Origin: a virus
IMG/VR virus record: IMGVR_UViG_3300024581_002488
Coordinates: 3,064-67,063 of that record
Direction: 5' to 3' (one strand)
DNA: 64,000 bases
Shown: piece after piece, positions 1 through 64,000 of the stretch
How the letters are laid out: each line of letters opens with the position of its first letter
How positions within the stretch are numbered: the first letter of the stretch is position 1
The notes under the pieces: model-generated
The model's database searches: none
The model's input: the letters and a program-made list of their open reading frames with translations, nothing else
Told to the model about the DNA's origin: nothing
Translations under genes and position numbers: made by a program

Positions 1-556
1 CGGATTGTCTTAAAACCTCTCGGACGAACTGACCAGGTCGTATTTATACCTTTTTCTCCTACTGAGCACTTTTTGAAAAATCGCTCACAATGGCGATATT
101 TATATGGTACGGCGTTCTGAGCACTTTTTTGAGCGGTAGCTGATTTCCGTGGAAAACGATATGTTTGGCCGGACCTACTGTCGGACAAGAAAAGTGAGAT
201 AAGTTATTGTTTTTTCTCATCTACTGTTTTCTATTTTATTATAATCCGAATTTCCAAAAAATATTGATTGCTATACACTAAATTGAAAAAGGTCTATTTT
301 GTATACAGTAGAGCAGATATAAAATGATGTGATGTGTGTCAATAAAATAAAAATCAATTTCGGAACGGAAAAGTTTTCAATTAGGCCTGATTGATGCTGA
401 TTGTTCTGATAGATTCTTGTTGGTCAGATAGGCCTTGGTCGGTTGATAATGGGGGTCAAAAATTACTGGTGTTATTCAAGCATTAATTGGAAGCAAAAAC
501 TACTATATTTAAAGTATAAATAGATTAATGATTTTTCAATCAACTGGAGATATACC

Positions 557-904
557 ATGTGCTACACAAACTATCTAGTTACACCTAAAGGCTACTATTT
601 CAAACTAAATGACTTTGCAATGGGCGAATTAGGCTTTGAAGGCTTAAGAAGCTTAGAGGAAGCAGGATGCATTTTTTGTGCGGATAAGATGAGTATGCTG
701 CAGACTCACATTGAAGTGATGGTGAGTATGTGGGGTAATTATGAGATGAAAGCTGAAGAGTTGGATGGAACTCAATATACACTGGCATATGAAGGTACCA
801 GTTTCTTCTACTTTGATGATAGAGGATTTCAATGTACTTTCTCGGATGACATGGATATTACAGCGGAACTGCTTGTACAGGTACTGGTGGAGTTTACACT
901 ATGA
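557..904 (+). CDS. hypothetical early protein
   Basis: 115-aa ORF with GGAG RBS at about 546 and an AT-rich promoter-like region upstream. Confidence 0.75.
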   Translation: MCYTNYLVTPKGYYFKLNDFAMGELGFEGLRSLEEAGCIFCADKMSMLQTHIEVMVSMWGNYEMKAEELDGTQYTLAYEGTSFFYFDDRGFQCTFSDDMDITAELLVQVLVEFTL

Positions 905-1110
905 TGAACGTATTGCAGAAGACTGAATGGATGCTGAAGTTTATTGAAGAGCATGGACATTCGAAGGCTATTTGGATACTCCAGGCTAAGATGGATGATG
1001 CAAATAGTGATTGGGAATATCTTGAAGCTAGACAGTGGTGGCTATGGTGTGTGAATAGGCTGGTACTGCAAACTGGCAACGAGAAGTATTATGCGGAGTT
1101 TGGGTTATGA
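901..1110 (+). CDS. hypothetical protein
   Basis: 69-aa ORF, ATGA-coupled to the upstream gene. Confidence 0.7.
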   Translation: MMNVLQKTEWMLKFIEEHGHSKAIWILQAKMDDANSDWEYLEARQWWLWCVNRLVLQTGNEKYYAEFGL

Positions 1111-1799
1111 GATTTGTGATTGGATTGTGTATTGCGATTTGGATACTCAACGGATGTGTGTTTTAGAGCACCACCTGGTCGATTAGGACTGTTTTCGGAT
1201 GGTCCTTCGGTGTCTTCGCAGAACTGATGCGGTCGAGCTAATTTGGAGTGATACAGAATCCCATAAGGAAATCAATGAGTTAGACCCCACAGGGTCTCCT
1301 TAACTCTCTAAAAACAGCGCCCAATCCAGTATTTTTCTGCCCCGTGCGTGCACGCGACCCTCCGCCAAGTCCCTGATTTCCAAGGCTTTTCCGCTCCAAG
1401 CCCTCTATTCCAGCATACATATCCAGCCCAAACTGAGCAAAATCGCTCCAAACTAGCCTAGATTTCCTCGATTTAGCAAGAATTCTGCCAGGTGTTCTCA
1501 GCCCGAACCGAACATGCTCACGATTCACCAGGATGCGTAATTTTGGGCAAAGGCTGTTTTTGTCAGGGTTAGATTTGACTTTACAGTCTGTAAACTGTCT
1601 AGAATGCATGAATATAGGGCCCAGTCCAGTCCATTCCCACCCCTACCGGGGCGAGGCTGGGCGGGGTGGAGGGTGGATGGACGGGGCGGGGCGCTAAGGG
1701 CGTTAAACTGGTGTTATTTTGACCACTGGATGAGCTATAATAATAGAGTAAATTAAATTATTAATTTATATATTAAACCTGGAAGCAAGGAGATACGTT

Positions 1800-2042
1800 A
1801 TGAGCATATTAGTTTGGGCAAGTCGAGCAGTGGACGAATCTGGTAAACGTGAGAAACGCATTGTACTGGTTGAGAACGCTGAAGATTATAAGGACGCGAC
1901 TGAACGGGCTTTGTGTGAAATGGGTATTCAGAGTGAGGTATCGGTTGGAGAGGTCTTGGCTCTCGAGACTGGAGCGGTTAAATGCGTGACTGGCTGGCAC
2001 TTGGAATGGCTGGTTGTCGATGGGGTCTATGAGATTGAATAG
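1800..2042 (+). CDS. hypothetical protein
   Basis: AAGGAG RBS, TATAAT at about 1737, hairpin TTAGGGCT-GGAG-AGCCCTAA right after the stop. Confidence 0.8.
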   Translation: MSILVWASRAVDESGKREKRIVLVENAEDYKDATERALCEMGIQSEVSVGEVLALETGAVKCVTGWHLEWLVVDGVYEIE

Positions 2043-2345
2043 GTTAGGGCTGGAGAGCCCTAATCTCTCTCTCTCAGCAGGTTCCAGTCCAATCCAGTCC
2101 ATTCCGTCCCGACACGGTGCAAGGCGTGGGAAGTGAAAGGGCTGAAAAGGTATGGACTGGGCCGGAAAATGGAAAAAGGGGGCTGGGCCGGCCCAAGGCT
2201 CGCTCCAAGCCAAGCGTACCAAGGCCTGGGAATCGATTTAGGGACTGATTTGGACTGGGTTTGATGGGATGGGACGGGGACGGGAACGCACGCCATCGTG
2301 CGATAGCGTGCTAATGGATGGGGTTGGACTGGGCTGGGCTGGGCG

Positions 2346-2528
2346 CTATGCGTTTAGCACCATCCGTGCAGTGGCGAGCGTTTCAGCCGACGCACCATTG
2401 CGGTGCAGTTCGTCCATCGTGCGTTGTCGTGCCATTGCGTTTTGATACGCTTCCGTCGCATGTGGATAATCGTCCATTGCGGTTAGCAGGTTGCGGCAGT
2501 ATGATGCCAGCAGTTCGTTACGCGTCAT
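2346..2528 (-). CDS. hypothetical protein (MTRNELLASY...)
   Basis: AAAGGAG RBS before the ATG at 2528; TATAAT on the - strand at 2560-2565. Confidence 0.7.
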   Translation of the reverse strand: MTRNELLASYCRNLLTAMDDYPHATEAYQNAMARQRTMDELHRNGASAETLATARMVLNA

Positions 2529-2584
2529 TGTCGTGCTCCTTTCGTTGCGGTTCAATATAATTATAGCGGGCATACTGCTATGCC

Positions 2585-2628
2585 GCGCTACGATTGCGTT
2601 ACGATTGCGTTACGATTGCGCTACGATT
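2585..2628. repeat. 4 x 11-bp tandem repeat GCGYTACGATT
   Basis: gcgctacgatt gcgttacgatt gcgttacgatt gcgctacgatt read directly. Confidence 0.95.
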
Positions 2629-2755
2629 CAACCCATCGACCGCCGAAGCAGAACGCCGCGAATCCGACCGCGAATCCGGTGATGGAGCCGACAGCGATGC
2701 TACCACATAACACGCCGAAGCCGATAACACATAGGAAACTCATTATGATTTTCAT
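2621..2755 (-). CDS. 44-aa hydrophobic membrane peptide
   Basis: Manual translation MKIIMSFLCVIGFGVLCGSIAVGSITGFAVGFAAFCFGGRWVES; GAGGA RBS. Confidence 0.65.
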   Translation of the reverse strand: MKIIMSFLCVIGFGVLCGSIAVGSITGFAVGFAAFCFGGRWVES

Positions 2756-2774
2756 GGTCTTATCCTCAGACCCC

Positions 2775-3020
2775 TTACTCGGGGTCGTTCTCTAGTTTGA
2801 AGGTTTTAAGTGCGAACTTAGGGTCGAAGTCGTTACGCTCGAGGCAGTCCCAGAATCGAAGAGCTCGGTCGAGGGTAGTGAACTGGGATGCCCAGCCGAG
2901 GAGGCCTTTAGTGTACTCATGTATCACAACCTTTTTCTCAGCGCCGGCAATGCCCTCGGTGATAACCCAAAAGGTTTCTTTGTGCTCGATAACGTGGCAA
3001 CGATAAGTAGTTAAAATCAT
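2775..3020 (-). CDS. hypothetical protein
   Basis: 81-aa ORF with TAAGGA RBS, in the - strand mini-operon. Confidence 0.75.
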   Translation of the reverse strand: MILTTYRCHVIEHKETFWVITEGIAGAEKKVVIHEYTKGLLGWASQFTTLDRALRFWDCLERNDFDPKFALKTFKLENDPE

Positions 3021-3036
3021 AGTAAGTCCTTAGCCA

Positions 3037-3105
3037 TCAAAAGATGATGGCATCAAGAATAATAATGGCAATAGACATTGAGATGGCATGATAGAAATAA
3101 GTCAT
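3037..3105 (-). CDS. possible 22-aa hydrophobic micropeptide
   Basis: MTYFYHAISMSIAIIILDAIIF with AGGA RBS; very short. Confidence 0.3.
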   Translation of the reverse strand: MTYFYHAISMSIAIIILDAIIF

Positions 3106-3134
3106 AACTAAAGTCCTATATTAGTTTAAGTTTT

Positions 3135-3166
3135 TGATAGAAGTCATCATTTGATGACTTCTATCA
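3135..3166. repeat. perfect 15-bp inverted repeat with 2-nt centre
   Basis: TGATAGAAGTCATCA-TT-TGATGACTTCTATCA. Confidence 0.95.
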
Positions 3167-3173
3167 TTTCTAG

Positions 3174-3485
3174 TTATTTAGTTGTAACTTGAGTTGATTG
3201 TTTCTTGTTAGATTTTCTAGGTCTAATAATTTCTAACATCAACTTAGAAGTTGTTTTTGATGAAAGTTTATGATTTTCATTTCTTAATTTACTTGCATAC
3301 CAACTAATACATTCTTTAGTAGTATTACAAACATCTGGAAGAAATTCATTTGTTTTACATTCATGATGAACATTTGATAAAATTTCATCATATGAAAGGC
3401 CTTTCTTAATAACTTCTTTATCAATCTTAACTTCTTCAAATTTCAAAAGATTAGAAATAATAACTTGTTGAATTGTTGTGTTCAT
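3174..3485 (-). CDS. AT-rich putative DNA-binding protein (domain shared with 44911..45309)
   Basis: Motif TTKECISWYASKLRNEN resembles TKKASINWYRNKIREEN; start taken at ATG 3485. Confidence 0.7.
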   Translation of the reverse strand: MNTTIQQVIISNLLKFEEVKIDKEVIKKGLSYDEILSNVHHECKTNEFLPDVCNTTKECISWYASKLRNENHKLSSKTTSKLMLEIIRPRKSNKKQSTQVTTK

Positions 3486-3784
3486 AATATATCTCACTTA
3501 TATAAATTAATATTTAAATTCAAATTAAATAATTTAATATTTAATTTCATGTTTAAGTTAATTTCTTAACTTAATTTAATTATAACCTATTCTATTAATA
3601 AGTACAATTTAAATTGAATTATTTTTATTAAAGTTTTACTACGGTTTAATAACTTAATATTATAACCTGCCCCCTCTTATAATTATAAGTAATATACCCT
3701 CCGCCGCCCTGCATCCATAATTTTTTAGGGGTTCGGCCCCTTTGCACCTATTGTACGCGATACCGTATAAAAATCGCAAACCCT

Positions 3785-3820
3785 CTAACAGAGCTAACAG
3801 TAGCTAACAGCTCCTAACTG
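3785..3820 (+). repeat. 4 x CTAAC(A/T)G direct repeats, about 10-bp period
   Basis: Copies at 3785, 3794, 3804, 3814. Confidence 0.85.
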
Positions 3821-3924
3821 CCCTAGAAGGGGGTGCACCTTTCCTTGGAACAACACTTGCATACTTCGAAGGCTAAAAATTATATGATAGATGTACGATT
3901 TCAAAAACACATAGAGGTGCAAAT

Positions 3925-4056
3925 ATGTTCCTATTCGCAGTATACCACTTTCATTTATTAGGCGAAGTGTACCCACTTGCGCTATTCGCTATCGCAGCAG
4001 CATTGATGGACTACGTTGTAGCCCTTCACCTATGTAAAGCTATCGGGAGACGATAA
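3925..4056 (+). CDS. 43-aa membrane peptide
   Basis: MFLFAVYHFHLLGEVYPLALFAIAAALMDYVVALHLCKAIGRR; GAGGT RBS; TAATG overlap with the next gene. Confidence 0.7.
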   Translation: MFLFAVYHFHLLGEVYPLALFAIAAALMDYVVALHLCKAIGRR

Positions 4057-4271
4057 TGGCAGAACCAACTATCAGCATCAAAGCGTGGGTACCACCAACC
4101 ACACTTGGTCAACGCGTGGGTACAATTCGTACCATCAACGTCTCCGACAATACAGAATTAAAGGCTGAAGAGCATATTCAGTTCTACAACAAAAATCTCG
4201 GCGAACTTCAGCTCAGCATCGATGAAGCTGAAAAGCTCCGAGACTTTTTAAACAAGACTTTAGGAGAGTAG
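4056..4271 (+). CDS. hypothetical protein
   Basis: GGAG RBS, coupled gene array. Confidence 0.75.
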   Translation: MAEPTISIKAWVPPTTLGQRVGTIRTINVSDNTELKAEEHIQFYNKNLGELQLSIDEAEKLRDFLNKTLGE

Positions 4272-4272
4272 C

Positions 4273-4518
4273 ATGAAATATGGCTTAGCAATTTTCGCAG
4301 ATGGGACAGTAGTAAAGCTGCCTCAGGTCTGCGGCATCACACCGATGGGTGTTAACAGCTGTCGTGTAGTCTTCCATGGAGGAGGTGAAATGCGTGTACC
4401 GTGTTCCGCTACTGACATGGCACACCACTTAGCTAGTTGGTTCGAGTCAATAGACTTGAGCCTTAAGCACAAACCTGCTAAAGGGGAGGGTACTGAAAAT
4501 GGACCAGAGAGAGATTAA
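4273..4518 (+). CDS. hypothetical protein
   Basis: GGAG RBS, coupled gene array. Confidence 0.75.
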   Translation: MKYGLAIFADGTVVKLPQVCGITPMGVNSCRVVFHGGGEMRVPCSATDMAHHLASWFESIDLSLKHKPAKGEGTENGPERD

Positions 4519-4738
4519 TAGACTTGCAGCGATGAATCGCGATGCATCCATGTTGGTGGGTGAAGAAAACGTGCGGTCGCTATTCGAAGAGCTCCAGCGT
4601 GTCAACACTGAGCAACTGTCAGAGCAGGCGAATAAGGCGATATGCCGTCCGTCGCAACCTGGTAAGCTCCGCAACAAACCGTGTCCGTGTGGAAGTGGAC
4701 TTAAGTTCAAGAAGTGCTGTATGAATAAGGAGCTCTGA
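4499..4738 (+). CDS. SEC-C motif zinc-binding protein
   Basis: C-terminal RNKPCPCGSGLKFKKCC is the canonical SEC-C motif. Confidence 0.85.
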   Translation: MDQREINRLAAMNRDASMLVGEENVRSLFEELQRVNTEQLSEQANKAICRPSQPGKLRNKPCPCGSGLKFKKCCMNKEL

Positions 4739-4739
4739 T

Positions 4740-4898
4740 ATGACAGACCAAGATTGGTTCGTGTTAGTTATGTGGGGCTGCACCTTTGGCTTGGTTGCAG
4801 CCGCTGCTATTATGGGTATCGCCATTGGTAGAGCGATGAATCGCATTAAGAAGGAAGCACTCCTTCGTCGACTGAAGCAGGAGAACAAAGATGGCTAA
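4740..4898 (+). CDS. 52-aa single-TM peptide
   Basis: MTDQDWFVLVMWGCTFGLVAAAAIMGIAIGRAMNRIKKEALLRRLKQENKDG; AAGGAG RBS. Confidence 0.7.
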   Translation: MTDQDWFVLVMWGCTFGLVAAAAIMGIAIGRAMNRIKKEALLRRLKQENKDG

Positions 4899-5319
4899 AG
4901 GACCAGGCACCTACTTATATGTAGGCTTACGTGCACAGCTTGTCAACTTTGACAAGTATGACGCTAAAGACTTGATAGACCAGGTTAACAGAATGCGCGC
5001 TCCGCATTGCACCCTCATGTATGCAAAGATTGAAGGCAAGAGCAAGGTGTTCCACTCTCGCAGTGAAGTCGCGTACGCTACGGGTATTGTTGACGTGGTC
5101 TATATCCCTCATGCCGACTGCACCTGTTTAATCCTCGAGAAGACGCGTGACTTGGTCAAGCGCCATCGTTACTTTGCGGATATGGGTCTAGACCTGGGTT
5201 ACGAGTTTGACCCTCATGTGACAGTATGTCAAGGCAATCAGGTTAAATTATTCCAAGCTCTTATTGGGGTTGAAGTTAATCTGAATGACGAATACATCCA
5301 AGTTATTGTAAAGGAGTAG
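4891..5319 (+). CDS. acb1: 2H phosphodiesterase, Acb1 / T4 gp57B-like anti-CBASS nuclease
   Basis: Two HxT motifs (HCTLMY, PHVTV); LYV near N-terminus, RHRYF..MG, C-terminal LNDEY parallel T4 57B. Confidence 0.8.
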   Translation: MAKGPGTYLYVGLRAQLVNFDKYDAKDLIDQVNRMRAPHCTLMYAKIEGKSKVFHSRSEVAYATGIVDVVYIPHADCTCLILEKTRDLVKRHRYFADMGLDLGYEFDPHVTVCQGNQVKLFQALIGVEVNLNDEYIQVIVKE

Positions 5320-5322
5320 ACG

Positions 5323-5622
5323 ATGTTTCGAATAGACACTAAAAATATTGACCTGGTGATTGGCCAAGTATATCTACTTAACATCAATCGCTGGATTAAG
5401 TTCAAAGAAGACTTGGAGGTCAAGGCTCCTATGTTCTTTACTGGATACGATGGTGAATACCCATGCTTCAGCAGCGTTATGCAATTCAGTGGCGATATAG
5501 GTTCACACGATGCTATGAACCCTATGCGTATTGGCAAAGCTTTCTATGACGCTTCTGATATGGTAGGCACTATCACTGTTGAAACTGCTTTGGCTCGTAA
5601 GCCCCAAGTTGCCCCAAGTTAA
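5323..5622 (+). CDS. hypothetical protein (paralog of the next gene)
   Basis: DLVIGQVYLL...FFTGYDGEYPCF...IGKAFYDASDMVGTITV. Confidence 0.75.
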   Translation: MFRIDTKNIDLVIGQVYLLNINRWIKFKEDLEVKAPMFFTGYDGEYPCFSSVMQFSGDIGSHDAMNPMRIGKAFYDASDMVGTITVETALARKPQVAPS

Positions 5623-5642
5623 TATCCGTGGAGGTGCTGGCG

Positions 5643-5993
5643 ATGGCGCACAAATTTAAGAACAAACTGAATGGCGATTTGCAGGTAGGTCATGCTTACC
5701 TGATTCGTCTTATTTCTACTAAACCTGTCAAGGAATCAGCTAACTTAGTCGCATTCTACCTTGGCGAGCAAGAAGGCTATCCGGCTTTCACTCCGATTCT
5801 TGACGATACTCCGGCTGAAGGTCACGAAGCCACGCTCGGTCATGAAATCTATACGTCTGAAGACTGTTCCGGTTCCGTGACTGTGGTTGGCCGTTTCGTG
5901 CTACAAGACTGTGACCCGGCTAACCTTACAAAAGGTGGTGCGAAGAAGCGTACCCAGAAGGTGCTGCCTAAGTCAGACGACACTGTGCACTAG
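5643..5993 (+). CDS. hypothetical protein (paralog of the previous gene)
   Basis: DLQVGHAYLI...FYLGEQEGYPAF...LGHEIYTSEDCSGSVTV; GGAGG RBS before ATG 5643. Confidence 0.75.
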   Translation: MAHKFKNKLNGDLQVGHAYLIRLISTKPVKESANLVAFYLGEQEGYPAFTPILDDTPAEGHEATLGHEIYTSEDCSGSVTVVGRFVLQDCDPANLTKGGAKKRTQKVLPKSDDTVH

Positions 5994-6001
5994 GAGGCTC
6001 T

Positions 6002-6196
6002 ATGCGCAAACCACACATAGTGAGGGAAAACCATCTTTGGAAGATGTTCACTGACAAAGAGCGGCATATTTGCATATGTAGGACTTTGCATTTAAGCCAG
6101 ATATTAACGAAACTCCGTGATTATAGAGCTTCCCAGGCCAAGAGCCTCAGTGAAGATGAAATGATGTTCGGCGTTGAGTCGCCCGGAGGTAACTAA
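6002..6196 (+). CDS. hypothetical protein
   Basis: AGGAGG RBS, 64 aa. Confidence 0.7.
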   Translation: MRKPHIVRENHLWKMFTDKERHICICRTLHLSQILTKLRDYRASQAKSLSEDEMMFGVESPGGN

Positions 6197-6197
6197 T

Positions 6198-6563
6198 GTG
6201 GAAGAACTTGAAAGACCTATTGCAGGTTATGACGGTATCTACTGGATTCGCAGAGATGGCACTGTTATCAGTCTCGCCGGTTCCTTACCTACCGAAATAT
6301 CCTGGTTCATAAAGAAGGGCTATTATCATGTCTCACTCTACAAAGATGGAAAGCGAAAAGACCACAGGTTGCACCGTTTGGTCGCCTTGGCTTGGGTTCA
6401 CAATCCTCATCCACGTAAGTGGCGCATCGTGCTTCATAAAGACGACGACAAACTCAACCCTCATGCGGACAACTTAAAGTGGGGTTCACAACTCCACAAC
6501 GTGCGAGATATGGTTAAGAAAGGTCGAAGTCGGAATCAACACACCGGCCGATTGGATAAATAA
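6198..6563 (+). CDS. NUMOD4-HNH homing endonuclease
   Basis: IAGYDGIYWI (NUMOD4) and HRLVALAW...VLHKDDDKLNPHADNLKWG (HNH); GTG start after GGAGG. Confidence 0.9.
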   Translation: MEELERPIAGYDGIYWIRRDGTVISLAGSLPTEISWFIKKGYYHVSLYKDGKRKDHRLHRLVALAWVHNPHPRKWRIVLHKDDDKLNPHADNLKWGSQLHNVRDMVKKGRSRNQHTGRLDK

Positions 6564-6836
6564 ATGATTACACCGCCTGCCTGGGTGGTGTATTATTTTT
6601 ATACTAACAATAAAAAAGGTGACTCGCTTATGGAAAAAATTCTTGATATGTTTGAAGCGCTTATTGTCTGCGTTCTTGACCACATTGTGCCTATGACTAA
6701 GGTGAGTGAGACACCTGTTCTCGTTGACTGTGTTAACGGCAAACCTGTTTATAAGTTCACCGAATGGTATTCAGGCACTGTAGTCATGGCGCATCATTCG
6801 ATGGCGTGGTTCCGTGTTAATGTGGAGGAAGAATAA
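6564..6836 (+). CDS. hypothetical protein (start may be ATG 6630)
   Basis: ORF track; AAGGT RBS before MEKILD. Confidence 0.65.
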   Translation: MITPPAWVVYYFYTNNKKGDSLMEKILDMFEALIVCVLDHIVPMTKVSETPVLVDCVNGKPVYKFTEWYSGTVVMAHHSMAWFRVNVEEE

Positions 6837-7045
6837 TGCCTATATTGCGAGTATTCGTGCGAGACTACCATGCACCAGAGCCAAACCAGTATTTTGAAGT
6901 ACCTGTTGAGTTCCTAACTCAGATGGCTATTGATGAAAAAGTCTTTGGCGTCTCCAATATGATTCGTCGTCTCCAACATGGCAATCGAACTATCTTCCGT
7001 AACATGCAAATAACGGAGTATTACAAATGGCATATCGAATATTAA
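6836..7045 (+). CDS. hypothetical protein
   Basis: GGAGG RBS, TAATG coupling. Confidence 0.7.
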   Translation: MPILRVFVRDYHAPEPNQYFEVPVEFLTQMAIDEKVFGVSNMIRRLQHGNRTIFRNMQITEYYKWHIEY

Positions 7046-7317
7046 TGGAATTCACCCAGAAAATAGCTAAAAGACCTGGCTCACATGCCACGCAGATTAC
7101 CTATTATCTGGCTGTAGATACTCGTGCATGGCTTCGTAAGCACGTAGTGGTTCGAGTTTACGAAGATTATACCAATCTTTTTGAGATGTCGTACGGTCTA
7201 CCAGGTGAAGTAGGTATAATTGAAGACATATACTTCAGAAGTTGGAGCGAAAGCCGTGCTTTTGATGAATATTGGGCTCTATACGATAGAGCATTTAAAG
7301 AAGGAGCCATCATATGA
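7027..7317 (+). CDS. hypothetical protein
   Basis: GGAG RBS, coupled array. Confidence 0.7.
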   Translation: MAYRILMEFTQKIAKRPGSHATQITYYLAVDTRAWLRKHVVVRVYEDYTNLFEMSYGLPGEVGIIEDIYFRSWSESRAFDEYWALYDRAFKEGAII

Positions 7318-7511
7318 TTGAATTTATTACCTCTTTTGGCCTAAACGGCCTATATACATTTGGTTTTCTAGCTACAGGTTGGGCAATTGCCTTCGTTGTA
7401 GGGGTTCTACAGGTTTTAATAGAGCACGCTAAGAGCCCTTTTATGGCGTTTTTCTCTCTTGGTGCAGTAATCGCCTTCATTTGGACGCTAATTCAGTTCG
7501 CAGGAGGCTAA
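7314..7511 (+). CDS. membrane protein (2 TM)
   Basis: Hydrophobic segments; AAGGAG RBS. Confidence 0.75.
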   Translation: MIEFITSFGLNGLYTFGFLATGWAIAFVVGVLQVLIEHAKSPFMAFFSLGAVIAFIWTLIQFAGG

Positions 7512-7512
7512 T

Positions 7513-7719
7513 ATGGGACCATGGCTATTCTTTGTATCAGCCTTATGCTTTTTATGGGCTGGATTATTAGCTGTAGGCTTGATTACTTGTGCAGGAGTAG
7601 CAATCGCTAAGGCATACAACCAATTAATTGAAGAATTTGGCGAAACTCCAGTCGGTTGGTGGATATTCTTTGGCTCAGTAGTTGTTGCAGGGCTTATCAC
7701 GCTAGGGAGATTCATATGA
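7513..7719 (+). CDS. membrane protein (2 TM)
   Basis: Hydrophobic segments; AGGAGG RBS. Confidence 0.75.
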   Translation: MGPWLFFVSALCFLWAGLLAVGLITCAGVAIAKAYNQLIEEFGETPVGWWIFFGSVVVAGLITLGRFI

Positions 7720-8021
7720 TGGACACCGATATGGGTTTAGACTTCAAATGTGACTATGCTGATGCCGTCCTAGAGGAAATCTGGCAGAAAAGCAATGCAC
7801 TGCTAGCTAAAAAGAAAGACCCTAATAAAATAAGAGTATTTTTAGGCTTCCTAGAGCGTAAAGCGCTCGAAGCCTGGCTTCAACAACGCGGCGGCTATGC
7901 TAGTATGCTTACTTTACCAGGTTTAGGTCCAGTCGGTTGTGCTCCTGAAGTATTCGGCTTTCCTATTACCTTTGTCAAAATGGATGAACATCTTAAAGTA
8001 AGGAGCTGGAGTGATGCTTAG
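7716..8021 (+). CDS. hypothetical protein
   Basis: GGAG RBS before ATG 7716. Confidence 0.7.
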   Translation: MMDTDMGLDFKCDYADAVLEEIWQKSNALLAKKKDPNKIRVFLGFLERKALEAWLQQRGGYASMLTLPGLGPVGCAPEVFGFPITFVKMDEHLKVRSWSDA

Positions 8022-8364
8022 CAGAGAATCTATTCAAGCACAAATCAAAGCTATGCTAAAACAGAAGTCAGACCGAGAAGCTGACCTAAAAAGACACCAG
8101 GAGGGACGCTGTCGTTGTGCGGTAAAGTTCCCTCTACGCTGTTCAGGTATGCAAAAAGCAGCAAAATCTATAATTGCTGACTTACGTGGGCAGATTTACC
8201 AACTACGTCAGTTGGAACTCCAGGCAATAACAAAGGAGAAAGCAAATGAAACAGCTTTTCAAGTACACGGGTCAGACAGTGGGAATTCTAACTCACGGAG
8301 AGAAGTACGAGGGCGAGGTCGTTCACGCCGACGAAACCCGCGTAGTCAAAGCAGTAAAGCTTAG
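8014..8364 (+). CDS. hypothetical basic coiled-coil protein
   Basis: AAGGAG RBS; 3' part overlaps the next gene. Confidence 0.6.
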   Translation: MLSRESIQAQIKAMLKQKSDREADLKRHQEGRCRCAVKFPLRCSGMQKAAKSIIADLRGQIYQLRQLELQAITKEKANETAFQVHGSDSGNSNSRREVRGRGRSRRRNPRSQSSKA

Positions 8365-8434
8365 TACACCCAATGGCACTGTAACTGTGCAGAATGGCGG
8401 TCTAGCAAACCTTAAACCAGTAGTAGAGGAATAA
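8246..8434 (+). CDS. small beta-barrel protein, possibly Sm/LSm-like
   Basis: AAGGAG RBS; LFKYTGQTVGILTHGEKYEGEVVHADE resembles the Sm1 pattern. Confidence 0.6.
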   Translation: MKQLFKYTGQTVGILTHGEKYEGEVVHADETRVVKAVKLSTPNGTVTVQNGGLANLKPVVEE

Positions 8435-8437
8435 CCT

Positions 8438-9016
8438 ATGCGAGCAGTCAATGGCGGAATCAAGTCTTATCCGATTACCTTGGTCAAGGAATCGATAGTG
8501 TTTGTTGAAGGCGATACCAATGAGAATTGGCAACGCTTCAAGGGGCAACCTCTAATCTATTTAGGAGTGCATACTACAGGTCAAATGATGTTTGAAACTC
8601 CAAACGAGGGCACTATTTATCTTGAATGTCCGACCATCGGCTGCATCATTCCTCCTGAATACAAAGAACATGTTTTTGATGAAGTCGACGACTTCTTTGA
8701 CGAGCTCGACGACGAAGTACCTGAAGAACGTACACCGACTGACTTCGAAGTACACAGAGCTAAAGAAACTAACGACAATGTTAGCTTACCGGCTGTGCTT
8801 CGAGCTGCAGCTATCTCAGTCGAGCAAAATGAGTTTGGCGGCAAACCTGATGGCGCGATTCTCATCATATCAATTAATGGTACATACCAATATCGCCCAA
8901 TGGCCTTAAACCAGATACAACAAGTTCATGCTTTCGAGTGGTGTAAACTCAATGCCATGGGTGTAGCTTATTTCTCCGACCTAGAGGAAATAAATGATGG
9001 ACCTGAATCAGATTAA
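8438..9016 (+). CDS. hypothetical protein with acidic linker
   Basis: GAGGA RBS, 192 aa. Confidence 0.8.
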   Translation: MRAVNGGIKSYPITLVKESIVFVEGDTNENWQRFKGQPLIYLGVHTTGQMMFETPNEGTIYLECPTIGCIIPPEYKEHVFDEVDDFFDELDDEVPEERTPTDFEVHRAKETNDNVSLPAVLRAAAISVEQNEFGGKPDGAILIISINGTYQYRPMALNQIQQVHAFEWCKLNAMGVAYFSDLEEINDGPESD

Positions 9017-9272
9017 AAAATCCCGTCCTAGAGTAGATGCAGACGACGCAGAAATTTGTTATCGTATGGAGTGTGGCTGGTGTGGCAAGACCTTTATAGT
9101 TCCTAGTGAGGATTCTAAAGGCATGGAAGACGAACAGATTGAAGAAGCCTTCCGTGAGCAAGGTCTCGCACTAGCCCAAGACGATGATTCTTACGGCGTC
9201 GCTTGCAAAAGCTGCCAACACTACCACAATTTAGAGGTATGCTATGAAGACTACACAGACGAAGGAGACTAA
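8994..9272 (+). CDS. putative Zn-ribbon protein
   Basis: CGWC...CKSC cysteine pairs. Confidence 0.7.
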   Translation: MMDLNQIKKSRPRVDADDAEICYRMECGWCGKTFIVPSEDSKGMEDEQIEEAFREQGLALAQDDDSYGVACKSCQHYHNLEVCYEDYTDEGD

Positions 9273-9522
9273 ACTCTACGAATGGCACCTAGCCTATCGT
9301 AAAGGTAAATCAATCTTGGTCATTTACTGCCCTCAAATACAACAGGCTTTTGCCTATGTTTCTAAGCGACTAATGAGCAAGCCAAAGGAACACCTTCAAA
9401 AGCTGTTAGAAACTCAAGCGCTTCAATACCATGATGGTAGTGCAGTAGGTGAGCCACTAAAGGCCTTTGAAAACTATTTAAGTCTAGCAAAAATTGAATG
9501 TACGTATAAACTAGAGCTGTGA
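9244..9522 (+). CDS. hypothetical protein
   Basis: GAGGT RBS, 92 aa. Confidence 0.7.
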   Translation: MKTTQTKETKLYEWHLAYRKGKSILVIYCPQIQQAFAYVSKRLMSKPKEHLQKLLETQALQYHDGSAVGEPLKAFENYLSLAKIECTYKLEL

Positions 9523-9528
9523 TATAAT
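9520..9528 (+). promoter_or_regulatory. extended -10 promoter (TGATATAAT) for the packaging genes
   Basis: TGnTATAAT consensus upstream of terS; similar TGATACAAT at 16848 and TGATATAAT at 51715. Confidence 0.6.
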
Positions 9529-9568
9529 GCCCTGAGAAACCATTAACTAACTTATAGGGCAGAATACA

Positions 9569-10165
9569 ATGGCTGGTGCATTTAGTTCTCGAGCATTAAA
9601 AGGGCGTGTCAAGAAAACCACTGACAACGCCCTTCGCTATTTAGATATGCTAGCAGAAACCGGTAACTTCTCTGCTGCAGCAGAATCTATTGATATTACT
9701 CCTTCTACAGCTTCAGCCTGGCGTAAAGATGATGGCTGGAAAATTACTCTTGAAGGTGAAGAGTATCCTTTTGGCGAGTTATGTGAGCAAGCCATGAAGA
9801 TGTTCGCCGATAAAGTAGAAGCGGAAGTTGTTCGTCGTGCTGTCGAAGGTTATGACGAGCCAATCGTTTACAAAGGACAAATCATGTCTGAGATGGACGA
9901 AGAGTCAGGCAAATGGAAGCCTATCACCGTTAAAAAATTCTCAGACCGATTGCTTGAAGTGCTATTGAAAGGTCAGAAACCTAAATACAATGGCGAGTCT
10001 CAAGTACAAATCAACGCCGGTGAAGCAGGTGGCGTACTAGTCGTTCCTGCTGGCGTAGATGCTGACTCATGGAGTGAGCAAATTAAAGCGCATCAAACTG
10101 ATGCTCGAGCAGGTAAGCCTCTAGGCAAGGATGAGCCTAGTGAGCCTATCGACCCACTATCCTAG
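9569..10165 (+). CDS. terS: terminase small subunit
   Basis: N-terminal HTH, AEVVRRAVEGYDEPIVYKG and FSDRLLEVLLKG motifs; upstream of terL. Confidence 0.85.
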   Translation: MAGAFSSRALKGRVKKTTDNALRYLDMLAETGNFSAAAESIDITPSTASAWRKDDGWKITLEGEEYPFGELCEQAMKMFADKVEAEVVRRAVEGYDEPIVYKGQIMSEMDEESGKWKPITVKKFSDRLLEVLLKGQKPKYNGESQVQINAGEAGGVLVVPAGVDADSWSEQIKAHQTDARAGKPLGKDEPSEPIDPLS

Positions 10166-10176
10166 GAGATAAAACT

Positions 10177-10356
10177 ATGGCTATGAAAGGTGGAATCGTA
10201 TTCCGCGGCGACGCAACTGCATCGTTTAGCTCAATGTCTAAGCCAACTCGCCGTCAAGGTTCTATGCGTAACCCAGCACACCGTGCTCCAGGCAAAGGCA
10301 AAATGGCGAACCCAGTAAAAGCCGCTGGTTCAGTGCTAAAACGTGGCGGTAAGTAA
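10177..10356 (+). CDS. 59-aa basic protein
   Basis: Manual translation MAMKGGIVFRGD...GSVLKRGGK; AGGAG RBS; followed by a terminator. Confidence 0.8.
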   Translation: MAMKGGIVFRGDATASFSSMSKPTRRQGSMRNPAHRAPGKGKMANPVKAAGSVLKRGGK

Positions 10357-10373
10357 AAAATCGCGTTAAGATG

Positions 10374-10399
10374 AAAGCCTCTCTTCGGAGAGGTTTTTT
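10374..10399 (+). terminator. rho-independent terminator
   Basis: CCTCTC-TTCG-GAGAGG followed by a T-tract. Confidence 0.9.
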
Positions 10400-10416
10400 G
10401 TTTTAAGGAGATTCGC

Positions 10417-10707
10417 ATGGCTGGTTTAAAAGAGATGTGTACGTCTACTGTAGACCCTATAGGACACGCAACCCAACTAATTTTAACTCTTCAGCGCATT
10501 CAAATGGATGCGTCTCAACTCAAGGCAGCAGCTGAAAGTGGCTACTACAGCATTGAAGAAATCCATCAACTTAAGCGCGATATTCAAAAAGACCTAGAAA
10601 TGGTGAATGCTCGGTTAGTGTTCGCATGCAATGACCTTGAGAATGCGTCTCGAGGAATCCCTATGCCTACTGTTGATGAGCAAGATGACCCATTTGGAGA
10701 AGAATAA
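10417..10707 (+). CDS. hypothetical protein
   Basis: AAGGAG RBS; TAATG coupling to terL. Confidence 0.75.
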   Translation: MAGLKEMCTSTVDPIGHATQLILTLQRIQMDASQLKAAAESGYYSIEEIHQLKRDIQKDLEMVNARLVFACNDLENASRGIPMPTVDEQDDPFGEE

Positions 10708-12176
10708 TGAATTATACTCCTGAGAAGAAGGAGATTATCAAGTGGATTCCGCAAGCAGGCTCTCAAGTCCTGTTTATGACCTGTCCAATCTTTGAGTGTT
10801 TATATGAAGGTACTCGTGGACCTGGTAAAACGGATGCTCTCTTAATGTCCTTCGCCCAACATGTTAATAAAGGCTTTGGGATTGCCTGGCGCGGCATCAT
10901 CTTCCGTCGTTCACACCCAGAGCTTCAAGATATTATCACCAAATCGAAGAAATGGTTCTCTCAAATTTTCCCAGAGGCCAAATACAACGAGGCGAAGTCC
11001 GAGTGGGTTTGGCCTAGTGGAGAGGCTTTACTCTTCCGCCACATGTCAAAGGATGTTGACTATTGGAAATACCATGGTCACGAATATCCGTTTATTGGTT
11101 GGGAGGAATTGACCAACTGGGCTGATGATAAGTGTTACAAGTTGATGATGTCTTGTTGTCGTTCTGCTCATCCTGGTATTACGCTTCCTGATGGAAGACA
11201 TATGCCTATTCCTCGTATGCTTCGTGCGACAACTAACCCATACGGTCCTGGACATAACTGGGTTAAGATGCGGTTCCGTTTACCAGGTGGACGCGGTATC
11301 GTCATCGACAACTCGTATGACACTGACGGAAACCTTGAGCCACCGAGAGTCGCTATACACGGTTCTATCTACGAGAATAAGATTCTTTTGAGTGCTGACC
11401 CGACTTATATCACAAAGATTGCTGCAGCGGCACGAAATGAGTCAGAGCGTAAAGCTTGGCTTGAAGGTTCGTGGGACGTCGTTGCAGGGGGTATGTTCGA
11501 TGATGTTTGGAAACCTGAAATCAATGTTCTATCGCCAACGCGAGTACCTAGCAGCTGGCAGTTTACTCGTTCTTTTGACTGGGGGTCATCAAAGCCTTTT
11601 TCTGTTGGCTGGTGGGCTGTATCTGATGGCACCAACCTTACTCTCGCTGACGGGCGCACCCTTCATACTGTCCGTGGTGATATGTTTAGGATTGCTGAGT
11701 ATTATGGTTGTATGGACAATCGCCCAAATACTGGTTTACGCCTTACTGCTAAACAGGTTGCTCGCGGTATTATCGAACGTGAGAAAAAACTGGGCATCCA
11801 CGGTCTAGTTCAAGACGGTATCGCTGATGCGGCTATTTTCAACGAAGAGAATAGAATGTGTATCGCTACTGATATGGAAGAAGAAGGTATCTATTGGGAA
11901 CCTGCCGATAAACGTCCAGGCTCACGTAAACAAGGCTGGGAGGCAATGCGTCAGGCATTCCAGAACGCCCATCCAAATGAAGACGGTGCTCCACGTGAGT
12001 ATCCAGGCCTCTTTGTTTTTGACACCTGTGTTGACTTCATTCGTACAGTACCTGTTCTCCCACGTGATGATAAAGATATTGATGATGTGGATACGGATGC
12101 AGAGGACCACGCGGCTGATGAAGCCCGTTACTTTGTACGACGTACAGAATACGAGTTGGAGGAAGGCGACTTCTAA
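10707..12176 (+). CDS. terL: terminase large subunit
   Basis: Walker A GTRGPGKT, Walker B IGWEE, ATTNP, RuvC-like nuclease FDWG...DAA...DHAADE. Confidence 0.97.
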   Translation: MNYTPEKKEIIKWIPQAGSQVLFMTCPIFECLYEGTRGPGKTDALLMSFAQHVNKGFGIAWRGIIFRRSHPELQDIITKSKKWFSQIFPEAKYNEAKSEWVWPSGEALLFRHMSKDVDYWKYHGHEYPFIGWEELTNWADDKCYKLMMSCCRSAHPGITLPDGRHMPIPRMLRATTNPYGPGHNWVKMRFRLPGGRGIVIDNSYDTDGNLEPPRVAIHGSIYENKILLSADPTYITKIAAAARNESERKAWLEGSWDVVAGGMFDDVWKPEINVLSPTRVPSSWQFTRSFDWGSSKPFSVGWWAVSDGTNLTLADGRTLHTVRGDMFRIAEYYGCMDNRPNTGLRLTAKQVARGIIEREKKLGIHGLVQDGIADAAIFNEENRMCIATDMEEEGIYWEPADKRPGSRKQGWEAMRQAFQNAHPNEDGAPREYPGLFVFDTCVDFIRTVPVLPRDDKDIDDVDTDAEDHAADEARYFVRRTEYELEEGDF

Positions 12177-12194
12177 GAATATCGTGGTATGCAA

Positions 12195-12227
12195 GCAGCC
12201 CAATCAGTGATATGATTGGGCTGTTTT
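12195..12227 (+). terminator. rho-independent terminator
   Basis: CAGCCCAATCA-loop-TGATTGGGCTG followed by TTTT. Confidence 0.8.
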
Positions 12228-12298
12228 CATATATGCTCTGTAAAAGCTACCCATACTAGATGGATGCGAAAGGACGGAGCTACTGAGAGGAAATAAAC

Positions 12299-14002
12299 AT
12301 GAGTAACTTGAACCGTGGGCGTTTTGAGAATACTGTGCCACTACCAGGCGTAGAAGGCGGTATTCCTGTAGCGGTTAACCCACATATCCTTGCATCTAAT
12401 ATGCAACTGCTTCGCGTAATCAACCGCGCGTCTCTTGAGGCTACAACTCAAGAAGAAAAGGAAGCCAATGACCCCTCCATTACCACAGATGCACATGACA
12501 GAATGTTATGGCGTACGTTCTTAATGGAATCGTTGTTAGGTGGTACTGAGACAATGCGTGCAGCTGGTAAGACTCTCATGCCTATGTATACGGCAGAGAA
12601 ACAGTCTGACTGGCAAACCCGTTTAAGCCAAGCAGTGCTTTTCAACTACACTGAACGAACATCTTCAGACTTAACAGGTCGTCTATTTAAGACTCCACCT
12701 AAGCTTCCTACTGTTGAAGACGGATTAGACCCAATTATGGTACCGCACTTTGACAATGTAGATGGTGCAGGCACAGGCTTTGAAGAATTCTTATACGAGT
12801 GGTTTAGCGGAGGCTTTAACCTAGGCTTATTCAATGTAATGGTGAATACTCCTCGCAAGGATACTACCACAGCAGCAGACCGTAAGACTCCAACTTGGTC
12901 ATTTGTCCATCCAGATAATATCCTGGCCGCGCATGAGACAAAGCTTCCTGATGGTACAATCATTTTAGACCATGTTCGTATCCTCGAAACTAGAACTGAA
13001 ATGGTAGGCTTTAAAGAAGTTAAAGTCCGCTATATCCGCGTAATTGACATCGGTATGGTTCGAGTCTATCGTGAGAATCCTAAAGCTCGCGGTCGTGAGC
13101 CTAAGTGGATTCTAAACGAGTCATTCTTGACTGACTGGGACCGAGTTCCTCTAGTAACATTCTATGCAGGTAGAAAGGTTAGCCTGATGGAAGCGATTCC
13201 GCCACTACAAGACCTTGCATACTTGAATGTGCGTCACTGGCAGTCTTACTCTGACCAGGCAAACATCCTAACAGTTGCTCGATTCCCTATCTTGGCTGCG
13301 TCTGGTGTATCAAGCTCTCGCGGTTCTAAGACTATCGGTCCTCGTAAACTGTTCCGCATCCCTGACGCTAATGGTAAGCTGCAATATGTTGAACACACTG
13401 GTGCAGCTATCAAGTCAGGCCAAGACGACCTAGAGACTCTTGAGCTAATGATGTCTAAGTATGGTTCAGAGTTCCTTAAAGGCGGCTCAGGTACTAATAC
13501 TGCAGCAACTACTCGTGCTTTAGACTCTTCTGAGTCAACGTCTTCTTTGGTCGCTACGGCTTCAATCTTCGAAGACGCTGTGCACGAGCTGTTAGTCATG
13601 ACTATGCGAGCATTTGAGTCTTTCGATGAGTCTACGGCTGTGCCTCGTGCAGAATTTGTCGTCGATTTGTCTATCAGTGCTACAGATTCTATTGAACTTA
13701 CTACACTTGACCTTGCGCGTCGTCGTAAAGACATCTCTCGTAAGTCATTCCTTGAAGAACTATCTCGTCGTGATATTATGTCTGACACCTTTGACGCTGA
13801 TTCTGACTTTGAGCAGCTCAAGAAAGAGATTGAAGCAGAGAAGGCTATGGGCATCTTCAAGGTTGAGAATGAGTTTGCTATTCCTAATGCAGACAATGCT
13901 CAAGAACGTGCTCAGAGCGGTGAATCCTCTCGTGGTAAACCTGACAACGGTCAAGGTGACACAGGCGAAGGAGATGGTAAGAAAGACCAGACACTCGGTT
14001 AA
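12299..14002 (+). CDS. portal protein (DUF4055 type)
   Basis: Follows terL; RLSQAVLFNY...IPPLQDLAYLNVRHWQSYSDQ motifs. Confidence 0.92.
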   Translation: MSNLNRGRFENTVPLPGVEGGIPVAVNPHILASNMQLLRVINRASLEATTQEEKEANDPSITTDAHDRMLWRTFLMESLLGGTETMRAAGKTLMPMYTAEKQSDWQTRLSQAVLFNYTERTSSDLTGRLFKTPPKLPTVEDGLDPIMVPHFDNVDGAGTGFEEFLYEWFSGGFNLGLFNVMVNTPRKDTTTAADRKTPTWSFVHPDNILAAHETKLPDGTIILDHVRILETRTEMVGFKEVKVRYIRVIDIGMVRVYRENPKARGREPKWILNESFLTDWDRVPLVTFYAGRKVSLMEAIPPLQDLAYLNVRHWQSYSDQANILTVARFPILAASGVSSSRGSKTIGPRKLFRIPDANGKLQYVEHTGAAIKSGQDDLETLELMMSKYGSEFLKGGSGTNTAATTRALDSSESTSSLVATASIFEDAVHELLVMTMRAFESFDESTAVPRAEFVVDLSISATDSIELTTLDLARRRKDISRKSFLEELSRRDIMSDTFDADSDFEQLKKEIEAEKAMGIFKVENEFAIPNADNAQERAQSGESSRGKPDNGQGDTGEGDGKKDQTLG

Positions 14003-14110
14003 TTCGCTGGTTTACAGGTAACCTGGATTAACATAGGATAGCTAGGAGTCACGTGACGTGGCTCCTTTTCTTTTAACCTTATAAAGTGTGATACTAACGA
14101 GGTAATCAAT

Positions 14111-14866
14111 ATGTGGGATTTTTCTCAAAAAGTCGAAGACATCAATTCCGTTCCTGAACAATTCCGTTCAGTCTATGTTAAAGGTGAAGGCGAACACGAA
14201 GGCACATTTATTGTCGGCGAACAGTTCACAGGCCTTACTACAGCAATCATCGGTCTAAATACATCTCTTAAAGCGTCTCGTGATGAGGCAAGTGGTGTTA
14301 AAGCAACTCTTAAAGGTTGGGAAGCTTTAGGTGAAAGCCCTGAAGCGGTGACAACTTCTCTAGAAACGCTAACCAATGAGCGCAACGAAGCATTGGACAA
14401 GAACAAGTCTTTTGACCCAACTAAGATGCGTGAGCAAATCATGGGTGAAGCTCAAGGTAAAATCACTGAAGCTATGGAGCGCTCGGCTCTACTTCAAGGT
14501 GCTTTGAAGCATTCTCTTGTGAACTCATCAGCTCTAGGTGCTATTTCTAAGCACAAAGGTACACCAGAACTTCTAATGCCAATCATTCAGAACATGGTAA
14601 GCATGACTGAAAAAGATGGTAAGTTTGGTGTTCAAGTATTGGATGCTGAAGGCTCAGTACGCTACTCTCCTACCTCAGGCGGTCTAATGACTGTAGATGA
14701 GCTAGTAGAAGAAATGAAAGCCCACCCTTCATACGGTATGGCATTCAAGTCTGATATGAAAGGTGGCGGCGGTGAAGGCGGTGACATGGGTCGTCGTGGT
14801 ATGCACTCTGCTGACACTGGTAACATGTCAGCTATTGACAAGATTTCAGCTGGTCTAGGTGGCTAA
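14111..14866 (+). CDS. capsid scaffolding protein
   Basis: Coiled-coil rich, between portal and MCP, Gly-rich C-terminus. Confidence 0.8.
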   Translation: MWDFSQKVEDINSVPEQFRSVYVKGEGEHEGTFIVGEQFTGLTTAIIGLNTSLKASRDEASGVKATLKGWEALGESPEAVTTSLETLTNERNEALDKNKSFDPTKMREQIMGEAQGKITEAMERSALLQGALKHSLVNSSALGAISKHKGTPELLMPIIQNMVSMTEKDGKFGVQVLDAEGSVRYSPTSGGLMTVDELVEEMKAHPSYGMAFKSDMKGGGGEGGDMGRRGMHSADTGNMSAIDKISAGLGG

Positions 14867-14890
14867 TTCTAGAAAGCTTGGCAATTAAAT

Positions 14891-14922
14891 AAGGTCGGGG
14901 CATTTACAACCCCGGCCTTTTT
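14891..14922 (+). terminator. rho-independent terminator
   Basis: AAGGTCGGGG-loop-CCCCGGCCTT followed by a T-tract. Confidence 0.85.
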
Positions 14923-15052
14923 CGTTAATATTCAAACCAATCGAGGATTGGGAGTGCCTGGTTCTCAACTCTTGACCTATAGCGTGAGGCTTACGGACGA
15001 GAGAATAAACGTTTATATTTTCAATTGTAAGTCTCATATAGAGAGGAATAAT

Positions 15053-15973
15053 ATGCCTACTGTAACTTTACCAGAATCGGCTAAACTGTCTCAGAACCTT
15101 CTAATCCAAGGTGTGATTGAGAACGTAATCACAGTTAACCGTTTCTTCCAAATGCTACCTTTTGAAGGTATCGAAGGTAACGCTCTAGCGTACAACCGTG
15201 AAAACGCACTTGGTGATGTTGAGTTCTTAAATGTTGGTGGTACTATCACTGCTAAAAACCCAGCGACATTCACTCAAGTTACTTCAAGCCTAACCACTAT
15301 CATCGGTGATGCTGAAGTGAACGGTCTTATCCAGGCTACTCGCTCTAACATCAACGACCAAAAAGCAGTTCAAATTGCTTCTAAAGCAAAATCTGCAGGT
15401 CGTCAATACATGCAAACGATGATTACTGGTGACGGTACTGGTAACACGTTCGAAGGTCTAGATGCTCTAATCCCTGTGGGTCAGACTATCCTACCTACTG
15501 GTACAGACGGTGACGCACTATCGTTTGAAGTTCTTGACCAACTTATTGACCTTGTGGTTGATAAAGACGGCCAGGTTGACTACCTAATGATGCATGCTCG
15601 TACGCTTCGTTCGTACATGGCACTTCTACGTGCTCTAGGCGGTGCGTCAATCGGTGACGTAGTAACTCTTCCATCAGGTGAAGAAGTTCCAGCTTACCGT
15701 AGTATCCCAATCTTCCGTAACGACTTTATCCCATTGGATGGTACTGTTGGTGCTACTACCGACGCAGCGACTATCTATGCGGGTACGTTCGATGACGGTT
15801 CTCAGAAATACGGTATCGCTGGTCTTACAGCACGTTCTGAAGCTGGTATCGTGGTTCGCGATATTGGTGAGTCTGAGACTAAAGATGAATCTATCACACG
15901 TGTTAAATGGTACTGTGGCCTAGCTCTATTCAACGAGAAAGGTATTGCATCAGCAACAGGTATCACTAACTAA
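15053..15973 (+). CDS. major capsid protein (HK97 fold, YuA/RDJL-like)
   Basis: VTLPESAKLSQ...LPFEGIEGNALAYNREN...TRVKWYCGLALF; GAGGA RBS before ATG 15053. Confidence 0.95.
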   Translation: MPTVTLPESAKLSQNLLIQGVIENVITVNRFFQMLPFEGIEGNALAYNRENALGDVEFLNVGGTITAKNPATFTQVTSSLTTIIGDAEVNGLIQATRSNINDQKAVQIASKAKSAGRQYMQTMITGDGTGNTFEGLDALIPVGQTILPTGTDGDALSFEVLDQLIDLVVDKDGQVDYLMMHARTLRSYMALLRALGGASIGDVVTLPSGEEVPAYRSIPIFRNDFIPLDGTVGATTDAATIYAGTFDDGSQKYGIAGLTARSEAGIVVRDIGESETKDESITRVKWYCGLALFNEKGIASATGITN

Positions 15974-15996
15974 TCGATAGTTTATTTGATCCCCTA

Positions 15997-16024
15997 AGAG
16001 GCTTCCTAAATGGAAGCCTTTTTT
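15997..16024 (+). terminator. rho-independent terminator after MCP
   Basis: AGGCTTCC-TAAAT-GGAAGCCT followed by a T-tract. Confidence 0.85.
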
Positions 16025-16093
16025 ATTTCCTGGATTAAATGTGGTAAGGTGTATAGTACAATCGATGTCGATTAATCAAGAAGGAGACTCTCC

Positions 16094-16771
16094 ATGTCTA
16101 AGAAAGCAGGCACTAAAGTTGTAGTGCTAACTCTAATGGGCGCCTTTGAAGGCAAAGATAAGGTTTTCCGCGGTCACAAGTTTGTGGCAGGCGAGAAAGT
16201 CCTGTGCTGTGATGATAATGCCCTAGCAGCGGTACTCAATAGCTTCCGCGGTCGACTACCCGTAAGTGAGCCTAAACTACTTGAAGGCTCTGAGGCACTA
16301 GTTGTGTATAAAGACTACTGTGTAGCGGCAAATGTGCCGATTGATGCAGCTGCGGTACACAACTTCGGTAAGCAGAAAGGACAAGTAGACCTTGGCGTGC
16401 TCAACGAAGATGATGAGCAAGACGATTTGGACAAAGAACTTGCCGATTTGGTAGGCTCTGGTAAAGAAAATGATTCTGACACTGACTCTGACAGCGACGA
16501 CGACGAAGACGAAGGCGAAGACGAAGGCGAAGACGACGACGATTCAGAGTCAGAAGAAGAGCCTGAAGAGCTTAACGGCGTGGCAGTTGACCCTGAAGTA
16601 GCTCGTGAGAACGTACTTCGTGCAACTCTTGGTCAGTTAGACCATAGTAACCCAGACCATTGGACTTCAACAAATCTACCTAAGATTGAAGTTCTAGAAG
16701 AATTACTAGGCGGCGATGTGTCACGTAAAGAGCTTAATAAACTCTTCCCTGACTTCAAACGCAACCACTAA
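16094..16771 (+). CDS. hypothetical virion-associated protein with acidic tract
   Basis: AAGGAG RBS; D/E run; C-terminal helical domain; position after MCP. Confidence 0.8.
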   Translation: MSKKAGTKVVVLTLMGAFEGKDKVFRGHKFVAGEKVLCCDDNALAAVLNSFRGRLPVSEPKLLEGSEALVVYKDYCVAANVPIDAAAVHNFGKQKGQVDLGVLNEDDEQDDLDKELADLVGSGKENDSDTDSDSDDDEDEGEDEGEDDDDSESEEEPEELNGVAVDPEVARENVLRATLGQLDHSNPDHWTSTNLPKIEVLEELLGGDVSRKELNKLFPDFKRNH

Positions 16772-16810
16772 GACATGCATGGCGCTTTATCCCTGGTGCC
16801 TTGTTCCTTT

Positions 16811-16834
16811 GCCAGCCTTCGGGCTGGCTTTTTT
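16811..16834 (+). terminator. rho-independent terminator
   Basis: GCCAGCC-TTCG-GGCTGGC followed by a T-tract. Confidence 0.9.
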
Positions 16835-16884
16835 ACGCTTGTATCTATGATACAATGCCCGGATAGTTAACTAGGAGATAAATC

Positions 16885-17460
16885 ATGGCATTTGTAGTTG
16901 AAGACGGTAGCGGTTTAGACAATGCGACATCCTATATCGATGAGGCTTTCGCAGATGATTACTTCTCAGACCGTGGTAATACTGACTGGGCGACTTTGAG
17001 CTCAACAGTTAAGCAACAAGTTCTAATCAAAGCTACTGACTATATTGACAAGCGATTTGGGTTTCAGTTCAGCGGCTACCCTAACTATAAGACTCAACGC
17101 TTACAGTGGCCTCGTTATGGAGCATGTAAGCAGAATGGCTGGTGGATTAACTCTAACGGTGAGTTCTCTATCCCAAATGAGCTTAAATGGGCAACGGCTG
17201 AGTATGCGTTACAGGCTGCTCTTGCAGGTAGCTTAATTGACGGAGGTGCAACAGACGCGACAGCTTCTCCAAAGATTGGTGAAACAATTAAAGTTGGACC
17301 GGTTACAGTTTCGGAGCGATTCTCAGACAGTTCGAGCAAGGCACGAGTATCGGGTGTAGACGTTATTAGCGATTCTTCTATTCCTGAGTACCCAGCGGCG
17401 GACTTAATCATTGCGCACCTTTTAGAATCATCAAGTGAAAGCGACTTAGTCCGAGGTTAA
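16885..17460 (+). CDS. head-tail adaptor (DnaT-like family)
   Basis: MAFVVEDGSGLDNATSY...LIKATDYID...LQWPR pattern. Confidence 0.85.
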   Translation: MAFVVEDGSGLDNATSYIDEAFADDYFSDRGNTDWATLSSTVKQQVLIKATDYIDKRFGFQFSGYPNYKTQRLQWPRYGACKQNGWWINSNGEFSIPNELKWATAEYALQAALAGSLIDGGATDATASPKIGETIKVGPVTVSERFSDSSSKARVSGVDVISDSSIPEYPAADLIIAHLLESSSESDLVRG

Positions 17461-17461
17461 T

Positions 17462-17848
17462 ATGGCAAGCTTAATTGACTACCCTAAACTAGCATTAAAA
17501 GTTCAAAGAGTCATTGAAGGTACGGGCCGAGATGTGACCTTTATCCGTAATGGCGAAGCTCCGGTAGACCCAGCTAAACCTTGGCGCTCTTATGAAGAAG
17601 CTGCTGAAGAGACAGCAACGGCCAAAGCAGTTGCAGATATGGAGAAAGTAGAAGAGCTGGAGGAGAACTTCAATATCCGTACTGGCGACAAGTTCTACTA
17701 TGTCTCAACCAAGTCTCTAGGCGACGCAATAGACCTAAAGCTTTTTGATTCCGTGGTCGACGATGAAGGTCGTTATGAGATTGTTAAAGTCGAGCCAATT
17801 AAACCTGGAGCAATCAAGCTCCTATACATTGTACAAGCGAGACGATAA
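17462..17848 (+). CDS. head closure / head-tail joining protein
   Basis: Synteny; GRDVTF...YEIVKVEPIKPG...QAR. Confidence 0.75.
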   Translation: MASLIDYPKLALKVQRVIEGTGRDVTFIRNGEAPVDPAKPWRSYEEAAEETATAKAVADMEKVEELEENFNIRTGDKFYYVSTKSLGDAIDLKLFDSVVDDEGRYEIVKVEPIKPGAIKLLYIVQARR

Positions 17849-18289
17849 ATGAATATTGAACAAGCTATCGATAGCGTAAACTCGTTTTTCAAAACAGCTT
17901 GGGAAGCGCAGTCTACAGTGCCAATCAAATGGGATGAGACTCCTGACAATGTAATCCCCGGTGATAACACCTTTGTAGACCCTCAACAAGTAACGCCTTT
18001 TGTTGTAGTATCAACTGAGGTTACAGGCTCAAGCCAAGCTACATTGGGAGCTAAGTCTAACCGTCGATTCCGTCGCACTGGTTTAACTATCGTCCGAATC
18101 ATGACTCCCCAGAGACAGGGGCGTACCTTAGCGGACCAACTTGCTAATATAGTGTTCGATTCTCTGGAAGGCGAATGCACACCCGAAGGAGTTGAGCTTT
18201 TCAACTTAGTTCCTTTGGTAGGTTTTCGCGCTGGTGCTTTCCACGTGAAACAAATCAACGTTGAATTTGAATATGATGAAATTAAGTAG
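17849..18289 (+). CDS. tail terminator protein
   Basis: Synteny; RFRRTG...P...G..LADQLA..F pattern. Confidence 0.75.
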   Translation: MNIEQAIDSVNSFFKTAWEAQSTVPIKWDETPDNVIPGDNTFVDPQQVTPFVVVSTEVTGSSQATLGAKSNRRFRRTGLTIVRIMTPQRQGRTLADQLANIVFDSLEGECTPEGVELFNLVPLVGFRAGAFHVKQINVEFEYDEIK

Positions 18290-18298
18290 AGGTATAAC

Positions 18299-19768
18299 AT
18301 GTCTACAGGTGGAAACACTAAATCTTCAAACCGAGTAGGTACCCGTTACGCTGAAGAAATCGCGCTAGGCGTGGTTGACGGCTCTGCGGTATGGACTCCG
18401 GTAGAAGTAAACACTTTCGCTGACTTTGGTGCTACAGTTACCACCGTGGCTCGCGCTCCTATCAGTGCATCTCGTCAAGAGAAGAAAGGTGTGGTAGTTG
18501 ACGTGGAAGCTGCTGGCGGTTTTAACATGGACTTAACTCAGAAGAACATGTTTGACTTCCTACAAGGCTTCTTATTCGCCAACTGGACACTGAAAGCTAA
18601 CTCAGTTACCACTGGCGTAACGGCTACAGGTTTTTCAGTAGCAGACGAGTCTGCCTTCGCAGCAGGTCAACTTATCTTCTCAGGCAGTCACACAGTATCA
18701 GGCAATAACGGTCTTTTCGAAGTAACAGGCACAATCGCTGGCGAAGTCCAAGTGGCAGGTGCAGTAGTTGATGCTTCGGCTGGTACCATTAAAGTCGTAG
18801 GTGAAGTAGCAGGTACAGCCGACTTGGATGTAGATGCTACTACAGACCCACTTCGTCCACGACTAACCTCAACTGTACTAGACTTCACAACTCTAGGCGT
18901 TGAAGTAGGTGAATGGGTTTTCATCGGCGGTGACCTAGCAGCTAACCGTTTTGTTAACGCTGAGAACAACGGCTTCGCTCGTGTCTACTCAATCGCAGCT
19001 AATGAGCTTGTGTTCGATAAGACTTCAGCAACCATGGTCGATGAGACTGGTACAGGTCTTGACGTTCAACTATTCATCGGCGACTTCATTCATAATGAAG
19101 ACGACCCAGCTGATATTGTCACACACTGTTATCAGTTTGAGCGCATTCTAGACTCCGCAAACAATCAGTATGAATACCTGGTTGGTTGTGTGCCGAATGT
19201 TCTAACGGTGACTATGAACACTGCTGAAAAAGTAACTTTGGACCTAGGTTTTGTCGCTACTGATACTGACCTTGACCAAGTAGCTGCTAAAGCAGGTACC
19301 CGTCCTGACTTAGTTGAGTCTGACGCCTTTAACACATCAAGCGACTTCTCTCGTCTAACGATTGAAGGTCAAAGTGTGTCAGGTGAAGGCATCTTCTTTG
19401 AAGACTACTCGCTAGAAGTTAACAACAACGTGACTCCTGTTAAAGCGCTTAAAGTGCTAGGTAACCACGACCTTGTTGAAGGTAACTTTGTAGTGAGCGG
19501 TAACTTCACGGCTTACTTCACAACGGTAGACCTTGTAAAAGCGGTTCGTAACAACGAAGACATCCAGCTGGATTTTGCCTTTGTTAAGAACAACGCTGGC
19601 TTACTGTTTGACATCCCTCTGGCATCATTAGGTGAAGGTCGAATCACTGTAGAGAAAGATGAGCCTATCAAGGTTCCTCTAGCTCAAAACGCAGCGCGTG
19701 ACCCTTACTTAACATACACCCTTGGCGTGATGAACTATGACTACCTTCCAGCTCTAGCGGATGTGTAA
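18299..19768 (+). CDS. major tail tube protein
   Basis: 489 aa; ARAPISASRQEKKGVVVDVEAAGGF motif; synteny. Confidence 0.88.
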   Translation: MSTGGNTKSSNRVGTRYAEEIALGVVDGSAVWTPVEVNTFADFGATVTTVARAPISASRQEKKGVVVDVEAAGGFNMDLTQKNMFDFLQGFLFANWTLKANSVTTGVTATGFSVADESAFAAGQLIFSGSHTVSGNNGLFEVTGTIAGEVQVAGAVVDASAGTIKVVGEVAGTADLDVDATTDPLRPRLTSTVLDFTTLGVEVGEWVFIGGDLAANRFVNAENNGFARVYSIAANELVFDKTSATMVDETGTGLDVQLFIGDFIHNEDDPADIVTHCYQFERILDSANNQYEYLVGCVPNVLTVTMNTAEKVTLDLGFVATDTDLDQVAAKAGTRPDLVESDAFNTSSDFSRLTIEGQSVSGEGIFFEDYSLEVNNNVTPVKALKVLGNHDLVEGNFVVSGNFTAYFTTVDLVKAVRNNEDIQLDFAFVKNNAGLLFDIPLASLGEGRITVEKDEPIKVPLAQNAARDPYLTYTLGVMNYDYLPALADV

Positions 19769-19786
19769 TCATAAGCTAAAAGTTCT

Positions 19787-19808
19787 AAGGGCTCTTCGGA
19801 GCCCTTTC
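19787..19808 (+). terminator. rho-independent terminator
   Basis: AAGGGCTC-TTCG-GAGCCCTT. Confidence 0.75.
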
Positions 19809-19828
19809 TAATTTAAAGGAACAAAGAC

Positions 19829-20242
19829 ATGGTTGCTAAAAACTCTCCATATGCACAATTTCAAACTGATGAGAAGGTCGAAACCCAGGGCATCAACCTG
19901 GACTTTGGCGATTTCGCTATTCGTATTGCTCGTGCAGGTGGTTCAAACAAGAAGTACGCTAAATCCCTTATGAAGCACGTTAAGCCTTACCGTAAAGCGT
20001 TCCAAGCTGGCACACTAGACCGTAAGACTCAAAACGAAATCATGGCGAAGGTATACGCTGACTCAGTTGTTTTAGGCTGGGCAGGTGTTACCGATGCAGA
20101 AGGTAATGAAATGAAGTTCACTTGGGATAATGTAGTTAAGCTACTAACTGACCTCCCTGAGCTATTCAATCAAATTATCTCTGACGCTGAAAACTTCCGC
20201 CTATTTAAAGAAGTTGAAGCGGAAGACATCGCGGGAAACTAG
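19829..20242 (+). CDS. tail assembly chaperone (gpG-like)
   Basis: IARAGGSNKKY motif; ends at slippery G GGA AAC. Confidence 0.88.
   Translation: MVAKNSPYAQFQTDEKVETQGINLDFGDFAIRIARAGGSNKKYAKSLMKHVKPYRKAFQAGTLDRKTQNEIMAKVYADSVVLGWAGVTDAEGNEMKFTWDNVVKLLTDLPELFNQIISDAENFRLFKEVEAEDIAGN
20233..20239 (+). other. -1 programmed ribosomal frameshift site GGGAAAC
   Basis: X XXY YYZ heptamer just before TAG; the -1 frame is open into ORF 20299..20571. Confidence 0.9.
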
Positions 20243-20571
20243 CAGAGGTCATTTGGTTCCAGAAGAAGCATGGTGCGTCAGCTCAGAAGATTATTCGGAT
20301 GGCGCAGAATAGAGGTGAGAAACTACCTGCCTTTATTTTGAACGCACCAGAGCTGTCAGAGTTTGATGTACCCTACTTTGATGCTTATGTAGCTTTAGAT
20401 GGAACACGTGCTAACGGATTTGGCGCGGGTTCCATTCCTTGGTATGCTATCATACAATATGGAAACTACCTTGAACTGGACCCAGAAGACCTCGAAGACT
20501 TTATAGAAGTAATTACTCTCACTGATAACTTTGTGCTTAAGAAGGTCCAAGAAGAACAGGATGCAAAATGA
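20233..20571 (+). CDS. tail chaperone frameshift extension (gpT-like)
   Basis: -1 frame reads KLAEVIWFQKKHG...MAQNRGEKLP...GFGAGSIPWYAI. Confidence 0.82.
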   Translation, partial: GKLAEVIWFQKKHGASAQKIIRMAQNRGEKLPAFILNAPELSEFDVPYFDAYVALDGTRANGFGAGSIPWYAIIQYGNYLELDPEDLEDFIEVITLTDNFVLKKVQEEQDAK

Positions 20572-21044
20572 TGGCTATTCCGTTTGAAGACCTACCAAAG
20601 ACAATTTTAGAATGGGAGAAGAACTTCGAGAAAACCTCCCTAGCCGCTCGTAAAAAGAGCGGCTCTACTTTTTTAGATTCCGTGGTCGATGGGACTCCCC
20701 AAGACACTGGTGAAACTGTTTCAAACTGGCAAGTAGGCGCTGGTGACATTCCACCTTCAGGAATCATTCCTCCATACTTCAAAGGCGTTAAAGGCAGTGC
20801 TCGCGGCGCGAATAAGACTGCTACTAAATCCATTGGTAAGAATACAATCCGAAGACTACGAAGAAACGAAGGCCTATTCATTGTGAACAACTCGCCTGTA
20901 ATGGCGTTGTTGGAAGCTGGTTTATCCACACAGGCCCCGCGTGGTAATATAATTGCCACTGCAGTAGCTCGAGCTCTGAGAGAGTATCGGGAAATTAATA
21001 GCTGGTTGGATGGAACATCTAACCGAATCGATTCGGATGTATAA
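20568..21044 (+). CDS. tail completion / neck protein (HK97 gp10-like)
   Basis: GTPQDTGETVSNWQV...LEAGLSTQAPRG motif. Confidence 0.75.
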   Translation: MMAIPFEDLPKTILEWEKNFEKTSLAARKKSGSTFLDSVVDGTPQDTGETVSNWQVGAGDIPPSGIIPPYFKGVKGSARGANKTATKSIGKNTIRRLRRNEGLFIVNNSPVMALLEAGLSTQAPRGNIIATAVARALREYREINSWLDGTSNRIDSDV

Positions 21045-21046
21045 TC

Positions 21047-23674
21047 ATGGCAAGAGAAGACGTCATTCTTAATTTTATCACTCGAGGTGCGCGAACCGTA
21101 TCGCGCAACTTGGGTGATATTCGTACCCAGTCGGTACGAGCAAGTCGCTCTGTCGGTAACTTAGACCGTGCACTTTCAGCACTCGGTGGTTTTCTGACTA
21201 TCCGAGCGCTTCAACAATACGCCGATACCTTTACACTGTTACAAAACCGTCTACGCCTGGTAACTGAAGGCACTGCGGAACTTAACACTGTGACAGAAGA
21301 ACTATTTGGTATCTCCCAAAGAACATTCACCCGTTTAGAAGATACTGGTACCCTCTACGCCCGTCTAGCCCGTTCCGTTTCTGAGTTGAACATCACTCAA
21401 CGTGAATTGCTGGATATTACTGAGTCTATTAACCAGGCAACAGCATTGTCATCACCAACTATTCAGGCTGCCAACGCCGGTCTCGTACAGTTAGCTCAGG
21501 CTATCGGTTCCGACCGTTTAGGCGGTGACGAATTACGTTCTATCCTAGAGAACATTCCACGTGTTGGTCAAGCTGTAGCAGATGGTTTAGGAGTTCCATT
21601 CCAGAAACTTCGTGAATTAGGTGCGCAAGGCCGATTAACGGCTCAATCAGTATTAGAGGCCTTACAGTCTCAGATTGCAACGGTAGATGCAGAATTCCAG
21701 AAATTTATTCCATCTATCTCATTTGCATTGACTCAGTTAGATAACGCCTTCTTACGCTTTATCGGTCGAACTGACCAAGCAGCTGGCGCATCGCGGGCCA
21801 TCTCGCAAGCTATCACCTTCTTAGCTGATAACTTTGATGCTTTAGCCAAAGCCGTCTTAGCGGCAGGTGCAGTATTAGGTGCAGGGGCAATTGCTGGCGC
21901 GATTGGACAAATTGCGGCAGCTGCTCGAGGCTTAACGGTTGCATTAGGCGCTCTTATTCCTGTTCTTGTTGCTAACCCTATCGGTGCATTCGTTGCAGTG
22001 TTAGGTGCGGCAGTAGCAGGCCTCGTTGCATTCCAAGATAAGATTCGCCCCTTTGAGAATGACATCATCACACTAGGTGATACATTCAGCGCAGTCGGCT
22101 CCTTAATTGAAGAAGACTTTGGAAGTGTATTCCCATCAGTAGGTGATTTCATTGATGCAGCAGGCGATAAGTTTGCTAGCTTAATTGAGACAGTAACTAC
22201 AACAGGCCGAGCTATCCTGGAATTCTTAATCGGATGGCAGAACAACATCATTGGCTTCTGGGTAGGCTCATTCAATGCTACTCAGTTAATCTTTGAACGC
22301 GGCTTTGATGCTTTAATTGATATTGTCAAGACGGACATTACTGAGCTAGGTAATACCTTAATCACGGGTGTTGAAGCGTCTATTAATGCCGTTGCAGACT
22401 TACTTGACCTTGATGACCTACGAGTAAGCGTTCCTCGCTTTGAATTCGATGAGGATGCGAGACGTAACGCACGTCAGTTCTCTGCTGAATTTAACGGAAT
22501 CATCTTTGAAGCCTTTAATACTGACTTTGTAGGCGATGCAGTCAATGGCGTGCTGACTCCACTTGACGACCTGGTGACACGAATCAAAAACCGTGCTGCT
22601 GAAATCGCATTGGCTCGTGAAGCATTAGAGCTGCAAGGTCAAGATGCTCTTAACCGTAAATTAGGCGTAGGCTCAGAAGATGTTGACACTGATGGTTTAG
22701 AAAAGCTTAAGCAGTCAGGTGAATCTACTGCGGACGTGATTAAAGACCTAATCCGTGAAAACGCTATCTTAGCACAACAGTTAACATTGACTACTGATGA
22801 AGCTACTGACTTTGCAAGGGCTCAAAACATTATCAACCGCCAGCTTGACAACGGTCGTGAAGTGACAGCCTCCCAGGCTCAACAAATCCGCGAGTTGGTC
22901 ACACAGCAGCGTGAATTTACAGATACACTGGGCGAACAGCAACGTTTACTGGCAGAGCTGAATGGCGCTCAGGATCAGTACAGCTTAAGCGTACGAGCTG
23001 CGGATAACTTACTGGCTCAAAGTTTGATTACTCTAACTGAATATAATAGTATTCTAAGAGATGTTAAACTTAACCTACTTGACGCCTCAACAACAGGCGT
23101 TGACGGTTTTGAACGTGGCATCCTACGACTAGAAGATAGCCTAACGAACTTTGCAGAAACTGCAGAGAACTTCGTTGGCGGTACCTTCCGCAGTCTAGAA
23201 GACGCTTTTGTTGAGTTCACCCAGACTGGTAAATTGAGCTTCTCAAGCTTAGTTGATTCTATCCTGGCTGACTTAACTCGAATCGCCTTCCGTGACTCAA
23301 TCGCCCAACTATTCGGTTTAGGCGGAGGAGCAGTAGGCAGCGGCGGCGGTGCATTTGAAGGTATTCTTTCAGGCATCGGCAGCCTATTTGGTGGCTTACC
23401 TGGTTTTGCACGAGGCGGCAGCTTCGACGTTGACTCTGGTTCGGCCATTGGTAATGTAGGTGGCACAGATAACCGTCTAATCGCGTTCAGAGCGCGTGAT
23501 GGTGAGAATGTGACAGTAACTCCTCCTGGCGAAAGCAAATCAGGCGGTGAGACAGTCAACAACTTTAACTTTAACATCAATACGCCTGACGCAGACAGCT
23601 TCGGTCGCTCGCAGCCACAGCTTATGGCTCGTGCTTCAGCCGCAGCGCGTCGTGCATCAACGAGGAATAATTAA
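21047..23674 (+). CDS. tape measure protein
   Basis: N-terminal tape-measure domain (QLAQAIGSDRLGGDELRSILEN), Ala/Gly-rich, C-terminal GFARGG...NFNINTPD. Confidence 0.95.
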   Translation: MAREDVILNFITRGARTVSRNLGDIRTQSVRASRSVGNLDRALSALGGFLTIRALQQYADTFTLLQNRLRLVTEGTAELNTVTEELFGISQRTFTRLEDTGTLYARLARSVSELNITQRELLDITESINQATALSSPTIQAANAGLVQLAQAIGSDRLGGDELRSILENIPRVGQAVADGLGVPFQKLRELGAQGRLTAQSVLEALQSQIATVDAEFQKFIPSISFALTQLDNAFLRFIGRTDQAAGASRAISQAITFLADNFDALAKAVLAAGAVLGAGAIAGAIGQIAAAARGLTVALGALIPVLVANPIGAFVAVLGAAVAGLVAFQDKIRPFENDIITLGDTFSAVGSLIEEDFGSVFPSVGDFIDAAGDKFASLIETVTTTGRAILEFLIGWQNNIIGFWVGSFNATQLIFERGFDALIDIVKTDITELGNTLITGVEASINAVADLLDLDDLRVSVPRFEFDEDARRNARQFSAEFNGIIFEAFNTDFVGDAVNGVLTPLDDLVTRIKNRAAEIALAREALELQGQDALNRKLGVGSEDVDTDGLEKLKQSGESTADVIKDLIRENAILAQQLTLTTDEATDFARAQNIINRQLDNGREVTASQAQQIRELVTQQREFTDTLGEQQRLLAELNGAQDQYSLSVRAADNLLAQSLITLTEYNSILRDVKLNLLDASTTGVDGFERGILRLEDSLTNFAETAENFVGGTFRSLEDAFVEFTQTGKLSFSSLVDSILADLTRIAFRDSIAQLFGLGGGAVGSGGGAFEGILSGIGSLFGGLPGFARGGSFDVDSGSAIGNVGGTDNRLIAFRARDGENVTVTPPGESKSGGETVNNFNFNINTPDADSFGRSQPQLMARASAAARRASTRNN

Positions 23675-24300
23675 TGGCTAACCCATTTGTTGAAGAACGC
23701 CTACCTGATGAGGTAGAGCGAAATGCTGTCGGTGGACCTGGTTTTAAGACGATTATCACGCCTTTACAGTCAGGTCACGAGCAACGAAACATCCAGTGGT
23801 CACAGTCTAGAGCAAAGTGGGATATTGGTTACGGCCTATCCCACTTGAATCCTGGTAAGTCGCAATCCTATCTTAACTTAGTGATTGCGTTCTTCTATGC
23901 TCGACGAGGAAGAGCAGTCGGCTTCCGCTTTAAAGACTGGACGGACTTTGAGCTTAACGACCAACTAATTGGCGTAGGTGATGGTTCGACCTCTGCATAT
24001 CAGATTGTTAAAGTCTACAATGAAGCAGCGGTAAGTTATACTCGCATCCTAAGTAAGATTGTAGATAGCTCTGAGACAGTCACTATTAACGACGTCCCAA
24101 CAGCTGCCTACACAATTGACTATAATACTGGCATTATTACTTTAGATAGCCCACTAGCTCTAAATGACCTTCTGCGTGTTACCTGTGAGTTTGACGTGCC
24201 AGTCCGTTTTGACACCGATGAACTTGACATTACTGCTGTCACCAGTGAAGCAGGCTTCATCGGGTCAATCCCAATTATTGAGGTTCGCCAAGATGCCTAA
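23674..24300 (+). CDS. distal tail protein (DUF2460, RcGTA g12-like)
   Basis: SGHEQRNIQW...FFYARRGRAVGFRFKDWTD...FDVPVRFDTD. Confidence 0.92.
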   Translation: MANPFVEERLPDEVERNAVGGPGFKTIITPLQSGHEQRNIQWSQSRAKWDIGYGLSHLNPGKSQSYLNLVIAFFYARRGRAVGFRFKDWTDFELNDQLIGVGDGSTSAYQIVKVYNEAAVSYTRILSKIVDSSETVTINDVPTAAYTIDYNTGIITLDSPLALNDLLRVTCEFDVPVRFDTDELDITAVTSEAGFIGSIPIIEVRQDA

Positions 24301-25378
24301 GACTATCTCAGCGCCAATGCAGACGCACATTGAGTCAGAAGTAACTTCTCTGGCTACTTGTTGGAATTTAGTTCTGCGAGATGGCTCTACTATCCGTGTC
24401 ACCGACCATGACACGGATATTACTTTTGGAGGTAATACCTATCTTGCTTCCATTGGTGTCACTCGCTCAGCTGTCCAAGACCGTTCGGATATGTCAGTTG
24501 ATAACATGGAGCTAGCTGGTATTATCGATAGCTCTGTAATCACTGACGAAGACATCCGAGCAGGTCGATATGACTATGCTGATGTAGAATGTTTCCTTGT
24601 CAACCATGAAGACCCAGATGCCTTTGGAGATATTAAGCTTCGTAAAGGCACAATCGGTGAAGTCCAAGCTAACCCAATTATTGGCACTTATACTGCAGAG
24701 TTCCGTGGTCTATTAGACCGCTTTGCTCAAAATACTATGAATGTGTACCAGAATGAGTGTCGAGTTGACTTGGGCAGTACAAAGTGCGGCGTAATTTTAG
24801 AAGCTCCTGAGATTGAACGCGTTACTGTTTATGCAGTAGGCGATGTAGTATCAGTGGCAACAGATGGAGCATTCACAGATGGACGAAAATATGAAGGTCG
24901 GCAGTATGTTTGCACTGTTGCTGGTACCACCGACGCTGTTGAACCCGCTTTTGATACCGTTATTGGTAATCCTACTGTTGACGGAACCGCTACTTTCACC
25001 TGCGAGTATAGTTTTACTCAGTACGTTACCGTGGATACTGTAATCAATAACCGCTCATTTACTATCACAGCTCCTGAGAATGATTCTATTGCTGTTGATA
25101 ATTGGTTCAAGTATGGACGTTTAACGCTACTGACTGGGCTTAATTCATTTAAAGCCTACCAGGTCAAAGCATATACTCAATCTTCGAAGCTTGTGGAGTT
25201 GTTAATCGCATTGCCATATACACCGAGTTTTGGGGATGTAATCAAAATCCAAGCAGGGTGCGGTAAAACCATCCAGACCTACTGTCGCGACAAGTTCAAC
25301 AACGTTGTAAACTTCAGAGGTGAGCCGTTCATCCCTGGTTCTAACCAATTCTTGCGTTATCCAGACGCTAAGGGCTAA
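24293..25378 (+). CDS. tail hub protein (BR0599 / RcGTA g13-like)
   Basis: TDHDTDI...AGCGKT..CRDKFNNVVNFRGEPFIPG; ATG 24293. Confidence 0.92.
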   Translation: MPKTISAPMQTHIESEVTSLATCWNLVLRDGSTIRVTDHDTDITFGGNTYLASIGVTRSAVQDRSDMSVDNMELAGIIDSSVITDEDIRAGRYDYADVECFLVNHEDPDAFGDIKLRKGTIGEVQANPIIGTYTAEFRGLLDRFAQNTMNVYQNECRVDLGSTKCGVILEAPEIERVTVYAVGDVVSVATDGAFTDGRKYEGRQYVCTVAGTTDAVEPAFDTVIGNPTVDGTATFTCEYSFTQYVTVDTVINNRSFTITAPENDSIAVDNWFKYGRLTLLTGLNSFKAYQVKAYTQSSKLVELLIALPYTPSFGDVIKIQAGCGKTIQTYCRDKFNNVVNFRGEPFIPGSNQFLRYPDAKG

Positions 25379-25380
25379 TT

Positions 25381-25806
25381 ATGGAACTCAAAGACCAAAT
25401 CGTTGAGGTTGCTAAAACCTTTCAGGGTGCTAAATGGGTGCACCAAGGTCGCAGTAAGACCCGCATGGATTGTGCGGGTCTTATTGTAAATGTAGGTACG
25501 GTTTTAGACTTACTGCCTGCTGATTTTGTTGACTATACCAACTATCGCCGTCACCCAGATGGATTCCGCTTCAAACAGATGTTTGAGAAGTACGCGGTTC
25601 CAGTCAACCGTGGTCAAATGCAGAATGGTGATATTCTCATCTTTGGTGAAGGTCGCTACGGCTATCACTGTGGCATACTCTTCATTGAGAATGAGACATT
25701 ATATATGGTTCATAGCTATTACGAGCGCGGCAAAGTCGTAATTGAGGAGATTACTCCAAAATGGCGCAAAGTGCTCAAAAACGTTTATAGATACCAAGGG
25801 GTATAA
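25381..25806 (+). CDS. NlpC/P60 tail peptidase (RcGTA g14-like)
   Basis: WVHQGRS...DCAGL...HCGI...VHS catalytic motifs. Confidence 0.92.
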   Translation: MELKDQIVEVAKTFQGAKWVHQGRSKTRMDCAGLIVNVGTVLDLLPADFVDYTNYRRHPDGFRFKQMFEKYAVPVNRGQMQNGDILIFGEGRYGYHCGILFIENETLYMVHSYYERGKVVIEEITPKWRKVLKNVYRYQGV

Positions 25807-25808
25807 GC

Positions 25809-28800
25809 ATGGCACGAATTGTCCTTCCAGTTGCAGGTGCGATAATCTCAACCTATCTCGGCGCAGGCCCAGCGGTAGGTTGGGCTGCAGGTTCTGCAAT
25901 CGCAGGCGTATTCTTCCCGCCTGACTTAGGTAATGTAGTTAGTGAGGGAGCTCGTCTAAACGACCTTAAAATTACCAACGCTGACTATGGCGCCATCATG
26001 CCCAAGTCCTACGGCACTGTAGGCGGCATCGGTGGCACTGTTATCTGGGCCGAAGAAATCGAAGAAGAGAAGATTACCAACTCTCAAGAAGTCGGTGGCA
26101 AAGGCGGCGGAGGTGGCACGGTCACATCTATTGAATATAAATACTATGGCACATTTGCAGTTGCCTTCGGTGAAGGTGAAGCGGTAGAAGTTCTACGTAT
26201 CTGGGCCGATAGTAAAATCATCTATGATGCACGAGAAGACGCAGACAGTGGCGGCACCATCTTTGATAGTGGCTTTACTGGCTTCACATTCTACCCTGGC
26301 TCTGAGACCCAGGAAGTAGACCCTCTAATTGCAGCAGACCAAGGTGATTTAGCCAACGCAAACCGTGGAGTCTGCTATATTGTGTTTGACCGCTTACCTC
26401 TACAGAATTTTGGTAACCGTTTACCTAATATTACAGCTGAAATCAAGTTTGAAGGCTCAGCAAGCGTCTTAACGGACGTGCCTCTTAATTCTACTGGCTT
26501 AACAGGCGCTCCGTCTACGCATGATACGGCTGCAGTAGATTGGGACAGTGGAGCAATTTATGCTTTATCTGCTGACTACTCTCCAGCTCGTTGGGAAAGT
26601 CCAACTGCTGCTCCTTACACCTCTACTATCACATTGCAAGACTCACTGCGTGCTTGGTTAGATACTACTGTAAACTTTGGTGCCGAGCTGCCTATTATAT
26701 CTAAGATTAACAAGATTGGCTATGTGATGATGAATTCAGTGTCAGGATTTAACGGTATTGTAGCTGTAAACCCATCGACTCTTGCAGTTGTAGCCAACTG
26801 GTCAACTTCGACTCCACCAGTAGCACAAATGACAAGTGTAGTAGTTCCAACCGGCACACCAGGCGTAGATGTTGAGTATGTAATCCTATCAGGCACAGCA
26901 TCTACCTTGCCTAATAACCGTCAGTCATTCTATATTCTACAAGTTACAGGTACAGAGAACATTTTCAGTAGCCCATATGGTGAAATGAGAATTTCTTATT
27001 CAAACGATGGCTCATTTGAAACAGACTTTGGCGCCGCTACTCAACCAGGCGGCGGTTTAGATGCAGGCGGCTACCTATCTTGGGCTGTTAGACCTTTAAC
27101 TAATGATGTACAGTCTTTTGAAGTTATTTGGGTATCAGGTTGGGAAGGCACAGGCCTTGCAGGTGTAGGTGGAGATGAGTCTACTGACTGGAAGATTATC
27201 GGTGTTGAAGCTCAAGCGGTAGGGGTTCTAACAGATAACCCTCTAGGGCCATTCTTAACTAAAACCCGTGAGTTCTACTATAACTTAGGCGAACTGCGTG
27301 GTTTATTCCCAGACCTAGACTGGCCTGCAACTGAAGTCGGCGTCCACTTCCAACGAGCTTGTGCATTTGATAAGTCAGACTATAACACCTTTGTCATTCA
27401 GCTATCTGTTGAAGAGCTAATTGATGACACCAATATCCGCTATTTCTACTTCGGTTATGATATGACAACTGAGTCTTGGATTTGGGCTAAGCCAGAAGCT
27501 GACTTCTCACTAGGTACAGAATGGAAAGTAAAAACTCTTGCTACAGGACATAACCAGCATACTTTATTGAACAGTAATACTTACGGAAGTTCGTTCCGCT
27601 TTGAAAACAACTTAATCTCTGAGTTTGATATGGCGACAGGTGAACTAGTTCAAACGTGGCCTGCTGTTCTTGATGACCCCGAGCATGCAACCTATGACGT
27701 TCAAGCTCGTGGAGCAGTATTTGAGAAGCTAGCTCGTGACGAGCCAAGCATCTTAGACTTTAATAGCGGAACACGTGAAGCGGTACCCGTTCAAGACATC
27801 CTTGATGACCTTGCTACTCGTGCAGGTTTTGAAACTAACCCTTACCTTGAAACTACTCCTGCTGTATCACAAGGCTACTTTATCGGTCAAGGTGAAGCAG
27901 TTCGACAGTCAATTGAACGCTTAGGGCTAGCGTACAAGTTCAACGTTATTGAATCTGACTTTGGTCTGAAGGTTAAAAACCTAGCATCTCCTCCAACTGC
28001 GGTAGACATCAACGAAACTGACCTAGTGCTTAAAGACGAGAAGATGCTTGAAGAAAGTCGTATAAGTGAAACCTCTATGCCTACAGCATACAGTTTAACC
28101 TTCGTCGACCAAGACTTCGACTATCAACCTTCTACTGTTACAGCCAAAGTTTACAACTCAGGCGAGAAGGTAACAGAATCGAATAACGTAGCAGCTACTA
28201 ACTTAAACATCGTTATGAATAAGGATGAAGCTAAGGGCCTATGTGAATCTATCCTTGAGACGACTTGGCAAGAGCGCTGGGGCGTTGAGTATGGACTATC
28301 GCAGAAATACCTACAGCTTGAGCCGTCTGATATTGTAGACTTGACTGCATCATCAGCCTTATTTAATAACCGTATCGCTTCATTTGACCTCGGCACAAAC
28401 TTTCAAATCGAGGTTCAAGGTGTGAACTCGGACAGCTCTACATACTCTGCAGACTCTACTACTGATGGTAACTTAGGCTTCCGTCCACCAACACTTCCAT
28501 CGGCAAATGACGGCTTCCATTTCATTATTGATACGCCTCTATTACGAGATGGAGATAACATTGGTTCTACGTCGGACCAAATTTACCACTCCGCCGGTCC
28601 ATTTGGCATTAGTCAATGGCAAGGTATGCTATTCCAGAAATCACTTTCGGGTTCTGCATACGGTACATTAGGCCAATTTACTGTGCCTGCAGTTTGGGGT
28701 TCAGTTCGAACTACTATGTCTGATACTGACATGCCTTTTACTCCTGATGAAGAGACAGTATTAACTCTATCAGTTGTGAGTGGCTCGCTTCAATCTATTA

Positions 28801-29480
28801 CAGACGACGAACTTTACACTGACTTCTTGAATGCGATTGCAGTCTATAAGTCGAATGGCGATATTGAGGTTATTCAGTTCCGAGATGTAGTAGACCTAGG
28901 TAACAACGAGTATGAGGTATCTTTCATCCTTCGTGGCCGACGTGGTACGGACTATGCAACTGGTAATAATATCGCGGGTGCAACCTTTGTACTTCTTCAA
29001 CTTGACGGCAGTGTGCAAGCATTTGCTCAACCAGTCGAAGAAATTAACACCACTACTTACTATCGTGTAATCCCATTTGGTCAAACTGTGCTAGAGGCTA
29101 GAACGCAGACATTCATCAGCGAAGGTAATAGTTTAAAACCTTATGCGCCAGTAAACCAAACTGCAACCACTGATGCAACAGATATTACCTTCACCTGGGA
29201 TAGACGCACTCGCGTAAACGGTGGCTTACAAAACGGCACAGGTGAAGTACCATTAATCGAAGCATCTGAAGCCTACGAGCTTGACATCTATGATACGCCA
29301 GGTGGCTCAGTCATTAGGACTCTGACTTCAACCTCAGAAACTGTTGACTACTTAAATGCTGACATTATCACGGACTTCGGCGTTGGCCCAACTGAAATCA
29401 CTATCGCAGTGTATCAGATGAGCGAGGCCGTTGGGCGAGGCTTTACAACTATTAAGACTATCGAGGTTACAAATGTCTAA
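25809..29480 (+). CDS. tail tip / host-specificity protein (RcGTA g15-like)
   Basis: YGAIMPKSYG...VLRIWADSKIIYD...FGNRLPNITAEI; C-terminal RGRRGT, TFTWDRRTR. Confidence 0.9.
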   Translation: MARIVLPVAGAIISTYLGAGPAVGWAAGSAIAGVFFPPDLGNVVSEGARLNDLKITNADYGAIMPKSYGTVGGIGGTVIWAEEIEEEKITNSQEVGGKGGGGGTVTSIEYKYYGTFAVAFGEGEAVEVLRIWADSKIIYDAREDADSGGTIFDSGFTGFTFYPGSETQEVDPLIAADQGDLANANRGVCYIVFDRLPLQNFGNRLPNITAEIKFEGSASVLTDVPLNSTGLTGAPSTHDTAAVDWDSGAIYALSADYSPARWESPTAAPYTSTITLQDSLRAWLDTTVNFGAELPIISKINKIGYVMMNSVSGFNGIVAVNPSTLAVVANWSTSTPPVAQMTSVVVPTGTPGVDVEYVILSGTASTLPNNRQSFYILQVTGTENIFSSPYGEMRISYSNDGSFETDFGAATQPGGGLDAGGYLSWAVRPLTNDVQSFEVIWVSGWEGTGLAGVGGDESTDWKIIGVEAQAVGVLTDNPLGPFLTKTREFYYNLGELRGLFPDLDWPATEVGVHFQRACAFDKSDYNTFVIQLSVEELIDDTNIRYFYFGYDMTTESWIWAKPEADFSLGTEWKVKTLATGHNQHTLLNSNTYGSSFRFENNLISEFDMATGELVQTWPAVLDDPEHATYDVQARGAVFEKLARDEPSILDFNSGTREAVPVQDILDDLATRAGFETNPYLETTPAVSQGYFIGQGEAVRQSIERLGLAYKFNVIESDFGLKVKNLASPPTAVDINETDLVLKDEKMLEESRISETSMPTAYSLTFVDQDFDYQPSTVTAKVYNSGEKVTESNNVAATNLNIVMNKDEAKGLCESILETTWQERWGVEYGLSQKYLQLEPSDIVDLTASSALFNNRIASFDLGTNFQIEVQGVNSDSSTYSADSTTDGNLGFRPPTLPSANDGFHFIIDTPLLRDGDNIGSTSDQIYHSAGPFGISQWQGMLFQKSLSGSAYGTLGQFTVPAVWGSVRTTMSDTDMPFTPDEETVLTLSVVSGSLQSITDDELYTDFLNAIAVYKSNGDIEVIQFRDVVDLGNNEYEVSFILRGRRGTDYATGNNIAGATFVLLQLDGSVQAFAQPVEEINTTTYYRVIPFGQTVLEARTQTFISEGNSLKPYAPVNQTATTDATDITFTWDRRTRVNGGLQNGTGEVPLIEASEAYELDIYDTPGGSVIRTLTSTSETVDYLNADIITDFGVGPTEITIAVYQMSEAVGRGFTTIKTIEVTNV

Positions 29481-30189
29481 CAACATTCTATGGAATGAAG
29501 TAGCGGCTGCACAGAACCAGAAGGAAGCAGTAATTAACCAGCAAGCGAGTTATATCGATGCTGCCCTAACAGAGCAAGCCACTCTGTTAGGGACTGGGCC
29601 CTTCACTCTGACAGACACAGAGCTTCAAAGGCTTGTCAATATTAAAGTAGATGCCGCGGCGACGTCCGTGGCTTTAACTATTACAGGCCATAAGAAACTA
29701 TTTATCTTCGACAATAAAGCAGGTACAGTTGAAGCAACGGTTACAAAAGGAGCCACTACTATTGTAGTTCCAGTTGGAGTTGCTCTACCTTTTTATAGTG
29801 GCGATGGAGTCAATGACCTATTCAAATTGACAGGCTTTGATACCGACCCGGTAAGTATCACCGTTAGTGCTTTTAAAGCACAAGGTCCGAGCGCCGGAGA
29901 AACTTTGCTTTTATGGGTATTCAACCGCGATGTCACGTTCCCAGTTGGTCTAACTGACTCTCAAGCTTATGCTGGACTAACTCCTACTACTCCAGTTTCT
30001 GTTGACATTCAAAAGAACGGAGGTAGTATTGGTTCAGCGGACTGGGTCGCAAGTGCGAACGTTGGCACTTTTACCTTCGCCACTGAGACGAGCTTCACTT
30101 CTGGAGACGTGCTTGCTCTTATCGCACCAAATCCAGCAGATGCAACTTTTGGTGATATTTCAATCTCATTAGTAGGAACAACATCATGA
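29473..30189 (+). CDS. tail fibre adaptor (DUF2793-like N-terminus)
   Basis: LWNEVAAAQNQKEAVINQ...IDA; paralog of the N-terminus of 31444. Confidence 0.75.
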   Translation: MSNNILWNEVAAAQNQKEAVINQQASYIDAALTEQATLLGTGPFTLTDTELQRLVNIKVDAAATSVALTITGHKKLFIFDNKAGTVEATVTKGATTIVVPVGVALPFYSGDGVNDLFKLTGFDTDPVSITVSAFKAQGPSAGETLLLWVFNRDVTFPVGLTDSQAYAGLTPTTPVSVDIQKNGGSIGSADWVASANVGTFTFATETSFTSGDVLALIAPNPADATFGDISISLVGTTS

Positions 30190-31247
30190 GCCTTTTAGGA
30201 ATCTTTGACCAATGTAATGCTAGACCATGGGATGGCACTAACTCGCCGACAGATACCCGTAATAGTGTGCAAACAAGTGGTACGTATATTGACACCACTT
30301 TCACAACTTCTGCTTTAAGCCTTACAGCTTATAATACTTATCCAACTGAGCATCTTTATAGTGACCTGACACCTGCTGCTTATGATGCCTCATCTACTGT
30401 ATATTGGCTACACTTTGTAACTACTATGCGAGCAGCTCGTCCGTTCCCAGACTCTATCGGCCTATACGACGGCTCAGGCGTACCAATTTGGATTCTACGA
30501 ACTAATACCACTACTTCCCGCGGTCGTATTTACTTTGAAACCTTTAATGATGCTGGTGCACTTGTGACTTCGACACTAATCCGCGATGAGTCATCTGGCT
30601 CATACATTCAGGATAACTACGATATTAGCATTGACCCTGATAATGATGAAGTGAAGGTATATCTTGACGGAGCAATTGATGGTACCTATTCATTTGATGT
30701 CTCAACTCACCGTACAGCAGCAACTAACATTGAAAGACTTGTACTTTTGTCTCGTGCTACAAGTTCAGGCACTAGTGTAACTTCTCAATGTTTCTCTCAA
30801 GTGCTTTTCGCAGACGAAGAGACTATTGGCTGGCGTGTTGCGCAGCTTCAGCCTAATGCAGCTGGCTCAAATGCAGATGAAGGTGGAGTTTATACCAATA
30901 TCGATGAAAATGGTTTTGACACTGCAACTTTTAACACTCTCACTGCCGCAGGTTTAGAAACCTTTGAATATTCAGATATGCCAGACCTAACAGCTCTCAG
31001 TTTGGAAGTAGTTGAAGTAGTCATTGGCACGGCAGTTGAAGCCGATGTTGGTGCAACAGCTCCAAATGTCACAAACCAGATGTACGCTAGTTCGACTGCG
31101 TACGATTTAGGTTCGGCCGTCGATGCTACCGGGTTAGACTATGCGGACCCTGTAGTGACACGATTAGCTACAAATCCGGCAACTGCTACGGATTGGACTG
31201 AGTCTGACCTGAATAATGCTGAGTTTGGCTATAAAACCACAGTATAA
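30186..31247 (+). CDS. putative virion structural protein
   Basis: Thr/Ser-rich beta content; ends NPATATDWTESDLNNAEFGYK; in tail module. Confidence 0.7.
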   Translation: MSLLGIFDQCNARPWDGTNSPTDTRNSVQTSGTYIDTTFTTSALSLTAYNTYPTEHLYSDLTPAAYDASSTVYWLHFVTTMRAARPFPDSIGLYDGSGVPIWILRTNTTTSRGRIYFETFNDAGALVTSTLIRDESSGSYIQDNYDISIDPDNDEVKVYLDGAIDGTYSFDVSTHRTAATNIERLVLLSRATSSGTSVTSQCFSQVLFADEETIGWRVAQLQPNAAGSNADEGGVYTNIDENGFDTATFNTLTAAGLETFEYSDMPDLTALSLEVVEVVIGTAVEADVGATAPNVTNQMYASSTAYDLGSAVDATGLDYADPVVTRLATNPATATDWTESDLNNAEFGYKTTV

Positions 31248-31259
31248 GGAAGGTGATGC

Positions 31260-31433
31260 ATGGCTGATACCTACGTTGTACGGCAGTCTGTCGCTGTCGT
31301 ACTTAAACCGCTCCCAGCTACTACGGTTGTTCGCCAATCAGTGGCAGTGGTACTTAAACCCGTTACAGTTCCATTAGGTCCAGCGCCTAGAATTGCAACG
31401 GCGACTTACTTAGATAATAAACCAGCAAGTTAA
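31260..31433 (+). CDS. 57-aa peptide with duplicated VVRQSVAVVLKP
   Basis: Manual translation; AAGGAAGG RBS; fills the gap between tail genes. Confidence 0.75.
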   Translation: MADTYVVRQSVAVVLKPLPATTVVRQSVAVVLKPVTVPLGPAPRIATATYLDNKPAS

Positions 31434-31443
31434 GGAGAAACTC

Positions 31444-33750
31444 ATGCCAGGTAATCTCAACTGGTCAGACATCCCTACTGCTACTACTGGATTAGAGCAA
31501 AAGTCCGATTTGATTAATGCTCAACGTGGTATCTTGGATGCAGCTACTACTGAACAGCTGGATATTGCAACAGATGTGTCTGATGTTCTAACAACGGATG
31601 AATTCGGCGATAATATGGCGTTTATCATTCCTAACGCTAATACCGGAGCAGTGAGTTTAACTGTTCCAGCTAGCTACCCTCGAATCTTTGCCGTTGTAAA
31701 TGAAAGTGCTTTTGAAGTTACAGTCATTAAAGGCTTAACTAGCCTTGTTATCGAGGCCTCTAATTCTGAGCTGTTCTATGCGGATGACACTGCTGACGGT
31801 CTTGTAAGGGCCACCCCTACTGAAGAGGATATAGTCCGTAGCATCATGGTGAATGTGTATGCTGAAGGTTCATATAGCGCAGGCGAAGTAGTAGGGCTCT
31901 ATTCGTTTATTGATTCGGGTAACATCCCGACTGGATTTACTAACTCTATCTTTAAACTTGACACCGCGACAACAGGCGCTGTGTCATTCGATGTGCAAAA
32001 GAACGGCGTTAGTATCGGTACTATCGACTTTGCAGCTGCGGCGACGTCTGCGACCTTTACAGGCGGTAATGCTGACTTCTTAGAAGGTGACGTACTTGCG
32101 ATTGTTGCGCCTAATCCGGCTGATGGCACTGCAGCAGGATTGCACGGCGTATTAGAAATCACTGTGAACTTCAGTCCTCCTGTAGTAGCAACTCAATTCG
32201 GCTTCCAAGTATATGTTGACCCTGTGAATGTTGACGACCTAATTGCAGATTTCCCTCTTGTTATCACAGAGCGTGATATGCCTGCAGAGTTTTGGACTAA
32301 TGGAGATGAGACTACTATTCAAGCATATGACGAGACTGGTCAGACTGCCTTTGACACTGAGGTAGCATGGTTCGACAGTGTAAATGAACGTTGTCGTATC
32401 CATGTTAAAGTTCCAGGTATCTCACAACTTGCTGGTGCAGTAGTTAATGTCTTCTGGGATGTTACCCCTACTGCTGCTGCTGCAGTCTTCACTATGTACG
32501 ACATCGTTGTGCCTCTTAAAGTATTAACAGAAGGCGATGTGGATAACTATGGCTCTGAATCAATTACTTTAATCTTTGATGAAGGCACAGGTGGACCGCT
32601 TAACTATACAAATGACGGTTTAGTATTTACAGGCACCGACGACCAAACTATTAAAGCCAATATGACTGCTAAAAATGACTACTATGCTGTAGTACGAGGC
32701 AGACAGGATGACGCAACCCAGAAGACCATGATGTCTATTCATGTTAGTAGCGCAAACCGTGCCAATATCACAATTGATAACGGTAATGAAGCTTCAGCAT
32801 GGGATAGTACTAATGGTTGGTTTGATACTAGCCCTATTCAAGACCCTGGTACTAGTGACTTTTTTGTCATCGGCTATAAAGTAGAAGATGCAGTTGAGCG
32901 TAATATTTGGTTTAATGGTGGGTTTAAAGGCACAGATAATACCATCTCAGCTACGACTGACCGTACAGCCTTCCGAATTGGTATTGCAGCTAACGATGCA
33001 GAAGATTGGAACGGCCCAATCTCAGAAGCTCGTTTAGCAGGTGATATTACCCCCTTTACGGATGAGTTCGTTAAGCTTGAACATGCGAACTTGAACAATA
33101 TAGATGAATATTCGGTGACTGCAATCGAAGTAGATAATGAGAAAGAAGTACCGATTAACCAGACTAACGTCTCTTTCTATTTAAGTACAGTCGGCGAGGC
33201 TCCAGGCAGTCAAGTCTTCCATGATGAGTCCGCAAATGATTTTGCTATTACTACAACTGGTAATACCAACGTGCAAGCTGATGGGTCTATTTACTTTGAT
33301 GGCAATGGAGACTGGCTAACTGTCCCGCATGACTCCCAGATTAGTGTAGCTAACTCAAATGATATGCTATTTGAAGTTGAGTTTAACTGGGATGGCACAG
33401 GTGATACCACTCAATGTTTCTTCAATAAGCGGGATGGTGGTTCAGCTGAAGAATTCCGTATGACTCTTAATGGAGGCAAAATTGAGTTTATCACCTTTAT
33501 CTCTGGCTCGGCGGATGTTAACTTGATAGACTCTAGTTCTGTTTCAGCAGGCACGTGGTATAATTTCAAAGCTGAGCGAATCAGCGGCACTTGGACAATC
33601 TACCTTGATGATGTTGAAATTGCAAGCGCTACTGAAGCAGGTACTCCTAGCGCAAACGGAGCAGACCTCCAAATCGGTCGAAGCCGCTTTAACAGTGCGC
33701 GTGAGTTCAAAGGCTATATTCGCAAAGCTAAGATTGTTCAAATCCCTTAA
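31444..33750 (+). CDS. receptor-binding / tail fibre protein (DUF2341 + ConA/LamG-like domains)
   Basis: DFPLVIT...IHVKVP (DUF2341-like); SIYFDGNGDWLTVP...WYNFKAER..GTWTIYLD (LamG-like). Confidence 0.82.
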   Translation: MPGNLNWSDIPTATTGLEQKSDLINAQRGILDAATTEQLDIATDVSDVLTTDEFGDNMAFIIPNANTGAVSLTVPASYPRIFAVVNESAFEVTVIKGLTSLVIEASNSELFYADDTADGLVRATPTEEDIVRSIMVNVYAEGSYSAGEVVGLYSFIDSGNIPTGFTNSIFKLDTATTGAVSFDVQKNGVSIGTIDFAAAATSATFTGGNADFLEGDVLAIVAPNPADGTAAGLHGVLEITVNFSPPVVATQFGFQVYVDPVNVDDLIADFPLVITERDMPAEFWTNGDETTIQAYDETGQTAFDTEVAWFDSVNERCRIHVKVPGISQLAGAVVNVFWDVTPTAAAAVFTMYDIVVPLKVLTEGDVDNYGSESITLIFDEGTGGPLNYTNDGLVFTGTDDQTIKANMTAKNDYYAVVRGRQDDATQKTMMSIHVSSANRANITIDNGNEASAWDSTNGWFDTSPIQDPGTSDFFVIGYKVEDAVERNIWFNGGFKGTDNTISATTDRTAFRIGIAANDAEDWNGPISEARLAGDITPFTDEFVKLEHANLNNIDEYSVTAIEVDNEKEVPINQTNVSFYLSTVGEAPGSQVFHDESANDFAITTTGNTNVQADGSIYFDGNGDWLTVPHDSQISVANSNDMLFEVEFNWDGTGDTTQCFFNKRDGGSAEEFRMTLNGGKIEFITFISGSADVNLIDSSSVSAGTWYNFKAERISGTWTIYLDDVEIASATEAGTPSANGADLQIGRSRFNSAREFKGYIRKAKIVQIP

Positions 33751-33759
33751 GGAGAGAGT

Positions 33760-34242
33760 ATGATTTTTCCAGCATGGATACATGTAGCGGCTATCACAGC
33801 CGCTTTCATCACAATAGCGCAAGCTGAACCGCAAGAGTTCACAGCTGAAGACGAGCAGTGTATGATAGACAACATCTTTTATGAGGCCGTAAGTGAGCCT
33901 CTACTCGGCCAAATACTAGTGGCTGAGGTTGTCAAAAACCGCACCAATGACGAACGCTGGGGGGATACAATCTGTGAAACAATCTACCAACCAGAGCAAT
34001 TCTCCTGGACGCTCATCCCAGTGTACAAACTGTGGGCATTCAAGCAAGAAAACATTGAAGACTATACCGCTATTGCCACTGCTATGGCAAATAGTGATAT
34101 TTTTATGTCTGCTGATGCCCCGGCTGGCTTCGAAGGCGTTAATCATTATCTACGTTGTGACGCTAAAAGTCCAGAGCGCTGGGAAGACAAGATGGAGTTT
34201 CTTGGTCAAGTTGGTGCACACTGTTTCTATCGCGATAAATAA
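33760..34242 (+). CDS. endolysin, SleB / Hydrolase_2 family, with N-terminal signal sequence
   Basis: CMIDNIFYEAVSEP..GQILVAEVVKNR...YQPEQFSW...GAHCFY. Confidence 0.88.
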   Translation: MIFPAWIHVAAITAAFITIAQAEPQEFTAEDEQCMIDNIFYEAVSEPLLGQILVAEVVKNRTNDERWGDTICETIYQPEQFSWTLIPVYKLWAFKQENIEDYTAIATAMANSDIFMSADAPAGFEGVNHYLRCDAKSPERWEDKMEFLGQVGAHCFYRDK

Positions 34243-34301
34243 GCTTCGGTATGCAGCCTGTTTAGTGCGAGCCTTGAAACATAGTCGAGCAGGACAGAGA
34301 T

Positions 34302-34547
34302 ATGGAAAACGAGCAAATAGAGACTAAACCGACGCCTAGGCTAGATACATGGCCTAGGCGTCGTCGTATGATGCACCAAGTTTTAGTGTTTTGTATGGCG
34401 GTAATCACTTTCTGTTTATGGCAGGAACCCGCACATGGTGATACAGCTATCGAGTATAGCTTCATAGTGATTGGCATTACAGTCCTGGGTTACGTATTCG
34501 GCGCGATATTGGATGATAATGCTGTAACCCTGTTTAAGAGGAAATAA
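34302..34547 (+). CDS. holin (2 TM)
   Basis: WPRRRRMM followed by two TM helices; between endolysin and spanins. Confidence 0.7.
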   Translation: MENEQIETKPTPRLDTWPRRRRMMHQVLVFCMAVITFCLWQEPAHGDTAIEYSFIVIGITVLGYVFGAILDDNAVTLFKRK

Positions 34548-34549
34548 TT

Positions 34550-34960
34550 ATGCCTTTCATGCAATATTTTAAGTGGGGAGCAATTGTACTTTTCGTCGTT
34601 TTGGCGCTAAGTGCTTATTCTCGTTACAATTCAGTAGTTTCCGAACGCGACTTATTAGTACAGAATAACGCTGTACTTGAAGACGCTTTTGAGAGGGAGC
34701 AAGAAGCGACAAAAAAGCTCCAAGCCTTGCTGGACAAGGCATACGAAAAGTTTGATGAGTTTGAAGCCACTTTAAAAGACTTTAACGATAATCAACAAAC
34801 CGCTCGTAAGGAATTGGAGGCGTTGAATGGTAAATTTAGGAAACATGACCTGGAAGCACTTGCCAAAAAGAAGCCTGGACTTATTGAAGATAGGCTTAAT
34901 AATGGCACTCGTGACACTTTCAGGATGCTCGAAGAATCTACTGAACCTAGAACCGACTGA
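34550..34960 (+). CDS. i-spanin (Rz-like)
   Basis: N-terminal TM, coiled coil, KKPGLIEDRLNNGT motif. Confidence 0.85.
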   Translation: MPFMQYFKWGAIVLFVVLALSAYSRYNSVVSERDLLVQNNAVLEDAFEREQEATKKLQALLDKAYEKFDEFEATLKDFNDNQQTARKELEALNGKFRKHDLEALAKKKPGLIEDRLNNGTRDTFRMLEESTEPRTD

Positions 34961-35246
34961 AGTAGTAGTGAATGAGCCGACGGTTGTAGTTTTACCAGAC
35001 CCCCATCCAGTAAAGCTATACAATATTAACTGGGAAGTGATTATAGTCAAAGACCCTGACGGGACAGAGAAGGTATATTTTGCTTTGTCTCCGGGTGACT
35101 ACGAAAACCTCTCACTCAATATGGCGGAGATTCTTCGTTGGATTAGTGAAGCTCAATGGCAGCTTCGTTACTATCAAAACGAGGTAAATAACAATGGCAA
35201 TGAACGAGGAAGAGACCAAGCGAATCGTGGAGATGACAGTTCGTGA
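34845..35246 (+). CDS. o-spanin lipoprotein (Rz1-like)
   Basis: Lipobox LSGC after a signal peptide; overlaps the i-spanin; YENLSLNMAEILRWI motif. Confidence 0.82.
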   Translation: MTWKHLPKRSLDLLKIGLIMALVTLSGCSKNLLNLEPTEVVVNEPTVVVLPDPHPVKLYNINWEVIIVKDPDGTEKVYFALSPGDYENLSLNMAEILRWISEAQWQLRYYQNEVNNNGNERGRDQANRGDDSS

Positions 35247-35469
35247 AACAGTTCCCCACGTGGTCAAAGACACACTCACAAGTTACGGTATTGATGCATC
35301 CAACCCTATTGAGGTGCAGAAAGACCAACAGCATCTCCGCAAGTGGCGAACGCGACTTGATACCGCAGGCGGCCGATTCTTCTTAGTCGCAGTTTTAGCA
35401 GTTATGGGCTTCGGGTCTCAACTGTTAGGTTCAGGCGCTGTAGACTGGCTCAAAAGTCTAGTAGCATAA
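35194..35469 (+). CDS. membrane protein with C-terminal TM
   Basis: GAGGT RBS; GIDASNPIEVQKDQQHLRKWR followed by a hydrophobic helix. Confidence 0.75.
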   Translation: MAMNEEETKRIVEMTVRETVPHVVKDTLTSYGIDASNPIEVQKDQQHLRKWRTRLDTAGGRFFLVAVLAVMGFGSQLLGSGAVDWLKSLVA

Positions 35470-35522
35470 TTCCTCTAGGTAGCTTCGGCTACCTTCTCTC
35501 ATTTATGGATTGGAGAAATACC

Positions 35523-36761
35523 ATGAAGACTAATAAAGGCGTAACGTACAGCAAAGAACACCTGGAGGCCATTTACCCCTTTGCTGTCGGTCAACAAAAA
35601 GTCTATATTGACTATATGTTGCAGAATGATTGCTCAGCAGCGTATACCGCAAAGCAACTCGGTAAGAATTCAGCTACGGTTGCACATGCTGTACAAGCCG
35701 TAGAACGAAAAGCTGCTAAAGCTAACGTTGGACCTGACTATTTGCATCTCGCTCAAGGCGGGCCACTTGCGCCAGGTCAACAATTAGGCAAGCAGACTGT
35801 TCACGTTAAAGACGGTAAAATTGAACAGGTTTGGAACCGCTACGAGTTCGATAAAGACTTTGACAAGCTTGAGCTCCTGAAAGACGCTATCACTTCTATG
35901 TTAGCCGACTATCCTGCTGCAGCTTGCATCGACCGCGTCCGTCATAACTACTATGACGAGAATGTCATTCCATGGTATAACATCGGTGATGCCCATATTG
36001 GTATGCTAGCCCACGAAATGGAAGTAGGCGAGAACTTCGATATTAAGAAGGCGACTCGCGAATTATCCGTTGGTCTATGTAGCCTAATCCGCAATACTGA
36101 ACCCGCAGCTAAATGTGTTATTAACGACTTCGGTGATGCAACTCACTACGAGAACATGGCAGGCGTCACAGAAGCTAGTGGACACATGCTCGACTGTGAC
36201 GGTCGCTTTGTTAAGATGATTCAGGCATACGTTACGGTGATGATTGAGGCGATTGACACAGCGCTTGACGTCCACGACGAAGTTGACGTTATCATCAACC
36301 AGGGTAACCACTCTCGGACCAATGATTTGTGGATGGCTCAACTTCTACGAATGCACTACCGTGATGAACCTCGTGTTAATGTACTGGACAATACAAATGT
36401 CTTCACTTTCTACCGTATGGGCAAGACGCAAGTCTTGACACACCACTCTGACAAATGTAAGCCTGACAAACTCATCGACGTTCTAATCAATGACGGTCGT
36501 AAAGACTATGGCGAGTGTGAACACCACTATATTTGGGTTGGCCATATCCACCATCGTCACACTAGTAACGAGTTCCGCGGCATCACTATTGAGTCGTTCA
36601 ATACTCTAGCCAACAAAGATAAGTATGCCCACGATGGCGGTTGGCGCAGTCAGCAATCTATCACCCGTGTTGACCTTCACAAGGAGTACGGTGAAATCGG
36701 TCGTGCCACTCTAAACATTCGAGCGGTTCGAGCCATTATTGAATCTCAAGGAGGTCTCTGA
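35523..36761 (+). CDS. calcineurin-like metallophosphoesterase with N-terminal HTH-like region
   Basis: GDAH, GD..H, GNH, HH, GHIHH metal-binding motifs. Confidence 0.85.
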   Translation: MKTNKGVTYSKEHLEAIYPFAVGQQKVYIDYMLQNDCSAAYTAKQLGKNSATVAHAVQAVERKAAKANVGPDYLHLAQGGPLAPGQQLGKQTVHVKDGKIEQVWNRYEFDKDFDKLELLKDAITSMLADYPAAACIDRVRHNYYDENVIPWYNIGDAHIGMLAHEMEVGENFDIKKATRELSVGLCSLIRNTEPAAKCVINDFGDATHYENMAGVTEASGHMLDCDGRFVKMIQAYVTVMIEAIDTALDVHDEVDVIINQGNHSRTNDLWMAQLLRMHYRDEPRVNVLDNTNVFTFYRMGKTQVLTHHSDKCKPDKLIDVLINDGRKDYGECEHHYIWVGHIHHRHTSNEFRGITIESFNTLANKDKYAHDGGWRSQQSITRVDLHKEYGEIGRATLNIRAVRAIIESQGGL

Positions 36762-37120
36762 TGCGATGCGTAAATATTGAAAGTCCCTTCGCAGGCAACT
36801 GGGAAGAAAACCTCCGCTATTTACGGGCTTGTATGCAAGACTGCCTTTTAAGAGGCGAAGCCCCATTTGCGAGTCATGCGCTATATACTCAGGAAGGCGT
36901 ATTGAATGACGAAATCCCTGCACAACGTCGCCTAGGCATGGATGCAGGCTTTGAGATTAACTCTCGTTTGGACGCAACCGTGGTCTATACGGATTTAGGC
37001 ATTTCGAAAGGCATGGAAGAAGGTATTGAGCGAGCGTTGGATGATGGCCGACCGGTCGAATATCGAACGCTCCTCGGCTGGAATCTGGAGCTAAGCACCT
37101 GGCAATACGGCACCGATTAA
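36761..37120 (+). CDS. nucleoside deoxyribosyltransferase-like small protein
   Basis: VNIESPFAG...GEAPFASHALY...VYTDLGISKGMEEGIERA pattern. Confidence 0.65.
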   Translation: MRCVNIESPFAGNWEENLRYLRACMQDCLLRGEAPFASHALYTQEGVLNDEIPAQRRLGMDAGFEINSRLDATVVYTDLGISKGMEEGIERALDDGRPVEYRTLLGWNLELSTWQYGTD

Positions 37121-37578
37121 TGACGTCTTTTGCATATTAAATCAAGGGCATGGTTTTCGACTATCTTGCATACTCGGGCTAAAATAGCTGCTAAATCGTG
37201 CCCTTTACAAATACTTATAAGCCCTAGTTCTATATACTCAACACCTTCTCTAAGTCTAGGTCCATAGGCGCTATTGACCACGTAATATTCAGCTTTTGCT
37301 CCACTGCCTACTTGAATCAAATAGTGAGTAATACAGCCTGCTGTGCGCTTCTTGCGGTGCCATTGGATTTGCCCTTTACGGATGTGCCTCAAGGCTATGA
37401 CCCCTTTCTTAGGCATAGGAGCGCATTTAAGCTCTAGCCACACATCGATATTACCACGAGATAGGACTAAATCAGCGGTGCCATTGCCACTACTGTTTTC
37501 AATACGCTCGTGGAACCAGCTTTTAGGCTTCTGCTTCACACATTTACTGCTTAGGGTCTTTTCGGCCGTTGCGCTCAT
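37117..37578 (-). CDS. PD-(D/E)XK nuclease (VRR-NUC / Holliday-junction resolvase-like)
   Basis: RIEN..GNGTADL...WLELK...Q..W motif. Confidence 0.85.
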   Translation of the reverse strand: MSATAEKTLSSKCVKQKPKSWFHERIENSSGNGTADLVLSRGNIDVWLELKCAPMPKKGVIALRHIRKGQIQWHRKKRTAGCITHYLIQVGSGAKAEYYVVNSAYGPRLREGVEYIELGLISICKGHDLAAILARVCKIVENHALDLICKRRH

Positions 37579-37852
37579 AGACTGCCTTCCTTAGTTTATT
37601 AAATAGGTCAAGTTTAGTAGCTTGTTTAACGCACCAAGCCCTTACATTGGCATCGTACTCATCTTGCTGCCAGAACTCTGATTCTTTAGGAATTCGGCTT
37701 ATAAATGAAGCACTAACGCTATACTTAACTTGCCGATAATGCGTCTCAGGCTCAGGTATGTAGAGGTAAAGTGTACAGTTTGGAAAACGCGGGCCGTGCT
37801 CTACATAAAAGCGAAGTTTTGACAGATTAAAGCCACCATATTTCTTAGCCAT
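37544..37852 (-). CDS. hypothetical protein
   Basis: GGAGG RBS, TAATG coupling. Confidence 0.7.
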   Translation of the reverse strand: MAKKYGGFNLSKLRFYVEHGPRFPNCTLYLYIPEPETHYRQVKYSVSASFISRIPKESEFWQQDEYDANVRAWCVKQATKLDLFNKLRKAVYERNGRKDPKQ

Positions 37853-38517
37853 TAGAAACCTCCAAATTCATCAACATCAGGTATAGACTCCGCAGGCTTG
37901 CGAGCCTTCTTACGCTTATGACGCTCACTTACCATACTGGAGCAGTCAGCACTCTCAGAATTACGGCAAGAGACAGAGCGAGTCTTTTTCTTGGTCACAA
38001 GATGAGAGCAGTCAGCCTCTTCAGGGTCACGTGAACCTTCATCTCCAATGAAAGTGCTGATAGCTTCTTCAGTCGCTTTCTGGCGGTCGTGCTCTTCTTG
38101 CACGTCAGCAGTCCAGTTCATCTCTTCTTGCTTGGCTTTCCAGAACTTCGTCCATACCCATAAAGAGTCTTGACCGCTTGCATTAATAGCTCCTTTTATG
38201 AGCTTTTTAGGAATCCAAACTTTAACAGGTTTGTCGCGGTCGTCCCACTCGAATAGAACGGCTTTGTTAGTAGATTGAACCACGGTTCCATAGACCTTAG
38301 TATGGTAGTGAAAAGGGTCTCGTAAATAAGTACCCGCATAATCTGAATAGGTCGGTGCGTAATAAGGCTCATCATTGTCCATAGCTAGATTCATGTAGTA
38401 GTCAGCCATTTCACCCATATCTTCATCTCCTGATGGACCGCAAGGCCCTAGTTGCATAAAGTCGTCATCTTCCATATTAAAACGTGGACTTATAGGCCCG
38501 TCTTCACCAAGATACAT
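37852..38517 (-). CDS. hypothetical protein
   Basis: GGAG RBS; STNKAVLF...VWIPKKLI small beta-domain motif. Confidence 0.75.
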   Translation of the reverse strand: MYLGEDGPISPRFNMEDDDFMQLGPCGPSGDEDMGEMADYYMNLAMDNDEPYYAPTYSDYAGTYLRDPFHYHTKVYGTVVQSTNKAVLFEWDDRDKPVKVWIPKKLIKGAINASGQDSLWVWTKFWKAKQEEMNWTADVQEEHDRQKATEEAISTFIGDEGSRDPEEADCSHLVTKKKTRSVSCRNSESADCSSMVSERHKRKKARKPAESIPDVDEFGGF

Positions 38518-38520
38518 AGA

Positions 38521-38955
38521 CTAATCTCCGAATTCAATTGCTGCCATGTAGTTACGTGCCAGGCGTTCAACTTCCTGACATCGCTCAACGGTAAACATAC
38601 CGATGTGAGTCATAGCGGGAGTTAAACCAAGTTGTTTTGAAAGCCAAGCGTACGCCTGCGGTCGTGACATATGCCCTTCACGCCAAATACGGTCGAAGGC
38701 ACGGTGCGCTTGAGACTTAGCCCAGCGGAGCTTTTCGTCTGCTAAACGCCCCAGAGGGATAATTGTTCCTTTGTGCGTTCCAACGTACGCTCTTTCGTGC
38801 GGTCGGAAGTGAGTTCCTTCACACAAGTAGAAGTTCAAGTACGCTAGGTCTTTACGGTGAGGATAGATTTCATTGCCTTTCACCAGGCGCGCCACACTGT
38901 CACAGTAAGGACAACGTACTGGGTCAACTTGTCGCTTATTACGTCTTTTACCCAT
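38521..38955 (-). CDS. zinc-finger protein (DUF3268-like)
   Basis: CPYC...YLC...YVGTH..T..PLGRLAD..LR..K..AH..FD..W...R..AY.WL..LG....HIGMF. Confidence 0.88.
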   Translation of the reverse strand: MGKRRNKRQVDPVRCPYCDSVARLVKGNEIYPHRKDLAYLNFYLCEGTHFRPHERAYVGTHKGTIIPLGRLADEKLRWAKSQAHRAFDRIWREGHMSRPQAYAWLSKQLGLTPAMTHIGMFTVERCQEVERLARNYMAAIEFGD

Positions 38956-38958
38956 AAT

Positions 38959-39120
38959 CTACCTCCAACTTAAATACTTTTGATGAGTTCGAGCTACACG
39001 GCCATCTTCAAACATGATGGCAAACATCTTGCAATGGGTGCACCAGCCAATTAGATGCACTTCTGTAGGAGTAGCATGCTTATTAAGTATCAGCACCCAT
39101 CGCGGAGTTAAACAGTTCAT
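38959..39120 (-). CDS. 53-aa hypothetical protein
   Basis: Manual translation MNCLTPRWVL...CTHCKMF...KYLSWR; ATGA-coupled to the deaminase. Confidence 0.6.
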   Translation of the reverse strand: MNCLTPRWVLILNKHATPTEVHLIGWCTHCKMFAIMFEDGRVARTHQKYLSWR

Positions 39121-39575
39121 ATGTAGATAACCTTTACATCAGCTTCTTGTAAGTATGATAGCGCCTTTTGAAGGTCTTTAAACCTAGAACTCTGCCTATC
39201 GTGCCCTTTCGAAGGACTGTGAATGATTACCGCCGCAATGCCGTTTGGGATGATGTGGTCAATCACACATCGAACGCACGGCGAGCGAGTCACAAATAAG
39301 TAGCAACCTCGTACGTTAAACGCAGCGTTACTAAGCGCATTCGCTTCGGCATGACGCATTAACTCGTTCTTCAGCGCTTTGTCGTTGAGACGCTCTGTCG
39401 TGTCTGCAATGCCTGCTGGAAAACCGTTGAAACCTAGGGAGAATTGCCTAAACGAAGGAGGAGCCACACAGGCTCCAACTCCGACTTTAGGGTCTTTACT
39501 CCACTCCTTGGCTTCAAGCGCGAGATTCATCCCGCGTTGAAGCCATTTAGAGTCTGAGAGTTTGACCTCATTCAT
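39117..39575 (-). CDS. dcd: dCMP deaminase
   Basis: WSKDP..VGA..A...GFNGFPAG...HAEANA...PCVRC; ATGA-coupled to the TS homolog. Confidence 0.92.
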   Translation of the reverse strand: MNEVKLSDSKWLQRGMNLALEAKEWSKDPKVGVGACVAPPSFRQFSLGFNGFPAGIADTTERLNDKALKNELMRHAEANALSNAAFNVRGCYLFVTRSPCVRCVIDHIIPNGIAAVIIHSPSKGHDRQSSRFKDLQKALSYLQEADVKVIYI

Positions 39576-40582
39576 ACTGCTACCTCCGGTCGTTGAGCTA
39601 ACCCTGGCATGATACAATTACGAGCGCCTTCGCCCACCATGCCGACAAACTCATTGGAATGCCCCGTGATTTCGCTAACTGACCAGCCTGGTAATTTAGG
39701 AGCCATGGTTTGGCCTGTCGTCATTTCACTAGTAATCCATGAGCGCTTATGTTCACGGTAGTGTCGCATAGCTTCTTGAGCTAGCTCCACATGATTGTCA
39801 TACATATGCGGATTGCCTAAGAAGGTTGACATACTACCATGGTCTAAGTTGGCAAGCATGCACAACTTTTCATGTAGGACAGGGTCTGAATTCGGGCTAC
39901 TGATAAGCTCGTACGTCGCTCTTTGACGAATTTCGTGCACTAATGCATCTACTACGTAAGCAGTGCACATAATGTCGTACGGCAAGCCTACGTACAAATC
40001 TGAAGAGCGAATAAAGTAGCTACACATTAATTTGCCATTAACAATGTAGAAGCTCATTGCGAAAGGACACGGAACATTCTTTGTACCCATGTTCATAAGG
40101 CCATCGTCGCCTGGGTCCCAAGCACAAAGCACAGTGCGGCGGTTTGACGGGTCTTTCATCAGACACTGTACAAGGTCTTCAACTTGGTCACGACCGAAGT
40201 GCTTACGCCAGCGATAGCCATAAGCTGCTTTAATCGTTTTGCCATCATTTTCAGTGAAGTCTTTCCAGATGCCGCAGTATTGCTCAATGAAGGTTGAGTC
40301 TTGTTCACCGCGAAAGAACCATGCACACTCAGCGGCGGCAGTCTTCGGGTAGAAGTTGCGAAGCATTGACAAAGGCAAGTACTCCGAGAGTTTGAAACTA
40401 AAGCCAATGCCGCTCGTAAATGTATGACAGATTTGACCTGTACGCTCATTTCTAACGGCTTGAAGCTTGCTAGAATCTACATTCAGCAAGCGAACTGTTT
40501 GATTGATAACTTCAAAGTAGAGCTCATCAAAGCCTTTATTAGCTTGACAGTCTACAGTTGGCATCATTAATTGACTATTCAT
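39572..40582 (-). CDS. thymidylate-synthase-superfamily enzyme with Asp at the specificity site (possible dCMP methyl/hydroxymethyl transferase)
   Basis: AYGYRWR, DP.NRR, PCP, RSSDLYVGLPYD, HMYDNH. Confidence 0.85.
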   Translation of the reverse strand: MNSQLMMPTVDCQANKGFDELYFEVINQTVRLLNVDSSKLQAVRNERTGQICHTFTSGIGFSFKLSEYLPLSMLRNFYPKTAAAECAWFFRGEQDSTFIEQYCGIWKDFTENDGKTIKAAYGYRWRKHFGRDQVEDLVQCLMKDPSNRRTVLCAWDPGDDGLMNMGTKNVPCPFAMSFYIVNGKLMCSYFIRSSDLYVGLPYDIMCTAYVVDALVHEIRQRATYELISSPNSDPVLHEKLCMLANLDHGSMSTFLGNPHMYDNHVELAQEAMRHYREHKRSWITSEMTTGQTMAPKLPGWSVSEITGHSNEFVGMVGEGARNCIMPGLAQRPEVAV

Positions 40583-41307
40583 TATCGTGCTCCAATAGCC
40601 GGGAATGCTTCAGGGTTCATTAACCATTCAGCATAGAAGTTACTATAGTTCACCAGGTCAAGCACAGAGTCTAATATGCTCTCATTGTTGACTTCACCTT
40701 TGAACTTGTCAGGGTTGAGGTTTTTCAGACGCTCAATCTTCATGTGCAGCATTTGCAGGAAGCTTGTGTGTCCGAATGGGAAGTAGACATTCCAATGACC
40801 GTAATCATTATCTTTCTTAGCATGTAGCTTAGCCACATGAATAGCGACAGGCGACAAGCTGAACACCCAATCGTGGTTAGGCGGCTGCCAACCTTCAGGT
40901 TTGACAGCATCATTGCCACCAGATTCAGGACGTTTAGCCAACTTGCCTTTCTTCTTAGCCAGGTTAGCTTGGATAATATCTTCAAAGCAGTGACCTGCAG
41001 GGACATTCATCTCAAGCACCGCACCAAGGCCGAAAACATCCATGTCTAGGAAGGCATCGATAACTTCACCATGGTCACCACGCTGGTATGCCGCAATAGC
41101 TTCTTCAAGCTCTTCAAGGCAGGCTTTCACACGGAACATAAAACGTTCAGGTTTTAAAGGTACAACACCACTATCATCAGCTTTAAGGTCGAGTACTGCA
41201 CCATTAAAGTCAGCAGTGCGCTCATAACATTCAGTTAGTAGGCCCTGCACTCGCATAATTTCCATATAGAGTTCTGCTTCTTGCTGGGGAGTTAAAACAT
41301 TATTCAT
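40582..41307 (-). CDS. MazG/DR2231-like NTP pyrophosphohydrolase fused to a DUF1599/Nmad1-like domain
   Basis: EELEE...EVIDAFLD...QANLAK...KPEGWQPP, then KKDNDYG...K..RL...ES..D...DL.NY. Confidence 0.82.
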   Translation of the reverse strand: MNNVLTPQQEAELYMEIMRVQGLLTECYERTADFNGAVLDLKADDSGVVPLKPERFMFRVKACLEELEEAIAAYQRGDHGEVIDAFLDMDVFGLGAVLEMNVPAGHCFEDIIQANLAKKKGKLAKRPESGGNDAVKPEGWQPPNHDWVFSLSPVAIHVAKLHAKKDNDYGHWNVYFPFGHTSFLQMLHMKIERLKNLNPDKFKGEVNNESILDSVLDLVNYSNFYAEWLMNPEAFPAIGAR

Positions 41308-41386
41308 TGACTGTCTCCGTTAACGAAATAGACCTGATAATTATATCAGGTCTTTAATAGCTTTTATCAAACGATTGGCCCTGCGA

Positions 41387-41992
41387 TTAGTCAGACTTGA
41401 CTTCCAATTGCAAATCTGCTTTACGAGTGACGACCACATCATGCTTAACTTGTTCGGCAGATTTGGGTGCAACAATAGTAGTCACCCCCAAGACTACGTA
41501 CGAATTACCGTATTTAGCCGCCATGTCTTGAGCATCGCTAATAGCTTCATCTTCATCTACGTACTTCTTCAACGGTGGCTGCGTCGGACAGCTTCGGTCG
41601 TGAATATTGTAGCGAATATCGTCGTGCACACCGGCAATCATGTAGAAGTCGGTTTGGACGGCCATTTTCTGTTGTAGAGCATCAATGCGATGAGCTTCAA
41701 CCATAGTGTTGACATCACATTCCATTTCTAGTGGGAATAGGAACGCAAAGCCGCGGCGAGTTTCAGGCACTGGGTCTAGCACATCAAGTAGCTTAGGAGC
41801 CATTGCTGTCAAAGCAAAGCGCGAAGTCTTATCTTCTGGATACGGTATACCCTGAGGCGATAGTTTCCATGCTACGCGGAATGAAGAGGTGCCGACGTCT
41901 TCAATCACACCAATCGCACCATTGCGGTCGCCAGATTTACCATTGATTACAGCTTGACCTTTCTTAAGGTAGTTCTGTTTAGATTTAGGCAT
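41387..41992 (-). CDS. hypothetical protein
   Basis: GGAG RBS, 201 aa. Confidence 0.75.
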   Translation of the reverse strand: MPKSKQNYLKKGQAVINGKSGDRNGAIGVIEDVGTSSFRVAWKLSPQGIPYPEDKTSRFALTAMAPKLLDVLDPVPETRRGFAFLFPLEMECDVNTMVEAHRIDALQQKMAVQTDFYMIAGVHDDIRYNIHDRSCPTQPPLKKYVDEDEAISDAQDMAAKYGNSYVVLGVTTIVAPKSAEQVKHDVVVTRKADLQLEVKSD

Positions 41993-42003
41993 AAGTCTAT
42001 CTC

Positions 42004-42723
42004 CTAGTTTAGGATGTCAAATTCCCAAGGCTCAACACCTTCAGGAACAACAGTTTTAACGCAGTCACCCACGATGTCATAACCCCAACCTTGGTCTCGG
42101 TTTGCACATGATAAATGACTTAATACGTTTGAGCGGCTCATGTCAAATTTAGACATACACTCAACGATAGGTTGCGGAGTATCCTGTAAGAAGAACTCGC
42201 AAACCATACCGCGCTTACTTTGTTTCTTCAATGGCTTAAAACCTTCAGGATTTACTTCTTTACCAGCTGAGCGCTGCTTCTTCGGCTTTTGAATGATAAT
42301 GCCAGAAACATCTTCACCATTCGCCTCCATAGCGCCCACAGCTTCTGCCGTCATTACTTTCGGCACTTCAGCACCAAGCTCTTTCATAATGATAGAAGCT
42401 CGAAGCCAATCTTTGTTCATGCCTAGTTTAGCAAAGTGATGCCACTTCTCTAGCAAGAACTCTTTCCAGAATTCGACATCCATGTCGTAACGCTGGCACG
42501 GCTCTTGTCGGCCGTTGTTTAGCACGTTTATTTCCCCGCAGTGGTTGGCTACATCCCAGCCTTGAAAGTTGAATGGGTCGAAGACCAACGAACGCTTAGG
42601 ACCTTGGATAATAAGAGCTCGAGCATATCCGTTGCCAGCAGGCTCTTTAATATGATAGTTCTGCGGTAGAACTTTGTTTGCGTGAGCCCCAGCATAGTAG
42701 ACTCTGATTAATTCAACTTTCAT
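42004..42723 (-). CDS. putative DNA-binding protein with C-terminal winged HTH
   Basis: KRGMVCEFF...CMSKFDMSRSNVLSHL...GWGYDI; ATG 42723 downstream of a TATAAT. Confidence 0.7.
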   Translation of the reverse strand: MKVELIRVYYAGAHANKVLPQNYHIKEPAGNGYARALIIQGPKRSLVFDPFNFQGWDVANHCGEINVLNNGRQEPCQRYDMDVEFWKEFLLEKWHHFAKLGMNKDWLRASIIMKELGAEVPKVMTAEAVGAMEANGEDVSGIIIQKPKKQRSAGKEVNPEGFKPLKKQSKRGMVCEFFLQDTPQPIVECMSKFDMSRSNVLSHLSCANRDQGWGYDIVGDCVKTVVPEGVEPWEFDILN

Positions 42724-42788
42724 AGCTTGTACTCTTGTTTGTTGATTTAAGTTAATTATACTACTATTCGGTAAGAAGTAACCATACG

Positions 42789-43457
42789 TTACTTCCACCC
42801 TTTCAAGTAATTAAGTGCGCGGCCGTAAGTCTGAGGCGGAATGCTAAGCATGGTCTGAATGTCTTTAGGTTCATAGCCTTTAGAGTACATTTCCCACAAT
42901 AGGTCTAGGTCTTTCTTAGGCAGCACGTTGATTTCAACCCCCATGTCAAATATCTTCTTACGGATAACATTCCAGGTCAAGTGCGGAAGCTGGCGCAATA
43001 CTTCTTGCTTACCAAGTTCGTTGACTTGCAGCATGATAGCTTTATCTTCATCTGATAGGCGAGTCATGCCATATTGTCGCACGATGCCGTATCGATGCGC
43101 ACAGCTCTGAATAGACTGCCAGTTGCGCGTATTAAAGACTGCTAAAACTACATGCTTCGGTGCATTAGGATAGATAGCTTGTAAAACCCCAATTTCACCG
43201 GTCGTCCAACGCTCGCCATAGTTAACAGGTATAACGTCCAGGTCACGGCGAACACCGTGCTTAGTAGCCTTAACCTTGATTCCGCGCCAACTTCGGCCTG
43301 GTAATGCAAGCAGTAAGTCTTCAACAGAAGCCCGAGGATACATTCTTTCAAGGATTTCAAGCTCTTTGTCAGTCCAGTTAGGGTTTTGTCGAGGGACTTT
43401 AGCCTTGCGGGCTTCATTCACGTCCAGGAATCGTGGGGCATCTAATAAATCAAGCAT
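42789..43457 (-). CDS. Myb/SANT-like repeat HTH protein
   Basis: WTDKELEIL...LPGRSWRGIK; WTTGEIGVL...RNWQSI; third repeat plus C-terminal HTH. Confidence 0.78.
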   Translation of the reverse strand: MLDLLDAPRFLDVNEARKAKVPRQNPNWTDKELEILERMYPRASVEDLLLALPGRSWRGIKVKATKHGVRRDLDVIPVNYGERWTTGEIGVLQAIYPNAPKHVVLAVFNTRNWQSIQSCAHRYGIVRQYGMTRLSDEDKAIMLQVNELGKQEVLRQLPHLTWNVIRKKIFDMGVEINVLPKKDLDLLWEMYSKGYEPKDIQTMLSIPPQTYGRALNYLKGWK

Positions 43458-44064
43458 AGGCTTTCTCCATACCGTAACAGTTAACTTTAATCAGGCTTTC
43501 AAGGCGGTCAAGATACTTGACTCGATGGGCAGATTTGCCGATGCGTAAAACCTGAGTGCGAAGGTATTGATACTCAGTAATTCTACCTTGGTCATAGAAT
43601 TCCTCAAGCTTCATATAACAGATTCGGTGCACGTAGTTCGAAGAGAGCTCGAATTTCTCTGCAATCTCTGAACACGTCATGTCAGGGTCCATAAACAGTG
43701 CCATGATGAGGTCAATATCTTCATCAGGTAGCATGCAGTTACGTTCTGTCAACCCTAGGCGCTGAGCACGAGAATAGATGCTTACCTTAGTGCGATGAGG
43801 TAGGTGACGCTCTTGAATAGTCTCTGCGCCAATAAGCTTGAACCAGCGACGAAGGATTTGGTCCTCCTCAGGAGTATAGTCTTTGGTATACTCTTTAGTG
43901 GAGTCCTTCTTGATGTCTAGTTTATGCAGACGGGCTTTAATAGCGCCTAGGGTACGACCAGGTAGCTTATCGACCAGGAGTTTATTTGGAGTAGTGGCAC
44001 CGTGATTAAGAAGTATATTGTCTTCGAGAGCAGTCCACGCGTTCATGTTATTGGTTGCAGCCAT
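43450..44064 (-). CDS. Myb/SANT-like repeat HTH protein
   Basis: WTALEDNIL...LPGRTLGAIK; YTPEEDQIL...RTKVSIYSRA; SEIAEKFELS HTH. Confidence 0.78.
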   Translation of the reverse strand: MAATNNMNAWTALEDNILLNHGATTPNKLLVDKLPGRTLGAIKARLHKLDIKKDSTKEYTKDYTPEEDQILRRWFKLIGAETIQERHLPHRTKVSIYSRAQRLGLTERNCMLPDEDIDLIMALFMDPDMTCSEIAEKFELSSNYVHRICYMKLEEFYDQGRITEYQYLRTQVLRIGKSAHRVKYLDRLESLIKVNCYGMEKAYA

Positions 44065-44144
44065 ATTCAGGTCTCGTTGTTGTTTGAAGTTATTGTAATA
44101 ATAGACCGTATAGCTGCTGAAGTAATCAAACATTAAACCAATAA

Positions 44145-44180
44145 AAAAAGGCTCCCTTTTTCAAAGCATGGGAGCCTTTT
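44145..44180 (-). terminator. bidirectional rho-independent terminator
   Basis: AAAAGGCTCCC-loop-GGGAGCCTTTT with A/T tracts on both sides. Confidence 0.88.
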
Positions 44181-44455
44181 AATTACTTACACAATACGTA
44201 GAAACAATCATCGGTGGTTAATCGGATGGTTGTATGCTATTTACAGAGTTTGGGACTAGTATATAGCTGGTAGCCCTCTAGACTCTCGACTGGCGTAACT
44301 TCGGTCTCACGGTCGGTAAACGGTGATAGCAGTTACAATCTAGAGGGCTAGCAGCTATACACTCAGAGGAAAAATGCGGATAAAAACCCTAAGTGATAGC
44401 CGGAGAGTTAAGATTGGATGTGCGACCTACCAATCAACTAAACGTCTCTCGAACT
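44181..44455 (-). ncRNA. candidate structured RNA downstream of the holin-like gene
   Basis: 25-bp stem 44258-44282 / 44339-44363 (one mismatch, one GU on the - strand), nested GTAACT/AGTTAC, plus two further hairpins; no ORF. Confidence 0.6.
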
Positions 44456-44653
44456 CTAGCTCTTTTTATGGAGCTCAGGCTGAGACAGTAAACGGAACAC
44501 GATAAACACTAGACCCATAAGGCGGTAAACCCATTCCGATGCTGTTTGTGGAACTACATTATCAGCCATCCACCACTCAGCAATGGTGTAAATAAGAGCA
44601 ACCTGAACTGAGTGCATCTTAAGAGCTGATTTCCAGTTATCAATAAGTTTCAT
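44456..44653 (-). CDS. holin-like membrane protein
   Basis: MKLIDNWKSALKMHSVQ N-terminus and two hydrophobic helices ending RLLSQPEL, typical of a small phage holin family; AGGAG RBS. Confidence 0.75.
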   Translation of the reverse strand: MKLIDNWKSALKMHSVQVALIYTIAEWWMADNVVPQTASEWVYRLMGLVFIVFRLLSQPELHKKS

Positions 44654-44671
44654 AAACTTACTCCTGAAGGT

Positions 44672-44747
44672 TGGCGATGGATGCGGGACTCGAACCCGCG
44701 ACTCCTTGATTAACAGTCAAGCACTCTACCAACTGAGTTAATCCATC
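44672..44747 (-). tRNA. trnN: tRNA-Asn(GTT), CCA encoded
   Basis: 76 nt: GATGGAT/ATCCATC acceptor stem, CTTGA-CTGTTAA-TCAAG anticodon arm, GCGGG-TTCGAGT-CCCGC T arm, G73 then CCA. Confidence 0.97.
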
Positions 44748-44907
44748 AACTCGAAAGGCTCTCTGTCCGGAGATACTCCTAGACTTCTAATCTCTTACCC
44801 GTCAATATCGTGGCAGCGGGTAACTTCTCACATCCACGCTAGTTTTGATTAGAATTTGAAAACCTTTCGAGTTGCCCTCTGCAGGCTTAGGAGGTCAGAG
44901 GGCTACC
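44748..44907 (-). ncRNA. candidate structured RNA abutting the tRNA 5' end
   Basis: 11-bp closing stem 44748-44758 / 44863-44873, inner stems TTCTAATC/GATTAGAA, TTACCCG/CGGGTAA, GGAG/CTCC; upstream hairpin GCCCTCTG/CAGAGGGC. Confidence 0.6.
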
Positions 44908-44910
44908 CGG

Positions 44911-45309
44911 TTAAGCTGTAGGGTCTACATCTTTACCTTTACCACCTTTGTCTGCTTTAGCAGCTTTGGCTTTGTCCGCTTTTTCTTTTGCTTTAGCCGC
45001 TTTTTCAGCAGCTTTCTTTTCAGCATTGCGGGCTTTAGTGATGTCACGTGAAGTTTGCACCTTCGGATTTTCTTCACGGATTTTGTTACGGTACCAGTTG
45101 ATGGAAGCTTTCTTAGTCTTCGCATCAGGGAAGGCTTTAAGCACTTCAGCTAGCGCTTCATCGTTGTCTTTACCCGCTAGGATTGCTGCAGTAGCAACAC
45201 TTGCGATAGTAGGACCTTCAGAAGGCTGACGACCGCGTGGCTTTTTCACATCGTCTTTTGCTTTAGCAGCGTCTGCTTTACCTGCACCTTTACCTTTATT
45301 CTCAGCCAT
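44911..45309 (-). CDS. Lys/Ala-rich DNA-binding protein
   Basis: GAGGA RBS; KKPRGRQ; helical domain GKDNDEALAEVLKAFPDAKTKKASINWYRNKIR; histone-like KA tail. Confidence 0.8.
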   Translation of the reverse strand: MAENKGKGAGKADAAKAKDDVKKPRGRQPSEGPTIASVATAAILAGKDNDEALAEVLKAFPDAKTKKASINWYRNKIREENPKVQTSRDITKARNAEKKAAEKAAKAKEKADKAKAAKADKGGKGKDVDPTA

Positions 45310-45399
45310 AATCGAGTTCCTCTTGTTTGTTATCTGCATCATCGCTTAAGTTGAATTAAACTATAAACACTCTTAGTTGAGTTGTTAACCAGCAAATGA

Positions 45400-46902
45400 T
45401 TATTTTGCTAAATACGCTTGGTCTATCGCGTCTAAGTAGTCTCGTAATGCTTGACCAACAACCGATTCACGTACTTGGGCCTTGGCAATAAGGTTCTCAA
45501 TAATTCTTGTTTCAATGAGTCCAGGGTAGATGAGGTCTGTGAGCCAGACTGAATCACCTCCCACAACAGTTGCTCTCTCGTTTGCTTGATTGCGCACTTC
45601 TGCGTTATAGGTATGTGAATACCAAACCATACCGCCCGCTGCTGAAAGGTTGAGACCTTCCCCCGCGGACATAGGCTGTCCGATGAAGAGTCGGGTTTTA
45701 GGGTCATCTCTAAAGCTATCGATAGCGTTGTTCTTCTCATCTTCTTTCACGCCTCCGTAGTAGCGTACTGGATTATACTGCTTAAGCTCCTTATACAGCA
45801 TTTCAATGTCATAACGGAAGTGACACCAAATGATTACCTTATCGTCAGTGTCTTCTAGCAGCTCTTTAAGCGCTATTACCTTTGGATTGTCTTTAGGCTT
45901 GATGATTTCATAGACTTCATTGGCCTCAGTATCCTTGATGAATCCGCTGGTGATTGTCTGCAGTTTGATATTGAGTGGACCGCCTTCAAGGATTTCAACA
46001 ACTATGTCATCTAGGTCCTGGGTTTGAAGCGTCACGCATAGTTCATCTATTGCTTCACGGTACTTGGCTTCTTGCTTCGGAGACAGTTCGAGGTACATCG
46101 GCTTCTCGATTAGCTCCGGAAGGTCTTCACAGTCTGAACGTCGCACTAAACTTGAGTATTTTGCAAGCTTCATGCGTAAGTTGTCCAGGTTCTTGTACTC
46201 TTTGAGTTTAGGGAACGTGCGGCCGCCCGCTCCATAGCCATCTTCATAAGTAGCATAGAAGTCTTTGAACTCAGCATACTTATCAAACCCAAGTAGACCT
46301 GGAGCAAGCAGTTCATATTGACTGAAGCACTTCAATGGACTGTTATCCATAACGGAACCGGTCAAGATACGCTTATGAGAGGCACGCTTTGCTAAACCCC
46401 TGGCTCGCTTGGTGCGCTTGGAGCCTGTTGTGCCAAACTTGTGGGATTCGTCAAATACTACCATAAAGCGAGGGTATCGTTTCATCCAGCGGATAATGTG
46501 TGCCTTACATTGGTCAAATTGCAATGAATCAATAGGGATAGTTAGCACACCCATCTTCATGCCTAGTATAGACTCAAGAGCCTCTTTGAACTCAGGCTGT
46601 CGAGCATCTCGCTTAGGATGAGAGTAATAGAAAGCATTGTAGGGAACACAATCCCAACCGTGAATAGGCAGCTCGCGGAGCACCCAGTTACTGTGTACGC
46701 CATTGGGAGCAAAGACCAACACACCATCAATCTGATTCTCACAGAAGAGATAACTAGCTTGGTCAATGATGAGCTTAGTCTTGCCGGTACGCATTTGCCA
46801 CAATAGGGCGCGGATTTTGCTATCTTTTGAAAGTTGAAACTCCTTATGCTGATGGGTATAAGGAGTTGTCTTCATTCGTGGGTCTGGTTTAGTCATTACC
46901 AT
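45400..46902 (-). CDS. SNF2-like superfamily 2 helicase
   Basis: MRTGKTK, VFDESH, ILTGS, GEGLNL, QANER motifs. Confidence 0.93.
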   Translation of the reverse strand: MVMTKPDPRMKTTPYTHQHKEFQLSKDSKIRALLWQMRTGKTKLIIDQASYLFCENQIDGVLVFAPNGVHSNWVLRELPIHGWDCVPYNAFYYSHPKRDARQPEFKEALESILGMKMGVLTIPIDSLQFDQCKAHIIRWMKRYPRFMVVFDESHKFGTTGSKRTKRARGLAKRASHKRILTGSVMDNSPLKCFSQYELLAPGLLGFDKYAEFKDFYATYEDGYGAGGRTFPKLKEYKNLDNLRMKLAKYSSLVRRSDCEDLPELIEKPMYLELSPKQEAKYREAIDELCVTLQTQDLDDIVVEILEGGPLNIKLQTITSGFIKDTEANEVYEIIKPKDNPKVIALKELLEDTDDKVIIWCHFRYDIEMLYKELKQYNPVRYYGGVKEDEKNNAIDSFRDDPKTRLFIGQPMSAGEGLNLSAAGGMVWYSHTYNAEVRNQANERATVVGGDSVWLTDLIYPGLIETRIIENLIAKAQVRESVVGQALRDYLDAIDQAYLAK

Positions 46903-47459
46903 AAAGCTGGTACCTTACTTCTTAGTGCTGCTTTTTCCTTAGCGCGGTTGATTCGTCTCTCGCGGCGTCGGGTGATACCATTCTCAATCTTCATTGGGAA
47001 CTCTGAATCACGCCATTGACGCATCTCACGCTTAGCCATTACATCGCAACGGTGATTAAAGAATGCCTGGTGGCTAGAGTGTTTAGGCTGGTGACCTTTG
47101 ATAGTCTTAATCTTGATAGCTAGAGCATCCATGATATTCTTAGCCGCTGTCACCAAACGGTATAGTTCTCGTTGTGCAGGGGTGATACGACGGAAAGCTT
47201 CGCGGATACCTGGTGCATCAGTGACGATAGTCACAGTGTGGAAAGACTTCAAGTCAAGAGTCTCAGAGGCATGTAGAACTCCCATGCATACTGCGATTAA
47301 TTCAGCAGTGACGGAGTTGCGAACAGTTAAATGGAAGCGGCCTTTATGCTTTTGGTAGGCCTTTTTGTCTTTGTCTTCTACAAGACAGATACCAAAGCCA
47401 GAGCATCCCGTGTTAGGACAGAATGAGCCGTCAGTAAAAATCCTCAGGTGGTTTTCCAT
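46896..47459 (-). CDS. rnhA: ribonuclease HI
   Basis: IFTDGS...AELIAV...IVTDA...IKGH...NHRCDVMAK catalytic D-E-D-H-D. Confidence 0.92.
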   Translation of the reverse strand: MENHLRIFTDGSFCPNTGCSGFGICLVEDKDKKAYQKHKGRFHLTVRNSVTAELIAVCMGVLHASETLDLKSFHTVTIVTDAPGIREAFRRITPAQRELYRLVTAAKNIMDALAIKIKTIKGHQPKHSSHQAFFNHRCDVMAKREMRQWRDSEFPMKIENGITRRRERRINRAKEKAALRSKVPALW

Positions 47460-47494
47460 AGAATTTACTCTGTTATTAATGACAGTATAAATAT

Positions 47495-47537
47495 AAAACG
47501 ACCGCACGCATCAGTAAACAAGCGAACGGTCGTTTTA
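47495..47537 (-). promoter_or_regulatory. inverted repeat enclosing the GTTCGCTTGTTTAC promoter motif
   Basis: AAAACGACCG / CGGTCGTTTT arms; TTTACT-N17-TATATT on the - strand. Confidence 0.65.
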
Positions 47538-47543
47538 GTAGGT

Positions 47544-49637
47544 TTATTTACGGTATCGTATACCTTGCCATCCTTCAGCTGCAACTGGACAGCCTTTACC
47601 CCATGGCGGCAATGTAGCCATCAGTTCTTCAAACTCCTGGTAGCTGCCGACGCCTTCATCACATTCAGCCAACAATTCATCGTGTACTGATGCGATTACA
47701 TCATATGAGGTCTTAGCAATACCTCGAATTGCATAACCCATGAAGTCACGAGCGATAGCTTGCACCACGTTCTCCGTAAGCTTTCCGCCGTAGGTATCTG
47801 TACGAACCCACTTCTTGGTCATACCGTCGACACTCATATAAGTCAGTGCATCGGTCGTTCCACCCCAAGGGAGCGACTTCTTCTTGACTCTAGGGTCACG
47901 ATAATAAAGCACACGGCCACTCGGTAGCTTACATCGTAAGAAGCCGTTGCTGAACTTAAAGAGCAGCTTGTCGCCGCAACGAACAACCTTACCTTTGTTT
48001 TTAACCGCTCTAATAGCACACTTCTCGATGTTTGACCAAAAAGCTTTCACTTTAGCATAGCGGATACGGTAGGCATCTACTACTGTTTGAGCTAGTTCAT
48101 CAGAGATGACAGTATCATAAGAGTCGAATAGTGTGAATTGGAACTTACTCCAACCCATTTGGTATCCAAGACCTAGAATCGCTTGCTTACCCATACGACG
48201 CTCTTCACCTTCTTTGTCAATCTCGTGGTATTCTTTATGGTAGATTGAGCAGGCCATATCAATATAGATGTCTTTACCGCTGAAGAATACGTCAAGGCCT
48301 TTCTTGTCGTTAACCAGCCAGATAAGAACTCGTGCTTCAATGGACGAATAGTCAGCCACAATTAGTTCTTTACCAGGGGCGGCCATGATAGCACCACGCA
48401 AGGCACTTGATAGGACTTCCATAACTGATAGCTTAGGACTCCACATCATCTCAATGAGCTCACGGTCGCCAGTACGAATGATTTCAGCGGCTGCAAATGA
48501 GCCTTTAGGTTTAAGGCTACCACGAGGGAAGTTATGCGGCTGGATACCTTTACCTGTCCAACGACCTGTACCAGCGCCATGATACATCAGCATGTCTCGG
48601 ACTCGTTGGTCTGGGACGAGTTTGTCTCGCATGCCTTTATACTTAGCAGTCGAGGAGCGGTTGATGTCAATACACAGCTCTAGGACTCGCTTGACGTTAG
48701 CGTCTACAGTAGCCATGGCTTCTTCGTTCTTCAAGGCTCGTTTGATAGTCTTACCTTTGGTGTCAGGTAAGTTGAGAGTACTATTCTCGTTCACGTACTT
48801 CAGCAAAGCTTGTCGCTGAGTACCTGCTCGTAATTTACCACCTGATACTTCATACAGCTCTTTATTGAGAATTTCCGTTTGTTCGGTAATAATATCAAGG
48901 GCTTTGTTTACCATCTGCGCATCGAAATACACGCCGCGCCAGTTAATTTCTTGGTCTATGAGCCAGAGCTCAAGTTCTTCAGGAGGGAGAGGTGGAAGAG
49001 TGTTAGATAGAGCTTCTTCCGCAATAACATCCTGTTTGCAATAATCAAAGAGCCCTTGGAACATCTCTCTGCTTTCATGCCACAAGATGGGCCAGTCTTC
49101 TTCAAACGGTCCATATTGCATCGCCAGTTCTTTTTTCTGAAGTTTAGTAGGTTTACGAGGCTTACACATTTTAAGCATAAGCTTTTTACCATCAGCGCTT
49201 TTCTGTTTATCTACATTCATGCCTAGTGCGCGAGTTGCACCGTCAAGGTCGCGAGGGATGGCACACATAGCTGCACGGGACGCAGAGCATCGCCACTGGT
49301 CTGCAGGCATCTCAGGCCAACCGTATCTTTTGACCATGATGTTTGTCCAGACACATCGCTCAAAGAAGGCATTATGAGCTTCTACTTCAGCTCCGTTAGC
49401 AATATCATTGAATAGAGCATCAAGAGCAGCTTGAACCATCTCAGGCGGCTCGCCAGAGAGTTCACACTCTTCAATGCCTAAGTGTGGAAAGGCAGGATGC
49501 CATAGAAAGGCTTCTACATCGCCTGGCCATTTGAAAGCCATACACAATGCTTCAGTAGTACTATCAAGGCTGTACTTATAGCCTCCTGCTTTCTTGAGGT
49601 CACAGGTAGACCTAGTTTCGAAGTCGATAGTAATCAT
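47544..49637 (-). CDS. polA: DNA polymerase family A (Chi-like) with 3'-5' exonuclease
   Basis: IDFETRS, AHNAFFER, YCKQD, TGRWTG, ADYSSIEAR, RRMGKQAILGLGY, VHDE. Confidence 0.97.
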   Translation of the reverse strand: MITIDFETRSTCDLKKAGGYKYSLDSTTEALCMAFKWPGDVEAFLWHPAFPHLGIEECELSGEPPEMVQAALDALFNDIANGAEVEAHNAFFERCVWTNIMVKRYGWPEMPADQWRCSASRAAMCAIPRDLDGATRALGMNVDKQKSADGKKLMLKMCKPRKPTKLQKKELAMQYGPFEEDWPILWHESREMFQGLFDYCKQDVIAEEALSNTLPPLPPEELELWLIDQEINWRGVYFDAQMVNKALDIITEQTEILNKELYEVSGGKLRAGTQRQALLKYVNENSTLNLPDTKGKTIKRALKNEEAMATVDANVKRVLELCIDINRSSTAKYKGMRDKLVPDQRVRDMLMYHGAGTGRWTGKGIQPHNFPRGSLKPKGSFAAAEIIRTGDRELIEMMWSPKLSVMEVLSSALRGAIMAAPGKELIVADYSSIEARVLIWLVNDKKGLDVFFSGKDIYIDMACSIYHKEYHEIDKEGEERRMGKQAILGLGYQMGWSKFQFTLFDSYDTVISDELAQTVVDAYRIRYAKVKAFWSNIEKCAIRAVKNKGKVVRCGDKLLFKFSNGFLRCKLPSGRVLYYRDPRVKKKSLPWGGTTDALTYMSVDGMTKKWVRTDTYGGKLTENVVQAIARDFMGYAIRGIAKTSYDVIASVHDELLAECDEGVGSYQEFEELMATLPPWGKGCPVAAEGWQGIRYRK

Positions 49638-49930
49638 CGTTGTTTAATCCTATCTAAGTCTTGAGGGTCAACTTCATTTAAGAAGTCTTCACCCAAGTCG
49701 GCTACAGTGTTCAAAAACTTAGCCCGATTGATTTCTTCTTTAGTGATACCGCACTTTCGACCTGCAGAATAGACGTTCTGCTTCAACGCATTACCGAGCT
49801 CAACTATGCGGTCAGCTTGTTCAATGCGTCGCCCCAGGTCTTTGAGAATCTCTTCTCGTGAGATGGCTAGTTCTTCGTAGTTAGGAATGTTAGCCATATC
49901 AGGGGTCTTAGTATTCATGTCACGTGGCAT
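49634..49930 (-). CDS. hypothetical protein
   Basis: GGAGG RBS; ATGA-coupled to polA. Confidence 0.75.
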   Translation of the reverse strand: MPRDMNTKTPDMANIPNYEELAISREEILKDLGRRIEQADRIVELGNALKQNVYSAGRKCGITKEEINRAKFLNTVADLGEDFLNEVDPQDLDRIKQR

Positions 49931-49955
49931 ATACTTACCTCCATATAAAATAATA

Positions 49956-49979
49956 AGCCAGACTCGCGTCTGGCTTAAT
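49956..49979 (-). terminator. hairpin terminator
   Basis: AAGCCAGAC-TCGC-GTCTGGCTT, T-rich on the - strand. Confidence 0.75.
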
Positions 49980-50005
49980 CAGCATTTATCTATGATTTTA
50001 TACTG

Positions 50006-50569
50006 CTAGATTTCGACTAGCTCTGTACAGGATTTAGAGGTAATCATAACCCCAACGAGTTTTTCTTTGACGCCTACAATATCTTCAAGTTCTGGACCCG
50101 CTAACACCGGTAAAAAGGCAGTATAGTAATATCCTTCAATGAAGCATTCGGCTAAGGGGTTGTCGATGCTGGCTAAATCAAAGCCGCCAATCATACCGTC
50201 TTGCTTCACCAACTCTGATGGGACGGAGTCCATAATCAAAGGGAGTAAAGGTACTGACGCAAAAGGTACGCACTCGGTTCCAAGCACTTCAACATCGCCT
50301 ATGTACTCATCGTTTGAAGGAGCAAATACAGAAACCCCTTTAATGTTGTGCATACATCCAATGCCCATGATGTTAAAGCCGTCGATTTCACTTTGACTGA
50401 CAGGCACTTCATGCATTACATTAGGAGTAAAACCGGTGCCGTTATATAGGTCTGAACCTACAGGTTTAGTAACAGCGGCAGTAGCTGCAAAGGCGAATAC
50501 TACAGCCATACAGACTAACACAATACCTAGAGCCAAACCAGACCCGTAACCTTTCATATATTTCATCAT
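50006..50569 (-). CDS. secreted / periplasmic protein with signal peptide
   Basis: MKYMKG + LALGIVLVCMAVVFAFA-ATA signal-like N-terminus. Confidence 0.72.
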   Translation of the reverse strand: MMKYMKGYGSGLALGIVLVCMAVVFAFAATAAVTKPVGSDLYNGTGFTPNVMHEVPVSQSEIDGFNIMGIGCMHNIKGVSVFAPSNDEYIGDVEVLGTECVPFASVPLLPLIMDSVPSELVKQDGMIGGFDLASIDNPLAECFIEGYYYTAFLPVLAGPELEDIVGVKEKLVGVMITSKSCTELVEI

Positions 50570-50582
50570 ACTTTACGTCCTT

Positions 50583-51101
50583 TTAGTTGTTAACGTTATC
50601 CATCCAGTCTGACATACCATCTCCGTGAGCAGGAGGAGTTTTAGGTTCGTTGTCAAGTAGGACTTCAGTGACAAACATTACTTTGAATGCTGGCATATAT
50701 TGCAAGTCAATATCCCAGGAGCGATGCTTATCTTTTAAAGCTGGAGTGTTGAACTCATCAGCTATCTTATCAAAGAATACCTGGTTAAAGTCTAACATAG
50801 CTTGACCGTGGGATTTTTGAATCTGCATGCGAGTTGAGTTGGCATCATTGATAACGCCTTCAAGCTCGGCACGTTGTTGTTCTAATACGCCTGCTCGTTC
50901 ATAAAGAGCGTCCAGCTCTTCATCTACTTTATCCATAGCCTCATGAGCTTTATCTATGGTCTCATCGTAAGGGGCTAAATTCTGAGTTAAAGCTTCAGCT
51001 CTTTCACAGGCTTCTTTAAAATAGGTATCAAGAGTGCCCGACTTTGAGCCTCCAGAGCCTAGCATTATCTGTATGGGATTTCGTTCTTGCTCAGTTGCCA
51101 T
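50583..51101 (-). CDS. coiled-coil hypothetical protein
   Basis: GAGGT RBS before ATG 51101; long heptad region. Confidence 0.75.
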   Translation of the reverse strand: MATEQERNPIQIMLGSGGSKSGTLDTYFKEACERAEALTQNLAPYDETIDKAHEAMDKVDEELDALYERAGVLEQQRAELEGVINDANSTRMQIQKSHGQAMLDFNQVFFDKIADEFNTPALKDKHRSWDIDLQYMPAFKVMFVTEVLLDNEPKTPPAHGDGMSDWMDNVNN

Positions 51102-51621
51102 CTTTAGTACCTCTAGCATCGATTTCATGAGACATTGAATTGACAAAGTGGCTCATAATAGTAGCCAAGTTGCCATTTAAAAACCCCATGATTTTAACAC
51201 AAAGGTTATGCACCTTAGAGCTGAGGTTCTTTAAAAAGGTATAGCATCGGCGGGAAACAGTACCGGTCGCGAAAGTACCTTCAAGCATCATACAGGTATT
51301 GCGCAGCATCATGCTCATACTGGCTAATTCGTACGCAGCCTTATAAGTAGGCTGGTTAATACTAATGTTGTGAGGTCGAGCCAATACAACTCGCGCATTT
51401 AAAATATCAGAATTTAAACCACGTACAAATTGGTTGAACTCCGGGGCAAGTAAAATAGCTTTCAATTGCTGCGACATCTTAATGCCTTCTGTATTTACAC
51501 GATTCGCAGAGTGTCTAATGCCGAGCTCATTTGACTCAGAAAGTCTAATAGCATACTTAGAATATTCATTCAGCACGCTTTGGATAGATAAGCAATAAGG
51601 AGTTTCAGGGTTGTTTTTCAT
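51091..51621 (-). CDS. hypothetical protein
   Basis: GAGGT RBS; promoter TTTACG-N17-TATATT upstream. Confidence 0.7.
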   Translation of the reverse strand: MKNNPETPYCLSIQSVLNEYSKYAIRLSESNELGIRHSANRVNTEGIKMSQQLKAILLAPEFNQFVRGLNSDILNARVVLARPHNISINQPTYKAAYELASMSMMLRNTCMMLEGTFATGTVSRRCYTFLKNLSSKVHNLCVKIMGFLNGNLATIMSHFVNSMSHEIDARGTKDGN

Positions 51622-51654
51622 TACGTTAGACCTCGATGCTTAGTTGATATTATG

Positions 51655-51692
51655 AATATAAACACTAACCGCTTAACCGTAAACAAGCGAAC
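51655..51692 (-). promoter_or_regulatory. promoter with GTTCGCTTGTTTAC motif
   Basis: 14-bp identity with 47514-47527; TTTACG-N17-TATATT. Confidence 0.7.
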
Positions 51693-51763
51693 AGCTTAAA
51701 ATGTAGATTTGTCATGATATAATTTCCAGCGTTCATATGTTCACATACTTAGGAGATTTGCAG

Positions 51764-52120
51764 ATGAGCAGTTCACGAATCTATACAGTCACAGGCGCGG
51801 TAGCAGACGGAGACTTTCTCTTATCTGACGCTTTAGGCGAAAAGATGAGCGACTCTTTCACTACAGGCGTCGTGTCGGTGACCATGTATACTGATGACAC
51901 ATTCTCAACCGCTGTAGCCGCTACCGCTGGTACTTTGACTGTTACAGCCACTGAAGATGGTTTTAACTTTGGCACTGTTGATAATAACGTTGTCGACTTG
52001 ACCGTTGCAACTTATTCTCGTCCAAGCTGGTATTCTCGAGTTAATGACCTTAACTTCGCCTGGGCAGGTGTTACAGGCGCCACTCATTTCCAAATTCAAG
52101 TTTGGCGTGTATCTAACTAA
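51764..52120 (+). CDS. putative virion structural protein (inverted cassette)
   Basis: AGGAG RBS; Thr/Val-rich beta-sandwich-like; TGATATAAT promoter at 51715. Confidence 0.72.
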   Translation: MSSSRIYTVTGAVADGDFLLSDALGEKMSDSFTTGVVSVTMYTDDTFSTAVAATAGTLTVTATEDGFNFGTVDNNVVDLTVATYSRPSWYSRVNDLNFAWAGVTGATHFQIQVWRVSN

Positions 52121-52132
52121 TAGGAGCTTATT

Positions 52133-53425
52133 ATGTCTAGTTTCCCAAGCATCCCCGGTCAAGGAGAAGGCGGTGCTCCTTTTGGAGGTGGTGTAAATGA
52201 TGCAGCTTTCGGTCCTAGTTGGAACGGAGACACTACCAATGCAGCGAGTCGTAATGCCATCTACGATAAAGTAGAGCCTATGGCTGCTGACATTGCCACT
52301 AACACTGCTAACATTTCTACCAATGAAACTGAAATCAACCAGTTGGACTCTCGAGTAGACGCTCTGGAGAATGCTGGTGGTGCAGCGCCTACGTCTGACG
52401 AAACCTATACTATTGGAGTAGGTCAGGACTATACGAGTATTCAGGAGTTCTTGAATGCTCATAAAAATCGTCCTCGTAATCAATACACTATTACAGGTAC
52501 TGTCCAGTTTGGCGACACAATATCGACTAAGGTTGAACAGGTTGGCGGGGACTTCACGGGAGTCATTGTTGAGCTTAGTGTCTTCGGCACAGACTGTGAC
52601 CTGACTACTTTACCATTCGAGTTCATTGAGTGTCACCCGGCTCCTGTCTTCACCACAGGCAAGATAAACACCACATCTCTTAACTTTGGTGAGAAGTTAT
52701 TCCATTACTACGGTTGTAGTGGTGCTATCGGAGGTTTGGAGGTAGATACAACCGGAGGAAGCGACCCTCAAGAAATCTTCTACCTGGAGCACTCGCGTCT
52801 ACTTATGCTGCCGTCGTCCTTCCCAACCTACAGCTCGGACAGTGACCATTTGTTCTATCTTACAGGTAGTGACTTGTACCTTGACACCTTTACGCTGGCA
52901 GGCAACTCCCGTATTGCCTATGCAGATAATGGCTCTCACATCCAGTCTGCCCGAGGCAGTGTGTTCCAGTGGGTTTGTACGCTATCAGGTACTGCGCCAA
53001 CTAAATCACCGATGCTGGAGGCTGTAGGAGGCAGTGCAATCAACCACGGTGAGGCGACGTACACTGGAGCATTCAATGGTACGTTACTTACTACTACGGA
53101 CTCTACTAGTCATAATATGCACTTCGTAGGAGGCAACGTCTTCTTCGGACTAGATACTACTGACTCTATTGTATATGGTTTAGACTTAGACATCTCAGGC
53201 GCAACGTTCAACACTGTTGACGCGACCGGGTCTGATGTAGGAGTAAACATTTCAAACATAGGTTTTGACGGTGGAGATATGGTCGCAGTGCGCTCTACAC
53301 TGAGAACCAATAAAGCTGATACCGTGACGTATTCTGAAGGTTCAATGTGTTACACGGAAACGCTTGTCACAGCAGACCCTAACAAGAACACTGTTAGTGA
53401 GGACGGAATACATATGACTCCTTAA
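52133..53425 (+). CDS. putative trimeric fibre / spike protein (coiled coil + beta-helix-like body)
   Basis: SWNGDTTNAASRNAIYDKVE anchor, IATNTANISTNETEINQLDSRVDALE coil, TYTIGVGQDYTSIQE cap motif. Confidence 0.75.
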   Translation: MSSFPSIPGQGEGGAPFGGGVNDAAFGPSWNGDTTNAASRNAIYDKVEPMAADIATNTANISTNETEINQLDSRVDALENAGGAAPTSDETYTIGVGQDYTSIQEFLNAHKNRPRNQYTITGTVQFGDTISTKVEQVGGDFTGVIVELSVFGTDCDLTTLPFEFIECHPAPVFTTGKINTTSLNFGEKLFHYYGCSGAIGGLEVDTTGGSDPQEIFYLEHSRLLMLPSSFPTYSSDSDHLFYLTGSDLYLDTFTLAGNSRIAYADNGSHIQSARGSVFQWVCTLSGTAPTKSPMLEAVGGSAINHGEATYTGAFNGTLLTTTDSTSHNMHFVGGNVFFGLDTTDSIVYGLDLDISGATFNTVDATGSDVGVNISNIGFDGGDMVAVRSTLRTNKADTVTYSEGSMCYTETLVTADPNKNTVSEDGIHMTP

Positions 53426-53447
53426 GTGAGCATTTTGTAGAAGCATA

Positions 53448-53481
53448 AAAAGAGCCTACACTTAACCATGTAGGCTCTTTT
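53448..53481. terminator. bidirectional terminator
   Basis: AAAAGAGCCTACA-loop-TGTAGGCTCTTTT between convergent genes. Confidence 0.9.
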
Positions 53482-53500
53482 TCATACTTAGGATTTAGCG

Positions 53501-54124
53501 TTATGCTAGTGGGTCATCGTCATCATCGTCGTCACCACCTTCTTGGTGGCCTGCACCCATCATGCCATCTAAATCTTCATCATCCCACTCGTCATCAGCG
53601 AAGTCGTCTTCAGCAGATGTACGGCTTGAGAATGATTCATCATCAGCCAGCTTCTGAATGTTGTATAGGCCGAAGGCAGCACCTTTACCGATGTTGTCAT
53701 AGCCGTATACAGTCAATGTTGCGCGACACCAGCAACCTGCGTATAGCTCTTCAGGGTCGTCAATTTCGACGCCATCCAAGTCAATAACACCAGGACGCAT
53801 TTTAGAAGAAGCGGAAGCAAAGCGACAACCATCACCGTAACCGTCTAAATCAGGCTTTTCGTCACCGTCGCGAAGAGGCTGCTTGATGTTAGAAGGAATC
53901 TTTTTACCTTTCGCGATTTTGAACTTGTCACGAATAGCAGTGTCTGCAGCTTTTTCCATAGCTTTAAACGCAGCCAATTGTTTCTTGTTCATCTTCTCAG
54001 GGTAGAACAACATAGAAATGCTGTACTTAGGCGCTGAGCCTTCGTATGACGAAGGAGCGAATACGTTAGGGAAAGATAGACGGAATGGGGGTGTGCGAAG
54101 TTTCACACGTTCTTGCTTAGCCAT
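53501..54124 (-). CDS. ssb: single-stranded DNA-binding protein (DUF2815, T7 gp2.5-like)
   Basis: RLSFPNVFAP..Y.G..PKYS...PLRDGD...LYAGCW.RA...GAAFGLYNIQK..D; acidic tail. Confidence 0.93.
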   Translation of the reverse strand: MAKQERVKLRTPPFRLSFPNVFAPSSYEGSAPKYSISMLFYPEKMNKKQLAAFKAMEKAADTAIRDKFKIAKGKKIPSNIKQPLRDGDEKPDLDGYGDGCRFASASSKMRPGVIDLDGVEIDDPEELYAGCWCRATLTVYGYDNIGKGAAFGLYNIQKLADDESFSSRTSAEDDFADDEWDDEDLDGMMGAGHQEGGDDDDDDDPLA

Positions 54125-54244
54125 AATTGGCCTCCTTATTTTAATTGCACCATGCACGAGTTTACTACTTTTATTTCAAAAGGAGTGTTCTTGTTGAGAA
54201 CGATGTAACTATAAGCTTAGTCACATCGTTCGTATACCAGTATA

Positions 54245-55672
54245 TTACTTACCAGGGATTGCTAGTTCGTCTTCATCGTCGTCATCATTAAAGTCAGATG
54301 CAGCCGAAATACGCACTTCAGCACGTTTATCGCTCATCGGCACTACGGTCGTGCCGCTCGATTCAGATAAGATTAGTGCATCGAGCTCTTCGCAGTCCGG
54401 AAGCAATTTAAGCATCTGAGCCGGTGTGAGTAGTTTCTCTTGAATATACTCGCCCTTCTTAAATCGCTTCTTCTTCATCAGCTTGATAACTGCTTCTTCA
54501 TCCGTGTATTTCTTAGTGGCACGTTTAGCCACACGTTTGAAGCCAGGAATAGTATGCCCATTCATGGTGAAGTTATCAGCTCCTTGCTCAACAGCTTTAA
54601 GCCACTTCTTCAACATCGGCACCCAGAGCATTGCGCGTTGCATTTGCTCCTGGGTTTGAGGCAGAGGAAGAGCATCGAGTTTAGCAGGCGGCTCATCGAC
54701 CATGAAGTCATTTGCGGCATTGGCAATCATCTCTGAGCGGAACTTAGGACAGTCATGCACGGCGTCACACCATTGGCATGCTTCTTCACAAGCATGGAGG
54801 TAAGGCGTGATTGTTTCGATTACTTTAACATTTAAGTAGTCGGGGTCGTCACAATACTGCTCTTCTAACTGCAGGACTTGCTCTTCAACTTCTACACAAA
54901 TTTCAGCAGCTGGGAAGGCAGTGTCTTTGAAGTAGTCATAGATATACTTACCCGTCGTATACCATACACGACATTCACCGCCAGAGTGGAAAGCGCGAGG
55001 TTGCACGATATGTAGAGCCACTTGGTCATACATTGGCAAGTTCTCGCCAGCATAGGCCGCAGCATAGTACATAAGCTGACTGTTATCATCCGGGTCTACC
55101 GCTATGCCTGCGCCATACTTGAAATCGACAATGTGAAGCACACCGTCAATAAACGCTTCCAAGATGAAGTCCGAGGTGCCAAACATATGCTTAAGCCAGT
55201 AGTGCTGAGGCTCTTCACCTTTGACATCCGTCCAAAGGGCATTCAGACTGCCTGACTTCTCAATGAACTCTTCTGAGTCAAATAGACACTGACTGCGGAG
55301 GATGTCAATATACTCAAGGTAACACTGTACCGCACCAGCCATTTCTTCAGTAACAACAAAGACATACTCATGTCCGGTGTCATTCTTAATGTCATCGTCA
55401 GGCACAGACGCATCGAAAAGCGGACCTTCAGGTACAACCTTCATGCCAAGGTATTCTGAAGCATTGGTGTTATGCTCAAGACAGTGTTCACACAAGAAGT
55501 GAGCAGCTGAACCTTCAGCAGCATAGACCGTTTGACCACGTTTAAGTGCCGGGTCGACGCGTAACGAAAGGGACACTGAGCCGTTACAGTTAATCCAGCG
55601 GTGAGAGCCTGATGCGGATAGGACCGCGTGAGCTCGTTCGTCTGGCGTTCTTAAATCTCTATTCTCAGCCAT
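54245..55672 (-). CDS. Cas4-like PD-(D/E)XK exonuclease (DUF2800)
   Basis: HAVLSASGSHRWINC.GS...EGSAAH...GTSD...IVDFKYGAG..V....N.QL..YA...HIVQPR...CQWC. Confidence 0.92.
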   Translation of the reverse strand: MAENRDLRTPDERAHAVLSASGSHRWINCNGSVSLSLRVDPALKRGQTVYAAEGSAAHFLCEHCLEHNTNASEYLGMKVVPEGPLFDASVPDDDIKNDTGHEYVFVVTEEMAGAVQCYLEYIDILRSQCLFDSEEFIEKSGSLNALWTDVKGEEPQHYWLKHMFGTSDFILEAFIDGVLHIVDFKYGAGIAVDPDDNSQLMYYAAAYAGENLPMYDQVALHIVQPRAFHSGGECRVWYTTGKYIYDYFKDTAFPAAEICVEVEEQVLQLEEQYCDDPDYLNVKVIETITPYLHACEEACQWCDAVHDCPKFRSEMIANAANDFMVDEPPAKLDALPLPQTQEQMQRAMLWVPMLKKWLKAVEQGADNFTMNGHTIPGFKRVAKRATKKYTDEEAVIKLMKKKRFKKGEYIQEKLLTPAQMLKLLPDCEELDALILSESSGTTVVPMSDKRAEVRISAASDFNDDDDEDELAIPGK

Positions 55673-55690
55673 ATTGCTCTCCAAAATAAT

Positions 55691-55714
55691 AAGCCAGGAA
55701 TTGCTTCCTGGCTT
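55691..55714 (-). terminator. hairpin terminator
   Basis: AAGCCAGGAA-TTGC-TTCCTGGCTT. Confidence 0.75.
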
Positions 55715-55732
55715 GATCAGTAGAATGGGTTA

Positions 55733-56293
55733 TTATGCTAGTGGGTCGTCGTCGCCGCCACCAATAGCTGTCATCAAATCACCGTACTCGCACTCTTCAA
55801 CGTCTGACAGACACTTAGCTGGAGTCGGAAGGCTGGCTAGGATAGCACCAAGGGCTTTTTTACCAGCAGCTTGTGTTTTGTAACCTTTCATGAACTTACC
55901 TAGTTCTTCTCGGATGTCGTCGAGGGTGTATTCAACGGCTTCGTCAACAGCATTATCTTCATCTGCTTCTTCTTCGCCTTCTTCATCATCCGCTTCAGGT
56001 TCTTCGTCGTCAGTCTGTTCTTCTTCGTCAGACTCTTCTTCAGACTCTTCAGACTCTTCTTCCGAAGCTTCTTCATCTTCTTCAGGGTCTTCTTCTGGCT
56101 CTTCGTCAGCTTCAGCTTCTGCTTCTTCATTAGCCACCTCTTCAGCCGCAGCTTCATCAACTGTTGGCTCTGGACCGTTAGTCACTTGATTATTGACAAC
56201 CGTGGTCGGCAGGGGGCCGCCCGCAATTAGTTCTAGGATTTGCATTGCCAAAGTAGGAGACACTTCAACAGATAATTTAACAGTCTTAGACAT
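55733..56293 (-). CDS. highly acidic protein (replication module)
   Basis: About 70-aa E/D tract; C-terminal helical domain; ends GGGDDDPLA. Confidence 0.85.
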   Translation of the reverse strand: MSKTVKLSVEVSPTLAMQILELIAGGPLPTTVVNNQVTNGPEPTVDEAAAEEVANEEAEAEADEEPEEDPEEDEEASEEESEESEEESDEEEQTDDEEPEADDEEGEEEADEDNAVDEAVEYTLDDIREELGKFMKGYKTQAAGKKALGAILASLPTPAKCLSDVEECEYGDLMTAIGGGDDDPLA

Positions 56294-56378
56294 ATGGGTT
56301 CTTCCTTCTATTCGCTCAATGAACTCGTATATAATAAAGGCTAATGATTGCAGTTAAAACAAGCATTAGCCTAGTATA

Positions 56379-58919
56379 TTACTTTTTAATAGGTGTGACT
56401 TTGGAATTGTCGTTAGCTTTAACAGCTTCGCGGGCTTCTTTGACAAATGCTTGAACATTAACAGGTTTATTATCCTCAGGTTCAAACTCTCGGGCTGTTC
56501 CCTTGGTGTACTTAATACAGTATAGAGCTAGAACTTTAGTACCTTCACCACGAGTCTCAAGCACTGGCTGCCAAAGTTCTTGGTTCCGCACTACTAGAAT
56601 ATCGTCGCGGATATAACCATCTTTGGTACGATACTTGACATCTTGTCTGTACAAGCAGCCTTTATCTTTCAAGTAGGTACACACTGTGCCCTGACGAATC
56701 TTAGTAAAGCCTGCATCTTTAAGCAACTGAATAATGTCTCGTAAACCGAACACATCATATTTAAAGGTGCCTTCTTTATTGTCAATCAAGTAGTCAAGTT
56801 CTGCTTGCCAATCAGAGCGGTTAGCTTTAATCATTTGTTTGAAAGCCTTGGTCTGCTTAGGTAGAACATGTGGATTGAACTTAGAAAGGTCACGAGTTGC
56901 TAATTTATGCATGATAGCAGACAGAGCAGCTTGATAGTCTGGATTCTGAGGTACATTGATATACTCCCATAATTCAGCACACAACTGTTTAATCTCGCTA
57001 TCCAATCGCACTTGAGTCTTGGTATTGATAACGTAGTAGCGGCGCTCACCTTCGTCAGCACGAACTGCATCATCATAGTTAGATGTTAGGATAAAGTCAG
57101 CAAAGTTTTTAGCCTTCACAACATCCATACCTTTACGCTCGACACTGACAATAGTGTTGGCAATGTATTCTTTCAGTTTGTTGGCAATTTCAAGAGTACC
57201 AATATCATGACACTCATCAAGTAGCAGCAAACGTCTATCCATCATCCAACCGTTAAAGTCTTTCTTAACTTGTCCTGCTGATACACTTTGGAAGTTAGAA
57301 GCGCCTACTAATTCACCCATCAGGTTAGCTAACAATGTCTTACCTACCCCGTGGTTACCGATAAGTACAATAGCGAATGACATTTTGTGACCTGGATTCT
57401 GAACAATATGAGACAAGAAGTCTAAAACCACTTCTCGGTCTTCTTTATCAGGAATAGTACGCTCTAAGAAGCGGTCGAAAACAGTAGTGTCGCCAGCTAC
57501 AGGTTTAGTATTCGATGGTCTATAACTATTATAGACGATTGAGCTGCCATCCCGGGGGTCCATTGTGAATAATGCTTCACCTGGTAGATACTCGCGGTCG
57601 TCCACTTTGACCAACAAGCCAATATCAGATGCTGCATCCTCTGCAGACTCTTTGCCTTGGATTAAGCTTTTATAGTGAGATGCAAATGATGAGCGCTTGT
57701 AAATCTTACCAGTGTAGTGGTTGTGAATGCGGTCTTCACCCATGATTGAAATGAGCTTGGCCGTATTAGGTCGCTCTGGAAACATGGCTACTAAACGTTC
57801 AACCTTGGAGTTCTTCTTGACCTCTACTTTTTCATGAGCTGTCATCTCTGGTTTGATTTTGTCGTTTAGCTTTGGGTTAATGACCTGACCGGTCTCAGGA
57901 ATCACAATCTGAAGAGCTTCTTCGCTATAAATATCGTCTTCGTCATCAGATTTAAAGTCAGCGTGCACCGACATGATGCCGAGCGGTTCTTTAGCATATG
58001 TGTAAGCGTGAGCTGCAATACGTTGAAGGTCTTCAAAATCCCATTCTGGGGTACAGCGGGGGTTGTAATATTCTTCAGCCAGCTCAATAGAAGTATCTTC
58101 TGTCAAGCCCATGTCTCGTAGGCGTGCAAATAGTTGGAAGGTGGTGTTATCACCGCCCTCGCCTTCAATTGCAGGTGGATGCTCTGACACACAGTAGAGT
58201 CGACCTCGACTGACCGCGGCATCGGTATCTACATCTTCTTCATCTATTTCACAAGCAACACCTTTAGTTGGAGATTCTGCGGTCTCTTCTAGTTTGGTGC
58301 GATAATGCTCTGGTAGCTCAGCAAAGGCAATTTTACCTTTAGACTCTCGAGTGTAGTACAGCCATTCAAGGTCTTCTTTATATAGAGTCTGATAGTCAAA
58401 ATCACGATACGCAATTTCGCCTTTCTCAGGGTGGTTGAATACCTTGTCAACTAATAAACCTTCAATGACTTGCTTGTCTAATACTATAGAGCCTGGAGCT
58501 ACTACATAGCCACCAACGCCACGAGTATCAACGTCAGTTAATAGACCGCCAGCAGTATTGCCTAAATCATTAGGCTGCTTGAAATAGTAATGAAGACCGC
58601 CTGAAGCAGTCTTGACAGTAAAGGTAGGGGGAATGTCACCATAGAGCATTTCCAGGTCAAACTGAATCTCTTCCGCTGTCTGATGCTTGGTGTCAATATC
58701 GATAACTAGTAAACCGGATTTACCCGTGTCAATACCAATGTTATGACCGCGGTTGACCCACTCGAGGATTTTATCCCAGTCATTAGTAGACTCGTCAGCC
58801 CACATGCCTTTAGGCACTTTACGGTGCTTCTTAATAGGAAATAAGTAGCATCCGTTGTTTACTAGAGCTTTGAATAATCGCTTTCTATTCTTCATGAAAT
58901 CAGCATTTGGTCTGCTCAT
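56379..58919 (-). CDS. bifunctional primase-polymerase / SF3-like helicase (DUF5906)
   Basis: NIGIDTG...VIDID...TASGGLHYYF...DTRG.GGYVVAPGS; GNHGVGKT Walker A; LLLDE; TSN. Confidence 0.93.
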   Translation of the reverse strand: MSRPNADFMKNRKRLFKALVNNGCYLFPIKKHRKVPKGMWADESTNDWDKILEWVNRGHNIGIDTGKSGLLVIDIDTKHQTAEEIQFDLEMLYGDIPPTFTVKTASGGLHYYFKQPNDLGNTAGGLLTDVDTRGVGGYVVAPGSIVLDKQVIEGLLVDKVFNHPEKGEIAYRDFDYQTLYKEDLEWLYYTRESKGKIAFAELPEHYRTKLEETAESPTKGVACEIDEEDVDTDAAVSRGRLYCVSEHPPAIEGEGGDNTTFQLFARLRDMGLTEDTSIELAEEYYNPRCTPEWDFEDLQRIAAHAYTYAKEPLGIMSVHADFKSDDEDDIYSEEALQIVIPETGQVINPKLNDKIKPEMTAHEKVEVKKNSKVERLVAMFPERPNTAKLISIMGEDRIHNHYTGKIYKRSSFASHYKSLIQGKESAEDAASDIGLLVKVDDREYLPGEALFTMDPRDGSSIVYNSYRPSNTKPVAGDTTVFDRFLERTIPDKEDREVVLDFLSHIVQNPGHKMSFAIVLIGNHGVGKTLLANLMGELVGASNFQSVSAGQVKKDFNGWMMDRRLLLLDECHDIGTLEIANKLKEYIANTIVSVERKGMDVVKAKNFADFILTSNYDDAVRADEGERRYYVINTKTQVRLDSEIKQLCAELWEYINVPQNPDYQAALSAIMHKLATRDLSKFNPHVLPKQTKAFKQMIKANRSDWQAELDYLIDNKEGTFKYDVFGLRDIIQLLKDAGFTKIRQGTVCTYLKDKGCLYRQDVKYRTKDGYIRDDILVVRNQELWQPVLETRGEGTKVLALYCIKYTKGTAREFEPEDNKPVNVQAFVKEAREAVKANDNSKVTPIKK

Positions 58920-59155
58920 GTATTAGCCCTCTCGTACATAATACGATTGATTATGTCTTGTTATATGCGTCTTGCAATCTAATTTTTGTCTAGAGTTAAG
59001 GTTTTAGATATTACACACATATAAAGACGCGATAAACCACGTAGTGAATTCGGGTTTACCTGGATACTGCATATCGTTATTATTGCTTTATCGTTCAACC
59101 AACTGATGAACGGTCAAAGTCTATTTCGTGAACACTATAACTTCCTTTTCGTACA

Positions 59156-59189
59156 CCCGCCTTGCGTTATCGTTCGGCGGGTCTTTTTT
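59156..59189 (+). terminator. hairpin plus T-tract in the divergent intergenic region
   Basis: ACCCGCC-loop-GGCGGGT followed by CTTTTTT. Confidence 0.65.
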
Positions 59190-59245
59190 ATGTATCATCT
59201 GGGCGCCTGGGCGGTTTATAGTTATTCTATCAATCACAACGGAGT

Positions 59246-59635
59246 TTGACTATGGAACATAGACCCGCTACCCATCCTAATGAATTTAAAAAGCTAATGC
59301 TTGAAGAAAGGCAAAAGGCCTTTTTGCTCAAGTATGAATACGCCTATGAAGTGGTGCGTAAACTTGCAGCAGGCTTTGATGTCGAAACTAGAGCTTATTC
59401 TAGACGCCAGCAGGGGGCCCTATGGGCGGTACTTCATAGAGTCATGGGTTCTAATCTTCCTATCGCGTGGTATAAAAAGAAGACACCCGAGGCTCTAGCG
59501 AAAGAGATTGGACCTAGTTACTGGGTATTCCATCTCATGACTACAAGTCAAGTTAGAACATATAAATGTGCCCGAGGATACAAGAGGCATTTACAGCGTA
59601 TAGTTAATCGCCCCCATGACGATAATATATGGTAG
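59246..59635 (+). CDS. hypothetical early protein
   Basis: GGAG RBS (start 59246 or 59252). Confidence 0.75.
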   Translation: MTMEHRPATHPNEFKKLMLEERQKAFLLKYEYAYEVVRKLAAGFDVETRAYSRRQQGALWAVLHRVMGSNLPIAWYKKKTPEALAKEIGPSYWVFHLMTTSQVRTYKCARGYKRHLQRIVNRPHDDNIW

Positions 59636-59644
59636 GAAACAATT

Positions 59645-59995
59645 ATGAAAACCCAATTTACTCACACTGCTCAAATAACTCTAGTAGGCATGAATGGCTC
59701 ATTAGGTATAGCGTCTGCTGAGTTTGAAGTCGCGGGCACCAAGAAGCTCGATGGCTCTGAATACCTGGATAGTGTACTAAAAAGCGCTTATGAGGCGGTC
59801 TTGGCAGAACAAAAGGTTACTGTCGACAACGTAGCAGTTAATATCAGCGGTATGTATTCTGCGAATCAATTCCATCGCTATGTCTGTAATGTACTAGTTA
59901 AGGGCACCATGGAGTCAGGCGAAAAAGGCTCATTTAGCGATGAAGTTCACGTGTATGTTGACCGCACTACTTTCAAACCGATTGAGAAGGAATAA
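59645..59995 (+). CDS. hypothetical protein
   Basis: AGGA RBS. Confidence 0.75.
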   Translation: MKTQFTHTAQITLVGMNGSLGIASAEFEVAGTKKLDGSEYLDSVLKSAYEAVLAEQKVTVDNVAVNISGMYSANQFHRYVCNVLVKGTMESGEKGSFSDEVHVYVDRTTFKPIEKE

Positions 59996-59999
59996 CCTT

Positions 60000-60371
60000 A
60001 TGAATCTATTTGTACCGTGTTTTGATGAGTTCCAAGCGTTTATTGACAAGGTAGTTGAAGACAATCCAGGCGACCCGGCAGTATTAGAGCTTCAGCAAAT
60101 TGTTGACAACGGTCGCGATGGCATGGGAGTTCATCAGATTTCAGGCGATGGTAGCAATATCGTTGACAGTGAAGAAGTTTTCAGTATCGTTCAGCTGCAT
60201 AATACATGCTTTGAGTATCCCGAAGGCTTCTTTGACAAGTGGATTCTCGTGGTCACTATGAACTTCAGTCATACTCGTATGGATGTCTTCTGCCATGCTG
60301 AACTTGACCCTGCAGATGTGTACAAACAGCTTCAAGACGATTTCATGCGAAATTGCGGAATTAAAATTTAG
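60000..60371 (+). CDS. hypothetical acidic protein
   Basis: AAGGA RBS before ATG 60000. Confidence 0.75.
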   Translation: MNLFVPCFDEFQAFIDKVVEDNPGDPAVLELQQIVDNGRDGMGVHQISGDGSNIVDSEEVFSIVQLHNTCFEYPEGFFDKWILVVTMNFSHTRMDVFCHAELDPADVYKQLQDDFMRNCGIKI

Positions 60372-60372
60372 A

Positions 60373-60418
60373 GCAAAGGCTCTTTTTGCTCGTTAGGGCA
60401 AAGGCTCTTTTTGCTCGT
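60373..60418 (+). repeat. 2 x 21-bp direct repeat GCAAAGGCTCTTTTTGCTCGT
   Basis: Copies at 60373-60393 and 60398-60418. Confidence 0.95.
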
Positions 60419-60515
60419 GGCCGACTCTCAACTATTATTCACGCCCGGATGATAGTATCAGAGTCGGCCATTTTATTTGCCTGGACTTAAACTAGCTTTA
60501 AATGGATAAAAAACT

Positions 60516-60530
60516 TACTACTATTATATT
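60516..60530 (+). promoter_or_regulatory. early promoter motif TACTACTATTATATT
   Basis: Identical at 60941-60955; 12-bp core at 62403-62414; each precedes an RBS and gene. Confidence 0.75.
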
Positions 60531-60562
60531 GTCAGCGAGACAAATCAACTAAGGATACTGCT

Positions 60563-60919
60563 ATGAAAAACTTTGAAGCAATTATTATCGCATTGGCAAT
60601 CGATGAATTTGAAGGTTGCGATGTTAAGGTACATAAGTACTCTGGCCGCGGTATGAATGGACGAGAGACTTGGGCTGTCACGTCAGAACTAAAAGTGTCT
60701 GATGTAATGGGTTATCTAGCAGGATACTTATTCGGCCGAGATGTCAATGACGTTGCTGAAGAAATCCTAGCGAATACTCATTTATATCCTAATGTACTTG
60801 AAATCCCTCCTTCAGACTATGATTGCACAGACGCCTTAGTGGAAGCTCTTGAAAACGAAGTTGAATTCGTCAAAGGCTTCTCAACTGATAACCTTGGATA
60901 CGATTACGTAATTTACTAG
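60563..60919 (+). CDS. hypothetical protein
   Basis: AAGGA RBS; YSGRGMNGRETWAV...DNLGYDYVIY. Confidence 0.8.
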   Translation: MKNFEAIIIALAIDEFEGCDVKVHKYSGRGMNGRETWAVTSELKVSDVMGYLAGYLFGRDVNDVAEEILANTHLYPNVLEIPPSDYDCTDALVEALENEVEFVKGFSTDNLGYDYVIY

Positions 60920-60978
60920 TATCATTTGGCCTACTGGTTATACTACTATTATATTAAATCAACTGACGGAGTGACCAC

Positions 60979-61485
60979 ATGACTCGTATCAATACACATG
61001 TTCCTATTATCGACGAACACCTTCGTGCTGCTCGCATTGAGTACTGCCGCATCCCTAACAGCGTGCTCAAGTATTTTGATGGCGATTGTATGGAAACCTT
61101 ACATCGCAAGTTGGCTCGTGAGCAACCTCTTCAATACACTGTTCGCACTAATGATAACCCGGCGGGCGGTAAAGGCCACATGCTGTTCTTCTTTGATAAG
61201 CTTATGTTTGTTGAGCAGCAATATCGTGCTGTCTTAGCCGAGTGCGGTCGTCGCGGTTTTGTCAACGATGATTGGTGGCCTTCTGACCGTATCAGCGACA
61301 TTCACCAATTCAACCGCGGTTGGCTTCCTAGCTATCCTGATATAACGCTTTGCAAGACTCGTCAAATTGAACGTATCCCTAAAAAGCCGCATATCTACGG
61401 CCTCCTTGTTACTCGCGAAGAAGCTGAGCTAGCCATAATCGCAGACCGATTACCACGTCGTATCATGGAAGCTATTCATGCGTAA
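60979..61485 (+). CDS. denV: pyrimidine-dimer DNA glycosylase / endonuclease V
   Basis: MTRIN N-terminus, DEHL...E..R, GKGHMLFFFDKL..V..Y.....EC.RRGF, aligned by eye to T4 DenV. Confidence 0.92.
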   Translation: MTRINTHVPIIDEHLRAARIEYCRIPNSVLKYFDGDCMETLHRKLAREQPLQYTVRTNDNPAGGKGHMLFFFDKLMFVEQQYRAVLAECGRRGFVNDDWWPSDRISDIHQFNRGWLPSYPDITLCKTRQIERIPKKPHIYGLLVTREEAELAIIADRLPRRIMEAIHA

Positions 61486-61984
61486 AAGAGTAAAGTGGAA
61501 GCCGCGGTTTAAAGTTGTACCAGGTTCGCAAGGTCGAATCTGGTACATGATTCAATACCAGCAAGGATACAATCCGTGTGAGCTTTATCCACACTACCGT
61601 TTCTATTGGGCTCATCAAGTTCGCTGGTTCATGAAGCTGGATGGTGACAGGCCGACGTACAAAAAGCAACAGCGGGACATGCTTAACTGGAATATTGGCT
61701 TCTTTCAACCTATGTATGGCTGGTATCGCTCTATTTGGGGGCGGGGCGAGCAGACTGATGACATATATGAAATCCAGCGAAGTTGGCCTGGACGCGGAAA
61801 AAGCCGACTACAGTTGATTGTTAATTTCTTGATAGACGAAGGATATGGTTATGCGAAAAGAGGAATCGTTTCCCCTATACTACTTCGGCCCTGCGGTCGA
61901 CCTAGACTTAGCGGACTTAGAAGCACGTTTAGTGAGCTTGCCGCAAGTGGAGAGCGCTGCAGCGAGTCAACAAGTGCACGATGA
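61478..61984 (+). CDS. hypothetical basic/aromatic protein
   Basis: Coupled to denV; 3' end overlaps the next gene. Confidence 0.65.
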   Translation: MRKRVKWKPRFKVVPGSQGRIWYMIQYQQGYNPCELYPHYRFYWAHQVRWFMKLDGDRPTYKKQQRDMLNWNIGFFQPMYGWYRSIWGRGEQTDDIYEIQRSWPGRGKSRLQLIVNFLIDEGYGYAKRGIVSPILLRPCGRPRLSGLRSTFSELAASGERCSESTSAR

Positions 61985-62357
61985 GCTTGTAATGGCAGTC
62001 AAAGGCTGCGATGCTATTGACCCGAACGAACTCGGCGACGCTATTGAGGAGCTGATAAAAACGATGCAAGCCGAGAAGCAGAAACGCAAGAAACGAATCG
62101 TGGTTTTAGGAGCTGGACCTGTTGCGATGCAAGCGGCTCTTAAGTCTTTAGAAGGCCGAGCCGATATTATATACGCTTGTGATGATAAGATAGCTGAACT
62201 TAAAGCTCCTGCGAATCTTCAATTAGACCGGTATATTGAAGCTTTGGACGAGCTGCCTTTTGAAGACTTTGATGTTACCAGTGCACACCTCAATTACGAA
62301 GAGAAGCAGAAGCTGATGACTAAAGGCTGTCGAAGTAAACGGCGTCGGAAGTGGTGA
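61851..62357 (+). CDS. hypothetical protein with PolA-like and Rossmann-like motif fragments
   Basis: DLADLEARLV, QVHDELV, RIVVLGAGPVAMQAAL; AAGGA RBS. Confidence 0.7.
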   Translation: MRKEESFPLYYFGPAVDLDLADLEARLVSLPQVESAAASQQVHDELVMAVKGCDAIDPNELGDAIEELIKTMQAEKQKRKKRIVVLGAGPVAMQAALKSLEGRADIIYACDDKIAELKAPANLQLDRYIEALDELPFEDFDVTSAHLNYEEKQKLMTKGCRSKRRRKW

Positions 62358-62377
62358 GCAAATTCTGGAGTTAAACT

Positions 62378-62401
62378 AGCGTCTTTCGGGACGCTTTTTT
62401 A
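62378..62401 (+). terminator. rho-independent terminator
   Basis: AGCGTC-TTTCGG-GACGCT followed by a T-tract. Confidence 0.85.
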
Positions 62402-62447
62402 TTACTATTATATTAAGCATGTAAACAACGCAACTAAGGAGGCGCCC

Positions 62448-62636
62448 ATGCTTTTTGATAATCAAGTTGAACACGAGTTAGACATCATTGACGCTGAAGA
62501 AGCTCGACAACAGCAAGAACAAGCTTTGCTAGATGCTGAACTTGGTCTTGATACCTTAGAAGCCGGAGACCTGTTAGACGACCTGGCTTTCCTAGAAGAT
62601 ATGGGTATCGACCCTATGGATGCATTCGAGGTATAG
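62448..62636 (+). CDS. small highly acidic protein
   Basis: AAGGAGG RBS; D/E-rich 62 aa. Confidence 0.8.
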   Translation: MLFDNQVEHELDIIDAEEARQQQEQALLDAELGLDTLEAGDLLDDLAFLEDMGIDPMDAFEV

Positions 62637-62637
62637 A

Positions 62638-63198
62638 ATGGATAAACGAATTACATTTGAAGCCCTTAGTAAACGTAAGGGCACTATTGAACCTATTCTT
62701 GCAGGTACGGTCACTGGGCGCCTTGGGGCGTCTAAACCTGAGCTTCAAAATTTGCTCCCTAAACCTATGGATACTCGTCGACTAAAAGACCGCAGAACGT
62801 GTGAGCCTAAGATTGTAATAGGCCCTCGCCATGAATGGGTGCGAACTCGCTGGCCGGATTCTCCTGCCGATTTAGGCGCTTCTATTCATCAACAAATAGA
62901 CCGTGTACTTCGACACCAAGACCATGAGTTGGCGAAAGCTATCTTGTTTGGTAACTGGGATAACGAGCCTAAAGTGAATCAAGTCCATGATAGCCTTATC
63001 GTAGACGAACACGACTGGGATGCGATGAAAGAGTATTGTGAAATGGACATTATGGCTACTGAGCAAGCTCTGAAGTCTACTAAGCAAATCATGGCCGCGA
63101 TGGAAGACACTTTAGAGCTTGACCTCTTTGGCTCCGACGAGCCTGAATACAATGGTGACGATTTGATGGCAGCCGTTAGAAGTTTCTGTCGTCGATAA
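62638..63198 (+). CDS. hypothetical protein with scrambled PolA-like motif fragments
   Basis: GTVTGRLGASKPELQNL, AKAILFG, QVHDSLIV, EYCEMDIMATE; GAGGT RBS. Confidence 0.75.
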   Translation: MDKRITFEALSKRKGTIEPILAGTVTGRLGASKPELQNLLPKPMDTRRLKDRRTCEPKIVIGPRHEWVRTRWPDSPADLGASIHQQIDRVLRHQDHELAKAILFGNWDNEPKVNQVHDSLIVDEHDWDAMKEYCEMDIMATEQALKSTKQIMAAMEDTLELDLFGSDEPEYNGDDLMAAVRSFCRR

Positions 63199-63282
63199 TG
63201 GCATTAAACTTGTTTTATTAAGCGACTGGATAATAGCATAATTAATTTATCAACTGAGCAACAACAACATAAGGAGCCCATT

Positions 63283-63390
63283 ATGGCTAAACAATCAATG
63301 CATACCTCTAAACATCTTTCAAAAGCTAAACGTGCCAAGCGATTAGCTCGCAAAAGCAAGGAGCGTTATGTCAAGCATTATTGTAATTAG
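63283..63390 (+). CDS. 35-aa basic peptide
   Basis: MAKQSMHTSKHLSKAKRAKRLARKSKERYVKHYCN; AAGGAG RBS. Confidence 0.65.
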   Translation: MAKQSMHTSKHLSKAKRAKRLARKSKERYVKHYCN

Positions 63391-63598
63391 TCTGGTTGCC
63401 GCATTTACCTGGCGTGTCGTTGAGTTATGGCGATACGCTCAGGTGGAGCGAGAAATCTATCAGCAACACTCAGATTTTCTACTAAACCAGCTCAAAAGGA
63501 AGCGTGCCAATGTTTACATTGACAATTCTAGCAATAGTTCTAACGCCTTGCGTTCTTCTAGCAAAAGCTTTACAGTGGGAACGCCAGCGCAACCGTGA
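63368..63598 (+). CDS. single-TM hypothetical protein
   Basis: AAGGAG RBS; N-terminal hydrophobic helix. Confidence 0.65.
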   Translation: MSSIIVISLVAAFTWRVVELWRYAQVEREIYQQHSDFLLNQLKRKRANVYIDNSSNSSNALRSSSKSFTVGTPAQP

Positions 63599-63725
63599 TA
63601 AAGGCGTGCCAAACCTGGAACACATTCCCCTGGTTCTAGGTTATCATATGCACAAAGCGAACGGGCAATACCGATACGATAAGTATAAGGCTAAGTACGA
63701 CGCTATTAAATTCACCGAGGAGTGA
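63510..63725 (+). CDS. single-TM hypothetical protein
   Basis: AAGGAAG RBS; N-terminal hydrophobic helix. Confidence 0.6.
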   Translation: MFTLTILAIVLTPCVLLAKALQWERQRNRDKGVPNLEHIPLVLGYHMHKANGQYRYDKYKAKYDAIKFTEE

Positions 63726-63729
63726 TACC

Positions 63730-64000
63730 ATGAGTAATATCCTGAATAGTCAACAACTTATATACTCAATGACTAACCACAAGCTAGGCAATTCTGGTAT
63801 AATCTGTGTTGGCTATACGACCAACGTAATTGCGACCTTGCACGTCCAACACACTAAAGATTTCTGCTATGACTATATGCGACTTTTCTGCGCCAAGCAC
63901 TTGAAAATCCCATACGTTCATAATGATACTGAGTTGGTCATAAATGAGAAGCTTCAGACTATCGACCTCTATCGCCGTAAGATACCATACAAAGTAGATA
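63730..64000 (+). CDS. hypothetical protein, truncated by the window end
   Basis: GAGGAG RBS; open frame MSNILNSQQL... to 64000. Confidence 0.65.
   Translation, partial: MSNILNSQQLIYSMTNHKLGNSGIICVGYTTNVIATLHVQHTKDFCYDYMRLFCAKHLKIPYVHNDTELVINEKLQTIDLYRRKIPYKVD

What the first reader, a model, noticed from the sequence alone, without database searches (positions are those of the whole stretch)
39117..40582. TS homolog with cytosine-type specificity residue coupled to dCMP deaminase: modified-C DNA or an alternative dTMP route
Seen: PCP and RSSDLYVGLPYD. Established: the residue 8 after the RSxD Asp is Asn177 in E. coli ThyA (dUMP) and Asp179 in T4 dCMP hydroxymethylase (dCMP), and ThyA has PCH. 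Here it is Asp and the His is absent, pointing to dCMP as substrate. The gene is ATGA-coupled to a dCMP deaminase, an enzyme class that also acts on some 5-substituted dCMPs. Two inferred options: (a) the virion DNA carries 5mC/5hmC; (b) the pathway runs dCMP -> 5m-dCMP -> dTMP (or 5hm-dCMP -> 5hm-dUMP), i.e. methylation before deamination. No canonical ThyA/ThyX, dNMP kinase or glycosyltransferase is visible in the window.
Basis: partly seen in the sequence, partly recalled or inferred. Interest (0 to 1): 0.8.

Follow-up and report, generated by a model that had tools for sequence, protein, structure and literature searches.

The report
Xp12-type 5-methylcytosine nucleotide module in phage
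An uncultivated 75-kb phage carries the three-gene set (nucleotide pyrophosphatase, cytosine-specific thymidylate-synthase relative, deaminase) already described in phages such as Xp12 that replace cytosine with 5-methylcytosine, so this is a new member of a known system, not a new pathway.

Summary
The 336-aa thymidylate synthase (TS) homologue (39572-40582, - strand) has Asp where E. coli ThyA has Asn177, and Pro where it has His147. Its stop overlaps the start of a dCMP-family zinc deaminase (ATGA).

All three genes, plus two flanking genes, are homologous and syntenic with the module of Xanthomonas phage Xp12 (all C replaced by 5mC), Pseudomonas phage PaMx28 and Achromobacter phage JWT. 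The DNA polymerase also groups with that phage lineage.

All 64 aligned homologues share the same active-site pattern and keep the TS C-terminal tail. The published hydroxymethylase signature and the 5-hydroxy-dCMP signature are both absent.

Best reading: dCTP -> dCMP -> 5-methyl-dCMP, used for DNA, with part of the 5mC nucleotide pool deaminated to thymidine nucleotides.

This scan has also met the same module type on other DNA (98 notes, mostly CPR bacteria).

Verdict: real, well-supported by homology, biochemically untested, low novelty.

The parts
40582..41307 (-). MazG-type (PRA-PH) NTP pyrophosphohydrolase fused to DUF1599 ('nucleotide modification associated domain 1'). Predicted dCTP -> dCMP + PPi step. 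Its stop overlaps the TS start (TAATG).
   Evidence: Pfam PRA-PH at 26.5 bits (cut-off 21.3); DUF1599 at 23.8 bits (cut-off 25). PHROG 18404 hydrolase at E 4e-45 and PHROG 671 nucleotide pyrophosphohydrolase. 38-39% identity over most of its length (about 210 of 241 residues) to the gene directly upstream of the TS homologue in Xp12 (annotated 'HAD hydrolase') and in PaMx28 (gp53). Weak PDB hits to the MazG-like DR2231. Overlap read.
39572..40582 (-). Thymidylate-synthase homologue, predicted dCMP C5-methyltransferase (5-methyl-dCMP synthase). Catalytic Cys172 (40069-40067), Pro173, Asp203 (39976-39974).
   Evidence: 37% identity, E 1.7e-71, to the Xp12 enzyme. AlphaFold model pLDDT 93, TS fold, about 260 alignment columns against the 264-residue E. 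coli TS.
39117..39575 (-). dCMP/dCTP-family zinc deaminase (152 aa from the ATG at 39575). Predicted to deaminate 5-methyl-dC nucleotides to thymidine nucleotides.
   Evidence: Pfam dCMP_cyt_deam_1 at E 7e-13. HAE and PCxxC motifs invariant. 34-39% identity to the Xp12, PaMx28 and JWT deaminases. Best solved relative is the PBCV-1 bifunctional dCMP/dCTP deaminase 7FH4.
39572..39575 (-). ATGA overlap between the TS stop and the deaminase start (translational coupling), preceded by a GGAGG Shine-Dalgarno sequence.
   Evidence: Sequence read.
42004..42723 (-). Conserved neighbour of the module (PHROG 11422). Unknown N-terminal domain plus C-terminal winged helix. Role unknown; not a recognisable kinase.
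   Evidence: PHROG 11422 at E 1e-55. Homologous to Xp12 QNN97218, PaMx28 gp55 and JWT gp37, which hold the same position. Model pLDDT 94.5. Only residues about 160-239 match winged-helix proteins, Z 5.4-7.4.
37117..37578 (-). Small conserved protein (PHROG 2165) at the downstream edge of the syntenic block.
   Evidence: PHROG 2165 at E 1e-17. Homologues downstream of the deaminase in JWT (gp32), PaMx28 (gp48) and Xp12 (QNN97211).
38521..38955 (-). DUF3268 zinc-finger protein that follows the deaminase in this phage and its close relatives. Link to the module unproven.
   Evidence: Pfam DUF3268 at E 1.7e-34. Same position in relatives L010 and L011.

Best explanation
This is an Xp12-type module that acts on free nucleotides to replace cytosine.

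- Step 1, inferred from family and position: the MazG/DUF1599 enzyme hydrolyses dCTP to dCMP. This removes the canonical precursor and feeds the next enzyme.
- Step 2, inferred from active-site residues and homology to a tested enzyme: the TS homologue binds dCMP through Asp203. It transfers the methylene of CH2-THF and then a hydride, giving 5-methyl-dCMP and dihydrofolate.
- Step 3, inferred: host kinases raise 5-methyl-dCMP to the triphosphate, since no phage kinase was found, and the phage family-A polymerase puts it into DNA. The virion DNA then carries 5mC in place of most or all C.
- Step 4, inferred from tested homologues of the family: the translationally coupled deaminase converts part of the 5-methyl-dC nucleotide pool to thymidine nucleotides. 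It may act on the mono- or the triphosphate. The phage then needs no dUMP-type TS of its own.

What is shown here is the gene structure, the residues, the fold, the synteny and the absence of other TS, ThyX or DHFR genes. No enzyme activity or DNA composition was measured.
For: 1. Substrate residues. Asp replaces Asn177 and Pro replaces His147. These two positions are the top discriminators of C-modified phage contigs (PMC8670742). The same section cites earlier mutagenesis showing that Asn-to-Asp turns a canonical TS into a dCMP methylase.

2. Closest named relatives. By tblastn these are Xp12 (5mC phage; 37.6%, E 1e-60), Pamexvirus and Achromobacter phages. The Xp12 enzyme was shown to make 5mdC in vivo (bioRxiv 10.1101/2024.12.05.627091).

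3. Synteny. A five-gene block is homologous to Xp12, PaMx28 and JWT: PHROG 11422, MazG/DUF1599, TS, deaminase, PHROG 2165.

4. Family-wide pattern. In 64 homologues the following are invariant: R21, E58, W80, Phe at W83, Y94, R126, Asn at C-3, P145, C146, R166, S167, D169, Asp at 177, H207 and Y209. Pro at 147 is in 63 of 64. Nearly all also keep a TS-type C-terminal tail; here it is RPEVAV against E. coli APVAI.

5. Methyl rather than hydroxymethyl. The hydroxymethylase signature published for T4 dCH is Asp/Glu at C-3 (D145N is inactive), Ser/Thr at Y-2 and no C-terminal tail, with Val at the W83 position noted as a further difference from TS (PMC6400193). This enzyme has Asn, Ala, a tail and Phe. 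D169 is retained, so it is not a 5-hydroxy-dCMP synthase by the D169N rule (PMC13326640).

6. Fold. The model (pLDDT 93) matches canonical TS over about 260 alignment columns of the 264-residue E. coli TS.

7. Deaminase. The catalytic motifs are intact. The best solved relative is the PBCV-1 dCMP/dCTP deaminase, the same structural neighbour reported for the 5mC-selective mSCD-B5. In that study 70% of deaminases on modified contigs lay within 3 kb of a TS, and PRA-PH was among the top neighbouring domains.

8. Only one TS-family gene and no ThyX in a 96%-complete genome.

9. The cassette is conserved in relatives with 57-59% TS identity. The family-A polymerase is closest to the Xp12/PaMx74/Xoo-sp2 lineage at 47-49%.
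Against: - Identity to the tested Xp12 enzyme is only about 37%.
- The window's clade (336-346 aa) has its own helical insertions and sits on a separate branch. The tree did not resolve its position, and the long-branch T4 and E. coli outgroups were not reliably placed.
- No DHFR is encoded, unlike Xp12 and PaMx28, although a methylase produces dihydrofolate.
- Asn at C-3 is polar, not the bulky hydrophobic residue proposed to exclude water in ThyA.
- No phage kinase for 5-methyl-dCMP was found.
- In the published screen only 5 of 7 deaminase-linked TS homologues gave detectable 5mdC.
- No data on the DNA itself could be obtained.
Confidence: 0.7

Rival explanations
1. The TS homologue is a dCMP hydroxymethylase, as in T4. 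The DNA carries 5hmC, and the deaminase gives dUMP or 5hm-dUMP.
For: Asp at position 177 is shared with T4 gp42. No DHFR is encoded, which fits a reaction that releases THF. The residue at C-3 is polar (Asn). The deaminases in the published screen also deaminated 5hmdC nucleotides.
Against: The published hydroxymethylase signature is absent. C-3 is Asn, and D145N kills T4 dCH. Y-2 is Ala. The TS C-terminal tail is present. Phe, not Val, sits at W83. Xp12 has the same Asn at C-3 and makes 5mdC. Identity to T4 gp42 is only 24% (E 6e-6), against 37% (E 1.7e-71) to Xp12. No glycosyltransferase or other 5hmC-tailoring gene was found.
Confidence: 0.1
2. The TS homologue makes 5-methyl-dCMP for DNA, but the deaminase is an ordinary dCMP deaminase. 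Its dUMP is methylated by the host ThyA, so the reader's option (a) holds without (b).
For: This is how T4 uses its cd gene (established knowledge). The deaminase family as a whole acts on dCMP (Pfam; human DCTD is the second-best PDB hit). 5mC preference is reported as sporadic within the family.
Against: The ATGA coupling to a cytosine-type TS and the 70% versus 6% co-localisation in modified versus unmodified contigs point to a linked role. So do the tested deaminases from such pairs, and the labelling of both 5mC and T from cytosine in Xp12, as cited. A MazG dCTPase plus dCMP methylase would compete with it for dCMP.
Confidence: 0.15
3. The module is only an alternative thymidylate route (dCMP -> 5-methyl-dCMP -> dTMP). 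The virion DNA keeps ordinary cytosine, as this scan proposed for CPR bacteria.
For: Earlier notes of this scan propose this route for cells carrying the same module. Nothing measured here shows 5mC in the DNA.
Against: [quoted passage not shown] The polymerase and the whole replication block belong to that phage lineage. A dCTP-destroying MazG would leave no C precursor other than the methylated one.
Confidence: 0.08
4. It is a canonical dUMP-methylating thymidylate synthase fed by a dCMP deaminase, the textbook pathway.
For: This is the usual annotation of such gene pairs in phage records.
Against: Asn177 and His147 are both replaced, and this holds across the whole family. Published mutagenesis shows that Asn-to-Asp switches specificity to dCMP.
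Confidence: 0.03

Closest known systems
Xanthomonas phage Xp12 module (NTP pyrophosphohydrolase, TS homologue = dCMP methyltransferase, dCMP-family deaminase, DHFR); Pamexvirus/Bosavirus relatives (PaMx28, PaMx74, AXL1)
   Same: Same gene order and homologous proteins for five genes. Same active-site pattern: Asn at C-3, Pro at 147, Phe at 83, Asp at 177, and the C-terminal tail. Related family-A DNA polymerase.
   Different: Only 34-39% protein identity. No DHFR gene. The TS homologue is 336 aa. It has an N-terminal extension and two helical insertions of its own, and it lacks the insertion that Xp12 and PaMx28 carry after the FVEP motif. GC is about 45% against 67% for AXL1, a close Xp12 relative. 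Extra DUF3268 gene after the deaminase.
Achromobacter phage JWT (Steinhofvirus) cassette
   Same: PHROG 11422, pyrophosphohydrolase, TS (Asp177/Pro147), deaminase and PHROG 2165 in the same order, also without DHFR.
   Different: In JWT the pyrophosphohydrolase is shorter (172 aa, no DUF1599 part aligned) and an extra ORF lies between it and the TS. I found no DNA-composition data for JWT.
MetaGPA deaminase/TS pairs, including mSCD-B5 (bioRxiv 10.1101/2024.12.05.627091)
   Same: A deaminase within 3 kb of an Asp177 TS with PRA-PH nearby. The PBCV-1 dCMP/dCTP deaminase is the nearest solved structure in both cases.
   Different: The mSCD-B5 sequence was not compared here, so whether this deaminase shares its strict triphosphate and 5mC preference is unknown.
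T4 dCTPase (gp56) / dCMP hydroxymethylase (gp42) / dCMP deaminase (cd)
   Same: Same logic: destroy dCTP, modify dCMP with a TS homologue carrying Asp at the specificity position, and encode a deaminase.
   Different: T4 gp42 has Asp at C-3, Ser at Y-2 and no C-terminal tail, and it makes 5hmdCMP. T4 also has a separate canonical TS, a dNMP kinase and glucosyltransferases, none of which were found here.

Membership tests
Thymidylate synthase superfamily (PF00303) | Pfam match above cut-off and TS fold | tested here: met
   116 bits against a 24.3 cut-off. AlphaFold model pLDDT 93. Foldseek to E. coli TS: TM 0.74 by target, about 260 alignment columns against 264 residues.
Thymidylate synthase superfamily (PF00303) | Catalytic Cys146, Glu58, Tyr94, and phosphate-binding Arg21/Arg126/Arg166/Ser167 | tested here: met
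   All present here and invariant in the 64 homologues.
Canonical dUMP-methylating ThyA | Asn at position 177 (uracil recognition) and His at 147 | tested here: not met
   Asp203 and Pro173.
Xp12-type dCMP 5-methyltransferase | Asp at 177 and non-His (Pro) at 147 | tested here: met
   identical to Xp12 and PaMx28.
Xp12-type dCMP 5-methyltransferase | TS-type C-terminal tail retained, which seals the active site for hydride transfer | tested here: met
   The protein ends in RPEVAV, against E. coli APVAI and Xp12 PEVIE. T4 gp42 lacks the tail. Role of the tail from PMC6400193.
Xp12-type dCMP 5-methyltransferase | Neighbourhood: NTP pyrophosphohydrolase upstream, dCMP-family deaminase downstream | tested here: met
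Xp12-type dCMP 5-methyltransferase | Product is 5-methyl-dCMP, and virion DNA has 5mC in place of C | not testable with these tools
   Needs an enzyme assay or LC-MS. No sequencing run held enough of the genome to look for any signal.
Xp12-type dCMP 5-methyltransferase | Phage-encoded DHFR next to the deaminase (present in all Pamexvirus members per PMC9206674) | tested here: not met
   No PF00186 match in the 75-kb genome. JWT also has none in the stretch examined. This is an accessory feature, not a catalytic one.
T4-type dCMP hydroxymethylase | Asp/Glu three residues before the catalytic Cys | tested here: not met
   Asn169, invariant in the 64 homologues. The T4 D145N mutant is inactive (PMC6400193).
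T4-type dCMP hydroxymethylase | Ser/Thr two residues before the catalytic Tyr, and no C-terminal tail | tested here: not met
   Ala119; tail present.
5-hydroxy-dCMP synthase (RB69 gp48 type) | Asn at position 169 (D169N) | tested here: not met
   Asp195 retained. Rule from PMC13326640.
dCMP/cytidine zinc deaminase (PF00383) | H-A-E and P-C-x-x-C zinc-binding and catalytic motifs | tested here: met
   48.7 bits against a 25 cut-off. Motifs invariant in the alignment.
5mC-selective deaminase (mSCD type) | Preference for 5-methyl-dC nucleotides over dC nucleotides | not testable with these tools
   Only context and the shared nearest structure (7FH4) support it.
MazG-type all-alpha NTP pyrophosphohydrolase + DUF1599 | Pfam PRA-PH and DUF1599 matches | tested here: inconclusive
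   PRA-PH is above its cut-off (26.5 against 21.3). DUF1599 is just below (23.8 against 25). Homology over most of the protein to the Xp12 and PaMx28 proteins. Substrate not testable.

The most novel reading that the evidence does not exclude
The 336-346-aa subfamily to which this enzyme belongs has its own two helical insertions, no partner DHFR and no cultured representative. It might make a product other than 5-methyl-dCMP, or it might serve only as a methylate-then-deaminate thymidylate route without putting 5mC into DNA. It might also depend on a so far unrecognised kinase or on the conserved PHROG 11422 winged-helix protein as a new module component.
Probability: 0.12. Interest if true: 0.45.

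Novelty: new member of a known kind. Interest (0 to 1): 0.25.

Why it matters
- It predicts that this uncultivated aquatic-type phage lineage has DNA with 5mC in place of C. That would affect restriction sensitivity, sequencing and cloning of its DNA, and host-defence interactions.
- It adds a divergent, DHFR-less branch to the Xp12-type dCMP methyltransferase family.
- Its deaminase is one more candidate for the 5mC-selective deaminases now being developed for methylation sequencing.
- The pathway idea itself is already published, so the gain is incremental.

Tried and rejected
- Megablast of the module against the phage collection: no match.
- Maximum-likelihood tree with E. coli ThyA and T4 gp42 as outgroups. 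The outgroup branches were very long (4.7 and 10) and unreliably placed, and the bootstrap had not converged. The tree therefore cannot say whether the window's clade is inside or sister to the Xp12 clade. I relied on residue patterns and synteny instead.
- My first column mapping of E. coli L143 was shifted by gaps and suggested a variable residue. Counting from the Cys in alignments A1 and A2 shows an invariant Asn.
- Sequencing-run search: only small shares (0.12 or less) in Logan contigs, no RNA holder listed and no raw reads. No test of modification or expression was possible, and read laying was not used.
- Promoter and terminator scan of 36.5-45.5 kb: counts no higher than in shuffled sequence.
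- Search for a kinase: Walker-A patterns occur only in the terminase and the primase-helicase, plus non-kinase contexts. No Thymidylate_kin or dNK match.
- The PHROG 11422 neighbour was considered as a hidden kinase or a modified-base reader. Only its C-terminal winged helix is recognisable. The N-terminal 155 residues gave no match in the whole-model searches of Foldseek PDB, VIA wide and AFDB, and that domain was not searched alone.
- IMG/VR pattern scan: one close relative only (86% identity).
Full report
**Where the window lies.** The window is bases 3064-67063 of a 75,257-bp IMG/VR virus record that CheckV estimates to be 96% complete. The finding sits in a minus-strand replication and nucleotide block. 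That block also encodes:
- a Prim-Pol/DUF5906 primase-helicase;
- a DUF2800 nuclease;
- an Enc34-type SSB;
- a family-A DNA polymerase;
- RNase H;
- an SNF2 helicase.

**Observation.**
- ORF 39572-40582 (-) is a 336-aa protein matching Pfam Thymidylat_synt at E 2.2e-33.
- Translation of 39974-40072 (-) shows PCP followed by RSSDLYVGLPYD.
- phmmer alignments to solved TS structures, and a MAFFT alignment with E. coli ThyA and T4 gp42, place Cys172 on Cys146, Pro173 on His147 and Asp203 on Asn177 (T4 Asp179).
- The TS stop and the start of the next gene overlap as ATGA, with GGAGG upstream.
- That next gene (39117-39575) is a 152-aa dCMP_cyt_deam_1 protein with intact HAE and PCxxC motifs.
It is a MazG-type PRA-PH pyrophosphohydrolase fused to DUF1599, the 'nucleotide modification associated domain 1'.

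**Relatives.**
- By tblastn against 50,697 phage records the best named relatives of the TS homologue are Xanthomonas phage Xp12 (37.6%, E 1e-60), other Bosavirus and Pamexvirus phages, Achromobacter Steinhofvirus phages and Rhodobacter phages.
- Xp12 is the classical phage with all C replaced by 5mC.
- The annotated neighbourhoods of Xp12, PaMx28 and JWT, compared by blastp, give five homologous genes in the same order:
  - a PHROG 11422 protein;
  - the pyrophosphohydrolase (38-39% identity over most of its length; mis-annotated 'HAD hydrolase' in Xp12);
  - the TS homologue;
  - the deaminase (34-39%);
  - a small PHROG 2165 protein.
- Xp12 and PaMx28 add a DHFR. This phage and JWT do not.
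- The family-A polymerase is closest (47-49%) to the same Xp12/PaMx74/Xoo-sp2 lineage.
- Uncultivated relatives with 57-59% TS identity keep the cassette pyrophosphohydrolase, TS, deaminase and DUF3268.

**Which reaction?** Published rules allow a residue-level test.
- *Substrate.* The MetaGPA study found positions 177 and 147 to be the two most discriminating TS positions between cytosine-modified and unmodified phage contigs. It recalls that Asn177Asp converts TS into a dCMP methylase (PMC8670742).
- *Hydroxymethylase signature.* The T4 dCH ternary-complex paper defines it as Asp/Glu three residues before the Cys (D145N is inactive) with a Ser/Thr two residues before the catalytic Tyr. It also reports that dCH lacks the C-terminal tail and has Val at the Trp83 position (PMC6400193).
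- *5-hydroxy-dCMP synthases.* The 2026 NAR paper adds that these enzymes carry D169N (PMC13326640).
- *This enzyme.* In a 64-sequence alignment of this protein and its homologues, Asn at C-3, Phe at the Trp83 position, D169 and Asp at 177 are invariant, and Pro at 147 is in 63 of 64. Y-2 is usually Ala (46 of 64, Ala here). Nearly all end in a TS-like tail, [RK]PE[VIL][VIA]x; here it is RPEVAV against E. coli APVAI.
- Xp12 has the same Asn at C-3, and its enzyme was shown to produce 5mdC in vivo.
- The AlphaFold model (pLDDT 93) superposes on E. coli TS over about 260 alignment columns of its 264 residues.

The enzyme is therefore most likely a dCMP methyltransferase, not a hydroxymethylase or hydroxylase.

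**Caveats on the reaction.**
- Identity to the tested enzyme is only 37%.
- The window's clade has its own insertions and was not resolved in the tree.
- No DHFR is encoded.

**The deaminase and the route to thymidine.**
- The 2024 bioRxiv preprint (10.1101/2024.12.05.627091) reports that 70% of dCMP-family deaminases on modified contigs lie within 3 kb of a TS homologue, against 6% on unmodified contigs. PRA-PH is among the top neighbouring domains.
- In that study seven tested deaminases deaminated 5hmdC nucleotides in vivo, and five of their seven TS partners made 5mdC.
- One deaminase, mSCD-B5, is selective for 5mdCTP and is inactive on dCMP and 5mdCMP.
- The authors propose that 5mC phages make dTTP by deaminating 5mdCTP, consistent with old isotope labelling in Xp12.
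It coexists with option (a).
- The nearest solved relative of the deaminase here is the PBCV-1 bifunctional dCMP/dCTP deaminase, the same neighbour reported for mSCD-B5.
- Its real substrate preference cannot be told from sequence. An ordinary dCMP deaminase feeding the host ThyA remains a fair rival.

**What else the genome has or lacks.**
- No second TS, ThyX, DHFR, C5 DNA methyltransferase, TET/JBP dioxygenase, thymidylate kinase or dNK.
- No small Walker-A protein.
- No glycosyltransferase among about 60 ORFs scanned.
- So no further tailoring of the base is indicated, and phosphorylation of 5-methyl-dCMP would fall to host kinases or to an unrecognised protein.
- The conserved PHROG 11422 neighbour was folded (pLDDT 94.5). 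It shows only a C-terminal winged helix (Z 5.4-7.4) and an unassigned N-terminal domain. Nothing suggests that it is a kinase.

**Direct evidence on the DNA.** None could be obtained, because no public run holds more than 12% of the sampled words of this region.

**Site avoidance.**
- A composition check showed an almost complete lack of GATC (3 sites against about 226 expected) and no GATATC (0 against 17).
- Other C-containing palindromes are only mildly depleted, like the AT-only ones.
- This is compatible with a modification that protects most C-containing sites, but it proves nothing.

**Novelty.** The residue signature, the TS-deaminase-PRA-PH linkage and the methylate-then-deaminate route to thymidine are all published, and the module's home is exactly this kind of siphophage. 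This scan has also recorded the same module type 98 times on other DNA, mostly in CPR bacteria, where it is the more surprising find. What is new here is modest:
- a divergent, longer TS subfamily with no cultured member;
- a DHFR-less version of the module;
- a new phage lineage predicted to carry 5mC DNA.

I rate it a new member of a known kind, with interest 0.25.

Noticed in passing
whole genome (window 1-64000 and flanks): GATC occurs 3 times against about 226 expected (ratio 0.01) and GATATC 0 times against 17 expected. Other 4-mer palindromes are only mildly low.
   Followed up: partly
window 42004-42723 (-): PHROG 11422 protein, always just upstream of the pyrophosphohydrolase in Xp12, PaMx28, JWT and here. 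High-confidence model with a C-terminal winged helix and an N-terminal beta-rich domain of about 155 aa that gave no structural match in whole-model searches. 128 cluster representatives in the 1.84-billion-protein library.
   Followed up: partly
window 60979-61485 (+): 168-aa protein matching Pyr_excise (pyrimidine-dimer DNA glycosylase, T4 endonuclease V type), E 1e-5.
   Followed up: no
window 4891-5319 (+): 142-aa protein matching the anti-CBASS phosphodiesterase family Acb1, E 9e-7 and 29.2 bits against a 27 cut-off.
   Followed up: no
L004 91-588 (genome 91-588, outside the window): RadC-like JAB domain protein, E 1.5e-40.
   Followed up: no
window 41330-41353 (-): 10-bp-stem hairpin in the short gap between the 201-aa unknown gene and the MazG gene. 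The overall count of terminator-like sites is not above shuffled sequence.
   Followed up: no
L001 5171-5944 (Xp12 QNN97215): The Xp12 gene annotated 'hydrolase (HAD superfamily)' is homologous over most of its length to the MazG/DUF1599 pyrophosphohydrolase here and in PaMx28, so the public annotation looks wrong.
   Followed up: partly
window 38959-39120 (-): 53-aa ORF whose ATG overlaps the deaminase stop by 4 bases. Relatives L010 and L011 have only about 146 nt in that gap, so the ORF is probably not conserved.
   Followed up: partly

Follow-up and report, generated by a model that had tools for sequence, protein, structure and literature searches.

Structured RNAs that lie beside phage tRNA genes include GOLLD, ROOL and the stable small RNAs encoded in the tRNA cluster of T4. 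Theta (HDV-like) ribozymes have been described as a substitute for enzymatic processing of tRNA 3′ ends (PMC10879173). The locus described here resembles all of these in having a conserved noncoding RNA that abuts a phage tRNA and is probably freed by tRNA processing. It differs from the theta ribozymes in that this RNA (RNA 1 below) sits 5′ of the tRNA, and from HDV-like ribozymes generally in that the order of its pseudoknot lacks the hairpins the HDV fold requires and that Rfam offers no match.

In the E. coli secG-leuU transcript, mRNA and tRNA are parted by RNase P, and RNase E cleaves 1 to 2 nt past the CCA; what becomes of the flanking mRNA is determined by this processing, and the unprotected secG mRNA then has a half-life under 30 s (PMC2241853). 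The phage locus likewise places a protein gene and a tRNA on what we infer to be one transcript, with no internal promoter or terminator. Unlike secG-leuU, it has a large structured RNA placed exactly where RNase P is predicted to cut, and the tRNA is followed by a second ORF whose Shine-Dalgarno (SD) sequence lies in the tRNA trailer. The secG mRNA has no protective 3′ structure, in contrast to the mRNA that processing would leave upstream of the tRNA in the phage.

Comparison with the fold-back inhibition of hok/sok-type (type I toxin-antitoxin) mRNAs also seemed natural, given a small membrane protein ORF and complementary sequences near the transcript ends that compete with local folds. 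In the phage, however, the end-to-end pairing is neither conserved nor covarying, its arms are unlinked to the ribosome binding site (RBS) in predicted folds, and the transcript contains a tRNA. The leader has neither an overlapping ORF nor an antisense RNA gene. Fold-back control of the hok/sok type, the precedent cited in the first-pass annotation, is not supported for this locus.

The DUF7940/phrog_1356 proteins of prophage lysis cassettes resemble the product of the second phage ORF in family and in having two hydrophobic segments. In the prophage loci checked, DUF7940 either makes up the N terminus of an endolysin (Amidase_3 or CHAP) or is found beside S-like holins and lysozymes, with no tRNA nearby; the phage ORF instead stands alone in the early region. 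Linkage to a tRNA is not typical of DUF7940 in general: a tRNA was absent from all 49 of the other loci with this domain.

Layout of the putative transcription unit

We analysed 64,000 nt of viral DNA (the window). Every element listed in the first-pass annotation was recovered in place, on the − strand and in the same order, and all features in this section lie on that strand unless noted. A putative sigma-70-like promoter (TTAACA-17-TATAGT, 45360..45388, 10/12 matches) 5′ of the gene for a 143-aa protein is the probable start of the unit; its −10 element TATAGT and a GGTTA(A/G)CAACTC block are unchanged across 5 relatives (alignment A7). This first gene (44911..45342, stop at 44911) encodes a Lys/Ala-rich protein of phrog_17205, a family of unknown function, and is found downstream of an SNF2 helicase gene, in synteny, in all relatives. 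Directly 3′ of its stop codon is a hairpin, H1 (44868..44909), with a 14-bp stem (44909-44896/44881-44868) and no U tract. RNA 1 (44748..44874), a 127-nt three-way junction, ends at tRNA position −1. The tRNA-Asn (GTT), with its CCA encoded (44672..44747), was called by ARAGORN and matches Rfam RF00005 at 72.8 bits against a cutoff of 29.

The 65-aa membrane protein ORF (44456..44653) starts with an ATG at 44653, 18 nt past the encoded CCA. Its SD, AGGAG at 44665-44661, does lie within the tRNA 3′ trailer, as had been read from the sequence, and the SD-bearing trailer is 18 to 27 nt long in all relatives. The structured 3′ region as a whole spans 44455-44181; the folded portion of the 3′ untranslated region (44258..44455) is RNA 2, and its 3′ tail and an intrinsic terminator occupy 44140..44257. 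The terminator, from 44180, combines an 11-bp stem (44180-44170/44156-44146) with a 13-nt loop and a U7 run; because of the length of the loop, a consensus terminator scan passed over it. It is kept as a structure, in that the stems of relatives differ in sequence but remain paired, and a T run follows every one of them.

No promoter-like or terminator-like site was found on the − strand between the 143-aa gene (44911) and the start of the DUF7940 ORF (44653). The sole other promoter-like match on this strand is a weak 9/12 site within the DUF7940 ORF (44643-44616), and the sole one on the + strand (44827-44855, 9/12) falls within RNA 1, away from the leader of the ORF. With this layout, any transcript that expresses the DUF7940 ORF would also have to include the tRNA.

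The holin-like label given earlier to this ORF was borne out as a family match, with activity as a holin being a prediction: the 65-aa protein, which has two hydrophobic segments, matches PF25612 (DUF7940) at 31.2 bits (cutoff 27) and phrog_1356 (holin) at an E value of 3e-11. To judge from a dN/dS of about 0.1 to 0.2 against six relatives, the ORF is under purifying selection. The lysis cassette is, as had been stated, about 10 kb away and on the opposite strand, with the endolysin at 33760-34242 and the spanins at 34550-35246 of the + strand. A hairpin with the AUG in its loop, seen at the start of the ORF in the minimum free energy fold, was discarded because it cannot form in two of the relatives (L059 and L084).

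Two structured RNAs in a small group of relatives

The module is present, in the same order, in eleven related loci from marine and aquatic metagenomes, and these share a synteny of DNA polymerase, RNase H, helicase, small protein, module and Myb-like regulators. A search of sequencing runs for this sequence recovered no RNA run; contigs from four DNA runs confirmed relatives at about 90% identity. The number of tRNAs in the module varies among relatives from one to five (the sets include Asn alone, Gly-Met-Gln-Trp and Gly-Met-Asn-Gln-Trp), and the flanking RNAs are retained. In L002, a distant relative of high GC content, the cassette is missing, and regulator-like genes come straight after those for the helicase and the small protein.

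RNA 1 is closed by a 16-bp helix, P1 (44873-44858/44763-44748), which encloses the 8-bp P2 (44854-44847/44792-44785), a CGUGG/CCACG hairpin (44838-44834/44813-44809) and P5 (44784-44765). A likely pseudoknot helix, UUACCCG/CGGGUAA (44823-44817/44801-44795), crosses the CGUGG/CCACG hairpin. The lowest 6 nt of H1 overlap the 5′ strand of P1. Covariation in relatives upholds the claim that the flanking RNAs are structured, as computed on just 5 to 8 distinct sequences: 99.6% of RNA 1 cells are paired (33 to 50% in slid controls), with three pairs changed on both sides, and the pseudoknot helix has one compensatory change. For H1 (alignment A6), 94.6% of cells are paired (35 to 49% in slid controls) and two pairs, C-G to U-A and G-C to U-A, are changed on both sides. 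The structure of RNA 1 is strand specific because of its G-U pairs; a model, R1, scored 137 to 156 bits on its own strand and 17 to 26 bits on the opposite strand. The gap between the end of RNA 1 and tRNA +1 is 0 to 4 nt in every relative. Even in L084, where RNA 1 is reduced to its closing hairpin, that hairpin carries a compensatory G-C to A-U change and abuts the first tRNA; the interior of RNA 1 would thus be dispensable there. RNA 1 was rejected as an HDV-like or theta ribozyme: no model matches it, and its helix order includes neither a P3 nor a P4 hairpin.

RNA 2 folds into a GAGAG/CUCUC helix, P1 (44450-44446/44407-44403), with a G-C to A-U pair change in relatives; a variable hairpin, P2 (44395-44389/44366-44360); and a long hairpin, P3 (44358-44339/44282-44263), lengthened to 44363/44258 only in the window. 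The outer P3 stem is 97.9% paired, with three pairs changed on both sides (27 to 48% paired in slid controls). P3 encloses a 37-nt core (44321-44285); a spacer of 1 to 3 nt (44307-44305) varies within it and L084/L085 have a single A-to-C change, but the core is otherwise invariant. Two readings of RNA 2 were tried and set aside: a hammerhead, for which stem II is missing and the candidate core bases vary in L059, and an anti-SD role for its CUCUCC segment toward the DUF7940 SD, the pairing being too weak (4+4 bp with a bulge).

Synonymous divergence in the DUF7940 ORF against the more distant relatives (L058, L061, L059 and L068) is about 0.9 to 1.4 per site, and RNA 1 is still about 84 to 100% identical. 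That RNA 1 and the RNA 2 core are conserved despite near-saturated synonymous sites implies strong constraint on their sequences.

Searches outside the group found little. With Rfam 15, whose models cover HDV-like and other ribozymes, riboswitches, GOLLD/ROOL and sRNAs, cmscan of 43800-45300 at E values up to 10 assigned no family to RNA 1 or RNA 2; beyond the tRNA itself, all hits were weak and fell on, or overlapped, the terminator or the tRNA. In the phage reference collection, blastn and megablast matched the tRNA alone. Exact and degenerate core patterns recovered one sister contig from IMG/VR and nothing from metagenome_contigs or genome_contigs, and a helicase-anchored search of IMG/VR gave that sister contig alone. 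A 16-mer of RNA 1 does occur in 12 other IMG/VR contigs; by model R1 these are chance matches. Pattern and model searches of the contig collections thus found neither motif outside the clade. On this sequence evidence, RNA 1 and RNA 2 are uncatalogued structured RNAs of narrow known distribution.

Proposed processing of the transcript and possible roles of the flanking RNAs

We read the locus as the downstream half of an early-region transcription unit that is conserved across a small marine clade of tailed phages. The probability we give this reading, about 0.6, covers jointly local and independent folding of the RNAs, processing by RNase P and an RNase E-type activity, and an end-to-end complementarity that is a by-product. 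In this reading, each RNA of the unit folds locally, independently of the others, and host RNase P would cut the primary transcript at tRNA +1, with an RNase E-type cut or trimming right after the CCA. The upstream mRNA would gain a new 3′ end, formed by the 16-bp closing helix of RNA 1 together with H1, that may block exonucleases; RNA 1 may also last as a stable small RNA. The other products would be the mature tRNA and a short-leader DUF7940 mRNA that retains its SD and ends in RNA 2 and the terminator.

RNA 1 and RNA 2 probably do something beyond forming an exonuclease barrier, because a barrier needs neither the conserved interior of RNA 1 nor the invariant core of RNA 2. One can envision that they are free-standing noncoding RNAs (protein-binding or decoy RNAs, ribozymes or ligand sensors) whose role is unrelated to expression of the neighbouring ORF, and which are released from the tRNA precursor in the manner of the T4 small stable RNAs. 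We consider this unlikely, although it is the alternative to be taken most seriously. In both the 37-nt core and RNA 1, primary sequence is conserved far above the needs of base pairing, the compensatory change in the pseudoknot helix points the same way, and RNase P would free RNA 1 with paired ends. Ribozymes and large noncoding RNAs are, moreover, known from phage tRNA regions (theta ribozymes, PMC10879173). Yet neither RNA has an Rfam match even at E values up to 10, the motifs were found nowhere beyond the clade in the contig collections searched, and L084 does without the interior of RNA 1.

A more far-reaching version is improbable: that these are two new functional classes of phage RNA, with the near-invariant RNA 2 core or the RNA 1 pseudoknot catalytic, ligand binding or protein binding, and that the window lineage has co-opted strand exchange between H1 and P3 as a bistable link between tRNA processing and the membrane protein.

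The shared core and the end-to-end complementarity

The perfect complementarity noticed at first reading is present: GGTAGCCCTCT (44907-44897) pairs fully with AGAGGGCTACC (44279-44269). Both 11-nt arms lie within local hairpins, the 5′ arm in H1 and the 3′ arm in the 3′ strand of RNA 2 P3, and the two hairpins have a GCCCUCU/AGAGGGC core in common. A perfect long-range 11-mer complement arose in 40 of 2,000 dinucleotide shuffles (2%) of the 773-nt transcript, and is therefore unusual but not extreme by chance. The window holds four exact copies of TAGCCCTCT, three at this locus and a fourth (58924-58932) in the RBS of another gene. H1 and P3 hold a nearly identical 7-nt core despite saturated synonymous sites, for which the processing model gives no explanation.

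Perfect 11/11 pairing is found only in the window, L005, L081 and L083. The arms have two mismatches in L082, one in L058/L061, two and a wobble in L059, and two in L084, leaving 8 to 10 of the 11 positions paired in these four variant groups. No compensatory change connects one arm with the other; the altered positions covary instead with their local partners in H1 and P3. Most likely, the complementarity is a by-product of the 7-nt core that H1 and P3 share, a few flanking bases beside it happening to match in the window lineage.

It is very unlikely that H1 and P3 are two binding or cleavage sites for one sequence-specific factor, a phage RNA-binding protein or a double-strand-specific nuclease, that brackets the tRNA-ORF segment and co-ordinates its processing or stabilisation. 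Such a factor would account for a near-identical core in both helices clade-wide, although the stems are free to covary. Phage RNase III sites, as in T7 early RNA processing, have a characteristic shape, and P3, a helix of about 20 bp interrupted by a single mismatch and by an internal loop, conforms to it in general terms. The core nonetheless drifts independently in the two helices (CUC/GAG in H1 of L059, GCCUUCU in P3 of L058), its other exact copy in the window sits in an RBS, and no candidate protein was identified.

Still less probable, whether as a conserved device or as one confined to the window lineage, is the fold-back switch that was the central proposal of the first-pass annotation, in which 5′-3′ pairing locks the unprocessed transcript and tRNA processing frees the mRNA of a holin or toxin. 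The perfect complement in four of the loci, at a frequency of 2% in shuffles, speaks for it, and in the window the long-range fold costs only 0.7 kcal/mol (5% of the ensemble), with strand exchange possible between the core-sharing hairpins. There, too, the A at 44904 appears derived; it introduces an A-A mismatch that weakens H1 while completing the long-range duplex. The claim that local and long-range folds exclude each other stands for the window, where they are nearly isoenergetic. The long-range fold is costlier in the relatives: the cost series is 0.7, 4.5, 9.5, 11.4 and 20.1 kcal/mol, with 4.5 to 20 in relatives and already 4.5 in the near-twin L005. RNAduplex on the whole 5′ and 3′ segments gave uninformative whole-length duplexes. 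The annotation had itself named loss of the complementarity in related phages as an observation that would refute a switch, and the changes in the arms of L082, L058/L061, L059 and L084 are uncompensated. Both folds, furthermore, are predicted to have identical structure at the SD and AUG, leaving no visible route from pairing to translation; the arms lie >230 nt and >175 nt from the ORF; cotranscriptional folding would favour the local hairpins; and neither a mok-like leader ORF nor a sok-like antisense gene accompanies them. From the aligned sequences, the 11-nt pairing is not supported as a conserved regulatory switch.

Finally, a role for the inverted repeats at the DNA level is extremely unlikely, whether as the terminal repeats that bound a mobile tRNA-ORF cassette, as an origin of replication or as an operator. 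In its favour, 11-nt inverted repeats bracket a 639-bp unit and the cassette is absent from L002. Against it, the many G-U pairs and the strand difference in model R1 scores point to RNA, relatives carry only imperfect repeats, the conserved structured sequence reaches beyond the repeats, and there is neither a transposase nor a target duplication.

An RNA switch coupling lysis control to tRNA maturation is therefore unsupported and should not be carried forward as such. What remains is a putative, clade-specific phage transcript in which a protein gene is combined with tRNAs, a second protein gene and two constrained, uncatalogued RNAs. If the processing model is true, a folded RNA at the tRNA boundary would rescue the upstream mRNA from rapid decay of the kind seen for secG-leuU. 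Two parts of the unit are candidate new RNA motifs: the RNA 2 core, for its invariance, and the interior of RNA 1 with its likely pseudoknot.

Composition of the module and its relatives

On the − strand, a 143-aa ORF (stop at 44911) is followed by hairpin H1 (inverted repeat I6, a 14-bp stem, 44909-44896/44881-44868), RNA 1 (127 nt, 44874-44748, closed by the 16-bp helix I2), tRNA-Asn(GTT) (44747-44672, 72.8 bits), an 18-nt trailer with AGGAG, a 65-aa DUF7940 ORF (44653-44456), RNA 2 (a folded noncoding RNA of about 275 nt, containing the 25-bp hairpin I1), and an intrinsic terminator (I8, 44180-44146). The first-pass annotation had listed the elements from structured RNA 1 to the terminator in this order, and that observation is confirmed. 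In the minimum free energy fold, the AUG of the DUF7940 ORF lies in the 3-nt loop of a 9-bp hairpin (44642-44662, −), which is possible in the tRNA-Asn-type relatives checked and not in L059 or L084.

Used as the query of a protein search, the 65-aa ORF retrieved six related clusters (55 to 83% identity) and four close variants (at least 90%). Among the fetched contigs, eleven loci (L005, L058, L059, L060, L061, L068, L081, L082, L083, L084, and L085), besides two duplicates of L061, have the same module and synteny: DNA polymerase, RNase H, SNF2 helicase, a small Lys/Ala-rich protein, the module, and Myb-like regulators. The cassette is absent from L002, a distant, high-GC relative. Within the clade, the tRNA set is Asn alone, Gly-Met-Gln-Trp (L059), or Gly-Met-Asn-Gln-Trp (L084). 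Arrays of four or five tRNAs (Gly, Met, Asn, Gln, Trp) replace the single tRNA-Asn at L059:2251-2573, L084:445-844, and L085:80-398, occupying in these sister phages the same slot, from RNA 1 to the DUF7940 ORF; it behaves as a tRNA cassette site. An extra ORF of 58 to 63 aa, missing from the window, is present between the DUF7940 gene and RNA 2 at L059:2814-2990, L060:471-647, L068:475-666, and L084:1085-1261.

The phage is a 75,257-bp IMG/VR record (window, bases 3064-67063) with a CheckV completeness of 96%. No close relative was found in the reference phage collection, and the likeness of its replication genes to those of PaMx28/Xp12-type siphoviruses amounts to only ~40% identity.

The 65-aa ORF scores above the cutoff for PF25612 (DUF7940) and also matches phrog_1356, annotated "holin." It is under purifying selection (dN/dS, 0.1 to 0.2), with a synonymous divergence of 0.9 to 1.4 per site versus more distant relatives. 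No tRNA was found near the 55% homologue or 49 other DUF7940 loci, and their genomic contexts also differ. Because the domain forms, in several prophages, the N terminus of an Amidase_3 or CHAP endolysin downstream of an S-like holin, the family is lysis associated, with a putative holin role; it may instead be a membrane anchor of endolysins. Prophage-like contigs at L017:3001-3792, L020:3001-3771, and L037:3001-3777 encode proteins of about 260 aa with an N-terminal DUF7940 and a CHAP or Amidase_3 domain, and in L017 the S-like holin gene is immediately upstream. The phage has a lysis cassette of its own (endolysin, an 81-aa protein, and two spanins) at 33760-35246, encoded on the + strand, opposite to the module. 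The 81-aa ORF (34302-34547, +), between the endolysin and the spanins, matches phrog_14936, which assigns it no function; it is likelier than the DUF7940 ORF to be the true holin of this phage.

Structures of RNA 1 and RNA 2

RNA 1 is a three-way junction in which 99.6% of cells are paired and both sides have changed in three pairs (n = 6 distinct sequences). One of these double changes falls within UUACCCG/CGGGUAA, a helix crossing the hairpin CGUGG/CCACG, and therefore an H-type pseudoknot is likely. The covariance model scored 137 to 156 bits on the transcript strand versus 17 to 26 bits on the opposite strand, a strand dependence consistent with an RNA fold that contains G-U pairs rather than with a DNA fold. 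At L084:369-445, RNA 1 consists of the closing hairpin alone (AACUCAAAAAG/CUUUUUGAGUU, with a 17-nt loop), abutted by the first tRNA, and this hairpin carries a compensatory G-C to A-U change; the pseudoknotted interior is thus dispensable in that phage.

RNA 2 has three helices, with compensatory changes in P1 and P3; P2 is a variable hairpin that, read by eye, pairs in every relative. Across all relatives, its 37-nt core (44321-44285) differs only in a variable spacer of 1 to 3 nt (44307-44305) and in a single A-to-C change in L084 and L085, a constancy that contrasts with the saturated synonymous divergence of the adjoining ORF. Neither RNA matched an Rfam family, and neither was found outside the clade in the sequence collections searched.

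Transcription and processing

A sigma-70-like promoter site (TTAACA-17-TATAGT; 45360-45388, −) lies between the helicase and 143-aa genes; in five relatives, its −10 element is invariant and the upstream block is conserved. No promoter- or terminator-like site was found between the 143-aa gene and the start of the DUF7940 ORF, and the sole other promoter-like match on the − strand is a 9/12 site within that ORF. The terminator is kept as a structure, its stem sequences differing among relatives. The block from the terminator to the next gene (44064-44140, −; TTTGATTAC ... CTATTAT) is conserved among relatives and may be a promoter for the Myb-like regulator genes; for a sigma-70 promoter, however, the spacing counted in it (about 20 nt) is on the long side. 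The probable start of the gene that follows is the ATG at 44064, rather than 44133.

Most likely, a single transcript would run from the promoter at ~45360 to the terminator at ~44140 and would be cut at tRNA +1 by host RNase P; the end just past the CCA would come from RNase E-type cleavage or from trimming by exonucleases. The upstream mRNA, once released, would end in H1 and the 16-bp helix of RNA 1, a strong 3′ barrier, and the DUF7940 mRNA would retain its Shine-Dalgarno sequence, with RNA 2 and the terminator at its 3′ end. The module would in this respect work like a mixed mRNA-tRNA operon such as E. coli secG-leuU, in which mRNA and tRNA are separated by RNase P, RNase E cleaves 1 to 2 nt past the CCA, and the freed secG mRNA decays in <30 s (PMC2241853).

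Such processing would account for the invariant abutment of RNA 1 and the first tRNA (a gap of 0 to 4 nt in every relative), as well as for the minimal hairpin of L084. It leaves unexplained why the interior of RNA 1 is conserved, why the core of RNA 2 is invariant, and why H1 and P3 retain a nearly identical 7-nt core. These features keep alive two other explanations, namely, that RNA 1 and RNA 2 are free-standing functional noncoding RNAs and that H1 and P3 are bound by a common factor.

Long-range pairing and comparison with known systems

The first-pass annotation had proposed a switch, in which pairing of a 5′ and a 3′ arm, together with tRNA processing, controls translation of a holin or toxin. 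The arms (I9; 44907-44897 and 44279-44269) are fully complementary over 11 nt, and the local hairpins that hold them have a GCCCUCU/AGAGGGC core in common; when the transcript was dinucleotide shuffled, 2% of the shuffles contained a perfect long-range 11-mer complement by chance. Pairing is 11/11 in the window, L005, L081, and L083 (5′ arm GGTAGCCCTCT, 3′ arm AGAGGGCTACC). With the 3′ arm unchanged, there are two mismatches in L082 (GGCTGCCCTCT) and one in L058 and L061 (GGTTGCCCTCT); where the 3′ arm is AGAGGGCTTCC, L059 (GGTTGCTCTCT) has two mismatches and a wobble, and L084 (GGTTGCCCTCT) has two mismatches. At no position in the relatives' loci compared was there a compensatory change between the arms, which, on this alignment, have not coevolved.

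Arm positions covary instead with their local hairpin partners. H1 is 94.6% paired (n = 8 sequences), with double changes from C-G to U-A and from G-C to U-A. In the RNA 2 hairpin, the outer stem is 97.9% paired, with both sides changed in three pairs, one of which, a U-A to A-U flip, accommodates the 3′-arm change; three further double changes (CUAGA/UCUAG to CUGAG/CUCAG in L059, L060, and L084) were read by eye. The annotation had itself tied the switch to conserved complementarity, and with arms that vary without compensation, the switch interpretation is not supported.

Forcing the long-range duplex cost an extra 0.7 kcal/mol in the window (5% of the ensemble) and 4.5, 9.5, 11.4, and 20.1 kcal/mol in L005, L058, L061, and L059, respectively. 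The near-degeneracy in the window is specific to its lineage and arises because two hairpins with identical stems can exchange strands. The A at 44904, which makes an A-A mismatch in H1 at a pair that is U-A in all more distant relatives, is probably derived. Around the Shine-Dalgarno sequence and AUG, the optimal and forced folds have identical predicted structures, and no path from the duplex to translation control is visible in the predictions, even if the duplex formed.

The module does not belong with hok/sok-type systems: a conserved fold-back, a leader ORF, and an antisense gene were each tested for, and none was found. Theta ribozymes and like tRNA-linked phage RNAs are similar to the RNAs described here in location only (PMC10879173). 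The arrangement itself is of an already known type; what is new is a pair of uncatalogued structured RNAs with a narrow distribution.

What the first reader, a model, noticed from the sequence alone, without database searches (positions are those of the whole stretch)
44181..44455. About 280-nt fully folded non-coding RNA downstream of the holin-like gene
It contains a 25-bp stem (44258-44282 / 44339-44363) whose G-U wobble works on the - strand, with nested GTAACT/AGTTAC and TCAC/GTGA stems. There is a second hairpin (GAGAG/CTCTC, GATTGG/CCAATC at 44403-44450) and a third (about 44205-44234). Such a long ORF-free structured tract is exceptional in this densely coded genome. Inference: ncRNA, RNase III substrate or decoy for host RNA-sensing defences.
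Basis: partly seen in the sequence, partly recalled or inferred. Interest (0 to 1): 0.66.

Follow-up and report, generated by a model that had tools for sequence, protein, structure and literature searches.

The report
RNase III-excised phage small RNA
An uncultured phage and twelve related phage loci carry a conserved folded RNA inside a stem shaped like a site where the host enzyme RNase III cuts, so an undescribed small RNA of about 84 bases is probably cut out of a longer transcript; what it acts on is still open.

Summary
The structure is real and lies on the - (coding) strand, but the unit is not a 275-nt RNA. The conserved part is a ~165-nt cassette (44236-44401): a helper hairpin next to a ~19-bp stem with one fixed mismatch. 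It sits before the operon terminator in all 13 readable loci of this phage clade (helicase 58-97% identical), with or without the holin-like gene or tRNAs. The stem covaries (98.6% of cells paired, 7 of 16 pairs doubly changed). Across 21 such stems in 10 genomes, including a second cassette upstream of tRNA-Asn, the published RNase III consensus fits at one register. Predicted cuts release an 84-nt rod (44351-44268) with invariant CYGUUUACC, GUG and UACG. There is no Rfam match. Cutting and expression are inferred, not shown. My best reading is an RNase III-excised small RNA acting in trans through its invariant loop. Leads for the target are antisense pairing to 23S rRNA 1896-1904 and likeness to 4.5S RNA; neither beats chance after correction (p about 0.1). 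The scan has noted stem-closed RNA cassettes in other phages, but not this cargo.

The parts
44268..44351 (-). Predicted mature small RNA B (84 nt; 81-100 nt in relatives), an irregular rod ending in CCA after predicted RNase III cuts at 44352/44351 and 44268/44267
   Evidence: cut sites inferred from the consensus quoted in PMC4357697
44339..44358 (-). 5' arm of the conserved processing stem (7 bp, one mismatch at 44351, then 12-13 bp)
44263..44282 (-). 3' arm of the conserved processing stem
44315..44323 (-). Invariant motif CYGUUUACC; in single-sequence folds G-U pairs with a downstream A-C and UUACC(N) is the apical loop (9 of 10 sequences)
44294..44310 (-). Second conserved block: GUG (invariant), CCGAAG (9 of 10), UACG (invariant) followed by two pyrimidines
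44360..44395 (-). Helper hairpin abutting the stem; arms covary, loop is freely replaced; its 3' arm supplies the outer half of the RNase III consensus
44396..44401 (-). 5' strand of a short closing helix (GGCUAU) that pairs with 44236-44240 and makes a three-way junction; seen in several but not all relatives
44200..44235 (-).
44403..44450 (-).
44141..44180 (-). Intrinsic terminator (11-bp hairpin and U tract) ending the operon; a similar hairpin follows the RNA in every relative read
   Evidence: the pattern scan missed it because its loop exceeds 8 nt
44748..44885 (-). Cassette A: same helper hairpin plus long stem, predicted 118-nt product, cargo not conserved across the clade; ends at tRNA +1
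44672..44747 (-). tRNA-Asn(GUU)
44456..44653 (-). 65-aa holin-like gene (PHROG 1356, Pfam DUF7940); accessory at this spot
44911..45309 (-). Lys/Ala-rich protein gene, always directly upstream of the RNA cluster
45360..45388 (-). Candidate sigma70 promoter (TTAACA-17-TATAGT) for the transcript that carries the cassettes
   Evidence: consensus match only; about 2.4 such sites are expected by chance in the region

Best explanation
The tract is an RNA-excision cassette near the 3' end of a phage transcript (Lys-rich gene, cassette A, tRNA, holin-like gene, cassette B, terminator). Step 1, shown by comparison: the coding-strand RNA folds into a helper hairpin next to a ~19-bp stem. Step 2, inferred, about 0.75: host RNase III reads the stem, with the helper hairpin stacked on it as the second half-site, and makes a staggered double cut at the fixed mismatch. 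This releases an 81-100-nt stem-closed RNA and separates the neighbours. Step 3, inferred, about 0.55 overall: the released RNA is a stable trans-acting small RNA whose working surface is the invariant CYGUUUACC loop region. Step 4, speculative: among mechanisms I favour base-pairing to a conserved host RNA (about 0.3). The best single candidate is 23S rRNA 1896-1904 at the H68/H69 junction (about 0.15), where binding would disturb 50S maturation or subunit joining.
For: Present at the same place in 13 of 13 readable clade loci and absent from four cultured outgroups. The stem has 98.6% of cells paired, 7 of 16 pairs with double changes, 0 of 500 shuffles as high, slid controls 33-51%, and U-G pairs only in coding orientation. 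The RNase III consensus (PMC4357697) gives a mean of 4.2 mismatches at the predicted register against 7.3-12.6 at registers slid by 1-6 nt, over 21 stems in 10 genomes; the implied cuts leave a 2-nt 3' overhang. The inner helix of 12-13 bp meets the 11-bp minimum of PMC1540722. Cassette A has the same stem but variable cargo, while cargo B keeps invariant bases that the stem does not explain. The 11-nt seed has 23S 1896-1904 as its best site in E. coli rRNA for 10 of 10 homologues (mean -16.0 against -11.6 kcal/mol for the next site), and its variable base is C or U opposite a G. Precedents: DicF (10.1101/2023.04.14.536235) and PAK_P3 sRNA2 (PMC4933390).
Against: No transcription or cleavage data. 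The RNase III consensus is described as weak, and the sequences are related, so the 21 stems are not independent. The host is unknown; E. coli and Vibrio RNAs were stand-ins. The 9-mer target occurs in 6% of shuffled rRNA sets, and the best match among host stable RNAs is reached by about 10% of shuffled sets. The apparent second pairing of the UACG block with H69 does not rank among the top sites. In single folds G-U of the seed is paired. The inner fold differs between single-sequence and alignment predictions. The invariant GUG and UACG are not explained by the antisense model.
Confidence: 0.55

Rival explanations
1. Protein-binding decoy: the excised RNA titrates a host nuclease, toxin or RNA-sensing defence protein that recognises a UAC/UUACC-bearing loop or a CCA-ended helix.
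For: Both invariant blocks contain UAC; the rod is stable and likely abundant; it lies among tRNAs in four lineages.
Against: No partner identified. CCA ends also occur on unrelated cargo in cassette A and look like a by-product of the cut-site sequence.
Confidence: 0.2
2. Degenerate derivative or mimic of the host 4.5S (SRP) RNA.
For: The model aligns end to end with E. coli ffs at 11.9 bits. L032 matches 14 of 15 nt around GUUUACC, with CCG-AAG and GCAGA at similar spacing. It is the top same-sense match among host stable RNAs.
Against: The Ffh-binding symmetric loop and GNRA apex are absent. RF00169 gives no hit even at E 10. An HMM of gammaproteobacterial 4.5S RNAs does not find it. GUUUACC is in 1 of 21 unselected 4.5S RNAs. 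The 4.5S-like fold is 0.5-10 kcal/mol worse. Corrected p is about 0.1.
Confidence: 0.1
3. Minimal 6S-like promoter mimic, or an embedded DNA promoter: the 3' strand reads UUUACC, 15-17 nt, UACGYY, like the phage's own conserved promoters (GCTTG-TTTACN-17-TATATT).
For: Spacing is 15-17 nt in all 10; the phage promoter box is conserved in all relatives; shortened 6S RNAs still work (abstract of PMC8876501).
Against: RF00013 has no hit. There is no central bubble, and the would-be -11 A is paired in about half of the folds. The -7 T is lost in four homologues and two have 15-nt spacers, which argues against a DNA promoter. These positions matter little for 6S binding.
Confidence: 0.1
4. Only a processing and stability signal, like the T7 RNase III sites: it cuts and hairpin-caps the upstream mRNA and tRNA precursors, and the excised piece has no job.
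For: Cassette A fits this reading: same stem, freely changing cargo, flush with tRNA +1.
Against: Cargo B keeps about 20 near-invariant bases inside the stem down to 58% helicase identity and is kept where no tRNA or gene lies between A and B.
Confidence: 0.1
5. Antisense regulator of the phage's own mRNA, like P1 C4 or P4 CI RNA.
For: A 6-nt loop on a weak, bulged upper stem is typical of antisense hairpins (own knowledge).
Against: No sense-strand GGUAAACGG in the 75-kb genome outside the locus, and no fully matching target in the relatives' 7-13-kb loci.
Confidence: 0.05

Closest known systems
RNase III processing stems of phage T7 early mRNA and of rRNA precursors / 23S intervening sequences
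   Same: Long stem with a small mismatch, sequence fitting the RNase III consensus at one register, placed between units of a polycistronic transcript.
   Different: Here the stem is short on its outer side and is completed by an adjacent helper hairpin; it encloses a cargo with invariant bases and recurs two or three times per genome with swappable cargo.
DicF of the Qin prophage (10.1101/2023.04.14.536235)
   Same: Phage-derived small RNA released from a polycistronic mRNA with RNase III, acting in trans on host RNA.
   Different: DicF gets one RNase III cut and ends at a terminator with a U tail. This RNA would be cut on both sides, closed by a 12-13-bp stem, and has no sequence likeness or known target.
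PAK_P3 sRNA1/sRNA2 and T4 band C/D RNAs (PMC4933390)
   Same: About 100-nt RNAs of virulent phages in or near tRNA clusters, with a short stretch conserved among relatives and proposed to act on host translation.
   Different: I did not compare sequences directly, though the phage collection gave no DNA match; no RNase III cassette is described for them in the passages read.
Bacterial small SRP RNA (4.5S, RF00169)
   Same: Rod of similar size, terminal helix with a CCA-like 3' end, and a GCUACNCUGUUUACC stretch like enterobacterial ffs.
   Different: No symmetric Ffh loop, no GNRA apex, matched stretch in a different structural place, and similarity not significant after correction.
6S RNA (RF00013)
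   Same: Irregular rod; -35-like and -10-like words at promoter spacing on the 3' strand.
   Different: Half the size, no central bubble, no model hit.

Membership tests
RNase III substrate | Helix of at least 11 bp beside the cut | tested here: met
   12-13 bp inner helix; 16-18 of 19 positions paired in 21 stems
RNase III substrate | Sequence fits the weak consensus with cuts staggered by 2 nt | tested here: met
   4.2 mismatches at the register against 7.3-12.6 slid
RNase III substrate | Cleavage in vitro or rnc-dependent ends in vivo | not testable with these tools
   needs experiment
Trans-acting antisense sRNA | Conserved short seed, accessible in the fold | tested here: inconclusive
   CYGUUUACC invariant; UACC unpaired at 0.74-1.0 in 8 of 9 folds, but G-U paired
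Trans-acting antisense sRNA | A target with complementarity beyond chance | tested here: inconclusive
   23S 1896-1904 is top for 10 of 10, but chance level is 6-10%; host mRNAs not scanned
Trans-acting antisense sRNA | Expressed as a discrete RNA | not testable with these tools
Bacterial small SRP RNA (RF00169) | Symmetric loop CAGG/AGCA and GNRA tetraloop that bind Ffh | tested here: not met
Bacterial small SRP RNA (RF00169) | Scores with the family model | tested here: not met
6S RNA (RF00013) | About 180-nt rod with a large central bubble; model hit | tested here: not met
6S RNA (RF00013) | Binds sigma70 holoenzyme and templates pRNA | not testable with these tools
   needs experiment
tRNA, tmRNA, small ribozymes and other Rfam families | Hit by ARAGORN or by any of 4227 Rfam models | tested here: not met

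The most novel reading that the evidence does not exclude
A lytic phage makes, by RNase III excision, a small RNA that base-pairs with the conserved 23S rRNA segment 1896-1904 next to helix 69, and so acts directly on host ribosome assembly or subunit joining.
Probability: 0.15. Interest if true: 0.85.

Novelty: new variant of a known kind. Interest (0 to 1): 0.55.

Why it matters
Few small RNAs of virulent phages have a known origin or function (PMC4933390). This gives an undescribed family with a predicted precursor, exact predicted ends, invariant bases to mutate and a natural control (cassette A: same stem, variable cargo), all testable on a plasmid in laboratory E. coli. The helper-hairpin-plus-stem design suggests a reusable way for phages to release RNAs from one transcript. 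If the RNA targets 23S rRNA, or mimics 4.5S RNA, it would be a new route by which phages take over translation.

Tried and rejected
Rfam at gathering and E-value thresholds on the window and nine relatives: only tRNAs and terminator-type chance hits. blastn of the tract against cultured phages: one chance hit. Pattern scans of viral and metagenome contigs gave only L009; the other hits did not score with the model or sat in unrelated coding sequence. The model found nothing in 70 loci of more distant phages or in 41 gammaproteobacterial genomes searched, and its one weak hit in five further genomes was not 4.5S. 4.5S homology: not significant. A two-site antisense model (seed plus H69): a pattern built after seeing the match looked very rare (1 in 20000 shuffles), but the unbiased duplex scan did not rank H69, so I discarded it as overfitted. 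RNase P L15 (GGUAAAC) as target: the next bases are UC, so the invariant C-Y would not pair. Cis target in the phage genome: none. Host search by DNA against 401 Enterobacterales genomes gave only tRNA and low-complexity matches; the host stays unknown. GC skew shows no turn at the locus. Literature searches for phage 4.5S, 6S or H69-antisense RNAs found nothing relevant; the library lacks most subscription journals. Two short E. coli sequences recalled from memory were used only to fetch the real records.

Full report
Setting. The window is part of a 75,257-nt IMG/VR virus record. Its DNA polymerase is at most 49% identical to cultured Mesyanzhinovviridae- and RDJL-like phages. On the - strand the order is RNase H, helicase, a Lys/Ala-rich gene, a structured tract A, tRNA-Asn, a 65-aa holin-like gene (PHROG 1356, DUF7940), the finding (tract B), an intrinsic terminator, and two Myb-like regulator genes.

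The observation. The - strand folds better than chance (z -4.0, 0 of 200 shuffles) and better than the + strand (z -2.8). It ranks 7th of 1704 GC-corrected 150-nt folds in the window: strong, but not unique. No Rfam family matches.

Relatives. A stem pattern found one close relative, L009. Helicase and Lys-rich protein searches gave a clade with 58-89% helicase identity, whose loci I fetched. Every locus that reaches far enough has the RNA: the window, L009, L025/026, L029, L030, L031, L032, L033, L034, L036/037, L323, L325 and L326. L323, L325 and L326 were not in the training set and score 88-92 bits, though they are close kin of L032/L036. The RNA is always the last element before a terminator-like hairpin. 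The holin-like gene and tRNAs come and go; L032, L034 and L325 have neither. PaMx74, RDJL Phi 1, Donnerlittchen and AXL-1 have no such cluster after the homologous gene, and the model finds nothing in 70 distant phage loci.

What is conserved. The outer stem has 16 counted pairs with 98.6% of cells paired, 7 pairs with changes on both sides, and 0 of 500 shuffles as high; slid controls fall to 33-51%. U-G pairs occur in coding orientation, which points to RNA from the - strand. One mismatch sits at a fixed place, 7 bp in. Directly 5' of the stem is a helper hairpin whose arms covary and whose loop is freely replaced. Inside the stem the invariant bases are C-Y-GUUUACC, GUG and UACG, with CCGAAG in 9 of 10. 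Single folds give a rod whose apex is G-U[UUACC(N)]A-C. Alignment folds do not agree on the interior, so the inner structure is not settled.

Processing. The weak RNase III consensus quoted in PMC4357697 fits the stem. Tract A has the same design, helper hairpin plus long stem, in all relatives, and L033 has three such cassettes. Over 21 stems in 10 genomes the consensus gives a mean of 4.2 mismatches at one register and 7.3-12.6 when slid. The two implied cuts leave a 2-nt 3' overhang, and the inner helix exceeds the 11-bp minimum of PMC1540722. The helper hairpin supplies the outer half of the consensus, which suggests coaxial stacking (inference). In the window the cuts release 44351-44268, 84 nt, z -5.3. 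The CCA end also appears on unrelated A cargo, so I treat it as a by-product of the site. The sequences are related and the consensus is weak; cleavage is inferred at about 0.75. This also accounts for the complementarity between tracts A and B noted elsewhere in the scan (e1-5359207): both carry the same near-palindromic site (I20), so long-range pairing need not be invoked.

Function. Cargo A changes freely, which fits a plain processing signal. Cargo B does not, so it probably has a partner. Four leads were tested. (1) Antisense to 23S rRNA: the 11-nt seed has 1896-1904 as its best site in E. coli rRNA for all 10 homologues, and its variable base is C or U opposite G. But the 9-mer occurs in 6% of shuffled rRNA, and a second pairing to H69 failed an unbiased scan. 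(2) 4.5S RNA: colinear likeness to E. coli ffs, but the Ffh loop is missing, a 4.5S HMM misses the RNA, and GUUUACC is in 1 of 21 unselected 4.5S RNAs. Among 540 windows of host stable RNAs these two are the top matches (286 and 281), yet shuffled sets reach them in 6 of 60 trials. (3) Promoter mimic: UUUACC and UACGYY are 15-17 nt apart, like the phage's conserved TTTACN-17-TATATT promoters, but there is no 6S-type bubble and the -7 T is lost in four homologues. (4) Cis antisense: no target found. None is established. I commit to an excised trans-acting RNA (0.55), most likely pairing with a conserved host RNA (0.3), with 23S as the best single candidate (0.15).

Comparison. It works like T7-type RNase III sites for processing, and like DicF or PAK_P3 sRNA2 as a phage small RNA. 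It is not a member of the 4.5S, 6S, tRNA, tmRNA or any Rfam family. Earlier notes of this scan describe stem-closed RNA cassettes in other phages; I did not test those, and a sequence look-up found this cargo only in this genome.

Verdict. A real, conserved, undescribed phage RNA with a well-supported processing signal and an open target. New variant of a known kind; interest 0.55. Limits: no expression data (read laying closed), host unknown, about ten distinct sequences.

Noticed in passing
window 44748-44885 (-): Cassette A, a second RNase III-type stem with a predicted 118-nt cargo ending at tRNA +1. The cargo is shared with L025 and L029 only, but a GUCUAGGAGUAUCUCC hairpin recurs in L030 and, altered, in L031.
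   Followed up: partly
window 47490-47530 and 51655-51695 (-); same places in L025, L030-L034, L036, L323, L325, L326: Conserved promoter box GCTTGTTTAC followed at fixed distance by TATATT-like words. Before the RNase H gene it lies in the loop of a covarying inverted repeat.
   Followed up: partly
L031 8865-8932 (+): tRNA-like element with a CUA (amber) anticodon loop and a shortened D arm; Rfam tRNA 26.8 bits, below cut-off, missed by ARAGORN.
   Followed up: partly
L031 8436-8512 (+): tRNA called Ile with anticodon AAU, rare in bacteria.
   Followed up: no
L033 8075-8365 (+): Two extra processing cassettes with unrelated 72- and 93-nt cargo, so three per genome.
   Followed up: partly
L025 7130-7205 versus window 44672-44747: Both are tRNA-Asn(GUU) at the same spot in close relatives, but with very different sequences, which suggests tRNA gene replacement.
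   Followed up: no
L036 8070-8110, L323 5465-5500, L326 5488-5525: Cargo A of this subgroup keeps CCUACCGCG..CCGGGGAUUAAA; a UACCGC word also occurs in loops near the cassettes in L009, L025 and L030.
   Followed up: no
L025 7760-11497, L030 8832-9916, L033 8939-12299, L326 6073-8770: The slot after the terminator is a variable site that takes a 133-aa gene (weak Gp80 hit in two loci) plus a 226-1170-aa gene in some relatives, in place of the Myb-like regulators.
   Followed up: no

What the first reader, a model, noticed from the sequence alone, without database searches (positions are those of the whole stretch)
44748..44873. Multi-branched 126-nt RNA whose closing stem ends exactly at tRNA position +1
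AACTCGAAAGG / CCTTTCGAGTT (11 bp) encloses TTCTAATC/GATTAGAA (8 bp), TTACCCG/CGGGTAA (7 bp) and a GGAG/CTCC hairpin, with zero spacer to the tRNA. RNase P cleavage would liberate it as a discrete RNA. I could not match it to hammerhead, HDV/theta, 6S or SRP consensus by eye. Inference: novel ncRNA or tRNA-associated ribozyme-like element.
Basis: partly seen in the sequence, partly recalled or inferred. Interest (0 to 1): 0.68.

Follow-up and report, generated by a model that had tools for sequence, protein, structure and literature searches.

The report
New pseudoknotted phage small RNA family
A marine phage encodes, directly in front of a tRNA gene, an uncatalogued folded RNA of about 118 bases that is most likely cut out by the host enzyme RNase III; the same RNA occurs in unrelated phages, two of them cultured, so its unknown job can be tested.

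Summary
The element is real, on the minus strand, as the 5' leader of tRNA-Asn (z -5.25). About 15 homologous sequences show it is a conserved RNA with no Rfam match. The same pseudoknot and P3 occur in unrelated cultured Alteromonas phages A5 (N4-like) and V19.

The zero spacer is incidental: 0, 3 or 4 nt in relatives, and several copies have no downstream tRNA. The closing stem fits the RNase III consensus with 2-nt overhang geometry, as do nearly all long stems in these loci. A paired leader blocks RNase P. So RNase III most likely releases a 118-nt RNA (44868 to 44751) and RNase P then trims a 3-nt leader. One distant homologue instead ends in a 7-bp acceptor-like stem plus CCA. No known ribozyme core is present.

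Best guess for function: a trans-acting ligand or decoy for a host RNA-binding protein (about 45%). No RNA data were available.

The parts
44858..44873 (-). P1 5' arm (RNase III-type stalk); predicted cut between 44869 and 44868 (AACUC^GAAAG)
   Evidence: the cut site is inferred from the consensus
44847..44854 (-). P2 5' arm (UUCUAAUC)
   Evidence: compensatory changes
44834..44840 (-). Pseudoknot helix S1, 5' strand (AGCGUGG)
   Evidence: G-C/U-A, U-A/A-U and G-C/U-A changes against the Alteromonas-phage copies
44817..44823 (-). Pseudoknot helix S2, 5' strand (UUACCCG), preceded by conserved AAG and followed by conserved CUR
44807..44813 (-). Pseudoknot helix S1, 3' strand (CCACGAU)
44795..44801 (-). 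Pseudoknot helix S2, 3' strand (CGGGUAA), preceded by conserved UGA
44785..44792 (-). P2 3' arm (GAUUAGAA)
44765..44784 (-). P3: near-invariant hairpin, 4 bp + bulged A + 4 bp + 3-nt loop (UAU, UAG or UAC in homologues); likely recognition element
   Evidence: kept in all homologues while the cap and P1 change
44748..44763 (-). P1 3' arm; predicted RNase III cut between 44751 and 44750 (UUCGA^GUU), leaving a 3-nt leader on the tRNA
   Evidence: inferred
44751..44868 (-). Predicted mature RNA, 118 nt, with a 2-nt 3' overhang
   Evidence: inferred, no RNA data
44868..44909 (-). Upstream hairpin right after the stop of the basic-protein gene; shares the AACUC segment with P1. In relatives its best RNase III cut is the same bond as P1's 5' cut
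44672..44747 (-). tRNA-Asn(GUU) with encoded CCA
44911..45309 (-). 132-aa Lys/Ala-rich protein of unknown function (phrog_17205), first gene of the operon
45360..45388 (-). Sigma-70-like promoter (TTAACA-17-TATAGT), kept at a similar distance in the 9 syntenic loci examined
44456..44653 (-). Holin-like gene (phrog_1356, PF25612 DUF7940)
44258..44363 (-). Second stalk-enclosed RNA (element 2); predicted RNase III product 44351 to 44268, ending in CCA
   Evidence: (z -8.6)
44140..44180 (-). Terminator-like hairpin followed by a U run, closing the operon
   Evidence: inverted repeat I24; read by eye, not called by the scan

Best explanation
A host-type promoter drives one transcript: basic-protein gene, hairpin, this RNA, tRNA-Asn, holin, element 2, terminator (shown as conserved layout; co-transcription inferred). 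Host RNase III cuts the 16-bp closing stem on both strands and releases a 118-nt RNA (inferred, about 80%). This leaves a hairpin-protected mRNA upstream and a tRNA with a short unpaired leader that RNase P can trim. The released RNA folds into a three-way junction with a pseudoknot cap and the near-invariant P3 hairpin (structure shown by covariation, about 95%). It most likely acts in trans as a stable ligand or decoy for a host RNA-binding protein, with P3 and the junction as the binding face, to the phage's benefit (inferred; the partner is unknown).
For: Structure: (27 of 39 pairs with double changes in 11 sequences; that alignment was fitted to the structure). RNase III: consensus from PMC4357697. 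All 30 long stems found automatically in 13 loci score 10-16/16 in the 2-nt-overhang register, four at 16/16 (null P about 0.001 each). P1 scores 12-15 in 8 sequences, including 15/16 in the unrelated L137; null mean 9-10, P(>=12) about 0.15, P(>=13) about 0.02. The upstream hairpin's 3' cut equals P1's 5' cut in L007, L009, L010 and L229. A paired leader blocks RNase P. Autonomy: the same core occurs with different handles (RNase III stalk, or 7-bp acceptor-like stem + CCA in L233), upstream of different tRNAs (Asn, Gly, Tyr), downstream of tRNA-Ile, or with no tRNA called nearby. It is 95% identical in two unrelated Alteromonas phages, while 26 related virus records and N4, T5 and T4 gave no match. 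P3 keeps its sequence while P1, P2 and the cap change, which is the pattern expected of an external binding partner.
Against: The window's own P1 score (12/16) is not significant alone, the RNase III consensus is weak, and related stems are not independent. After RNase III the leader would be only 3 nt, below the 4 nt cited as efficient. No binding partner was identified. There is no consistent likeness to E. coli 16S, 23S, 5S, 4.5S, tmRNA, RNase P RNA or 6S, so mimicry of a known host RNA is not shown. Distant homologues were first found through the P3 pattern, so P3's invariance is partly a selection effect; the syntenic ones (L011, L013, L140) were found through a protein.
Confidence: 0.45

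Rival explanations
1. The element is only a cis-acting processing and stability cassette: it punctuates the transcript for RNase III, protects the upstream mRNA and feeds the tRNA to RNase P, and the excised piece is waste.
For: Stalk geometry and the shared cut with the upstream hairpin; position between a gene and the tRNA cluster in the syntenic relatives.
Against: A stalk needs no conserved cargo, yet the pseudoknot covaries and P3 is kept across unrelated phages with other handles. L012 and L014 keep stalks with other cargo, and L138 has no R1/R2 match.
Confidence: 0.2
2. The pseudoknot is a small-molecule aptamer: either a trans-acting sponge for a metabolite or immune signal, or a switch gating tRNA and holin maturation by sequestering the RNase P leader.
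For: Compact H-type knot with invariant unpaired AAG, CUR and UGA at the helix junction, as in small riboswitch aptamers (own knowledge). Leader sequestration can gate RNase P in synthetic constructs.
Against: No Rfam riboswitch hit. P1 is predicted formed at probability near 1, with no switch partner except the 5-nt AACUC overlap. L011, L013, L137 and L140 carry other caps, and several copies have no downstream tRNA.
Confidence: 0.12
3. An antisense small RNA that pairs with phage or host mRNAs.
For: Small RNA size; purine-rich unpaired loop L1.
Against: The longest perfect complement in the phage's own genome is 11 nt, against a shuffled mean of 11.8. Unpaired loops vary between subfamilies, and the conserved part is paired. 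Host mRNAs were not tested.
Confidence: 0.08
4. A self-cleaving ribozyme of a new class that helps to release the tRNA.
For: Pseudoknotted, tRNA-adjacent phage RNA with conserved unpaired nucleotides.
Against: No known core. Both ends are already explained by a nuclease handle. The pseudoknot is replaced by plain hairpins in syntenic homologues, and the distance to the tRNA varies.
Confidence: 0.06

Closest known systems
Phage T4 small stable RNAs rnaC (species 1, 139 nt) and rnaD (species 2, 119 nt) (NC_000866.4; PMC3014915, PMC9697503)
   Same: About 120-nt structured non-tRNA RNAs encoded within a phage tRNA operon; biological role unknown.
   Different: No match of model R2 in T4. The folds differ, and neither T4 RNA carries the P3 sequence. 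This family is mobile between unrelated phages and is here closed by an RNase III-type stalk.
RNase III processing stalks (E. coli consensus, PMC4357697; phage T7 R1.1 and derivatives, PMC1540722)
   Same: Long helix with an AGAG/CUCU segment at fixed distance from a staggered cut.
   Different: Here the stalk encloses a conserved, pseudoknotted cargo RNA and shares its 5' cut with a tandem upstream hairpin.
Theta (HDV-like) ribozymes of gut phages (PMC10879173)
   Same: Small pseudoknotted phage RNA abutting a tRNA.
   Different: Theta ribozymes are proposed to process tRNA 3' trailers. This RNA lies 5' of the tRNA, lacks the HDV P3/L3 element (only CUG between S2 and S1) and does not need a tRNA.
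Phage RNA decoys such as pseudo-ToxI and RNA anti-CRISPRs (own knowledge)
   Same: Small phage RNAs that would titrate a host protein; ToxI is also an H-type pseudoknot.
   Different: No repeat array, no Rfam ToxI or CRISPR repeat match, larger knot, extra three-way junction; no target identified.

Membership tests
RNase III substrate | Helix of about 11 bp or more on the inner side of a staggered cut | tested here: met
   16-bp P1, 11 bp inside the predicted cut; 98.7-100% of cells paired
RNase III substrate | Fit to WNAGWGNNCWUNNN^NAWGNNCWCUNW in 2-nt 3' overhang register | tested here: met
   12/16 in the window (not significant alone), 12-15/16 in homologues, same register throughout
RNase III substrate | Cleavage by RNase III in vitro or loss of processing in an rnc mutant | not testable with these tools
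   No RNA run listed
RNase P-released leader RNA | Single-stranded leader at -1 to -4 of the tRNA | tested here: not met
   44748-44753 paired with probability 0.78-1.0 in the precursor; requirement from PMC7897497
RNase P-released leader RNA | Conserved abutment on tRNA +1 | tested here: not met
   Spacer 0, 3 or 4 nt; no downstream tRNA called in L011, L133, L137, L140, L230, L232
HDV-like / theta ribozyme | P3-L3 between P2 5' and P1 3' strands with a U(C/U)CNCG-type loop (own knowledge) | tested here: not met
   Only 3 nt (CUR) at that position; loop motif in 0 of 14 homologues; no Rfam hit
HDV-like / theta ribozyme | Position at the tRNA 3' end | tested here: not met
   Lies 5' of the tRNA
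Hammerhead ribozyme | CUGANGA and GAAA core in a three-way junction | tested here: not met
   CUGANGA in 0 of 14 homologues
Any self-cleaving ribozyme | Site-specific self-cleavage | not testable with these tools
   Needs an in vitro assay
Y RNA / SRP / 6S / tmRNA / c4 / riboswitch families in Rfam 15 | Covariance-model score at the family threshold | tested here: not met
   No hit on the element at E<10 in the window or in L233
T4 rnaC/rnaD | Sequence or structural homology | tested here: not met
   R2 finds nothing in T4 at E<0.5 while the A5 control is found; folds compared
Retron / RT-associated ncRNA | Linked reverse transcriptase gene | tested here: not met
   No PF00078 match in the 96% complete genome
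CsrA/RsmA sponge | Several GGA motifs in hairpin loops | tested here: not met
   ANGGA found in only 2 of 14 homologues; the GGA of P3 is paired and becomes AGA in some copies

The most novel reading that the evidence does not exclude
A mobile phage RNA module with swappable maturation handles (RNase III stalk or tRNA-like acceptor + CCA) and swappable caps, which neutralises a host defence or stress component of marine gammaproteobacteria by RNA mimicry, or sponges a small signalling molecule in its pseudoknot: a new class of RNA-based counter-defence.
Probability: 0.25. Interest if true: 0.88.

Novelty: new variant of a known kind. Interest (0 to 1): 0.6.

Why it matters
Small stable RNAs in phage tRNA operons (T4 rnaC and rnaD) have had no known function for decades. 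This family gives a well-defined test case: a covariation-supported fold, a 20-nt near-invariant element, predicted ends, and copies in two cultured Alteromonas mediterranea phages (OP481051, OP751378). Its near-identity in unrelated phages of one host species points to selection by something in the host. It also suggests that phages package the same RNA cargo for release by either RNase III or RNase P.

Tried and rejected
Rfam at gathering and E-value thresholds: nothing on the element. blastn of the element and of element 2 against 50,697 phage records: no match; named homologues appeared only with 31-nt P3 queries. A loose genome-wide scan for RNase III stalks was uninformative, with observed hits about equal to shuffles; it was replaced by the stem-first test. 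The pattern search for element 2 in viral contigs gave mostly chance hits. Many P3 pattern hits are chance or coding (Acinetobacter-prophage-like terminator regions, 132-nt coding repeats L236/L237/L240). The P3-like stretch in the T5-like phages KEY and AAS21 scores only 15.5 bits, and L134 and L136 match in P3 only, so these are not counted as members; L140/L141 (23.7 bits) is borderline and rests on synteny. No RNA holder was listed; laid runs were DNA contigs only. The model was not found in 151 sampled bacterial genomes of one order (strict filters, no positive control), and the exact P3 pattern gave 9 unstructured hits in GTDB. Mimicry of E. coli rRNA, 4.5S, tmRNA, RNase P RNA or 6S: no consistent signal for this element. 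No TROVE/Ro60 or RT gene in the genome. Literature search for the P3 sequence: 0 papers. The long-range pairing noted in e1-5359207 is perfect in the window (I20) but imperfect in L007 by eye, and is explained by both stems sharing the RNase III consensus.

Full report
Observation. The window is part of a 75-kb linear virus record. Its helicase is about 41% identical to those of Pseudomonas and Xanthomonas phages such as phiH2, AAT-1 and PaMx28. The only tRNA, Asn(GUU), is on the minus strand at 44747..44672. The tRNA-sense strand folds better than its shuffles (z -5.25) and better than the opposite strand, also in 10 of 12 homologues. G-U pairs in P1 and P3 exchange with A-U or G-C in relatives, which fixes the strand.

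Context. A sigma-70-like promoter, kept in the nine syntenic loci examined, precedes a basic-protein gene, a hairpin, the element, the tRNA, a holin-like gene, a second long-stemmed RNA (44258-44363, z -8.6) and a terminator-like hairpin. Through the basic protein I obtained syntenic loci. Close copies occur in L004, L007, L009, L010, L225 and L229. Copies with the same P1 and P3 but another cap occur in L011 and L013 and, borderline, in L140. The first tRNA behind the element is Asn, Gly or Tyr, the spacer is 0, 3 or 4 nt, and L011 has no tRNA. The zero spacer is thus incidental.

Structure. In five close sequences 219 of 220 cells pair, with double changes in P1, P2 and S2. The P3 20-mer led to unrelated phage-like contigs (L133/L135, L137) and to the cultured Alteromonas phages A5 (Schitoviridae) and V19, plus L233. 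These phages lack a clear match to the window's polymerase and helicase. A model built only from the five close copies scores them at 35-42 bits, and L133/L135 at 25 bits. The Alteromonas-phage copies share the whole cap: AGC-N4, RUG, loop ending in AAG, 7-nt S2, CUR, S1', NNUGA, S2'. Three S1 pairs change on both sides and S2 shows many pair types. This amounts to a two-clade comparison, so the events are few, but the pattern used did not demand pairing at those positions. Across 11 sequences, 27 of 39 nested pairs change on both sides (the alignment was fitted to the model). P3 stays G-C, U-A, C-G, U-R, bulged A, R-Y, G-C, A-U, G-C, loop UAN.

Maturation. The published RNase III consensus (PMC4357697) was scored on every long stem found automatically in 13 loci. 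All 30 stems score 10-16 of 16 in the 2-nt overhang register and four score 16; random stems average 9-10. P1 scores 12-15, always in the same register, and 15 in the unrelated L137. In four relatives the best cut of the upstream hairpin is the same bond as P1's 5' cut. After cleavage the AACUC end can therefore re-pair into a protective hairpin for the upstream mRNA (inference). In the precursor P1 dominates and pairs the tRNA leader to -1, a state that blocks RNase P in E. coli (PMC7897497). The likely order is RNase III first, giving 44868 to 44751 (118 nt), then RNase P on a 3-nt leader. The window's own score is not significant alone and no cleavage data exist. In L233 the same core is closed by a 7-bp stem, A and CCA, a tRNA-acceptor format, so the processing handle appears exchangeable.

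Function. No Rfam family fits, no ribozyme core is present, the genome has no RT or Ro60 gene, there is no antisense target in the phage genome above chance, and there is no consistent likeness to E. coli housekeeping RNAs. What remains is the pattern of conservation. P3 and the junction are fixed while handle and cap vary. The RNA gave no match in 26 related virus records or in N4, T5 and T4, and it is 95% identical in two unrelated phages of one host species. This fits a trans-acting RNA recognised by a host protein, most plausibly as a decoy (0.45). The rivals are a pure processing spacer (0.2), an aptamer or switch (0.12), an antisense RNA (0.08) and a new ribozyme (0.06).

Comparison and novelty. 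It resembles T4 rnaC and rnaD in setting, size and lack of known function, but it is not homologous to them. The P3 sequence was found in no paper searched. Earlier scan notes describe RNase III-type or shared closing stems around small RNAs in other phage tRNA arrays. They agree with my reading, which I had reached before seeing them, and they are not independent evidence; none showed this family. Verdict: a real, uncatalogued RNA family and a new variant of a known kind; interest 0.6.

Noticed in passing
window 44258-44363 (-): Element 2: a second conserved RNA in an RNase III-type stalk with a fixed N-C mismatch at the cut. The predicted 81-97-nt products end in CCA in the window, L007, L009, L010, L229, L011, L013, L014 and L142. 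Its conserved GUUUACC core weakly resembles E. coli 4.5S RNA nt 25-42 (z 0.4-3.8, post hoc). No Rfam match.
   Followed up: partly
L009 3565-3653; L011 5575-5680: Further non-tRNA structured RNAs with a terminal stem followed by CCA, inside or in place of the tRNA cluster.
   Followed up: no
L012 5490-6240; L014 5440-5730; L142 620-840: Relatives carry tandem arrays of two to four RNase III-type stalks with different, unknown cargo RNAs at the same locus.
   Followed up: partly
L230 5845-5905 (Alteromonas phage A5): Unannotated tRNA-like RNA with D- and T-arm sequence but almost no anticodon arm, directly upstream of the homologue; ARAGORN does not call it.
   Followed up: no
L233 8540-9290: Array of tRNA-like and other structured RNAs, several ending in CCA, with no ARAGORN or Rfam call.
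   Followed up: no
L136 397-688 (-): Two tRNA-like genes with about 70-nt insertions in the anticodon arm, next to an isolated P3 hairpin.
   Followed up: no
L011, L140, L137 cap hairpins: Cap loops contain CUGCAGA or UUGCAAA, which resemble a tRNA-Cys anticodon loop (from memory); the window has CUGCCAC at the knot junction.
   Followed up: no
window 44911-45309 (-): Lys/Ala-rich 132-aa protein with an invariant core (GPTIxS...ASINWYRN), widespread in related phages, no Pfam match, annotated 'TolA' in some records; possibly nucleic-acid binding.
   Followed up: partly
window 42789-44133 (-): Two tandem D5-like / Myb-repeat regulator genes follow the terminator.
   Followed up: no
window 44773-44779 and 44659-44665 (-): The 5' strand of P3 (AGGAGUA) is identical to the holin ribosome-binding site 3' of the tRNA; P3 variants with AAGAG break the identity.
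   Followed up: partly
L187 1428-1540 (Erwinia phage KEY; same in AAS21, L188): Unannotated CCA-ended RNA after tRNA-Ser with a P3-like hairpin carrying one extra U; membership not established (15.5 bits).
   Followed up: partly
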